A stretch of 64,000 nt of DNA from Haliotis cracherodii (taxonomy: Eukaryota). Numbering within the stretch: position 1 is the stretch's first letter; each line of letters begins with the position of its first letter. The stretch covers positions 11,966,001 to 12,030,000 of the forward strand of contig NW_027266268.1 of assembly GCF_022045235.1 (NCBI RefSeq). The letters are read 5' to 3'. This document shows, piece by piece, positions 1-64,000 of the stretch. The notes below the pieces were generated by a model. It saw only the letters and a program-made list of their open reading frames with translations, was not told the DNA's origin and did not search any database. The translations under genes and the position numbers were made by a program.

Positions 1-337
1 ACAGGACACCGTCCAGACGACACAGGACATTGCTACGATTTTGATCCGATACAGCAAAATTTGTCATGACATAGTCACGATTGTAATCCGACTAGCGTAA
101 TCGGCGGAGTTTCCAGAATGGTACGGGTCGCACCATACTGTCGGGAGTTCTTGGCCGACCTCTCTGGACCTTTCCCGGTCCGTTGGACTCTGTTACGAAC
201 AGATACGAATGTTTTCAGACAATGATAGGACATTCTAGATCATCGAGGATAGTAATCCGACTTTTTCACTCTTCGTGTCGTAGCGGTGTCTGATCTCAAA
301 CGGGAGCCATAATCGGCACTGTGTGAACCTGGCCTAA
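1..337. mobile_element. Right end of a probable PIF/Harbinger-type non-autonomous DNA transposon (left end outside window)
   Basis: GC-richer non-coding stretch ending in GTGTGAACCTGGCC (321-334) followed by TAA. This resembles Harbinger-type terminal repeats with TAA/TTA target sites. The partner TIR is not visible. Confidence 0.4.
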
Positions 338-1040
338 ATCAGACGAGCACGTAGTCGGCGACACGTTTAAATGGGCAAGATGACTGACAAAACGATTATT
401 TGGACAATGCAAACAATACAATAAATGTCAATGTGATCAATGCAAAATATATTTGTAATTCATTATTTGTTTTAGTTAAATCTATGTTACGTATAATACG
501 AAGTCTTTTTAAAGTTTCATTTGTAACATTTATGTTAGAAATGTGGTGATATTATGAATAAAATTGAAAAAGGAATACCAAAAACAAATCAACACTTAAT
601 CTTAGGTCACATTTAAACGTTAAGCAATATGACTTGTCATCCTACAGAACGGGTGTGCCGACGCCTGGGGCCATAAAACTTTTATTGATTCTCATCACAT
701 GCTTAAAAACGATGTCAGTGTCTACACCGAAACGATGTCGACACAAAATACTGACCCCAAGCCGACCAGTTCTTGTTTGATCCCCTGAATGACGAGCGCC
801 AGGGAGGGTAAGAAGTACAATCTTTTAGCGTCTTTTGGTACATGTACCTCAGGGGGGATGATTTGGAAAGAAGCTTCTCTTATATCTCTTAAATCAACTA
901 ACTAAATGAAGATACGTCGCACGTAGCACCAAGATGGTCTTTTATGTTCCTAGGGTGCATTTTCATTACTTTACCTGTGTTTTCCATTGTATACCTTACC
1001 ACAGTACATACTAGTATATTGCCTAAGAAAATCATCTTAC

Positions 1041-4000
1041 CTGTTTCACCTGCTGGAAATCGAGACCAAATGGATTCCTGTTTCCCCCTCCCTGGGGATT
1101 CTCGTGGCCCACCCCTCGCCATAAGAAGTTGTTTTTGCAGGGATGTGGTACCGAGTCCCCGTTGGGAATGGTGTCTTGGTAATATCGGAATCCGTGAGAA
1201 GCACCGATGATGAAACACAAAGCAATCAGTCTAAAGGAAATAGAAACAAAATATTGACTTGATATATATAAACCTGCTACAATCGACTGAAACATAAATC
1301 GGTTCATATCGAATTTGGCAATAATTTGGCTCAGACTCTTTCAGAAACGTTTGTTTTTGTATTTTGTTTTTGTTCTAGCTCAGTAAGGAAAGAGCTGCCT
1401 GATGCCCCACAAGCAAGTTGGTACAAACAACTCTTGATCTCATGTGCGTCCAATATGCCTCAATTCGCTGTGCAGAGTTTCGTCCCTTACATCCCCCAGG
1501 ATCCACTGATCTCGGCTTCGAATCACGTGTTCATTGTGATTAAGCTTACCATTATTGTTGCTCTTAGAATGAAATAGGTCGTGCACAGAAATCATTAAAC
1601 TATCATTAACTAATGAAGTTTAGGCACAGGAATTCCATTTATGCGTAATTAGTTTTTGGAATTTTCCCACAATTCCTTGTTAACAAACAACACTCGTCAC
1701 TCTCGACACAAACGTTATAAATGCTATTTGCATCACTTCTGACGTTCATTGTTTCTTTTTTTCATAAAGTGTAAATATATAATACAATGTTTTTATACGT
1801 ATCACAGCATATATTGTTTGGTTAAATGACAGTTTAGGTACTCCTAAAACTCCATTATGTCAAACGCCCGTTAGTGTCGGATGGAGTCATCAAAAGATTG
1901 ACACAACCGAAATTAATGACATTTTAGGTAATGGAGGTTTAATGACAAGTTAATGCATCATTGAAGTTTGATACAACCACGTCCTGTGGACCTAGTCCGA
2001 TCCGAAACCGCATATGACACTTAGACAGATAAATGCACGTTTGCTTTGTTATCACAAACCAACCATAACCATTGCATTTTCAGTAAACTACGGTTATAAC
2101 GAACACGCTTATAACGAACTAACGGATATAAAGAACTATTTTTTTAGCCCCGACTTTATGCTGTAGTTATGCTGCATATATGCTTATAACGAATTACGGT
2201 TATAACGAACTAGAATTAGTAGTCTTTGAGTTCGTTATAACCGTAGTTTACTGTACTCGCATTACGAGCCTCGAAAATGAATTCATAATGTTTAATCTTG
2301 TAAACATCTTAATGGTATTCTGGATCAAGCCCGTGGGCACGGATAGCCCAGTAATCTAATTAAAGAGAGTTGTACCCCTCAGACGTTCAGATCCCGGTTC
2401 TCCGAGATTGTCTTTAGGTTTGTCAACAAAACTGAGATTGTGGGTTTTCAGAGAACCATTCATATGACAGTCATCATTATTTTTCCTTTACCAATGGAAT
2501 CTGTTTCGACAGATAGTCGAGACTGATTATTCTCGGACATTGACGTTTTATATTTTCCTATAAGTGTCAAAGGCGTGTTTCACTGCAGGCTTTCCTCCCG
2601 TATTAAGTTGACTCGCCGTGATATAACTGAAACACTGTTCAAAGCGGTATGAAACCAAACTCACTAACTTACCGCTGGAAACGATCCATGTTGGTAGAGG
2701 CAACTCCAGATTGATACTCGACCAGCATAAAACCGCTTTTATACCATACAAAATCCACTTTAGATTGTGACGCATTACCGACTTCATTTTCACGTGAGAG
2801 TGACCGTTGAAATATACGAGGCTGCGCATACAATAAATCAAATAATGTTTTTGATATTAAACGTCTGTTCCGTACTGTGGTCTTATTTAAACCTTATATA
2901 TTTCATTTCAGCGAATCCGATATTTGATTTTAGCTTGGATCAAGAGAGTAGGCCTCAACATTATTTGTACAGTACATGACTGTGGTGTGTCGTCGAACAT
3001 GGATTCCAGCAACGTTTACCGTATCCGGGATAATATACAATGCGATTGTTTGCTTCAGGTTTATATATCATGCCTGCTGTTATCATCAGCAGTGTTAAGT
3101 TATTTAGTGAAAATGTCAACAATGCCATATATTGCAAAATAAAAACACGACGTATGTTGAAGTAGTGCACGAAAAACTGTTAGAAAAAAATGAACAAGTC
3201 AAAATGATTTTTTTTATCTCAACAAGACTTTGTCAGAAAGCCTTTTGAGCACAAATTTCTTTTATTTCGTTTCGTTGCTTTGTTTAACTTCTTTTTAATT
3301 TTGTTTTATTCACCATTCTCTGCTTTCCAAACGTACCAAAATGGCAGCCTCCAGCCAGGAGTGTTGACCATGTGCACGACCACCACCACGTCTTTTGTTT
3401 AAACTTGAATCGGCGTCCATTACGTGATTGAGAAGGGCTTGGTCGCCTTTCGTACAGTGTCATTTTTTGTATACAAAACAGTATCTTCTTTTCGGATTTA
3501 TTTTACCGTACATCTCATTACCACGTTACAGACTGAATAAACGTTATTCGTTACTAAGCCATTATCTGTATATTTTACCAGAGTTAGTGTAACGAGACTA
3601 CAACATATTTGATAAAACAAAATGTTCATATCGTTTGTTGTTTAAAGCCGCACTCAGCAATATTCCACAACAGTCATACTTCTTTCGCAATTCTTATGCT
3701 GGGTGGAATGTCGCGAAATCGTGAAGCTGATAGGTCACAGTCTCTCATGTCGTATAGTTCCGACTCTTCTTCGGATCAAAAGAGACGGTATTTAGTCATA
3801 CTCCAGTGAAGCAGCAACGGCATATCAGCAGGCATAGGAAGTGAACATTTTAATGTTGAACAGCATCACACTCACAGTCCTGGGCTGTCTTCTGGTTTCT
3901 TGCAATTCTTCAACAGCACTGTTCCTGTAAACAATTTCTTTGGCATGATTGATAGAACAGTGCAGGGCAGTGACATCGGGGACAAGCTAGGACAGTAATA

Positions 4001-5293
4001 CTAATAGTATGTTCTCAATTCGGGATGGGGAGGTATAATTGTTAATTTGTATAATGTACTAGGGTCGGGGTAATTCCTAACTTCTTGATAAGTAAAAGAA
4101 TGATATTGAATAAAGTTTGTTGAGAAACAATAATTGTTCAGCGTTTTTGCAACTTTTTCTGTAACCTACATGTATGACATCCCACAATGGAACATCCCAT
4201 GCAGTGCAAATATGCCTCAGGTGTCTGGGCATGTGGTATCACATTCTCTTCATTACCATGCCTTCCAATTTATTTTTACACAAAATTACCAAGGTCTTCA
4301 TTATTTTTTGGATTGAGTGATGGTTACGCAGACACACCAGTAATCAAACTTAACAACAGTTCTTTCATTTTTCAGTTACATTAAAATCAAACTCGGTATA
4401 CTTTATTTTGCTTAGCAGTTTATGAATATTATTATGTATCATATAAAATCATCAAATATTCTAATCAAAATCACCCGACGTTTAAACATTTTTAATCTCT
4501 TATTGGTAGGTCAATTTATACTTAAGAGTCAACATTCATGCCTTCACCATCATGAACATGAATGCTTTTACTGAACTATTATGCATATTTCGCAATATTT
4601 GTTTTTAATTAATGTATTCATCACATCAGGTTTCAGAGACTCGTGATGTCAGAGATTCGCATTAATACGTGAATCGCCCATTTCAGATGTGCAGTATAAA
4701 GGTTAAGTTAGCTGTAGATTAATTATGTTGGTTTCCACTGACTGATAACATTATTTGACACGAGTGACATACTGTTAGTAAATAGGATTTATCTCTATTG
4801 ATTTATTTGAGAGTGTGATGCTTTGTGGGTATTTTTGTGTGTGCATTTTTGGCAGGTAATGTCAGCATATTTGCTCAGTACAGCACTGACAGGAGTGGTG
4901 GCTCTTACAACTTAGAAGAAAGGTATCCGTTATGCAATAATAAATATGAACGATTTCAAACATTAATTCATTGCGGGAATTGAGAGATGTATTCCGGTTT
5001 CAATGAATTCAATATTTAGAGCTTATCCTTTTATGACCCAAGGGTATCATGGTATTATTATCAGGACCATTAATATTCTTTACGGTATGACCATTTAATA
5101 TTCGTGAGGGTGGTTAAGATATAGTATATTTTCGGATAAAATTTGTTTTTTAAAAAAAGTAGGCAACCCGTTTTTGTTTATATTTACAAAAGCCCTTGAA
5201 ATATGTCCCTTGTAATGTTAAAACAGTGGGGAAATTTGTACCAATCCCGGACTAGCGATCTAGTTCTTCTTACCCTGAAACTTGCGAGACCAT
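1041..5293 (-). CDS. Temptin-domain protein, paralog A (5' part only; probably a temptin/copper-monooxygenase fusion continuing beyond the left edge). Exons 5293-5274 (putative start) and 1230-1041
   Basis: Exon 1230-1041 (tttag acceptor, CAG|gtaag donor) encodes LIALCFIIGASHGFRYYQDTIPNGDSVPHPCKNNFLWRGVGHENPQGGGNRNPFGLDFQQVKQ, closely matching exon 18190-18004. ATG GTC TCG CAA GTT TCA GG|gtaag at 5293-5274 is phase-compatible (phase 2) and gives a signal-peptide-like MVSQVSGLIALCFIIGASHG. The start exon is less certain than the temptin exon. Confidence 0.75.
2081..2253. mobile_element. Tc1/mariner-pogo (Tigger-like) MITE
   Basis: 24-bp terminal inverted repeats CAGTAAACTACGGTTATAACGAAC / GTTCGTTATAACCGTAGTTTACTG, followed by TA on the right, with internal TTATAACGAA repeats. 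A second copy lies at 32711-32876. Confidence 0.8.
2334..2670 (+). mobile_element. SINE family A, decayed and interrupted copy
   Basis: Head GGGCACGGATAGCCCAGT and tail CGCCGTGATATAACTGAAACACTGTTCAAAGCGG...CTCACT match the copy at 55924-56206. Confidence 0.55.
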
Positions 5294-5899
5294 GGATGCA
5301 GTTGAAGATCATTATACGATTAGTTTTTCTGACTATTCATGAGAACTGAAAAGGCTCCTCAGCAACTTATCCCAAGATCCATATGTTCTGAGTTGTCATT
5401 TAACAAATAAATAAAGCTCACCTCAACCAGGAGTATCTATTGTCTTTATGTTGTTGTGTTATTCAACTTTTGATTTTAATGGATCATGGGACATCAGACA
5501 TGTAGACTATTTTGCTGGTGTCAAACTTGCCCTCTATGTTGAATGTATGGTGTTAGGCCAAGAAAATATCAAATGTTTCACATCGTTATGTAGGGCTTTG
5601 TGAAGGTCCTATTGTCTGATGGTATTTAATTTTCAAGTTTTTGCGGAAAATGAAATATGTATAAATTGAATTGAAATAAAATTTGAATATGTGCACAAAA
5701 ATTGATTGAAAAATAAATAATATGAAACCTATTTTTTATGTTTTTATGGCCCTCATCATAGTATCCAGAAGTACCCAGCGCAGAGAGGAAGCATTTCCTT
5801 GACCTGCTGTTTCATGGATAGAGTTCAAAATGAAATCAGCTTGTAGCATGTACTGGTTGCTTAGTGATATCTTAACAGGATAAGTTTGATACAAACATT

Positions 5900-6325
5900 T
5901 CAGGCCAACAGGTATTGGGGAATATACCTGACGTCAATCCAACGTTGGGCCAACGTTTCTTTGTCGACATTGATTCAACGGGATTTACCCAATGTTGCCA
6001 CAACGTCTTAATTCTAACTGGATAGGAGAACCACATTACTAAATAAACAGTATTTGATGGTAAAAGGGAATTATCACGAACTGCATATAAATGTCAGCAC
6101 TGTCAAGAAGAGATGAGGAAACGTCAATAATGATTAAAAGTGTAAATAATGCAATGTTGTAGGAATGTTGCAGGAAAGGGTTTTTAGACCATAACACCGT
6201 AGCGTTATAGCATCGTTAAAAACCCATACACGTTAACGTTGTGCCAACGTTACTATTTAACGTTGCCACAACGAAAATGAATCGTTGTGACAACCTTGTA
6301 GCAACGCTATTTTTTGGTCGGCAGA
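5900..6325. mobile_element. Probable non-autonomous DNA element with clustered AACGTT / GTTGCCACAAC subterminal motifs
   Basis: Many AACGTT and GTTGCCACAAC-like motifs in both orientations near the two ends, and no ORF. Termini are unclear. Confidence 0.35.
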
Positions 6326-6387
6326 CACATGTTGGAAGCATGAAACGATGGTGTCTCAACGTAATTACACTCGAATGGGTTATGATC

Positions 6388-6580
6388 GTGGGTTCGATTC
6401 TCGATCTGTCCCGATTATGTTTCTTGGTTTGTCAGCACCATACCCGTGCTCGCTGGTTTCACCAAAGTGGTAATCGGAAAAAACTGCATCGCTTCGGGCT
6501 TTCCTCCCACATCAAGCTGACACGCAGTGACATAACTGGAACACTGTTCAAAGCGGCGTTGAAACCAAAACTCACTCTCT
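6388..6580 (+). mobile_element. SINE family A, 5'-truncated
   Basis: B-box-like GGTTCGATTCT, body GTCAGCACCATACCCGTGCTCG, tail AAAGCGGCGTTGAAACC...CTCACTC. Confidence 0.7.
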
Positions 6581-6780
6581 TTTAGAATTGAAATGTCCTC
6601 CATTGCAAATGATGTTTACATATGTGCATTGTACTGTCTTTGAAAATTAAAACTCTGTAGTGGTGTATTGTATTTCGGACAGGCGTACATTATTTACATG
6701 CTAATAATATATAAATCATTAGTACTTTTGTAATTAGACACTGGGGGTATGGCGTAACGCATCTTAGGTGTGCCAGAGAT

Positions 6781-7049
6781 AGTGAGTGAGTTAAGTTTAA
6801 AGTCGCTTTTAACAGTATTCCAGTTATGCAACGGCATGTCAGCTTGATGTGGGAAGAAATCCCGAAGTGATGTAGGTCTTAGACCTTTACTACTTTGGTG
6901 AAACCCACCAGCACGGGTATGGTGCTGACAAACCCAGAAACATATTCTAGGGATTCTAACCCTAAATCATTGGTTTCTGACGTGCCTGAGGGACGCAACT
7001 CTGCACATCGAATTGCGGCGCCTTAGAAGATTGGCCCACCTGTCCCCCC
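6781..7049 (-). mobile_element. SINE family A, near full length
   Basis: Colinear with 55924-56206 from the (GAGT)n tail to the GGCCCACCTGTCCCCC head. Confidence 0.75.
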
Positions 7050-7424
7050 ATGTGTGAAGAAAGCTACGATCGTTGGTTCGAATTCCGGTTTGTCCTAAAT
7101 ATGTGCTTGTGGGTTTCATGAAAGTGGCAATCACTTCACCACTTCAGGGTGTCCACACACGGGACGTGACATCAGTGGATTCAGAGCCGCTTTCATCCCA
7201 ACTCGCTCATTCGTCATCGGTTAAAAGAGTGTACGCTTGCCTGTGTTTGTTTGTTGTTTAACGCCGTGATAAGCACAAGTCCATGTAACGGCAGTCTGTA
7301 AATAATCGTGTGTGGACCAGACAATCCATTGATTGACACAGTGAGCATCTATCTACGCAATTACGATCACACGTATTCTCTATTATGTTCGTTTGGGGAG
7401 TTCCCATACATGTGAAGATTGATT

Positions 7425-8350
7425 GATTTAGTTATATAATACTGATCGATCAAAGCCGTCTATTTCTGAATGTAAAGTGGTACCCCGTTGGTCCGGAAAA
7501 CCACTTTGTGGACAGTTACTTTCAGGTACATCTTCATACATACAAAGGGACATAACTCCATTTCCATAACATATTATTTCGGATACTTGTTAGAGTGGAC
7601 AGGAACGATACCGTCCACATGGTCCTCTGAATATGTTTCCGACTATCATGTTTAATAAATTCACCCTTTATTACATGTACACTGTAAACAAGTCATCACT
7701 GTTATTTGAAGCATAAAACAGAAATATGTATGTAAAATGTAGCATTAACTATTGAAAACTCCGTCAAATGTTGTTAGAAAAGTATTTGTCTGGAATATTA
7801 TCATCAGATACACTCAGCTGTATTTCGGAGGTCTGAAATAAACGAGTCTTGACCGGAAAATCCTGTGATTGACATCATGAACATTAATCCACGCAACTGA
7901 GATACGATGACAGGCATGCCCGCATATGTACGTTTGAAGACTTGACACAGATGCTAAAATATTCAACATTTATCGATTTAGCTATATGATACTGATCGAT
8001 AAAAGCCATTCTTTTCTCAAAGTAAAGTCGGACCACTTTGGTCCGAAAATCCACCTTGTGGACAAAGGGAGATGACTCCATATCCATAATTCCTTAAACC
8101 GGAAACTTGTCAAACTGGAATATTTCAGTTGGATCGGTACCGTCCGTATTGACCTGGTTTCGCTATACATGTTTACGAATTGTACCAAGACGATAAATTC
8201 AGCCTTTATTTCATGTGCAATATACAAATTATCACAAGTGTCTGAAGCATGTAACAGATATATGTCTATAAAATTTAGCGTTAACCATAGAAAACATTGT
8301 CAAAAGAATTTATCTTAAATGTTATCACCAGATACCACTCATTTCGCCAT
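7425..8350. repeat. Diverged tandem duplication (~7425-7830 vs ~7975-8350) just 3' of the monooxygenase stop codon
   Basis: Colinear anchors in both halves: ATACTGATCGAT, GTAAAGT..TTGGTCCG.AAA.CCAC.TTGTGGACA, TAAATTCA.CCTTTATT.CATGT, GAAGCAT..AACAGA.ATATGT, TTATCA.CAGATAC. Confidence 0.7.
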
Positions 8351-8357
8351 GACGGAC

Positions 8358-11300
8358 TTACAGACCTAAGGCAAGCACAGCTGCTACAACCATGCCAGAG
8401 ACAACGGAGGATGCTGCACGGGCAGCTGCCGACATCGGATACTTCATTTCAACAGGGTCAGCTGCCTTGTCACATGACCTCAGCGCATGCGCAAATTTAA
8501 TCCTCTGTGGATCGTGTCCGTCAGCGAAATTGAAAAGCAGGAATTCCCCCAATTCCCCTTGAAAACAAGGATGTTTGTTGAGTCGGGCAAGAACAGCTGG
8601 ACATTCCGGTCTGCAGGATCCATAGTGGTTGCAGCTATCCATCACCTAGAACCAATCACGTTTTTGTGTAAACAAACCTACAAAACATTATTGTTTAATA
8701 TATGAAGGCTTTTTTCCCCGTAATCTCATCGGATGACCTGACATCGTTTGTCACGTCAGTGGATGAGGTATATGTCTTGTTTTACTAATCAAACATAGTG
8801 TCATTAAGGCAGACTGACACGTTATTTCACTCGATGGATATATCGATTGTATGTATTCAGATCAATTCAGTATTTCATCACTAAATACATGGCATTAGTG
8901 ACGGGTCTGCAGCGCACCTTGACATGCAGTCAGCATTTCAAAATGTCAATAAAGACAGATACAAAACCATATGACCATATTGAAGATGGGATTCACACAT
9001 CTTGAACACACTAAAAGAGGCATGCATGTTAAGTGTCAGCTTCTTTGGTCTATCAGTGATTTTGCGAGAATATACGAGAGTCAAAGTGCAATGGTTAAAG
9101 CAATGCCAATCTTTTTTTAAATGTCAACAGATGAAACAACACCACTAACCACGCACACGCACACTAAATTTCGGTACATTTTGAACACACCCAAAAAACT
9201 GTGTAAGAAAGAAAGAAAGATAGATAAGATAGAAAGTTTCAGCGTTCCCTATGTTTGAAGTGCAAAGGTCAACATATAAAATATCGCAAATATGGAACAT
9301 AGGTGTTGAGCCCCACTAACATATGATAAAACATTAGGATAATCTTGTTTTATTACCGGTAATATGAGATATAGACAGACAGATATATTTCGTATTTGTG
9401 GCCATGAGGCCAATAGTACGACATTTTTTTGTAAGAAAACTCCTCGTGGAGCACCACTTGTATATACTGATTAGATTGTAGCTAAATAGGTGTACACAGT
9501 TTTATTTATATTCAAAGTCTTATCCTTCTTTCAAATAGCTTATAAATACAAACTGCAAGTCTGAGAAGAATGTGGCTATTTTTGCTGTTCGTTAACTGTA
9601 CAAATTTTCTTTGTGATGGATACGTATAATAATAGTTAGGCAAGTATTTGGTTCTTATATCGTCATATACTGGATATATCAATAAAACATCGTATTCATC
9701 TTCTTGGTAATATTTGCAGAAAGGACACATCGATGTTAAAAGATCATTATCTGAGCCCCACTACTTACATTACATGTACAAAATATCAAAAAAGCATCGG
9801 CGCTGTCGAGACGACGGCCGCCATTTTGTATGAATGGTCCATACAATTTGGAATGTATTTTTTCCATTATAACACTTCGGCTGGTATACTGAAAGACCCT
9901 GTTCACTCACTCACTGGTCGTTATAGTGAGTGAGTGAGTTTGGTTTTACGCCGCTTTTAGCAATATTCCCGCAATATCACGGCGGGGGACACCACAAAAT
10001 GGGTTTCACACATTGTACCCATGTCGGGAATCGAACCCTGGTCTTCGGCGTGTGGTCGTTATAAGCAGATGTTGAATGTCATTGATCCTAAAATATCATC
10101 ATATATTCTTTATCACTAAACTATTAGATAAACAATAACTATATAGCCTTTGATGCTTGTTGCTTACCTCATTCACGATCGCACGCATTTCAGGACTGGT
10201 TAGGTTTTCGAACATTCCGATGTCACATCCGTCAATTATATGATCCTCTTTGGCGAACTTACAGATATCGAAGTTCTTCCACGTCGTGCAAGAGCCGGTC
10301 ATGTTTTGCTTTGGGAAGTAGGAGAAAAGCCCATAGCACATCTCATCATATGAACCTTCTCCATACATGGTTGTACGGGTCTTGGACACAGACCTGTAGA
10401 CGCACGTCGTCTTCAAACTGTCACCCTGTCTCACCTCAATCGGGGATGAGTACCTGAAAGGTCACATTGTATTTTCCTCGATTATCCAGCATATTATTGG
10501 ATCTCCATTCTGTCGTGCTACAAGGACACATACGCCACAACAGCTTCGTTGTTGAAGTGGAGGCATTGGAGATCCTGTCGTCTTCTGCGCACAATTTGTT
10601 GCACAGAGGTGACACAAGTCGAGTACTTATGCTCTGGTTACTGTGACCAATAGGGTGAAATTGGATTGGATGGCTATTTTTACTGTCGTTTCATCTTAGC
10701 CTATATGAGGTAGCTCTGTTCGGAGAAGTACGATGTCTGAGACGGATTGGCATCATATACATGTAGCTCCCAGATAAGATGAACGCGAGTGTTGAAACCT
10801 TAATACTTACACTTTCAGCTGGGGGTTGTCATAGGAGTAAGTGGGGTCGTCGATAACTTTGGCCACCCTCTGACCATTGCGGAACAATTCAACCTGCTCG
10901 TCAAATCCTGCAAGAAATAGTCTTCAAAAAGATTCTGTCTGGAGATATTGATATGATAAACGTACATATGTTAGACAAACTGTAGATGGGCACATGAAAC
11001 GTTAATATGGTTCAATATATTTATTCTCTGAATCGATTCAGTCCCAGTTCAATCTTTACATGAAGTGAGTATTTTCTCAATTCTGTACCTTATACACAAC
11101 TATAAAGTCATATAAACTGGTGATCAAAATAAACTATATCTCTTAGTTGATTTGATCGCAAGTTGGATTTTCAAATGATAGTATCTGAAGTTAGCGATAT
11201 CATGTAATATAAACCATACAGGTGCTTAGTCAATATTTTAAAAAAATCTAAAAGGTTTCTATTTGTTAAAATATAATTTCATTTTAAGCGTTTTATAAAT

Positions 11301-14300
11301 TTAAAAAATGCCATAAAATATACCTGCTGATGGGTACCGTAGACATCTTATCTTTGAAAATCCATAAAGAAATTTGTTTTTTTTCGGCATCAATTTATAA
11401 CATATATATCAATTTACCTTTGTCGTTTTATAAATTTAAAAAATGCCATAAAATATACCTGCTGATGGGTACCGTAGACATCTTATCTTTGAAAATCCAT
11501 AAAGAAATTTGTTTTTTTTCGGCATCAATTTATAACATATATATCAATTTACCTTTGCCGTCATAGAACCAATACATTTTTACACATAATTACCCAGCCA
11601 CATATCACCTTTTACAAGCTGTTGCAGGAATGAGTAATCAAATTGCAAAACAATTATTTCAATTTTCAATTACATTAAAGAACGACAACAACATCGGTAT
11701 ACTTTCTTTTGCCCCACAGTTTATACTGACCATCTTCATCCCAACTGAATCCTTTCCTCGGGTACGGGTATGAATAATGAGAAATACAACTGACTCTGAA
11801 TGGTCATGGTTGACATATTCTAGAGATACCGATGCATCGGTATTAGTTGGTTGGTTGGTTGGTTTGTTGTTTAACCCCGCCCTCAGCCATATTCCAGCTA
11901 TATGATGGCGGTCTGTTAATAATCGAGTCTGGACCAGACAATCCATTGATTAATATCATGAGCATCGATCCACGCAATTGGGATCGATGACAAGCATCAA
12001 CCAAGCCAGCGAGCCTGACCACCCGATCCCGCTGGTCGCCTCTTACGACAAGAATAGTCGCCTTTTCACGGCAAGCATGGGTTATGAAGACATATTCTAC
12101 CCCGGATCTTCACGGGTCTCATCGGTAAAAGACACATCTTACCTAGTATTAAAAGACACATCTTACCTAGATAATGCATATGGCTAAGACCAGATGTTAT
12201 GTAGATATTTCCCTTCATTATTTTGTTGGTGCACTCTTCTGTGCATGTCGACTCAAACGTGGACCGCTTAGCACCTGGTGGAATCTCCAGATACTGTTGG
12301 CCGGTAGCTAAGAATCCGGCATCGTACTTTCTCAGTTTTGGCGTGTAATATAAGGTCAAACCAGAACTGTCAACATAGTCACTTCTCAACTCAGGGTTAG
12401 TCCAATGAAACTGAAACATGATAAATAAAGTTGGAATGGGGATAGGTCTAGAGCATCCAAACTGTTATTACGACCCTCGCCGTGAACCTTACGAAGCAGT
12501 ATTAAGCTTACCTCTGCACTGCGTTCCTCATACAACTAGTGCATTGACCAGAAGAACTATTTACCTGCAAAACCATTTTCTTTGGGCCAGTGCGACCTAT
12601 GCGATATCCTGCCTCTTCATATTCACATGTTCCATCCAGCCCCAGGGTCCAGAGCCCAAGAACTTGAGAGCACCCCTTCTGGGACATGTAACAGGGCGTG
12701 GCATGGTCTGTTATGTCAGCTGTCAACAATGAAACATATCAGCGGCTATCCCTTTGTTAAAGATAATGTATACAAGTTATCATTGGTTTAAAGAAATCAC
12801 GAATTTATTGTGATAACATTTGTCGCACAAGGGAGATTGTTCTATTTGTAACCATGAATGCAACGTTTTTGGTGAAGACACTCCTTACATAATTATCATG
12901 GCATGCTTGATAACTGTGTTAGTATCTACACCGAAGCGTCTCATTGATCGTATATCCACAGAACCATCCAACTGGTTTATCATACCAACTTTTAATGCCA
13001 CTCAAGGAAGATATATTTGTCGGTCCTAAAAACAGGCAAACCCTGTGATTGCGATTTCGATTTAATCGACAGACATATTGGTTTGATTTTTCATGTGTGT
13101 ATATGTTGCGATAAGGATAGACCAATAATTCTCTTTTGATAACGTAAACATAAATTTACCATCATTATCGCATCCGAAGAGGACGATGTGGTGCATGACG
13201 TTGGTGTTGTTGATTTCTGGCTTATTTGCAATCAGGTGGTAGTCCTGTGACATGTCGATGTACTTGCTGACGTCGAAGGGCATGCAGTAGTAGTTGGTCT
13301 CAGTCGGAGGCACCCGTGTTGGTGGATATCTCAGAGTGAAGCTCTTCACCTCTGGAAAACGGAAGTACTGTAACGTTAGTAGGGAACGTACATATATATC
13401 TTAAGCATTGCATCGGTGTGGCGATTCAGCATGGTCTTCCTCATAATTCGATTTCCTCTTGGAGTCAGTATCACCTTTTGTTCACTCCTGTTAAGCAACA
13501 TTTGCCAGAAGTCGATAACTGACAAGAGGAGGAAAGAGGAATATGATAGTTGTCATTCTTTTGCCCATTTCTAATAATTTCAGCAAACCTTTCCGAAACA
13601 TTAAAATGTGACATGTCCACGAGGCCAATTAGCAACAGTGATAATGGCTAGTTGTCAGTTTTTACACAAATGATAATTTCAACTATAAACTTTGCAGTGT
13701 GTCAAACTGGGCGCATCTCCTGCCTCTTTGGTGAGTCAAGGTAGATGAGGTTAAGTGTTCAACTTACCAGGAGCTTTTGTGGCGTTGCATACAAAATCGC
13801 CAGCTGTACAAGACACCCAGTCGTTCTTGGCCGTGCATTTAGGACTTCCCCAGGGGTCACAGATACCTGAAGTGAGAGACGCTTGGGTGAGGCCATGAAG
13901 GTTCAAAGTCATATGCATCTAATTATGATATTCAGTATATCAGAAAACGTGACGAGAGATGAAAACATCGCTTTGAATAGTATTTCAGCTCTATCGTGGC
14001 GTGTCAGCTTAATGTGAAAGGAAAGCCCAAATGTGAAAATCATGAACACGTGTACTGTGCTGACAGACCAAGAATCTGGCGAACTTAGATTCGATCAGCA
14101 GTGGTGGACACGAGGATTTAACGTCACGAGGAACCGTTTCGAAACGAAATTAGTGACACAATCGGGGGGATTATTATCCGGGATTAGTGTGCTCAATTAA
14201 AGTGGCATTAGTCTTTACACACGATTCATCGTTAATATTGACGATGTTTTGGTACGGTGCTGTCTTCATGTCGTGCTTGGTCGTGTTGTATATGTCAACC

Positions 14301-17300
14301 ACTTGTCGTGCCCTTCGGTTTAGCTGCTGAAGTTGCAATTGAAGTAGTTAGGTTGAGGATGTCTACTGGTATTACTTTGTGTTCACTGCGTGAATTAGTT
14401 TGCTAGTCCTTTAACGACATACGTGTAGTTCAGGTATCGCCATTATCACGCCACACAGTAAGGTACCATGGTTGGTTGGTCGGTTTGTTGTTTAAAGCCG
14501 CACTCATCAATATTCCAGCATTATGACGGCGTTCTGTGAATAATCGAGTCTGGACCAGAAAATCCAGTGATTAATATCATGAGCATCGATCCACGCAATT
14601 GGGTTCGATGACATGCATCAACCACGTCAGCGAGCCTGTCCACCCAATTCCGTTAGTCGCCTTTTACGACAAGCATGGTCACCTTTTACAGCAAGCATGG
14701 GTTGCTAAGACCTATTCTGACCCGGAATCTTCACGGGTCCAGTAACCATGGACGAATCAAATAGCGAATGGTACGGCGTACGTTATCTAACAAATTCCTT
14801 CACATTGTACGACAGGTCACAAATTGCTAACAGCTAAAGTGAATGAGAGAAGCACCACGACGTAGTCGTTCTATGGCTCAGTTGACGCAGATTCAAATAA
14901 ACTCTCTACCATGACAACAGACCTGAACCATATGAGTTCTAAACGATAAGACAATGCAGTCTGTTTGCGTCGGAAAGTGAAATATTTTCATTAATGTTCC
15001 GTAAACGTCTTTTTCACTCCTTGCATGGATCTTGACAGCAGAGCATTGATATACCCAGTTCTTTATATAAGATAACTACGCGATAAATCGCAAAGAACGA
15101 TGAAGAACGAAATGTTGTTTATTTCACGATAAAACATTGTTCGATCATGACGTCATTTTTGGAGATTCGAACATGCACTCGCAACTTGATGACGTCGTAA
15201 GTTGTTCCCAGTTGATGTAGCTGGGCAATGCAGATAAACGCATTAGCCGAACGATCGCATTCAAAGATGGGAGAGATATGAGAAACGGTTTAGGAAGAAA
15301 AGTTTAAGATAAGCGACGTGAAAATTGTGAGAATGTCCTGGAAATACCAAACCTAACCCCCCTGCTCATAAATGAGATTTGTCCGACATTGCCGAGGTAT
15401 TAGTATATTCAGGGAGTCAACAGTAAATACGGGTAAATATTTTTAAAGCGTCGATATTTTATGAACGTCCTTAAAGAGACCGTACATAATGTCTTAAAAT
15501 GGTTTGAATCAAAGTGGATTAAAGTGATTTATTTTTCAGAATTAATTGGAATTGTATAACCATGTTATTTCAGCCTGTTTAGTCTTACCTTGTGTCCTTG
15601 AATGTAACTAATTGACATGCCTCCACTAATATGAATTTCCATTTTCCTGTCACACGACACAACGATTATGATGCATCATTTCAAAGCATTATTTTTGTGT
15701 TAAAAGACTGTATTTTACACTATAACATTTCGTAAGAACGTTCACAGCTATATGTAACACTGTGACGGAACAGGTGAATATACCTGGATGTGTGATGTTC
15801 TTGGTCCTCGAGGGGAAACTGCCCGGATGCCACACACAGTCTGGATCTCCTAGCTCCTGACCATTGGTCATCCCGTCCCCATCAGAATCCTTCTGGCACA
15901 GTTCTGTAGTCCACTGGAACGAAATATTGACAAGCCACCTTTTACAAGAATGCCATTAAGGGTCACATTAAGGACATAACATTACATTATTTACGAGTGA
16001 GTGAGTGAGTTGGGTTTAACGCCGCTTTTAACAGTATTCAAGTTATATCACGGCGTGTCAGCTTCATGTGGGAGGAAAGCCCGAAGTGATGCAGGTCTCA
16101 GACGTTTACCACTTCGCTGAAACCCACGAGCACGGGTATGGTGCTTACAAACCTAGAACCATAATCGGGGAGAACCGGGATTCAAACCCACAATCGTTGG
16201 TTCCTGGCGTGTCCAAGGGACGCAACTCTGCACAGCGAATCGCGGCGCCTTGGACGACTGGGCCACCCGTTCATCATTTCTAGTGAAAACGTACGTCCTT
16301 TGGAAACAGACCCAGCTTTGCAGCCATGGATGGGTCTTAGGTTCACCACTATCAACCTTATGTATACCTACGGCATATTCGTCTTGACTTTTCTTTATGA
16401 TTCTATGTTTAACTGACAAAAAAGTTGAGATTTCCATTTTGTTTTACAACATCTCGTTTTGTACTTCTCATTTAAAACATAACTCTAATATCAGTTATAT
16501 AAAACCTTGGAAATCCGATTGATTTTTCACTTTTGAATCATGTCACATGTGTAAGATGTAAACGAATTCGTTTGTACACAAAGCAGATTAATATTAAATA
16601 TAGAAAAGTGGTGTTCTCTACTGAAACCAATGTAGGGACGTCACAATCACATGCTCAGTCGAAACCAACACAACATTGTGACATACCAGTTTAGTCAATG
16701 ATCTCCATGTGGGGTTTAATGATAAATGCTTACAACGACGAGTGAGTAGTAAAGTGGGCCATTGAGCATTACACTGTGCAGATAAGCCAATGTCCTCCGT
16801 TAAAAACACGCTCCGATCCGGTCGAGAAAACAGTTACCTAATTAAAGGATACCCTGGTTTGTATCGGTTTGTATCAATAGCCAGAGAAGCAATGCAAACA
16901 ACACAACGTATCTTTCACCCGTTTGTTCAGATTCACCTGAGGGTAATGGTTGAATCCTATGGATATGATCAAACACAACCTTTGTGAAGGAGGAAATGGT
17001 TTTAATACCACATTCAACTGTACTTCAGATACATTACGGCACGTCAGTTTAATGTAGGATTCAAGTCAAAAGTGTCACCGGTCCTTTTTGTTTATCACTT
17101 TAGTGTAACCAACGACCAAGGTATGCTGCAGACAGACCACGGACCATGCCTTGAGATAATATGGTCAACTCCATGCGGCTTAACTCTGCGCAGAGTACCA
17201 TTCGTATTCGTATGAAATCATTTGTTCATGAACTCTTCAACCTTACCTTCCGAGAGCCAATGGCATACATTCGTGCTTTGCATATTGTTAGCTTAGTATT

Positions 17301-18190
17301 TCGGAACAGTACAGAACAGATCTTTCTTCGTATAGTCTGGCCATGAGGCCAATAGTACAGATGATTGGATAATACTTGAGAAAATTTTGAATTTGTAAAA
17401 AAAAATTAATATAAAGAACTAGCTGGAATAAAATGTTATTGTCATTTGTTTTGACCAGCGATGCAAATTTGTGCATGGTAGGATATTCATAATTATATAA
17501 AGGCAAATATCTTGACCTTAAGTTAGTATAAGCTACACATATCAATAGTGTATGGTATTCATCACAATCTTCTTTACAGAACGCATAGACGTTCTGTATT
17601 TATGTATTTTAAAATCATTCAAACACCATCAGCTAAACTGTGTTACAGCTCTTCTTAAATTTACTGTCTTAATCGATGATAGATATTTCTCAGTTGTAGT
17701 AAGGATTTGTAGGTGGAATATTCACTAATTTAAAGTATTTTTGTATTTCCTCGATACATCTTTCACGTCTAAACGTCTAAGCACGGCATGGCTCTTTGGT
17801 GTTCTCCAACATCAAGATGACCTACTGTGATTTTCCAAAACATCATGTCAACGACATTAAATGTTACTCAATGTCAATATCATAGACCGAACAGAATCAT
17901 TATCAGCATTGTCAACTATTCGCTTGTGTGGATAACTCGATGTTTTCGATGGTTCACATGACTTCGCGTGGTTTTCAAGTACATACAAAGAAAATCATCC
18001 TACCTGTTTCACCTGCTGGAAATCGAGACCAAATGGATTCCTGTCTCCCCCACCCTGGGGATTCTTGTGCCCCACCCCCCGCCATAAGAAGTTGATCTTG
18101 CATGGGTGTGGTACCGCGTCCCCGTTGGGTATTGTGTCTTGGAAATGTCGGTATCCGTACGAAACACCAATGAAGAAACAAACAAGTAAT
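8358..18190 (-). CDS. Temptin-domain / copper type II ascorbate-dependent monooxygenase (DBH/MOXD1/tyramine beta-hydroxylase-like) fusion protein, paralog B, ~560 aa. Exons 18190-18004, 15913-15784, 13866-13768, 13351-13160, 12719-12565, 12410-12167, 10907-10811, 10453-10168, 8645-8358; start exon uncertain
   Basis: All introns are GT-AG with consistent phases (0,1,1,1,0,1,2,0), giving one open frame to TAA at 8358. Temptin motifs: IPNG..VPHPC..W.GVGH....GGG.RNPFGLDF and WTTELCQKDSDGDGMTNGQELGDPDCVW. Monooxygenase motifs: TNYYCM, VMHHIVLFGC, LQFHWTNP, DSSGLTLYYT, SHMHYLG, GDSLKTTCVY, GEGSYDEMCY. The C-terminus is hydrophobic. The start is either the in-frame ATG at 18255 or an upstream phase-2 exon such as 19124-19111. 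Confidence 0.9.
9395..9730 (-). mobile_element. LINE (non-LTR retrotransposon) 3' fragment
   Basis: Translation CPFCKYYQEDEYDVLLIYPVYDDIRTKYLP resembles the C-terminal CxxC..EDEYH.LL.C region of LINE ORF2. The downstream motif TGGCCATGAGGCCAATAGTAC is shared with 17338-17358. Confidence 0.65.
9926..10052 (-). mobile_element. SINE family C (tRNA-derived), 5'-truncated
   Basis: B box GGTTCGATTCCC on the minus strand, (ACTC)n tail, and an 11-bp target-site duplication TGGTCGTTATA (9915-9925 / 10053-10063). Confidence 0.8.
11289..11557. repeat. Apparently perfect 135-bp tandem duplication (2 copies) in a monooxygenase intron
   Basis: CGTTTTATAAATTTAAAAAATGCC...AATTTACCTTTG starts at 11289 and again at 11424. 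Confidence 0.9.
11846..12118 (-). mobile_element. SINE-like family B
   Basis: GACCCGTGAAGATCCGGG start, CTTGTCGTAAGAGGCGAC core, GCTGGAATAT.GCTGAG.GCGG.GTTAAACAACAAAC tail. Probable TSD CATCGGTA (11835-11842 / 12120-12127). Confidence 0.8.
14471..14740 (-). mobile_element. SINE-like family B
   Basis: Colinear with 11846-12118 and flanked by ACCATGG on both sides. Confidence 0.8.
15995..16270 (-). mobile_element. SINE family A, near full length
   Basis: Colinear and highly similar to 55924-56206. Confidence 0.8.
17330..17760 (-). mobile_element. LINE 3' fragment, decayed
   Basis: Minus-strand translation CKEDCDEYHTLLICVAYTNLRSRYLP matches the 9.5-kb fragment, with the same TGGCCATGAGGCCAATA tail motif. 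Confidence 0.6.
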
Positions 18191-20353
18191 CTAAAACAGA
18201 TAACAAAGAAAACGTCAAGAGTAGGCGCAAGTGATATTGCAAGATTAATTCGCATGTGTCATCAAGTCAACTTTGCAAAGAATAAGATACTGAATAATAT
18301 ATTTACTCTATCTTGGCAAATATCACACAGCTGCTGAGGCATAAAGTTTCACAATCATCTTCCTCGGAGGTCGTAAAATCAAACCTAGGAACATTACTGT
18401 GTAGTAAAAACATGAAGTTTTGTCTTCTACATGATGGTCAGTGTTACAAATATACATTTCAATTGTGCAATTATAGATCATTCAGTGCCTATATCAAGTG
18501 AAATATATCTAATGTGTGAAACAAGTAAAACACAATTTTCAAGTATTGAAAATACATGTTCTGCTATTGTAGTGGCCAGCACGTAATGAAATATGCCAGT
18601 GTCCACCCAGTGAATGGGTACTCGATAGGATGAGAGGGTTATGTGGCTGTTAACCTTCAAGTGCCTCCAAGGCAACCTGGGCTGTATACTCCCTAGGGAG
18701 CTGAGAATGAATTTCTGATCCATTGACCGTGGTAATAATATACAGCCGCTGAGGATCAACCCAAGTTTGAAATCAGGATCTTTCTAGAGACATTATATAT
18801 AATATTTTCATTGACATTATGCGTGCTCTATACACAGATAACGTCCTGTGCATGTATTCATTTCCTGACCATCAATCTAATGTCTTAAACAATGTTAAGT
18901 ATTCTATTGAGTATACACGACATTTCTTTTCATTAATGAACAAAAGTACCCTGTTGATCTCAAATATCAGAATTTTGTGTGGTATTTATAAAGGCCCGAA
19001 ACAAGTGAGTGAGTTACAATGTAGAATCATATCGGCAGAATTTCTGCCATATCGTGTCATGGTCCCGTACAAATCAACTTATAACGCTTAAAACACATAT
19101 TAATACATACCTGTGACGTGACATAAACAACTGGACAAAAGAAAGTTACACTTAAAAATTGGATTTGTCCTTTAAGGTAACAAATGTTATCGTAGCATTT
19201 GGAGCCTCAAAACAGTCGCCGAACAATGTAAACTGAAAACTGCAAGACCCAACCTTGATACCCTATCAAATTCATCACCACTGAATAACAATTCGTGTTT
19301 GTGTCGTGTTTAGCCATCTTAAGGCATGGGCGTATACTTTCATTTGACTGCAATGTTATGGGACTGAAAAATATAATGTTAACACAATAGCAGTATTATT
19401 GTGCATACAAATGAAAAAGACATCACATTTACATATTGGCAAATACCAGTAAAAGTTACTTACATCTTTAAAGATTCCATGTTTCTGTGAGCAATACCGA
19501 TTTAGAAGTGAGCGGGAACTCGTATAACCTCTTTTTATCTTAACACAAGCCCCTCCCAATTGTGAAATTGTAACTGATAAAAATCCACGTGATGATGACT
19601 GTAGAGATAAGAGTATGACCAGATGATCCTCATACCTTTGTTTTGTACCCCTATGTCGACAAACATAGTAACGATGATACGAGTCGTCATTCCAAGTATT
19701 TTCAATTTATATGTTGAGCATACTCGAGTCATCACTACCAAACACCATTCGACATTATAATACCTTCATCACACCTGACAGGTGAATGAATGTTTTCAAA
19801 TTTAAGTCTGATGACCTTTATTTAAAAATAACATATCATGCACGAGTATTAATAAGGATTTATGTGTCTCGTGGCTGGTCGTTGTGAGTGGATGAGTCAT
19901 CGGATTCCCCAAACGTCCAGAGCAACTTGGAGATGTCAGTATGTTGATGTATGTTGTGGAGCGAGGAGATCTCACCTTCAACTCTTTATCCATATTTTGC
20001 AATATCTTCACTGGTGACCTGTTTAACTGACGAGTTTATGGTCAAGCAGTACATATTATGCTCAACAATGGAATTAGGTGTCTGTAACATGCAAGGTGAA
20101 TAAGAATGGCAGATATTTTACATTGATATGAATCTGTATAGACACAGGGTATTACAATAACTTTCAGTCCTGTAAGTAATAGTAATCGGATCGTTTGTTT
20201 GAGGTTATTTTGTTTACAACAATATTCCAATAGTTTGTGATTTACAACAAGTTCAATAACATAAGTATAGACAGAAAAAAAAAAAGGAGCCTCACTATTT
20301 GTCATGGGTAAGCGTATGGTCTTTATGTTGATCCAGTATGCATTTGTGAATGT

Positions 20354-20507
20354 GAGTGAGTATGGGTTTACGCCGCTTTTGGCAATATTCCAGTAATATC
20401 ACGGCGGGGTAAATGGGCTTCACACATTGTATCCATGTCGGGAATCGAATACGGGTCTTTGGCGTTTCGAGCTAACGCTTTAACCACTAGGCTACCCGAC
20501 CGCCCCC
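20354..20507 (-). mobile_element. SINE family C (tRNA-derived), full length
   Basis: Head GGGGGCGGTCGGGTAGCCTAGTGGTTAAAGCG (A box), B-box-like TTCGATTCCC, the shared tail, and a 10-bp TSD TTGTGAATGT (20344-20353 / 20508-20517). Confidence 0.85.
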
Positions 20508-23094
20508 TTGTGAATGTAAGCTGCCGGGCAAAATAAAGTATTCACCAATGCGTAGTGGTAGTTAATTTTAAAAATGAAACAAACAAGAAATGGTTGGTCA
20601 ATGGGGAAGTGTTTGATACAAATATCACAGATGCCTTTTGGACGTCAAGTTTATTGTGTTTCGGCGACTATTTTCAGCCTAGTAATATTTTGATAACGTC
20701 TGTAATAATTTGGTCAAATACAATTTTCAAGTGTCTACTTTCTTTTGCCCCGTGGTTTCGGTTATCCCAGATCATAAATAAAAATGAGAATGTTGTCTTT
20801 GTAATCATCATCGCCGCCATTTCGTACCGTTTTCACCATCGTCACCATCATCGCCATCAACGTCGCCATGTACATTTACTCGTGTGTTAGACAGTATCTA
20901 ATAAGATTGTTTAAATTTTCTATGTTGTATTATTGGACAGACTTTGCAGACATTCCTGGTTTAAGTATTTTGAAAGAGCGTGTCGGTCAGGAGACATCGG
21001 TGACCTTGTAATGGTGAAACTAATAGGCCCTTTCATGGCGTCCAGAGCCGTCTCCGGTCGTCCTGAACATTATCGAGTTATTCAAAGTTCGAGATAAACA
21101 GATCTAAGATATCAGACCGTAACGCCGAGTAGAAACATGTCGTGTTCATAACTTTACATCGTACTTCGGTCTCAAGATCAGTCTGAAACAAAAGACTGTT
21201 TGTCTATAAGTGTAGTTTGAACAATATTATATTTCCAAGAAATGAATAGTATTACCTATATTGCTCAACAAACAAAATACCTATTTGCAAACCTCTAAAT
21301 ACGCTTATAATCGAAACCATCAAGACATCCTATAGACAATTATTTGATGTACATATGAAACATATTGTTATTTAGCTCAAGTAAGGTAGTACATTTTATC
21401 ATACAAAACGTAATCGGTCCTCGAAAAACATGTTACATGTTTAAACTATAGCTACTAAAGCAGTTTGTTTGGATGAAATAATCATTGAAAGATTCAATAA
21501 TAATTACATTTTTTGTCAAAAGTGGAATGTCGATACCTGAAAACGGACATTAAACAAAAGTATGAGATCATGTTTATCTATTTTGTAAATCAATGCATGA
21601 AATTCTATTCGATGGAATTACAGCAAATGTGAAAACTTCCCCGTGTGGATTCTGTATGAGAATAGATCCCAAATAACGTGCATGAGTATGGATACTGTCA
21701 TAAGAAGGGACTTAATGGATCGAGTAATATGGCTCAGGTGATGTGACAAGACTCGGTGTTGTGGCTAATTTCAGCGTGGCACGATTGTCAAAATAGCCAT
21801 CCCTGATTTGCCTTGTCCAGACTCAGTTATTAACATGCAACAAAAACAAAACATCTCTTTGCGTGTAGTAGACGCAAGTGTATAACGCGTGTATTTGTGT
21901 ACAGTTTACTAACTTTACAAGTGTGTACATAGTCATAACCAACTCCCGATATAACAAAATCGGATATGGCGAATGGTCTGCTTTCGTCAACTCAATTCTA
22001 ATCCCAAATGGAATAGCAATACGTTTATCGTTCCTCCGTGTAATGAATTTCAGAGGTATCAAAAACCTTTTAGACGTCTTCGTTAGATCAAACAGAAACA
22101 TGAAAGTGTCTGCATGTGTCTACAGTGTTTCTCCAACACCCATATGCTTGTCGAAAGATGCTCATAATGTCCGTCACTGGGTTGCCCGGTGACGACTCGA
22201 TTATTGCGGAGTGTGGCGTTAAACAGCAAAGGAACAAAGAAATAACCTTCAAATATACTTCACTTAATCATATTGATGCTTGCATACCAATCCCTTTACA
22301 TTTCGCAAAAAAATAGCCTAAAGGCAAATAGTGAATTCGAATTGTTTGTTCGTCCTATCGACCCTTCATTCTTACCAAAAATATTGAAGATATTAAATTT
22401 ATTTTTAATTCGACCATTGAACAAAGGTTTGAGAAGAAAGTCCGTAAGCTAGCTCATAACAATCCATGGCCTAAATATAGGTCGACACCTACGACAAACA
22501 CCAGTCACACGTTTGTCTTGATAAGCTCGTCACTGGCATCTGGTGAGTAGCGATCTGTCAACACATTGTTTATACAGCAATATCCGTTCAAGTTTAACAG
22601 CCAAATTGTCCATGCAAACGAACCCCGTGGGTCACTATAATGTGTCTTGTTGCTAATACTGTATAAACAACTCCATTTATCGGGCTTCAACAATTGACGA
22701 ATGAATCAGGTGTTCAGAGTCCACTTAAAGTTTAAGTCCCTTTAATGAGAGTCCCTTTAAATATCTAACGACATCGCAGGAATTAGTAGCTTTTAATGCC
22801 TCGTAGGTTTGGAACACAATGGTATGCATTTAAACCTCATTGTCCCAACGTAATCGGGACTATTGACACAATGTCGATTTAGTTGATGTTTGAGTCAATC
22901 AGGGCGCGGGATATGAGATCATAATGCTGACATGGATTCTGCTGTGAATATATCGTCTTAGACGGCATATCGCGTTAAAGGCATCCGAGCTAATGATGTA
23001 CGTTTGAATGCACAAAAGCAAACAAATTATGTTAGTGTAATGTAGGCAATCATGAACTATATATTATTATTTTAATTAATTATTATAATTGTTA

Positions 23095-23096
23095 TA

Positions 23097-23149
<53 letters not shown>

Positions 23150-23219
23150 CATCATCATCATCATCATCATCATCATTATTATCATTATTATTATAGTATC
23201 AGTAGTAGTAGTAGTATTT

Positions 23220-23282
<63 letters not shown>

Positions 23283-23300
23283 ATAGTAGTAAGTAGTATT
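23095..23300. repeat. Compound microsatellite (TTA/TCA)n followed by (TAG)n
   Basis: Read directly; lies ~550 bp upstream of the tubulin copy 1 ATG. Confidence 0.95.
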
Positions 23301-23723
23301 TTAGTATTTTATGTTGCACAAACCGGTGTTGAAGTAGCATTGGCCTAGCTATTTCATCTGACTAATTCAGAAGAATACAATATATCCCCGTGTTATGGGT
23401 TTTCAGACGCTTAAGAAACAGTCGTAGTTTTCTCTCTAATCACATGAACAACTGTAGAGCATCTCATTCGCTCATAGAAGACAACTTTCTCTTAAAACAA
23501 GCTATTTAAGCCATCATCTGAGTATTTACAATTTCTGTGTGAAGTTACACCCCACGTTATAGAGCGAGTAATCGCGATAAACATGGCTGTCCGAAAACGT
23601 ATGACGCCCGAAAACCTATGATCCAACGATAGTAGATTATCTCAAGCTGTTGGTGGGGATTAGCATTAGCTTGTTATCGACAGTCATTAACGATTCGCTA
23701 ATCTGCAGTAAGATGTGAGCCTT

Positions 23724-23767
23724 GTTGCCAGACAACGCATGCAACGCATTCGCCAGAACCTATATAA
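23724..23767 (+). promoter_or_regulatory. Beta-tubulin copy 1 core promoter: X-box-like site (23724-23736) and TATA box (23761-23767)
   Basis: GTTGCC-A-GACAAC fits the degenerate RFX X-box RYYNYY-N1-3-RRNRAC. TATATAA lies ~90 bp upstream of the ATG. Confidence 0.5.
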
Positions 23768-23855
23768 GGCGAAGTCTTGTTCTGTCAAGGATCAAGTCAA
23801 CCATTTGCTCAAATAAGTGAAAGGACATTTCCAACACACAACTCCTAACTTCAAC

Positions 23856-26677
<2,822 letters not shown>

Positions 26678-26702
26678 TTCTGAAATGCATATATCTGTAT
26701 AC

Positions 26703-26717
26703 TCAGAATAAATCTGA
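26703..26717 (+). terminator. Polyadenylation signal AATAAA of tubulin copy 1; equivalents at 35027-35042, 43302-43317, 49163-49178, 54872-54887, 61036-61051
   Basis: AATAAA ~25-30 nt after each stop codon, preceded by TGTA and followed by a T-rich tract. Confidence 0.75.
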
Positions 26718-27371
26718 ACCCGATCAAAATATTTCGTTTTGCTTTACGAAATGAATAGTGCATATACACTTGTGTTAAATATACCATATAGGATCAAGGA
26801 AAGAAGAAATGAGAGAAAACCCCTTTAAATGTACTAGTAACTACCCACTTCACTGTCGAAGATACAACACGATACTCTAGCTGAGTAAAAAGAACGCATG
26901 ACGAATCAGAAGAAGTTTTTTGTGTATATTCAGAAATACATATCTGAACCGATCAAAAAATGAGTTTGTCTGGTTCATTTAAGGATAACTTTATATGTCA
27001 TCAAAGCATATAACGTTCTTGGAGGGAGTGATTGAATTGCATTTAGATTTAAATATAATCCGAAAATGCCAGACAATATCCAGTCCCGACTCTCCCTCGA
27101 AACAGATTCCAATAGGCGTAAAAGGCAAAATAGGAATGAAAAATATACGAATCGATTACAGATAATCAGTGATGATGCCCGGTTTAAACAACATTCAAGC
27201 AGGGGAACACCAAATATTGTCTTCAGATATATCCTTACAGAGAATCGAACCCGGATCAGACATTTGACAACAAAGTATTGATGTTTAAGTCAGTGATGAT
27301 TCCATGTACTGATAGAAACAGAAGCATAGCAATTCCATTGTTTTTATAGGAACATCCGATTCCGATGAATT

Positions 27372-27532
27372 TTATAAGTTGTCAACTGATCTCGAGGTGC
27401 ATATGGTGTGATGAAACTTGTGTGTGAGTCTATTTATCCCTAGGCGTCGGGCTTGGGTTACATACACGTAGGCTCACACACAGGGAACATCACACCAAAT
27501 GCCCGAGGGATCGGTTGACAACGAATTTATAA
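27372..27532. mobile_element. Imperfect ~160-bp palindrome (hairpin/MITE-like element)
   Basis: GTTGTCAACTGATC..GGTGCATATGGTGTGATG..TGTGTGAGTCTA pairs with TAGGCTCACACA..CATCACACCAAATGCCC..GATCGGTTGACAAC. Confidence 0.65.
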
Positions 27533-28534
27533 CATCGACATTCATTCATTCATACAGACCCGGAACATATGTCCGCAGTTTCATTCGAGATATGCATATT
27601 GCCTACGATGTGTTCCGATTGTTTTCTCAGCGGGGAACGTGAGCGGGCTACATGGAATGTAATAGCCCGCTCCTCAACCAATCGGAAGCTAGTATTTGAA
27701 TGTAAAATGAGATAAAATTCTCTGTCCACTGCTGCCAGGAACAACATTCATAGTATGCATTCATCCACAGTGAGAATATGAACTTTTAAATCTTACCTTT
27801 TTGTGACGTTGTGAAGAAGACAAACACACGTAGAAAAATGATTAAATTGTTGTGATCTTATGCATATAATCGTGTTGTTTTGAAAATATATCAATTATCA
27901 TGATACTTACAGACCACATGCATGTGACAGTGTGTGCCTTTTCACTACCAAACACCAGGAGTGCAACGCCCTACATGCCCTCGGCAACATACGATGATAC
28001 GGTCTGGACAATTTTTAAAAAACAACAACTTTTATTTACATTCAAGGACATATCTCCAAAACCATTTATACATGCCACACTTCCATGTTAAAACAATGAA
28101 ATATGATGCTTCTTTTTTATCACACACCCCTCCATTGTATATAAATGTGTAGGAATATCATAAATGTGTTAAATAATGAACATGGTACAGAATATGTATA
28201 TCTACCATATATTTTCTGTACCATGTTTATTGTTCAGTCTTTCTCGACAACGGTTGGATCCATACCAAAACATGGCCATTACAGTAAAATGACGTTGTTA
28301 TCAACAAAGTCCACTTTGCGACCCATGATTTGTTTCAAACATTTTACGGGTGTTTCCTTCAACTTCTAACAAATGCCTATCAAACAACATTATTGGGATG
28401 TCTGTGCCTGAACATTGTTTTTCCCACCATTATTTGGATATTTAACAGGCACTGAAAGGGTGTAGTACAGCTTCTTCATACATACATTTGGCTCGCCTTC
28501 TGGAAAGTAATCATGCAAGGCAAGATTTAGTTCC

Positions 28535-28536
<2 letters not shown>

Positions 28537-28612
<76 letters not shown>
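28537..28612. repeat. (CT)n microsatellite
   Basis: Read directly. Confidence 0.97.
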
Positions 28613-28615
<3 letters not shown>

Positions 28616-28617
28616 CA

Positions 28618-28770
28618 AGTCAGCACCATACCCGTGCTCGTGGGTTTCATCGAAGTGGTAAACGTCTGAGACCTGCATCACTTCGGGCTTTCCTCCCGTA
28701 TTAAGCTGACACGCCGTGATATAACTGGAATAATGTTAAAAGCGGCGTTAAACCCAACTCACTCACTTAC
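28618..28770 (+). mobile_element. SINE family A, 3' half
   Basis: GTCAGCACCATACCCGTGCTCGTGGG...AAAGCGGCGTTAAACCCAACTCACTCAC. Confidence 0.8.
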
Positions 28771-29716
28771 TAGTATGTCTGAAGAAGAAGTGACATTAAG
28801 AAAGTAAAGTTTACGGTCAAGCAACGCCGCCCATTGTTTTAAATTATTTAAACATAAAACTTACTTTTCGAAAAATAACAGAGTTATCAAAGCAAAATAA
28901 ATTAAAGATTACGCCAAATCAACTTAGAGCTACGTTCGATGTTTGTGTTAATGACCATTTGACTCTCATTACCAAATCGCCGGCCATTCAATAGTTATCC
29001 AATTGAAAGGAAGCGGAACAATCACAAATCACCTAGTGTTGATACTAATGTACATATTATACCTGAAAAGAGAACTGCATGCTGACTGTAGACAAACAAC
29101 ACTTAATAAGGTAAACCAAAGAGTCACGAAACAATGTTAACCAGCTCAAATATGCTATGTTTAAACAGTGCCTATTGTCCATGCTGTAATCCATGTAAAA
29201 ATAATATCATTATCTAATCGACTGTAACCTGTGCATTGATTAAAACAAAGACAGATATTGTATGATAACATTCCTAATACATCTGATTAGTTCATACCAG
29301 TATATGTGCAATTTCTTAATATGGAATTGCAGGAAAAATAGTATTTCGCTGCATATTTTTCTGTCATATGCAAGACGATTCAAGAGAAAGTTTGATGTAT
29401 TTATCCATGTAAACTGTATTTGTCTCATTTGTGTATAGATTTTACCTCTGCTGCCCATTAATGTCTTCTCTTCTTTGACTGTTTTCAACAATACTTAATT
29501 TGTATTACAATGGTAGAGATATGGTTAGAGAGCTTATTCTAAGACTAACCACATTCCCATTTGTGAAGAAAATATGTTGAAAATACCAAAAGAAATTATA
29601 TTATGATATAGGCGGAATAGTACAATGGACTGTGCTTCAAGCAGAGATTTCTTTTCATTTTGGAAAGGTTATTATGACTATTAAGAGTAAGCATGATGTG
29701 TTAGGCAATAGAAGTG

Positions 29717-30012
29717 GACCCGTGAAGATCCGGGTTAAAATAGATCTCCAGCAACCCATGCTTGTCGAGAGGCGACTAACAGGATCGGGTTGTCAGGCTT
29801 GCTGAATTGATTGATGCATGTCAAGGTATCCGAACTGGGATCGGGTTGTCAGGCTTGCTGAATTGGTTGATGCATGTCAAGGTATCCGAACTGCGTAGAT
29901 AGCTGCTTATGACGTCAAACACTGGATTGTCTGATCCAGACACGATTATTTACAGACCGCTGTAATATAGCTTGAATATTGCTGAGTGCGGCGTTAAACA
30001 ACAAACAAAGAA
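29717..30012 (+). mobile_element. SINE-like family B with an internal ~56-bp duplication
   Basis: GACCCGTGAAGATCCGGG start, GGATCGGGTTGTCAGG...CCGAACTG present twice, tail GCGGCGTTAAACAACAAACAAA, and probable TSD CAATAGAA. Confidence 0.8.
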
Positions 30013-31172
30013 ACACAATAGAATTAATAATACAGTTTGACATTCGCTTATGTTCCTTCAATGTGCAAGTATCTGAAATAACTCTTGTTCAGCTTAAGTC
30101 TACTTGATACAGAAATAATATAATGACTAACGTACGGTCAAAGTGGCATAAGTGACTGCGCATGTATGACTGTGTAACCAAACTGGAACTCCATGCACAC
30201 TAATGTCTCGTAAGGCTTGTCTCGTAATGTTAAGACTAATACAATTGAGCATGCAGTCAAATACGGGTGTGCCTGGTCCGGCCTCATTCGAATATTTACA
30301 GGTTGTTCTGATATGACTCTACGCTTGCTGACTGGTGTAAAACAATATTCTCTGAATCATAATATGGCACAAATAGAAATGACGCTCGTAATTGTAAGTT
30401 ATAAGTACAGGGTGCAAGGAATGAAAATGGAATATGTGTAGTTTGGAAATGAAGTAGATGGTATCTAATTTTAGTTGGGAATAAAACAAGGTCGATACGC
30501 TGTAAAATATCAACTGGTTATGACGCACCTTTTAAGAATTCTAGAAATATTTGATAGTCATATTGATCCCGTTTTTGTGGTCAATCAATCAATCCAACCA
30601 ACAAGCCTTCCAACCGACCACCAATCAACCAATCAGTTCTCCACAAAATCCATGATTCATCCACCTCAGTACAAGAGCTAACAATAATTAGACAAACACA
30701 CATATTATGTATATGTATGTGTATACATGTATGCTATCATCAGATATGTCAATCAAGGTGACAGTTATTACCTTTTTCTCATTTAATATTATTATCATAC
30801 ACTTTGACCTTTGTTTCATATTCTCTTAGTCGTGACGAGTTGAGAAGACATTTTAAGGTTGTTTACATTTGACCAAGTGAAGTTTGAGTATGTTGTTATA
30901 CTATTTCGTGTGAAAAGGCTTCACAACCAAATAAATAGGGACATTCATCAGCAACAGAGAGAGCGGTTATGCAAATTACATTATGTAGTTTCTCTTTGTT
31001 TTTCTAACGACTGGTATCAGGTGACGGTAACTTGTTCTATCTTTCAAGATTTGAGAAATATGTATATGTTGTAATGGATACGATTTGTATTTTTTTACAA
31101 TAGAACTTGTTGAGGTTTGGTAAAATAGATATTATCACACCTTAATGAAAACGAAAACATTTTTAAAGTTTA

Positions 31173-31795
31173 AATGTTAACACTTACAATCCATTATCCT
31201 TCTGCGTTTTAATGTTAACACCCACAATCCATTACCCTTCTGCGTTTTAATGTTAACACCTACAATCCTTTATCCTTCAGACTTTTAATGTTAACACCTA
31301 CAATCCATTATCCTTCAGACTTTTAATGTGAACACCTACAATCCATTGTCCTTCTGAGTTTATTGGTAACACCCGCAATCCATTACCCTTCTGAGTTTAT
31401 TGGTTACACCCGCAATCCATTACCATTCTGAGTTTATTGTTCACACCAGCAATCCATTACCCTTCTGAGTTTATTGGTAACACGCGCAATCCATTACGCT
31501 TCTGAGTTTATTGTTCACACCTACAATCCATTACCCTTCTGAGTTTATTGGTAACACCCGCAATCCATTACGCTTCTGAGTTTATTGTTCACACCTACAA
31601 TCCATTACCATTCTGAGTTTATTGGTAACACCCGCAATCCATTACCATTCTGAGTTTATTGTTCATACCTACAATCCATTACCCTCCTGAGTTTATTGTT
31701 CACACCCGCAATCAATTACCCTTCTGAGTTATTGTTCACACCTACAATCCATAACTCTTTCAAATTTTAATGTCAGCACCTACAACCCATTACCA
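31173..31795. repeat. 37-bp minisatellite, about 17 units
   Basis: Unit approximately ACACC(T/C)(A/G)CAATCCATTACCCTTCTGAGTTTATTG(G/T)T(A/C); period measured 31371 to 31408. Confidence 0.95.
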
Positions 31796-32213
31796 TCACT
31801 TTTTAATGTTTGATAATTAGGCAATTTAGTATTATGAGACTTGGTTAGTTTACAATTTTGACCTTGTATTTATATGTTATTAAAAAGTATATTGATAGAC
31901 ATGTATATTCAAAAGTCATTAACCTAGTAGCGTTTTGATTTTGCAAGATAATATTTGCAAATCCGCAAAGTTCTTAATAAACAGATATAGAGGCAATAGT
32001 GGTGATATGGATAGATGGGCAAGTGGAGACAGAGTGCGATATGGGGTAACCAACCTGGGTGCAAATAATTATATTCCTTTCTTGAGAAATAATAATAGTA
32101 CAAGTACAGTCATCGTGAAAATAATCCTTTACGGCTTCTGTGGTTAATAAGAGGATTATCGACTAATGATTGGGATTAACTTTGTTTGTAGTTACATGCA
32201 GGGAAACCGTCAG

Positions 32214-32254
32214 CCAATCAGGAACAAGAACACAACACGAGGATTACATATAAA
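32214..32254 (+). promoter_or_regulatory. CCAAT box plus TATA-like box of tubulin copy 2; equivalents at 40869-40906, 46768-46805, 52518-52555, 58324-58361
   Basis: AGCCAATC(A/G)G.AACAAGA followed ~30 bp later by TA(C/T)ATAAACAG-like sequence, at the same position upstream of five paralogs. Confidence 0.7.
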
Positions 32255-32353
32255 CAGCCTCTGCCTTGTTGTGGACAATTACAACTCAAGTATCAATCTT
32301 GGATTCAACAGCAATAGCGCTTTACGCTTCCCTTCCTTCCTCCAACATTCAAC

Positions 32354-35001
<2,648 letters not shown>

Positions 35002-35127
35002 ACACATTTTCCTTTTCCCTGTACACTCAGAAATAAATCTGAACCGATCAAAAATGTTTTATCTTTCACAATTATATATAATTATGTTAATAACATAATA
35101 GGAGTTTTTTTTTAATATATAGAGATT

Positions 35128-35265
35128 ATTATACCAGCGCGTGTGTCATACTGATTTTCGGAAATATGAGTCAACATGCTTGTATTTCCCGAGCGAAAGC
35201 ATGATGCATAAATTTATTCACGAGTTTCGTAAAATCAGTATGACTCACATGTGAGTATGATAATT
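35128..35265. mobile_element. Imperfect palindromic element downstream of tubulin copy 2
   Basis: GTGTGTCATACTGATTTT pairs with AAAATCAGTATGACTCAC; ATTAT / ATAAT ends; central CCCGAGCGAAAGC. Confidence 0.55.
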
Positions 35266-36379
35266 TCTTTATTTCCCATTATTTTGAAATCCCCCTTTAG
35301 ACACTAATCACGACCACCGCTTTAGAAAACCACTATTGTCAAAATTGAATGACGTCAACAATCTTCAGCTATGACTTCGTTTTTAGTGTGCTTTCATTCC
35401 GACCATACGTCATAATAAAATTCGTCAAGATGATTTGAACAATACACACGTACGCGTAAAGTAATATACATACATTTTTTACGTACATGGTTATTTCTAA
35501 TCCTATTGGCATTACAATTATAAACAACATTAGAAAATATTCTGCTTTAGATATAAACTGCATGTATGGCAAAAGAGCCGCGTCATCGTTATATAGAATG
35601 CAGAAGGCAATCGTCTTTCAGCGATGTCGTTGACAAAGTTGACTATACAAAGCTCTTATATCCAGTGATTGCACAAAGTAATACTTTTATTATAAAATGG
35701 GTATATCGATTATCCAATATGGTTCAATGACGGCCAAATAGCCAAGTCCCTTCCACTGATTCACTCACGTGGTCTAGGAAAAGAAGAGTCCAGCAAAACT
35801 GCTTCATCTGTTCTTAGCGTCCGTACAGATTCAGAGTGACAACGAAACTCTCCACAAGACTGTACAAGAGGGACGACTTCCACCTTCCAATAGTCTCACA
35901 GATACACGTTGATACTTTGCAGTTATAGCGATGACCTTCACGTGAAGTTGTCTGATTGGCTGCTATTTTTGAGCAAATTGATAAGACATACGTTAAAAAA
36001 CTGTAGAAATTACCAGTGTCGGTCACATGTAGGTTACACCATATATAGGATAAGCTGCATTTATCAAGAACGTATGCAATCCACTGGGATGGATATATAT
36101 TTACATATTTACTGATATGTTATGCACAATAACTTACAATTTACTCTTATTAGCATTTGTGACAAGTTTAAACCAGTAGGTTGCCTATATACACAAATAG
36201 GAACTTCAGCTTAACAGTTTCACTATTTAGCCTATGTCGGTCTACTCTAACATTGATTCAGAATAATGTAAACAAAAACAAAAGCGGTTAATATATTCCC
36301 AACAGTTCAACGTCTGACTAACTCCATACGTCAAATCCAACAACATAATAGGCCACAGAATACTTGCAACATTAAACAT

Positions 36380-36706
36380 TTAATCTGTGGGTAAATGACG
36401 ACTATTGGCCTTAGATAACAAAATAAACATGGCTTTCAGGGCTTGGTCACGAAGTGTCTCAACAGCATTTGTATATTTACGGTTTCTTCTGAATTTAATA
36501 CCAAAATAATCACACTCATCAACAATAGCAAGTTGTTTATCATGGAAAATATAGACACGTTTACTTTTCGTTGTTGGACCGTACCCCAAAATGACTAGCT
36601 TAGTTTTAGAAATGTCAATGGTCAGCTTCCATTGTTCACAACATTCATGAAGGACACTGATACAATCTTCAGGGTTGTCTGATTGTATGGCTCCGTCATC
36701 AGAATA
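36380..36706 (-). mobile_element. LINE reverse-transcriptase fragment (decayed)
   Basis: In-frame YSDDGAIQSDNPED...CEQWKLTIDISKTKLVILG...VDECDYFGIKF resembles the non-LTR RT YADD, W.L.IN..KTK and YLG motifs. Confidence 0.75.
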
Positions 36707-36879
36707 TGATTGACAATGAAATAGATTATCGCTCTAATAGATTACATTTCACAGCGAAAATATCCTGAAATGTCATCATTATGTTTACTACAGGGTTTAA
36801 TATTATTGTACATGTTGAATCGTATCTTAAAAGAGCTCTCCGTTTATTCCATTGGAAAGGGGTTTCTGACATAATCTGC

Positions 36880-36981
36880 CGGGATTAGAAACCACAATCA
36901 TAGGTTTCTGGTGTGTACAAGGGACGCAACTCCGCACAGCGAATTGCGGCGCCTTAGACGACTGGCCTACCCGTGCCCCCC
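36880..36981 (-). mobile_element. SINE family A, head only
   Basis: AAGGGACGCAACTCCGCACAGCGAATTGCGGCGCCTTAGACGACTGGCCTACCCGTGCCCCCC. Confidence 0.7.
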
Positions 36982-37860
36982 AGGAATCTATAAACACACA
37001 ATGCAATACAGTTTGTTTTCTGTTGATTTAAATGTCCATAAGACTGCTGAATACAACGATATGTATAGTACAAGTAACCTTTTCTAAAACCCGCCTGTAT
37101 CTCCGAAAGGATGTTGTTTTCTTACACATATTTATTCAATATGCTATTTAGCACAACGGTGAATAACTTTCCGAGACAGCATGATAAAGTTATTTGTCGG
37201 TACTTTTCTGGTCTGTTAGCTTCTTCTTCTATTGGTTTAAGGGGAACAAGGTTCTGGCTTTTACCCGGCTGTATAACACTGCCCGCTGGGGCTCATTATG
37301 TGCCCTGAGTCGATTTGCTGACTTACTCATCTGAGCAGAACAAGAACTGAGCTACCGTTGTCGACTACTGGAATAACCTTTAAGGCAATAAACGCATAGA
37401 ATAATAAGGTTCTTATCTTATACTCAAAACAACAACGACCCTTATTTTTCCGGCAACTAAATTGCACAAAATACAACAATTACTACTCCCTAGTTGCCAT
37501 CCATGTTTCATGGTACAAACCGCCACCGTCGTCATTCACGTGATGCTCAGTTAATTAATTTATTACAGGTATACATGTAATTAGTGGTAGTACCACTCCG
37601 ATGAAATGACAAAGGTTCCCATTTAGCATTTCCCGTGTCTGTTGTACTTATTCAATCTAGGATTGGCTTATAAACAAGGTCTTATGTGGTAAATGCATTT
37701 CGTGGTATGCAACATGCAGGTGACATCGCAGCAAGAGAGGAGTGATAAGTTAAGTTACAACAAAACATCGATCAAATGATTAAACATTAAAACGTTGATT
37801 GTAACATAATGTTATATTTGGGATTACACTTTCTTAACGAAGTGAAAATTCTGGTAACCT

Positions 37861-37891
<31 letters not shown>

Positions 37892-38868
37892 GAAGTCCCC
37901 ATACGTTAATCAATGTTATCATGCGCAGTGGATTTATCAAAAGTAACTGTTTAATATATATTGGTTTACTAAGGAATACGGAATACACACACGTGTTTAG
38001 TGCCTTTTTCAAAATCAACATACTTTGTTCATACGATCAGGCGATAATATGTTGACTTATTGATCATTGTTATCTAACTCAATTATTTTTTTAAAGAACC
38101 TTGGACATCATCAAAATAATTGTCACGTGTGCTGTCTCAGTTGACCAATGGGATTTGACACCTATATGAAACACCTGAAATATACCTACGTGATAAGTTG
38201 AGAAACAAACACTGGTTATAATATCCCGAAACGCTTCAAAGATTTTAAAATATTACATTGTTACCAAGACACGTGACATCAAACAAGTTGATTTGTAAAG
38301 CGGCAAATGTATTGGATATTACTCCTTTATTGACGATATTGGATATTGACGAATACTTTCCTTCGACAGGGTAACTGCTTAACATTATACATATACCCTA
38401 TTTCGGTTACAATTACGATATTATTATTTTCTTTTCATTCATATGCCGTGGCATTGAACAAATTCTTTACAGATCCTTAAGAATTACGTTATCGTTGGGA
38501 GGTTCTTCGATGCGAGACGTATAACACTTAGTCATCGTTTTTACACGCCTTTTCGTTTCTAGGCGTGTATATAACAAATAATCTCTAAATACTTCAGACA
38601 TTTTACATGGACTGAAACATCTGTCCATTTAATTAACAGTGTCTAAACATACGAATGATTAATCATAAAATTATTAAAAAGGGACTTAAAACATCATTTC
38701 AAGAGACCAATTATGCTAGGATCATAAGTCGAAAGAGAAATATACAATGACTTTCGTGTTCTTTTTTTCCTGTATTTTTCAGTCACTGGATGATAAAATC
38801 AAACATCAAAGTGTTTCAAATTCGTTATCGTAGTAAAAGTAATCGACAGATTTTTAAGTTATACACAA

Positions 38869-38982
38869 TGAGTGAGTGAGTATGGTTTACGCCGCTTTTA
38901 GCAATATTCCAGCACCACCACGGCGGGGGATACCAGAAATTGGCTTCACACATTGTGCCCAACGTCGGGAATCGAACCCGGT
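38869..38982 (-). mobile_element. SINE family C, 5'-truncated
   Basis: (GAGT)n tail, GGCTTCACACATTGT body and GGGAATCGAACCCGG (B box on the minus strand). Confidence 0.8.
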
Positions 38983-39892
38983 TTTACACAATGACTGCAA
39001 CATATCAACACGACATGATAAGCAATGTTCAGAGGAAATAATTAGTTTGTATTACATGTCAAAATTTTGTAAACGAAAATCACAGAATTCCTAGCGAATG
39101 ACTCTTCAAAACTTCGTCACCATTACCGTACGACCTGACAGATGCCATTATTTCCTTATTAATTTCAAGACCAAACTGTATTTCATTTTTGGTGATCAAT
39201 GCGTTGATACGAGCTCCTACTGTCAATAAAGGCGGTAAATGCACTTAAAAGTAGCACAGCATAGTTCGCGAACTAGTCGAAATACCATCTGGGATAACAT
39301 CTGGGTATCCACGGAAAAAGTCAGCATCCCGTTCCGGAGAACTGTCAGAGGTCAGAGACTCTTTAAGACGTGCATCACGGTGATTGCATAATGTGTGATC
39401 AACACCGCAATTGGCCCATATAATACCGATGACCGGGTACTTAATAATTAGTATGATGATTAATTGGGAATATTATCCTTGGTTAGAAGATATCCAAACA
39501 ACTGACAGATTAGTTAATCGTTGCTTGATCTTGTGTCACAGTTCTTGCTAATTATTCATTGTGTAACCAACGCAATAATTGGCCCAGACAATGCAGTGGC
39601 ACACAGACTGACTGGCCTAATAGAGTGTATGTTGCCATACTTGTGTGTTGGTGGTGAGAAGATAATCCAAGCATATACAAATCGGAAGCAGATAAAAAAA
39701 AGTACACCTCTGTGTGGAACACTCTAATTAGGACTGTTCCATTACAGATGTAGGTATTGTCTTCATTAATCCCCTACCTCATTGTCCGAGAATTGGCTGG
39801 CTAATTAATGGGCGTCGAACTAATGAGATATAACCGATGAAGGATTAGGTAAGTGTGCTGAAGTATGCATAATTAACATCCAACGTCCTGTA

Positions 39893-40050
39893 GGAGGTGG
39901 GGTAGCCTTTTGCTTAAAGCGTTTGCTCGTCACGCCGAAGGCCCGGGTTCGATTCCCAATATTGGCACAATGTGTGAAGCCCATTTCTGGCAAATCTGCC
40001 GTGATATTACTGGAATATTGCTAACAGCGGCGTAGAATCATACTCACTCC
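39893..40050 (+). mobile_element. SINE family C; the same insertion is present in the duplicated flank at 57311-57470
   Basis: GGTGGGGTAGCC..TTAAAGCGTTTGCTCGTCACGCCGAAGGCCCGGGTTCGATTCCC...GCGGCGTAGAATCATACTCACTC, with matching flanks at both sites. Confidence 0.85.
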
Positions 40051-41005
40051 ACCAACAACAGCTAGCATTTTCATTACCAATGAGATATTATCTAATCAGC
40101 AATATCCACTACATTTTAACAAAACCTAGCACACAAGCAAAGCTGATGTTTGAAACACAGCAACACCAGCAATGACACCAGGCATTCAAAATAATGGAAA
40201 CCGTCAACGACAGAGAATAACCTGTCTCAGTCATCTGCCGAAAGCGATTCCATTGTGCATAGAAGCCAAAATAGTGATGACAACAGGTGCCCACGAAATG
40301 GGAAAAGGTAAACATATCCTGCAACCGCCACTTAAACAATTTAAACAAAGTGTTTGTTGAGTGACGCATGGAAAGATTACATTTGGGGTTTCATGAGTGC
40401 AAAACAGTAAGGAAATGACATTCGTTAATTTTAATTTGAAAGCATTAAACAATCGTATCGGTAACATTTTGGAACCTGAAAGAACACATTACAATGGCAT
40501 CTACTCATACTGTATCCTTTGACCTCATGTAACATGCATGAACAGGCTTGAAAAGAACCTGTTACATACATGAAATGTATAAATTGACTCGTAAAAAAAT
40601 CTAATGTGTCAAAATGCTTCTTAATGTAAATCTGTCGATTATGACATGCATACATAACCTGTTGAACATCTGTGTATGATAATCGTAGGAAATATGGAAA
40701 ACAGGAAAAAATATATAAAAATTTGTACACAGATCGAGAGAGATATCAGCGTTGCAGTAACATATTAAAACAGCTTTAATTGAATGAATATAATGCTGCT
40801 TATCTGGGGCTTATCCAATGACAATAACAATTGACTACGTTGGTAGTTACAGGCAGGGCAACGGCCAGCCAATCGGAAACAAGATTACAAGACGGGGTTA
40901 TATAAACAGTCTCCGTGCAGTTATGGTCAGTTACAACTCAAGTGCCCAGCTTGTATTCAACAGGAGTAAGGATTTACCGCCTCCTTCCTTCCTCCAACAT
41001 TCAAT

Positions 41006-43280
<2,275 letters not shown>

Positions 43281-45103
43281 ACTTGCTATTGCCCTGTACA
43301 GTCAGAAATAAATCTGAATCCAATCATCAATTTTGTTTCTATTTATATTCAACAATTCATACGAGTATCGAAAAGTGAGATATAGTGATTTGGGTTTAAC
43401 GACGCTTTTAACAGTATTCCAGTTATATTAACACAACATGTCACCTTAACGGAAAACCGTAAGTGATGCAGGGCTCAGACGTTTATCAATTTGGCGAAAC
43501 CCACAAGCACGGGTAGGGACCTGACAAATGTTACAACATAACTGGGGCAACGTTTGTCAAAGAAAACATGTTAATCGAAAATATTAAAGATACAATTACC
43601 TGCCATGTGCCAATTTAGAAACAAGAATTATCTTGAACGCGACGCCAAACCCAATTTCACCTCACCTCACCTCACCTCATCATTTCTTTTTTAAATGAAC
43701 TCTAAACGAACATTTACATTTTCTAAAAGGTTATTATCCATAAAAAGTTATTCACTTGGTGAAAGAACAATTACTAGCCCTGAAACGTCATTGGAAACAA
43801 TAAGAAGTTGTTATCCATAAAAAAAATTATCATGTTCTCGTGCGTAAAAACAAAGAGAATACGAAATATCATGAACATGGTCAAACTGTTTTCAAAAAAG
43901 ATTCTTTAGACCATTGGCTGTTTTATTCTTCCGATATGACGAAAAACTGTTTGGCAACAACGCGAATACTGGCAGTTGCATTCTCCATAAACCTATAGTT
44001 CTACTTTGAAATATCAGCTAATATGGGCCATGACTAGTCCTCAAATCCAATAACAGGTGTAACTTCAAAGTACATTTGCTACGTGTGTCGTGTATATATA
44101 AATAAATAAATATATCTTGACTTTCGCTTTCTGGGTGATGAAATCAAACCATCAAAAGGTTTTACATTCGTTATCATTTTACCATTAATGGACGGGTTTC
44201 TAAGATTATTATTAAAACAAATGAACTATTTAGGCAGTTTACACATTGACTTTCACACATATACTTTAACACGATATGATAAGCACTAATCGGGGGAAAT
44301 CATTACTTTGTGTTTCTAGTCAAAATAGTGCAAACAAAAATCACAGAATTCCAAGGGACTTTTCATAACTTCGTCACCATTACTGATGCGACCTCTAGGA
44401 CGCCAACAATTCTTTCCAAGACCAAACTGTATTTCATTTTAGTTGATCAACGTGATGATACGACCATTTTCTATCAATAAAAGGGACAAATACGCTTCCG
44501 GGTGGCGCAGCACAGGTCGCGAAGTAGTCGAAATTCTGGGATATCATCTATGTATCCACGGAAAGAAAATAACAAAGGCAACATTCCTTCACTTGAGAAT
44601 TGTCAGAGATCAGATCCCCACGAAGACGTGCATCACAGTGATTGAATAATGTGTGATCAACACTGTAATTGTCCAGACAATACCGACGACCGGGTATTTA
44701 ATAATTAGTGTGATGACTAATAGGGAATATTACCTTTGGTTGGAAGATATCCAAGCAATTGGCAGATCAGTTAATCGTAGTTTGTGTCACAGTTCTTGAT
44801 AATTGGCCCTGACAATGGTGGTGTACACAGACTGAGTGGCCCAATAGAGTGAATGTTGCTAAACTTTAAGATAACCCAAGCATATACAAATTGGAAGAAC
44901 ACGGAAAACTACACCTCTCCGTGTGTTAATGTCACTGTGCCCTCACCCTGGGTGTTGTTATATGGGATTAAGAGCTACAGCTCGCTGCATTTTTGTTTTT
45001 TTGCGGACATGTACAATGTACATGTGCAGATGAAGTAAGCATCAGTACTGCACACTTAGTGTTGGTTAATCTGGGTACCTGGGAGATGAACACTTTTAAG
45101 ATT

Positions 45104-45343
45104 TAACACATGTTATATTTGGGATACTACTTTCTTAGTAACGTACAGATTCTCGAACGTTTAGGGTTGAGTCAAATCCGGGATTCTAACCCACACTGCC
45201 AGGGTTAGATCGCTGACTGTGTGTGCTGGCGATTAGGTGACTTACTCTGTCAGTGTGCGTTCGAATCCCGGATGGGACTCAACCCAAACAGTACGAGAAT
45301 CTACTCTACTAAGAAGGTGTTATCCCAAATATAACATTTGTTA
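45104..45343. mobile_element. ~240-bp palindromic (foldback/MITE-like) element with B-box-like arms; internally deleted copy at ~50957-51065
   Basis: TAACACATGTTATATTTGGGATA..TTCTTAGTA..AGATTCTCG..GGGTTGAGTC..ATCCGGGATTC.AAC.CACACTG pairs with CAGTGTGCGTTCGAATCCCGGAT.GGACTCAACCC..CGAGAATCT..TACTAAGAA..TATCCCAAATATAACATTTGTTA. Confidence 0.8.
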
Positions 45344-46862
45344 CATTTGGCCACTTTCTAAATGGCATTGTGTATTCGTATTCACTTTTAAGATGATTTT
45401 CATAAAGGAAATTCATATGTTGATTAGTTAGTGTGCGATGTGTATAGATTTGTTGTACCGATCACTTAATCCTTTGCAGATGTACATGGAAATGTTCGGT
45501 TTGTTGCTAACTCCCAGGGTGGACAAAATATCGTTCGTAACAATCATGTATTTACAATCAGCAACAGACGAAACACCACTTTACGTTGGCCACAATCAAC
45601 ACTTTTATCACAACATTTCGTGATATATCAACAATCCCGGAGATGACAAGGACATTGTAATTCAAAAATTTCTCCCTGAGCTGAAAACCAAAGTTCGAAG
45701 TGAGAGGAAGATCCACTACATTTTAACAAAAGATAGCACACAAGCAAAGCTGATGTTGGAAACACTGCAACACCAGCAATGACACCAGGCGTTCAATATA
45801 ATGAAAAAAATCAAAGCCAGATAATAACCAGACCCAATTATCTGCCGAAACAGATTCCATTGGGCATAAAAAGCAAAATAGCGGTGAAAATTAAATGAAT
45901 GGATAATTGAAAACTCAAACAGTTGGGACAAAAAAGTATGTGTTTGTTACCTGACGCATGGGAAAGATTACGTTTGTGATTACATATATGCTCAGTAAAA
46001 CGGCAAGGAAATCTCATAAGGAATGACGTTCTACTTCTATCATTGATTCATTTTACTTTAAAAGCAGAAATCGAAATATATTTGAAACAGTTTTTCTACT
46101 AGTCAACGGAGTCAAGTTTTCAGCATTTCTGATTTTCAGGGACGACGTATCTATGAATAAAGCAAATAAAACTAAAACGCCTGATCATTGTTAATGACCC
46201 TTTGGCGGATGGAAGTAGCTGATATATTAATATACATATATATTTATATTTGGCTATTGATTGTGTATGGGTACGTGCATGTATGTATGTATTTATGAAT
46301 GCATGTGTATGTATGGTTAGTTATACGTGTGTGTATGTGATGTTTATTAACCTGAAAAACTCATTACACTGACATCTAAACCATTTTGTATACTGTGATG
46401 TAACATGCATGAACAGGATTGAAAAGAACATGTTACATACATTAAATCTTACATACAATAAAACATTTTTAGGTTATCTGCACTTGTGTTATCCTTTGGA
46501 TTGTGTAATGTATATCTGGCTTGTAAACAAATATAATGTGACAAAATGTTTCTCAATTTAAATCTGTCGAATATGAAATACATACATAACCTGCCGGTGT
46601 ACATTATAGAAAAATATGAACAGCAAATGAGACGACAAATATGTACAGCGTCGCAGTAACATATCATAATAGCTTCAATTGAATGAACATAATGCTGCTT
46701 AACCGGAGCTTAACCAATGACGATAACAATTGACTATGTTGGTAGTTACAGGCAGGGCAACAGCCAGCCAATCAGGAACAAGATTACAACAGGGGGTTAT
46801 ATAAACAGTCCCCGTGCAGTTATGGTCAGTTACAACTCAAGTGCCTTCCTCCAACATTCAAT

Positions 46863-49141
<2,279 letters not shown>

Positions 49142-52100
49142 ACTTGCTATTGTCCTGTACAGTCAGAAATAAATCTGAATCCCATCAGCAGTTTTGTTTC
49201 TATTTATATTCAACAATTCATACGAGTATCGAAAAGTGAGATATAGTTGTTTGGGTTTAACGACGCTTTTAACAGTATTCCAGTTATATTAACACAACGT
49301 GTCACCTTAACGGAAAACCGTAAGTGATGGAGGGCTCAGACGTTTATCAATTTGGCGAAACCCACAAGCCCGGGTAGGGACCTGACAAATGTTACAACAT
49401 AACTGGGGCAACGTTTGTCAAAGAAAACATGTTAATCGAAAATATTAAAGATACAATTACCTGCCATGTGCCACTCTAGAAACAAGAATTATCTTGAACG
49501 CGACGCCAAACCCAATTTCACCTCACCTCACCTCATCATTTTTTTTAAAAATGAACTCTAAACGAACATTTACATTTTCTAAAAGGTTATTATCCATAAA
49601 AAGTTATTCACTTGGTGAAAGAACAATTACTAGCCCTGAAACGTCATTGGAAACAATAAGAAGTTGTTATCCATAAAAAAAATTATCATGTTCTCGTGCG
49701 TAAAAACAAAGAGAATACGAAATATCATGAACATGGTCAAACTGTTTTCAAAAAAGATTCTTTAGACCATGGGCTGTTTTATTCTTCCGATATGACGAAA
49801 AACTGTTTGGCAACAACGCGAATACTGGCAGTTGCATTCTCCATAAACCTATAGTTCTACTTTGAAATATCAGCTAATATGGGCCATGACTAGTCCTCAA
49901 ATCCAATAACAGGTGTAACTTCGAAGTAAAACGTAGCAAATGACGGAAATGTCTTGCATATATAAATAAATAAATATATCTGGACTTTCGCTTTCTGGGT
50001 GATGAAATCAAACCATCAAAAGGTTTTACATTCGTTATCATTTTACCATTAATGGACGGGTTTCTAAGATTATTATTAAAACAAATGAACTATTTAGGCA
50101 GTTTACACATTGACTTTCACACATATACTTTAACACGATATGATAAGCACTAATCGGGGGAAATCATTACTTTGTGTTTCTAGTCAAAATAGTGCAAACA
50201 AAAAAATCACAGAATTCCAAGGGACTTTTCATAACTTCGTCACCATTACTGATGCGACCTCTAGGACGCCAACAATTCTTTCCAAGACCAAACTGTATTT
50301 CATTTTAGTTGATCAACGTGATGATACGACCATTTTCTATCAATAAAAGGGACAAATACGCTTCCGGGTGGCGCAGCACAGGTCGCGAAGTAGTCGAAAT
50401 TCTGGGATATCATCTATGTATCCACGGAAAGAAAATAACAAAGGCAACATTCCTTCACTTGAGAATTGTCAGAGATCAGATCCCCACGAAGACGTGCATC
50501 ACAGTGATTGAATAATGTGTGATCAACACTGTAATTGTCCAGACAATACCGACGACCGGGTATTTAATAATTAGTGTGATGACTAATAGGGAATATTACC
50601 TTTGGTTGGAAGATATCCAAGCAATTGGCAGATCAGTTAATCGTAGTTTGTGTCACAGTTCTTGATAATTGGCCCTGACAATGGTGGTGTACACAGACTG
50701 AGTGGCCCAATAGAGTGAATGTTCCTAAACTTTAAGATAACCCAAGCATATACAAGTTGGAAGAATGCGAAAAACTACACCTCTCCGTGTGCTAATGTCA
50801 CTGTGCCCTCACCCTGGGTGTTGTTATATGGGATTAAGAGCTACAGCTCGCTGCATTTTTGCTTTTTAGTGGACATGTGCAGATGAAGTAAGCATCAACA
50901 CTGCCCAATTAGTGTTGGGCCATGTGGATACCTGATAGATGAACACTTTTAAGACGTAACACATGTTATATTACGGATAACACTTTCTTAGTAACATACA
51001 GATTCTCGTACTTTTGGGGTTGAGTCAAATCCGGGATTCTAACCCACACTAATATAACATTTGTTACATTTGACCACTTTCTAAATGGTATCATGTATTC
51101 GTATTCACTTTCAAAATGATTTTCGTAAAGGAAATTAATATGTTGATCAGTTAGTGTGCCATGTGTATAGATTTGTTGTACCGATCACACAAAAAATGGC
51201 AAATGTTCATGGAAATGTTCGGTTTGTTGCTAACTCCCAGGGTGGACAAAATATCGTTCGTAACAATCAAGTATTTACAATCAGCAACAGACGAAACACC
51301 ACTTTACGTTGGCCACAATCAACACATTCAACACTTTTATCACAACTTTTCGTGATATATCAACAATCCCGGAGATGACAAGGACATTGTAATTCAAAAA
51401 TTTCTCCCTGAGCTGAAAACCAAAGTTCGAAGTGAGAGGAAGATCCACTACATTTTAACAAAAGATAGCACACAAGCAAAGCTGATGTTGGAAACACTGC
51501 AACACCAGCAATGACACCAGGCGTTCAATATAATGAAAAACATCAAAGCCAGATAATAACCAGACCCAATTATTTGCCAAAACAGATTCTATTGGGCATA
51601 AAAAGCAAAATAGCGGTGAAAATTATATGGATGGATAATTGAAAGCTCAAACAGTTGGGACAAAAAAGTATGTGTTTGTTACCTGACGCATGGGAAAGAT
51701 TACGTTTGTGATTACATATATGCTCAGTAAAACGGCAAGGAAATCTCATAAGGAATGACGTTCTACTTCTATCATTGATTCATTTTACTTTAAAAGCAGA
51801 AATCGAAATATATTTGAAACAGTTTTTCTACTAGTCAACGGAGTCAAGTTTTCAGCATTTCTGATTTTCAGGGACGACGTATCTATGAATAAAGCAAATA
51901 AAACTAAAACGCCTGATCATTGTTAATGACCCTTTGGCGGATGGAAGAAGCTGATATATTAATATACATATATATTTATATTTGGCTATTGATTGTGTAT
52001 GGGTACGTGCATGTATGTATGTATTTATAAATGCATGTGTATGTATGGTAAGATGTGTATATATGGTTAGTTATACGTGTGTGTATGTGATGTTTATCAA

Positions 52101-52612
52101 CCTGAAAAACTCATTACACTGACATCTAAATCATTGTGTATACTGTGATGTAGCATGCATGAACAGGATTGAAAAGAACATGTTACATACATTAAATCTT
52201 ACATACAGTCAAACATTTTTAGGTTATCTGCACTTGTGTTATCCTTTGGATTGTGTAATGTATATCTGGCTTGTAAACAAATATAATGTGCCAAAATTTT
52301 TCTCAATTTAAATCTGTCGAATATGAAATACATACATAACCTGCCGGTGTACATTATAGAAAAATATGAACAGCAAATGAGACGACAAATATGTACAGCG
52401 TCGCAGTAACATATCATAATAGCTTCAATTGAATGAACATAATGCTGCTTAACCGGAGCTTAACCAATGACGATAACAATTGACTATGTTGATAGTTACA
52501 GGCAGGGCAACAGCCAGCCAATCAGGAACAAGATTACAACATGGGGTTATATAAACAGTTCTCGTGTAGTTATGGTCAGTTACAACTCAAGTGCCTTCCT
52601 CCAACATTCAAT

Positions 52613-54850
<2,238 letters not shown>

Positions 54851-55923
54851 ACTTGCTATTGTCCTGTACAGTCAGAAATAAATCTGAATCCAATCATTAT
54901 TTTTGTTTCTATAATATTTATATTCAATAATTCATATTGGTGTCACAAAACGAGTTATTGATTTGGGTTTATCGACTCTTTTAACAGTATTCAAGTTATT
55001 TTATCACATCATGTAACCTTGATGGAAAGGCCAAATTGATGCAGGTATCAGATTAACTATTCTTTCCTCAATACAGTCAGAAATTTCTTAAACTTTAATC
55101 TGTCTTGTCAATACACATTATTGGTTAGAAATTAAGCATAGCAGCTTTCAAGAGCGAATAAACCTTGGCAATGGTTATAAAATGTTATAGAATGTAAGGG
55201 CAAGAAAAACAAAGCAAACACTGCTTCAGCATATGAACACATAACTTATATTTTCCTACTTACTTTTGTAAAGGGTGTTTAGGTACATTGTATCTTCGTA
55301 TTTTCCAGTTCTATATGTCTCAGTGCTTACTGCAAGAAAAGACATTTTAACATAAACAATATTTCGTATGCTTTGAATGTTCTGACAATATAACGGAATC
55401 TGTTTGGACAGTATTGCAGTTATACCATGGCGTATCAGCTTAATGTGTGTTGAATAGCCCAAAGTGATGCAGGTCTCAGACGTTTACCAATTTGGTGAAA
55501 CCCATGGCCACGAGCACGGGTATGGTCCTGACAAACATAGAAACATAACCGGGGCGATGTTTGTCAAAGAAAACGTGTAATGTAAAATATAAAAGATACA
55601 CTTACTTACCACGTTCCACTTTAGAAGCACGAATTATCTTGAACCCGACAGCAAACCCCACTTCATCTCACCTCACCTTAGCAGCATTGGCTCCGACAAT
55701 GCAGGCGTGCATAGACTGACTGGCCTTATATAGTGGGTGTTGCTATACTTGTATGTTGGCGGTGAGAAGATAACCAAAGCATACAGAAATTGGAAGAACA
55801 TGAAAAAATACACCTCTGTGTGGTTTAACCGCACTGTGCCCTCACCCCTGGGTTGGATTAAGAGCTACAGTTCACTGCATGTTTTTGTTATAGTCTGTCT
55901 CATTGATTTGGACATGAACACTT

Positions 55924-56206
55924 GAGTGAGTGAGTTGGGTTTAACGCCGATTTTAACAGTATTCCAGTTATATCACGGCGCGCGTGTCATCTTAATGTGG
56001 GACGAAAGCCCGAAGTGATGCAGGTCTCAGACGTTTACCACTTCAATGAAACCCACGAGCACGGGTATGGTGCTCACAAACCTGGAAACATAATTGGGGC
56101 CAACCGGGATTCGAACTCACAATCATAGGTTTCTGGCGTGCCCAAGGGACGCAATTCTGCAAAGCGAATCACGGCGCCTTAGACGACTGGGCCACCCGTG
56201 CCCCCC
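55924..56206 (-). mobile_element. SINE family A, full length (reference copy)
   Basis: Minus strand reads GGGGGGCACGGGTGGCCCAGTCGTCTAAGGCGCC (A box), then GAGTTCGAATCCC (B box), then tail CGCCGTGATATAACTGGAATACTGTTAAAATCGGCGTTAAACCCAACTCACTCACTC. Decayed 3' pieces also lie at ~43385-43550, ~49246-49410, ~55430-55555 and ~61120-61285. Confidence 0.85.
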
Positions 56207-57310
56207 TTTTAAGCTGATATTCATACATGAAATTCACATGTTGATTAGGAGGTGTGCCATGTGTACTGATTTGTTGTACCGATCACACATTCACTGTAAA
56301 TGATCGGTTTGTTGTTAACTCCCAGGGTGGGTAGAAGTAAGTTTATAATGATCATAGATTTAGCACCAAGAACAGACGAAACAGCACTGTACACTGGACA
56401 CAATCAACGCTTCCAACAGCTTAATCACAACTTATCGTGATATACACAACCACACTGGACATGGACATTGTTATTCAAGAATTCCCCCTAACGTGAAAAC
56501 CAAAGTTCGGAGTGAGAGGAAGCCTGTTCTAACCACCCCAACAACTACAAGTGTGTAGACATCGGGAAGGAACAGTCTAATCCTGAGAATTTCAAGCAGG
56601 TTCACCAAAGAGAAGAAAATATCGCAACCTCGACACAAGCATGGTCAGTGAAAAGATTGACATTATGACCAGCAGAAAAGCCCCAATTGGGTATGCCGAT
56701 GCTGTATCCCCTTTTGTTGTCCTGTAAACGTGTTTAAAGATGGTTGTACGGGTAAATCATTGAGATGGTAACCGTAAATTACAACCATGTCATATAATTG
56801 ATTTCCAGAATGTATGTTTCAGAATATATATCGTACTTTGTTTGAAGATGTATGTAGGTGTTAACCATTAAATATATATTAAATCAATAACCATAATTAT
56901 TCATATAATTGATGTTAAATGGATATGTATCTTAATATGTTTCTTGGAATGTACTTTATCATGTAGTTTATCTGTATATTTGTAATGTGTATAGGAATAA
57001 TTGAATAAACGTATACCTAATATTCTGCAATAGACAATAGTTAATCACCCTATTGTCTCCCCATTTACCATGACTGACTGCCCTTGTACCCAGAACAGTA
57101 GGTGAGGGCACAGTCAGGTGTCCCTATCTTTGTAGACCACTTAAATCAGGACTGTTCCATTGCAGCTGTAGGTATTGTCTTCATTAATCCCCACTGTCCG
57201 AGAATTGGCTGGCTAATTGATGGATGTCTAACTAATTAGATATAACCGATGAAGGATTAGGTAAGTGTGCTGAAGTATGCATAATTAACATCCAACGTTC
57301 AAGCGGTTTT

Positions 57311-57470
57311 GGGGCGGTGGGGCAGCCTTGTGTTTAAAGCGTTTGCTCGTCACGCCGAAGGCCCGGGTTCGATTCCCAATATTGGCACAATGCGTGAAGC
57401 CCGTTTCTGGTCTCCCTGTCGCGATAGTTCTGGAATATTGCTAACAGCGGCGTAGAATCATACTCACTCC
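57311..57470 (+). mobile_element. SINE family C
   Basis: Same element and flanks as 39893-40050. Confidence 0.85.
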
Positions 57471-58460
57471 ACCAACAACAGTATTTCATTACCAATGAGA
57501 TATTATCTAATCAGCAATATCCACTACATTTTAACAAAAACTAGCACACAAGCAAAGCTGATGTTTGAAAGACTGCAACACCAGCAATGACACCAGGCCT
57601 TTTAAAAAAATGAAAATCGTCACCGTCAGAGAATAACCAGTGTCAATTATCTGCCGAAACAGATTCCATTGGGCGTAAAAGGCAAAATAGCGGTGAAAAC
57701 TATATGAATGGCTCATTGAAACTGTGTGATGAAACCAGGAGCTCACGAAAAGGATAAGCATGTCCTGTAACCGTCACTCAAACAATTTGCATAAAAAGTA
57801 AGTGTTTGTTGCCTGACTCAGGGAAAGATTACATTTGCGATTACATATGTGCTCAGTAAAAGGGTAAGGAAATTACATTCATTTATCAGTCAACGTTCTT
57901 CTTCTATCATTGATTAACTTCAATTTGAAAGTACAACACGAAGTATATTATGTTGTCAATAGTAAGAACAACCTTAAAACTGGATTTCTAGGTTTTCAGC
58001 ACTCCCGATTTTCACGGTCACCTAAAATGTGCCAAAGCCAAACATATCATATCTGTAACATTTTGCTTATAACAAAATGCTTCCAAATGTAAATATGTCG
58101 AGCATGACATGCATAGCCTGCGGATGTACATCTTTGTTTGACAATAATAGGAAATTTGAACATGAAAAGAGAAAAATATGTACACAGATCGGGAGAGATA
58201 TCAGGGTCGCTGAAACATAGTATAATAGCTTTAATTGAATAACCACAATGCTGCTTAACTGGGGCTTAACAAATGACGATAACAATTGACTATGTTGGTA
58301 GTTACGGGCAGGACAACAGCTAGCCAATCAGGAACAAGATTACCAGACGGGGTTATATAAACAGTCTCCGTGTAGGTATGGTCAGTTACAACCCAAGTGC
58401 CCAACGTGTATTCTACAGCAGTAAGGATTTACCGCCTCCTTCCTTCCTCCAACATTCAAT

Positions 58461-61014
<2,554 letters not shown>

Positions 61015-63655
61015 ACTTGCTATTGTCCTGTACAGTCAGAAATAAATCTGAATCCAATAAGCAGTTTTGTTTCTATTTATAGTAATCAAATCATACGTGT
61101 GTCAAAGAATGATTTGGTGATTTGGGTTTAACGACGCTTTTAACAGTAAACCAGTTATATAATGACAGCGTGTCACCTTCATGGAAAGCCCAAAGTGAAG
61201 CAAGTCTCAGACGTTTACCAATTTGGTGAAAACCCACGAGCTCGGGTATGATCCTCACAAACATAGAAACATTACCGGGGCGACGTTTGTCCCAAAAAAA
61301 TGTGATTGTGGAAAATATGGAGATACAATTACTTATCATGTGCCATTTTAGAAGCAAGAATTATCTTGAACGCGACGTTAAACCCTGCTTCACCTCACCT
61401 CACCTTAGCAGCAGGAAACGCCATCACAATATATATAGTTTTCCTTACACTTACTACCTTTTTACAATTGACCTCTAAACCAACAATTGCATTCTCTGAA
61501 AAGTTGTTATCCATAAAAGAGTTATTCACCTGGTTGTAGGAAGGGTAAGGAAGAAACCGAAAAAACTGTTTGACGACAGCACGAATACTGATTCAATTAT
61601 TTCGGGTCGAGAACACTGAACATAGTTGCTTGCTCCATAAACCTACACTTCTACTTTGACATGACTTGTTTTATTTTGAACCATCCAAATTAGTTGTATT
61701 TTAAATTTTATACATGACCATATTGGATAGCCGTCGATGCAGGTTCATAGATACATGTACTTAACCTGCTTCCTGGTGATCATTGGTCCTTTTGTATATG
61801 TAGATCCTGATAGTCTTGCTTCTGTGGCCTGAAATGTACATTGACGATTTATTCGTAGACATTTATACAGGTTGAATAAGGTGAGGGCCATTATGTGAAC
61901 ATGACATAACAGATGTATAAAACCTTGTCCACTCATTTAGTGGCAATTTTTGTACTTGCACAAAAATAACGAACCATTAACTTCAGATTCTTGTGCAACT
62001 AGATCATTGAAATCATCAGTTAAATAGTTGAGCTATCAAAGTTTGAGATGATAAATATATGGAAAGCTGAATTGTCAAAAGATACACGGAACACTACGAC
62101 ATCAAGTGTCAACCATCCCCAGGAAAATTGTACAACTTCATTGCCAGAACATTATATTACTCGCCACAACGATCCCTACTTTTCAAACAAACGAATTAAA
62201 ACATCTTTCTCTCTAACTTTCTCACGTCTATATGTCTGTTACTGAAGACTGGCTGACACCCTCGGTAATCCGGTTTCATGACAATTGGCGCAACCGATTA
62301 TAAATTCGAATCACATTCTTTCCGAAAACGAATATTAAATTCCGAATTTGTTGATTTAGGATATTTCAGATGAACAGTTGACTTTCCTTTGCATGTGTTT
62401 ATGGCGGATGTCACCGATGGGACAGGATACGCTCACCTATACACGTAAAGTACCTGGTATCATGACTGTGATTCCTATCATCACAGTGATTCATAAACAC
62501 ATTCTCGATATCTTATCGGAATCTACAATCTTATGAATATGGAAAGGGTTTTGTTACTTTTATTTATATAACATTAAAAACATTTCTCCGACGTTTTAGT
62601 TAAAAAAGTAAACTCTCGGGATTGGATCCTTCATGTTTACATTTTCAACCAAAAACTTTCTCAACGCTTTTTCTCATTAACTCACGGTCAGTCCGGCGTC
62701 TTTATGTCTCTGCTAACAATTTATACCCAAGGCATGTCCTCCAGAGCAGCAGGATATATGTATCATGAGAAGAACCAAGAGAAAGCCCGATGTTAAATTG
62801 TTTTCATTTCTAGCCGTGTGTTTGCACCCCATGTATCCGATAAATAGATATAGTGATAAACCCGTTTACAACTAAACGTTTATCACAGTGTGTATTCAGT
62901 CACAAATCAATTTACAAATTGCCACGTCCACAAACATCACATCATTAATTTTGTGTTACACATCTCTGTCTGAAGTAGGTAGCATAGTAAATCGTCATTC
63001 ACAACTGATAAAAATAGCATGTGTATAATTATGAAATATATTTTGCAAACATGTCTGTATTCAAATATAATACAGTCTGCACACCAAATAGGGATGACAA
63101 GATACGATCTTCTTTAACGCAATAATGAGCATGCTTGTAGAGCTTACTTTTATTCAACATACGGGATTGTCATAACATTAATATTCGTCTTCGGACCACA
63201 CTGTCTTATAGATTTAATTACGTATACTTTTTTTCTTGTAAACAAAAGCGACAAAATCCTTTCCATATTCGTAAGAAATCTTTGCTAAAAGCAGAGTCGA
63301 TCGTACGATTCCGAATGTATCATGAGCATGTATCAATGAGTGATGATACCAGGTGTTCGCGAAAAAATGAGTCTATCCTGCCAGTCTAACCTCGTTACAC
63401 GTACATGCAAAGGCAAGTCAACTGTTTTCCTGAACAAACAGGGGAACTTGTGGTACAAGTAGAAATAGAGAATTGCATCGGACATTATTTTGTCACTTAT
63501 GCGTCAAATGTGTATTGTAACATAAATGTAGGTATGTTCCCTGATCTGATTGGTTAAAAAGTGTTGTCGAATGAGCATAACATCGCTGAATTTTTGGGGT
63601 CTCATCACCGTGTATGTATACATTAATTAATGGAACTATTTTTGAAATCATCAAC

Positions 63656-63764
63656 ATGGAGGAACAGATGGAAATTTACCCTGACTTCCACATCGGAGAT
63701 TTCGATGAAATATTGAGTGAATGGGGCGACGAGACATTTTCTGAGATAATACAAGAATTTGAAG
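63656..63764 (+). CDS. Possible first coding exon of an unidentified gene or transposon gene (acidic peptide MEEQMEIYPDFHIGDFDEILSEWGDETFSEIIQEFE)
   Basis: TCAACATG start context, 36 open codons, AAG|gtaaat donor. A phase-compatible open segment follows at 63953-64000 behind a weak acceptor. No recognisable domain. Confidence 0.35.
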
Positions 63765-64000
63765 GTAAATGAAATTTACCTTTTTCCATTAATTACAAAA
63801 TCATAATCATAAATAATGTAATTTTCTTGGGCTTGGCCAAAGGAAAAAACAAAACAAAATCAATTTTTAACAGAGTAAAAAACATTTATTGCAACTCAAT
63901 AATGACTTTCATACATCCACCTAATTTTGTTCTTATTATAACCCACAAAAAGCTGTTGAAGCTGAAAACCGTTCTGAGATGGCCCCCGAACTAGGAAATA

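Follow-up and report, generated by a model that had tools for sequence, protein, structure and literature searches.

Within a 64,000-nt stretch of the Haliotis cracherodii genome (the window; positions below are counted from its first letter), we identified an intact gene that is transcribed and belongs to the lophotrochozoan Temptin/mono-oxygenase hybrid family. The encoded order is a Temptin_C domain, a four-cysteine linker, the Cu2_monooxygen and Cu2_monoox_C domains, then a Cys-rich extension and, at the C-terminal end, a hydrophobic tail. This fusion is already known: a 'Temptin/mono-oxygenase hybrid' without DOMON was published in 2009 as a lophotrochozoan synapomorphy, described in Aplysia, Pomatoceros and Lottia (Takahashi et al. 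2009; PMC2762978), and it is annotated in hundreds of mollusc proteins. An earlier note on this DNA had suggested that similar fusions may be annotated already, which is correct but understated, as 327 relatives are found at E<=1e-20. Here, we describe the gene, its transcript evidence and its relatives, and we weigh how the encoded protein might function.

Gene structure and transcript evidence

The fusion gene is real, expressed and intact. Its nine exons run on the minus strand from 18190 (or 18255) to 8358, with AG and GT borders and consistent phases, as the earlier note had described. Read from ATG 18255, the 1743-nt coding sequence encodes 580 aa without an internal stop, and the frame of exon 9 is open to a TAA at 8358. 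The expected motifs lie within these exons: DSDGDGMTNGQE, VMHHIV, Q/FHW (split at the e5/e6 junction), SHMH, DEMC and the tail SAAARAASSVVSGMVVAAVLALGL followed by the stop. The features of the window are as follows.

19111..19124, minus strand: candidate first coding exon; ATG, four codons and a split Arg codon (M-S-R-H-R), donor AG/gtatgt; inferred
18004..18190 (to 18255 if ATG 18255 is used), minus strand: exon 1 (e1); signal-peptide end (LLVCFFIGVSYG) and N-terminal half of the temptin domain
15784..15913, minus strand: exon 2 (e2); C-terminal half of temptin, including the calcium-type loop DSDGDGMTNGQELGDPDC
13768..13866, minus strand: exon 3 (e3); four-cysteine linker
13160..13351, minus strand: exon 4 (e4); N-terminal part of the CuH domain, carrying the HH pair of ligands (VMHHIV)
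12565..12719, minus strand: exon 5 (e5); middle of the CuH domain, three conserved Cys
12167..12410, minus strand: exon 6 (e6); third CuH ligand (FHW), inter-domain region and CuM HxH (SHMH)
10811..10907, minus strand: exon 7 (e7); CuM-domain strands (FDEQVELFRNGQ...), canonical splice sites and phase
10168..10453, minus strand: exon 8 (e8); CuM Met ligand (DEMC), beginning of the Cys-rich extension
8358..8645, minus strand: exon 9 (e9); Cys-rich C-terminal domain, SAAARAASS, 15-residue hydrophobic tail, stop
1041..1243, minus strand: first temptin exon of a tandem paralog (paralog B), from DNA alignment; its remaining exons fall at lower coordinates, outside the window

The temptin and monooxygenase exons belong to one gene and one transcript. 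Contigs from four runs (X1, X2, X4 and X8), each of a different study, show the splicing of e1 through e6 directly, with joints that coincide exactly with the predicted splice sites (12410/12565, 12719/13160, 13351/13768, 13866/15784 and 15913/18004); the last of these, between e1 and e2, is present in all four. A single 1076-nt contig (X1 record 1) covers e1 to e6 and thereby carries temptin and monooxygenase exons together, bearing out the transcript check proposed in the earlier note. The four runs were taken as RNA-type by guess, and contigs joined without introns argue for RNA. The e6 to e9 junctions are based on contiguous mapping on the 563-aa Haliotis rubra ortholog XP_046576525.1 (P0225). 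A second e6 donor, made by a 22-nt tandem duplication, would add eight residues after HMHYLG; we rejected it because neither the family consensus nor P0225 has residues inserted at that point.

The joints also decide whether the fusion could be a gene-model artefact, in which a separate temptin gene had been joined to an adjacent monooxygenase gene. Free temptin genes do exist in the same genome (C80:52.87 Mb and C1), and some depositors have entered Mya arenaria loci as two proteins, one 'TEMPT-like' and one 'MOXD1-like'. Against this stand the 1076-nt contig with its exact GT-AG joints and their recurrence in four studies, the same exon order repeated at 22 loci of this genome, and an architecture common to hundreds of relatives. 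The contig joints from e1 to e6 already refute the artefact, to which we give practically no credence; the temptin exons are spliced to monooxygenase exons and do not form a stand-alone temptin.

The 5′ end and the signal peptide

The earlier note had read exon 1 as the end of a signal peptide, and a transcript contig agrees. In record 11 of run X2, the fit to the genome ends exactly at 18190 and is followed by 24 further 5′ letters; the reading is therefore correct, with one more small 5′ exon beyond the coordinates given earlier. In DNA alignment, the acceptor at this position (ttttag/A, 18190) is kept in paralog B, and similarity fades upstream of it. The in-frame ATG at 18255 was rejected as start codon because the contig leaves the genome at 18190, the paralog similarity decays upstream, and the resulting leader of 34 residues is longer than any leader among the relatives inspected. 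Probably, then, the 18190 acceptor is used and ATG 18255 is intronic.

A scan of the 12 kb upstream, scored for phase and donor, gave 19124-19111 as the best ATG-to-donor candidate in the right phase. Joined to e1, it yields a 17-aa signal peptide (by inspection) and a protein of 563 aa, the length of P0225, with the same N-terminal layout. We infer that a five-codon first exon probably lies there, approximately 0.9 kb upstream. In paralog B, an analogous but weaker candidate (M-D-R-F-Q-R, 2689-2673) directly abuts a repeat. Similarity to the upstream region of paralog B, as a route to the 5′ exon, returned repeats only, and a word search with e1 alone returned six short fragments, none from this species.

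The temptin domain in place of DOMON

Searches with the fusion gene were made exon by exon, or with database relatives as queries. Temptin_C (PF24784, cut-off 27 bits) spans e1 (profile 3-51, E 2e-14, 54 bits) and e2 (profile 51-98, E 3e-20, 73 bits), both above the cut-off, and the loop motif is present, in line with the temptin-like domain and calcium-type loop proposed before. In a 24-sequence family alignment (A2), all family-conserved residues of e2 are present; this exon additionally gives a weak TSP3-repeat match. The Cys-rich linker, likewise noted before, corresponds to e3, whose four Cys fall in alignment columns that 21-22 of the 24 sequences share. Aplysia temptin, a water-borne protein pheromone, and other free temptins belong to the same Pfam family as this N-terminus, and the DSDxD-type calcium loop cited as conserved in free temptins (PMC10075465) is of the same type as the loop found here. 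In contrast to a free temptin, which is a small secreted protein, the domain is here the N-terminal module of a 563-aa putative enzyme with a predicted membrane-anchoring tail.

The earlier note had also held that DOMON is absent. A six-frame HMM scan of the whole genome with PF03351 (E<=1) gave 32 matches genome-wide and none in the window (C5:11966001-12030000). Canonical genes combining DOMON and Cu2_monooxygen are present elsewhere in the same genome (C5:7.27-7.30 Mb and C19:1.48-1.52 Mb).

The copper core

The catalytic core is, judged by its sequence and by a model of a relative, intact and of the DBH type. Cu2_monooxygen (PF01082) matches e4 (E 9e-9) and Cu2_monoox_C (PF03712) matches e6 (E 1e-6) and e8 (E 3e-10), in agreement with the two-domain core recognised at the outset. 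The six copper ligands named at that time (in VMHH, FHW, SHMH and DEMC) fall at the ligand positions of PHM and DBH in pairwise HMMER alignments. The HH pair of e4 aligns with that of PHM (in HHMLLFGC); e6 aligns with human DBH (4ZEL; E 4e-8), placing its H at chain position 294 and its HxH at 373/375; and the Met of e8 aligns with DBH chain position 448 and with the DEMC of PHM. The ligands correspond to H262/H263/H333/H412/H414/M487 of human DBH, whose numbering fits a constant +39 chain offset.

In the family alignment, the ligand columns are at least 90% conserved, and the fusion gene departs from only three of the columns in which at least 85% of the 24 sequences agree. Exon 5 is collinear with relatives and has the conserved C, C, W, G and C; five family-conserved Cys are present in e9. 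These kept ligands and core cysteines argue for selection on catalysis. The evidence on fold rests on a family proxy, the scallop relative P0002 (approximately 50% identical to the fusion gene), and the comparison covered the overall fold. The AF2 model of P0002 (pLDDT 85.7) superposes on DBH 4ZEL with Z 34.3 and an rmsd of 2.2 A over 309 residues, and on PHM (1PHM/1OPM) with Z 25-29 (28.6 given for PHM).

Human DBH (4ZEL) and MOXD1/MOXD2/TBH thus share with the fusion gene a two-domain copper core in which all six ligands align, at a core identity to DBH of only approximately 25-28%. Members of this group are secretory-pathway proteins with a Cys-rich C-terminal region, as the fusion protein is predicted to be, and the DOMON-type relative P0149 also has a terminal hydrophobic tail. 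The difference lies at the N-terminus, where the DBH group has DOMON and the fusion gene has temptin and a four-Cys linker. As DOMON is absent, RefSeq-style names such as 'TBH-like' or 'DBH-like' should not be read as membership of this group. PHM has the same HH..H and HxH..M ligand pattern and, by way of P0002, the same core fold; unlike the fusion gene, it has no N-terminal accessory domain. By sequence, e6 matches DBH and not PHM. The residue two before HxH is Leu in the fusion gene (SGLSHMH), a position at which PHM presumably has the Arg (R240) that binds the peptide carboxylate.

Relatives and paralogs

The gene shows the features of the hybrid family: an N-terminal temptin domain, PF01082 and PF03712 C-terminal to it on the same mRNA, no DOMON, and collinear full-length similarity. 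Among the matches listed for the 327 relatives, 120 of 120 carry the same three Pfam domains. Full-length relatives were gathered by an all-against-all protein search, and, of those scanned, the ones that possess an N-terminal domain all have Temptin_C and both monooxygenase domains (20/20). The nine exons map in order onto P0002 and onto the H. rubra ortholog P0225 ('tyramine beta-hydroxylase-like'), on which they are contiguous at 73-93% identity per exon (e7, 87% against residues 343-373; e8, 90% against residues 375-469). Like the family described in 2009, the mollusc gene studied here combines a temptin domain that has conserved disulfide cysteines and a central loop with PF01082 and PF03712, and lacks DOMON. 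There is no difference in kind and no new kind of gene; what PMC2762978 does not describe is the abalone expansion.

The fusion gene sits in a tandem array, and the genome has at least 22 temptin-monooxygenase loci, 21 of them on this chromosome. Paralog B has nine exons (C5:11967295-11959856), with 66% identity in e1 and 76-95% in e2-e9; the tblastn match at 66% covers window positions 1295-1041 and extends past the aligned acceptor on its upstream side. Paralog B also shares a 17-mer with the end of e1. The size of the abalone expansion and its clustering on a single chromosome may merit a comparative note.

The C-terminal tail

The terminal hydrophobic tail that had been pointed out earlier is present, and it is conserved in Haliotis orthologs and most relatives. 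By inspection, it consists of SAAARAASS, a 15-residue hydrophobic stretch (VVSGMVVAAVLALGL) and the stop, with no cytoplasmic residues. Orthologs or paralogs in H. rubra, H. asinina and H. rufescens have a similar tail, with SSVVSG or SSVVAG/SSAVSG preceding a hydrophobic C-terminus. Among the temptin-type relatives inspected, 14 of 22 have a hydrophobic C-terminus without a cytoplasmic stretch, two have a transmembrane segment and a cytoplasmic tail, and six have no tail; anchoring would accordingly seem to vary within the family.

By eye, the conserved tail fits a GPI signal. It could instead be a tail-type transmembrane anchor, or be simply retained, as in P0088 and P0093 a charged cytoplasmic tail comes after a transmembrane segment, and the GPI call comes from inspection. 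We consider this rather unlikely: the tail, only approximately 15 residues long, is followed by no cytoplasmic residues, the small residues before it (SAAARAASS) would suit an omega site, and the layout is conserved in Haliotis orthologs and most relatives.

A putative extracellular hydroxylase

Taken as a whole, the gene is best explained, with high probability, as a hybrid-family member, and it is predicted to encode a secreted, GPI-anchored copper hydroxylase with temptin as its accessory domain. The protein would enter the secretory pathway through its 17-residue signal peptide, the first five codons of which would lie in the upstream mini-exon. Its C-terminal tail would be exchanged for a GPI anchor, placing it on the outer cell face or the lumenal face of vesicles. 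By analogy with DBH and PHM, hydroxylation of a C-H bond would take place at two uncoupled copper sites and draw on O2 and a reductant, for instance ascorbate. The temptin domain, predicted to be stabilised by disulfides and to carry a calcium loop, would occupy the accessory position held by DOMON in DBH, MOXD1 and TBH, where it probably binds a partner or helps to target the substrate. In the literature, we found no enzymatic, localisation or GPI data for any family member.

Could the protein instead be a genuine dopamine or tyramine beta-hydroxylase, making noradrenaline or octopamine in neurons? The core is closest to human DBH both by sequence (the E 4e-8 match) and, for the proxy, by fold, NCBI names relatives 'tyramine beta-hydroxylase-like' or 'dopamine beta-hydroxylase-like', and the Aplysia founder sequence of the hybrid came from a neuronal transcriptome (PMC2762978). 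However, these names are homology transfers, and DOMON, which defines DBH, TBH and MOXD1, is absent here and present in the separate DOMON-monooxygenase genes of the same genome. At least 22 paralogs far exceed the needs of transmitter synthesis, and a bivalve orthology study, which does not specify the temptin-bearing paralogs, finds one DBH and several 'DBH-like' paralogs expressed in larval gut (bioRxiv 10.64898/2026.08.17.745212). We therefore think a neuronal hydroxylase quite unlikely. Very unlikely, in our estimate, is a non-catalytic secreted or matrix protein, with the copper domains as a scaffold only and temptin as a module that acts like a pheromone or binds shell matrix. In its free form, temptin is part of a protein pheromone and has been linked to biomineralisation (PMC10075465; a reference in PMC11464482), but the six copper ligands and core cysteines are kept here and in at least 90% of the 24 family members.

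For the hydroxylase that we favour, we consider action on something extracellular (a small amine, a phenol, or a component of matrix or mucus) likelier than a part in classical noradrenaline or octopamine synthesis, because there are at least 22 paralogs mostly on one chromosome, DOMON-type genes exist separately, and a PHM-type Arg before HxH is lacking. As the protein has no DOMON, it is misleading to call it 'tyramine/dopamine beta-hydroxylase-like' or, as sometimes happens, 'peptidyl-glycine alpha-amidating monooxygenase-like' or 'DOMON domain-containing protein', and transcriptome papers have taken such names as evidence for noradrenaline synthesis (e.g. PMC5685644). With every catalytic residue conserved, the temptin-monooxygenase family represents a tractable orphan enzyme. 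More tentatively, we speculate that temptin-monooxygenases are not neurotransmitter enzymes and might form an enlarged group of extracellular hydroxylases, secreted or tethered to the surface, in which temptin would dock each paralog on a different extracellular target (such as mucus, a water-borne cue, or the matrix of shell or nacre) that the copper core would then hydroxylate. If true, a physiological role would be assigned for the first time to the orphan MOXD-like branch of copper monooxygenases.

Gene structure and domain architecture

The temptin-monooxygenase gene of Haliotis cracherodii consists of nine minus-strand exons (e1-e9), all bordered by AG acceptors and GT donors and agreeing in phase, as checked by script on the reverse complement. 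Reading and script thereby reproduced, almost to the base, the nine phase-consistent exons described in the earlier note, and all motifs quoted there were found by script within them. The frame opening at an ATG at 18255 spans 1743 nt (580 codons) with zero internal stops. The last four exons were also placed on P0225, the 563-aa Haliotis rubra ortholog (XP_046576525.1).

Exons of the temptin-monooxygenase gene (window positions, high to low)
18255 (ATG) or 18190 (acceptor) to 18004, minus strand, e1
15913-15784, minus strand, e2
13866-13768, minus strand, e3
13351-13160, minus strand, e4
12719-12565, minus strand, e5
12410-12167, minus strand, e6 (P0225 residues 261-341)
10907-10811, minus strand, e7 (P0225 residues 343-373)
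10453-10168, minus strand, e8 (P0225 residues 375-469)
8645-8358 (TAA), minus strand, e9 (P0225 residues 470-563)

In a Pfam scan of the separate exons, Temptin_C was matched by e1 (profile 3-51) and e2 (profile 51-98), Cu2_monooxygen by e4, and Cu2_monoox_C by e6 and e8; on the DSDGDG loop, a thrombospondin-type-3 repeat also matched, below threshold. The lack of a DOMON domain, as had been claimed from the sequence, was borne out by an HMM scan of the entire 1.18-Gb assembly (E<=1): none of the 32 genome-wide DOMON matches falls in the window (C5:11966001-12030000), and the nearest lie at C5:7.28-7.30 Mb. Cu2_monooxygen exons are also present at these nearest DOMON loci on C5 and at one locus on contig C19; the genome therefore also has ordinary DOMON-type enzymes. 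The same scan revealed a dense array of DOMON-matching exons on another contig (G000:C34:39546898-39677833), repeating every ~2.5 kb with no monooxygenase matches nearby, possibly a cluster of multi-DOMON or ferric-chelate-reductase-like genes.

Several local sequence features accompany the gene. The e6 donor carries a 22-nt tandem duplication (window 12120-12170, minus strand; ctaggtaagatgtgtctttta twice), resulting in an alternative in-frame GT donor, the use of which would lengthen the protein by 8 residues. Intron 6 contains an exact tandem duplication of ~135 bp (window 11296-11566), visible as doubled ORF translations. Elsewhere in the window, a run of 145 N at 58713-58857 is an assembly gap or masked stretch.

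Transcript evidence

Sequencing runs found by a run search share ~0.11-0.13 of the sampled words of a 10-kb stretch, which is roughly the expectation for exons alone. Contigs from four runs, representing four studies and four organism labels, were compared with window positions 12300-18299. Their joints fall at 12410/12565, 12719/13160, 13351/13768 and 15913/18004, with 13866/15784 within the stated slack, and all skipped stretches are bounded by CT..AC, corresponding to GT-AG introns on the minus strand. The runs are probably RNA, a guess for which the intron-less contigs joined at exact splice sites argue. A single contig of 1076 nt (run X1, record 1) extends from e1 to e6, placing temptin and monooxygenase exons on one mRNA. 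The proposal that both belong to one spliced transcript thus stands on e1-e6 joints in contigs from four studies, and the e6-e9 junctions are supported by canonical sites, phase and gap-free mapping on P0225.

Interspersed repeats at 14500-14710 and 15995-16270 (introns 2 and 1) and at 12000-12123 (just past e6) show enormous summed contig depth in these RNA-type runs. The element at 12000-12123 has at least 40 genome copies at 87-95% identity and is probably a SINE-like family.

The ends of the protein

At the 5' end, a contig from run X2 (record 11) matches the genome from 18004 to exactly 18190, with 24 more 5' letters without a match. Because it departs from the genome at this point, the acceptor at 18190 is in use, in agreement with the earlier reading that e1 opens with the end of a signal peptide. 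The ATG at 18255 is probably intronic given this acceptor usage, and was rejected as the start. Paralog B, the neighbouring tandem copy, keeps the e1 acceptor, upstream of which similarity falls off. A scan of 12 kb upstream for mini-exons running from an ATG to a donor in the right phase gave one clear top candidate, from the ATG at 19124 to 19111, with the donor AG/gtatgt and encoding M-S-R-H-R. Together with LLVCFFIGVSYG, it would yield a 563-aa product with a 17-residue signal peptide. P0225 has equal length and layout, beginning with MERST, followed by ILLACFIIGVSHG/YRHYQD. We infer from these sequence features that 19124-19111 is a candidate first coding exon.

At the C-terminus, SAAARAASS precedes a hydrophobic run of 15 residues that ends at the stop codon, a layout common to three Haliotis orthologs or paralogs. 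Inspection of 22 temptin-type relatives showed a hydrophobic end with no cytoplasmic stretch in 14, a transmembrane segment plus a cytoplasmic tail in two, and no tail at all in six. Judged by its sequence, the tail fits a putative GPI signal.

Copper ligands and fold

All six copper ligands proposed from the motifs were recovered by alignment with known enzymes. Exon-wise searches against PDB sequences aligned VMHH with the HH of PHM (peptidylglycine alpha-hydroxylating monooxygenase), FHW and SHMH with chain positions 294 and 373/375 of DBH (dopamine beta-hydroxylase), and DEMC with DBH position 448 and the DEMC of PHM. At a constant +39 offset, we take these DBH positions to be H333, H412/H414 and M487. 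A family alignment of 24 full-length relatives shows conservation of 90% or more at the six ligand positions and at the core cysteines. With its exons added to this alignment as fragments, the gene retains all columns conserved at 85% or more, bar three conservative changes.

As a fold proxy we used P0002, a scallop relative ~50% identical to the gene, whose AF2 model (pLDDT 85.7, pTM 0.72) superposes on human DBH with Z 34.3 and an rmsd of 2.2 A over 309 residues, and on PHM with Z ~25-29. Past the catalytic core, the model contains a helical, Cys-rich region.

Tandem paralogs and genomic expansion

The gene leads a tandem array, whose further copies lie at G000:C5:11945604-11967295 and reach into the window at positions 1-1295 (minus strand). 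Copy B (C5:11967295-11959856) lies directly downstream, with the full set of nine exons at 66-95% amino-acid identity (e1 66%, e2-e9 76-95%).

Copy B in the window
1243-1041, minus strand, first exon of copy B

For the further copy C, the 30 kb covered by the search show only e1-e5; the copy is perhaps truncated, or its 3' exons may have diverged. Between the gene (17990-18100) and copy B (1025-1135, minus strand), the last ~100 nt of e1 and the very start of intron 1 are nearly identical, whereas the remainder of e1 is ~80% identical, a difference suggestive of local gene conversion between these two copies. Other spliced contigs on e5/e6 (window 12586-12720 and 12309-12413; X4 record 13, X8 record 19) form a second set, with 14-15 mismatches and joints shifted slightly to 12413/12586 and 12720/13170, with extra letters between. 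They probably derive from transcripts of a paralog, in which case expression is not confined to one copy.

Genome searches with e6 and with Temptin_C, once their matches were paired, gave at least 22 loci at which temptin and monooxygenase exons share a strand, the temptin exon being 2.3-16.6 kb upstream. All but one of the 22 are on C5 (a 41.9-Mb contig), with clusters near 12.08-12.18, 17.07-17.24, 19.33 and 38.36-38.42 Mb, and the other is on C4. Free-temptin clusters are separate, on C80 and C1. We found no paper on a temptin-monooxygenase expansion this large.

A known architecture

An all-against-all search with e8 returned full-length relatives of 523-724 aa, and Temptin_C with both monooxygenase domains was present in every scanned relative having an N-terminal domain. 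At E<=1e-20, a word search with P0002 yielded 327 proteins, and the three Pfam domains found here are shared by all 120 among the matches listed. The listed relatives come from gastropods, four Haliotis species among them, and from bivalves, and H. rubra XP_046576525.1 is the closest match to the gene.

That temptin takes the place of DOMON is correct, but was published in 2009: Takahashi et al. (PMC2762978) described this exact architecture (N-terminal temptin, two monooxygenase domains, no DOMON) in Aplysia AAY42041, a Pomatoceros EST and Lottia, and interpreted the 'Temptin/mono-oxygenase hybrid gene' as a synapomorphy of lophotrochozoans. 'DBH-like' and 'Temptin' appear among shell-related genes in mantle transcriptome work (PMC11464482), and the mussel larval gut is reported to express DBH-like paralogs (2026 preprint, bioRxiv 10.64898/2026.08.17.745212). 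No functional test of the hybrid was found in the literature. What remains of interest is that the enzyme is an orphan, and how large its expansion in abalone is.
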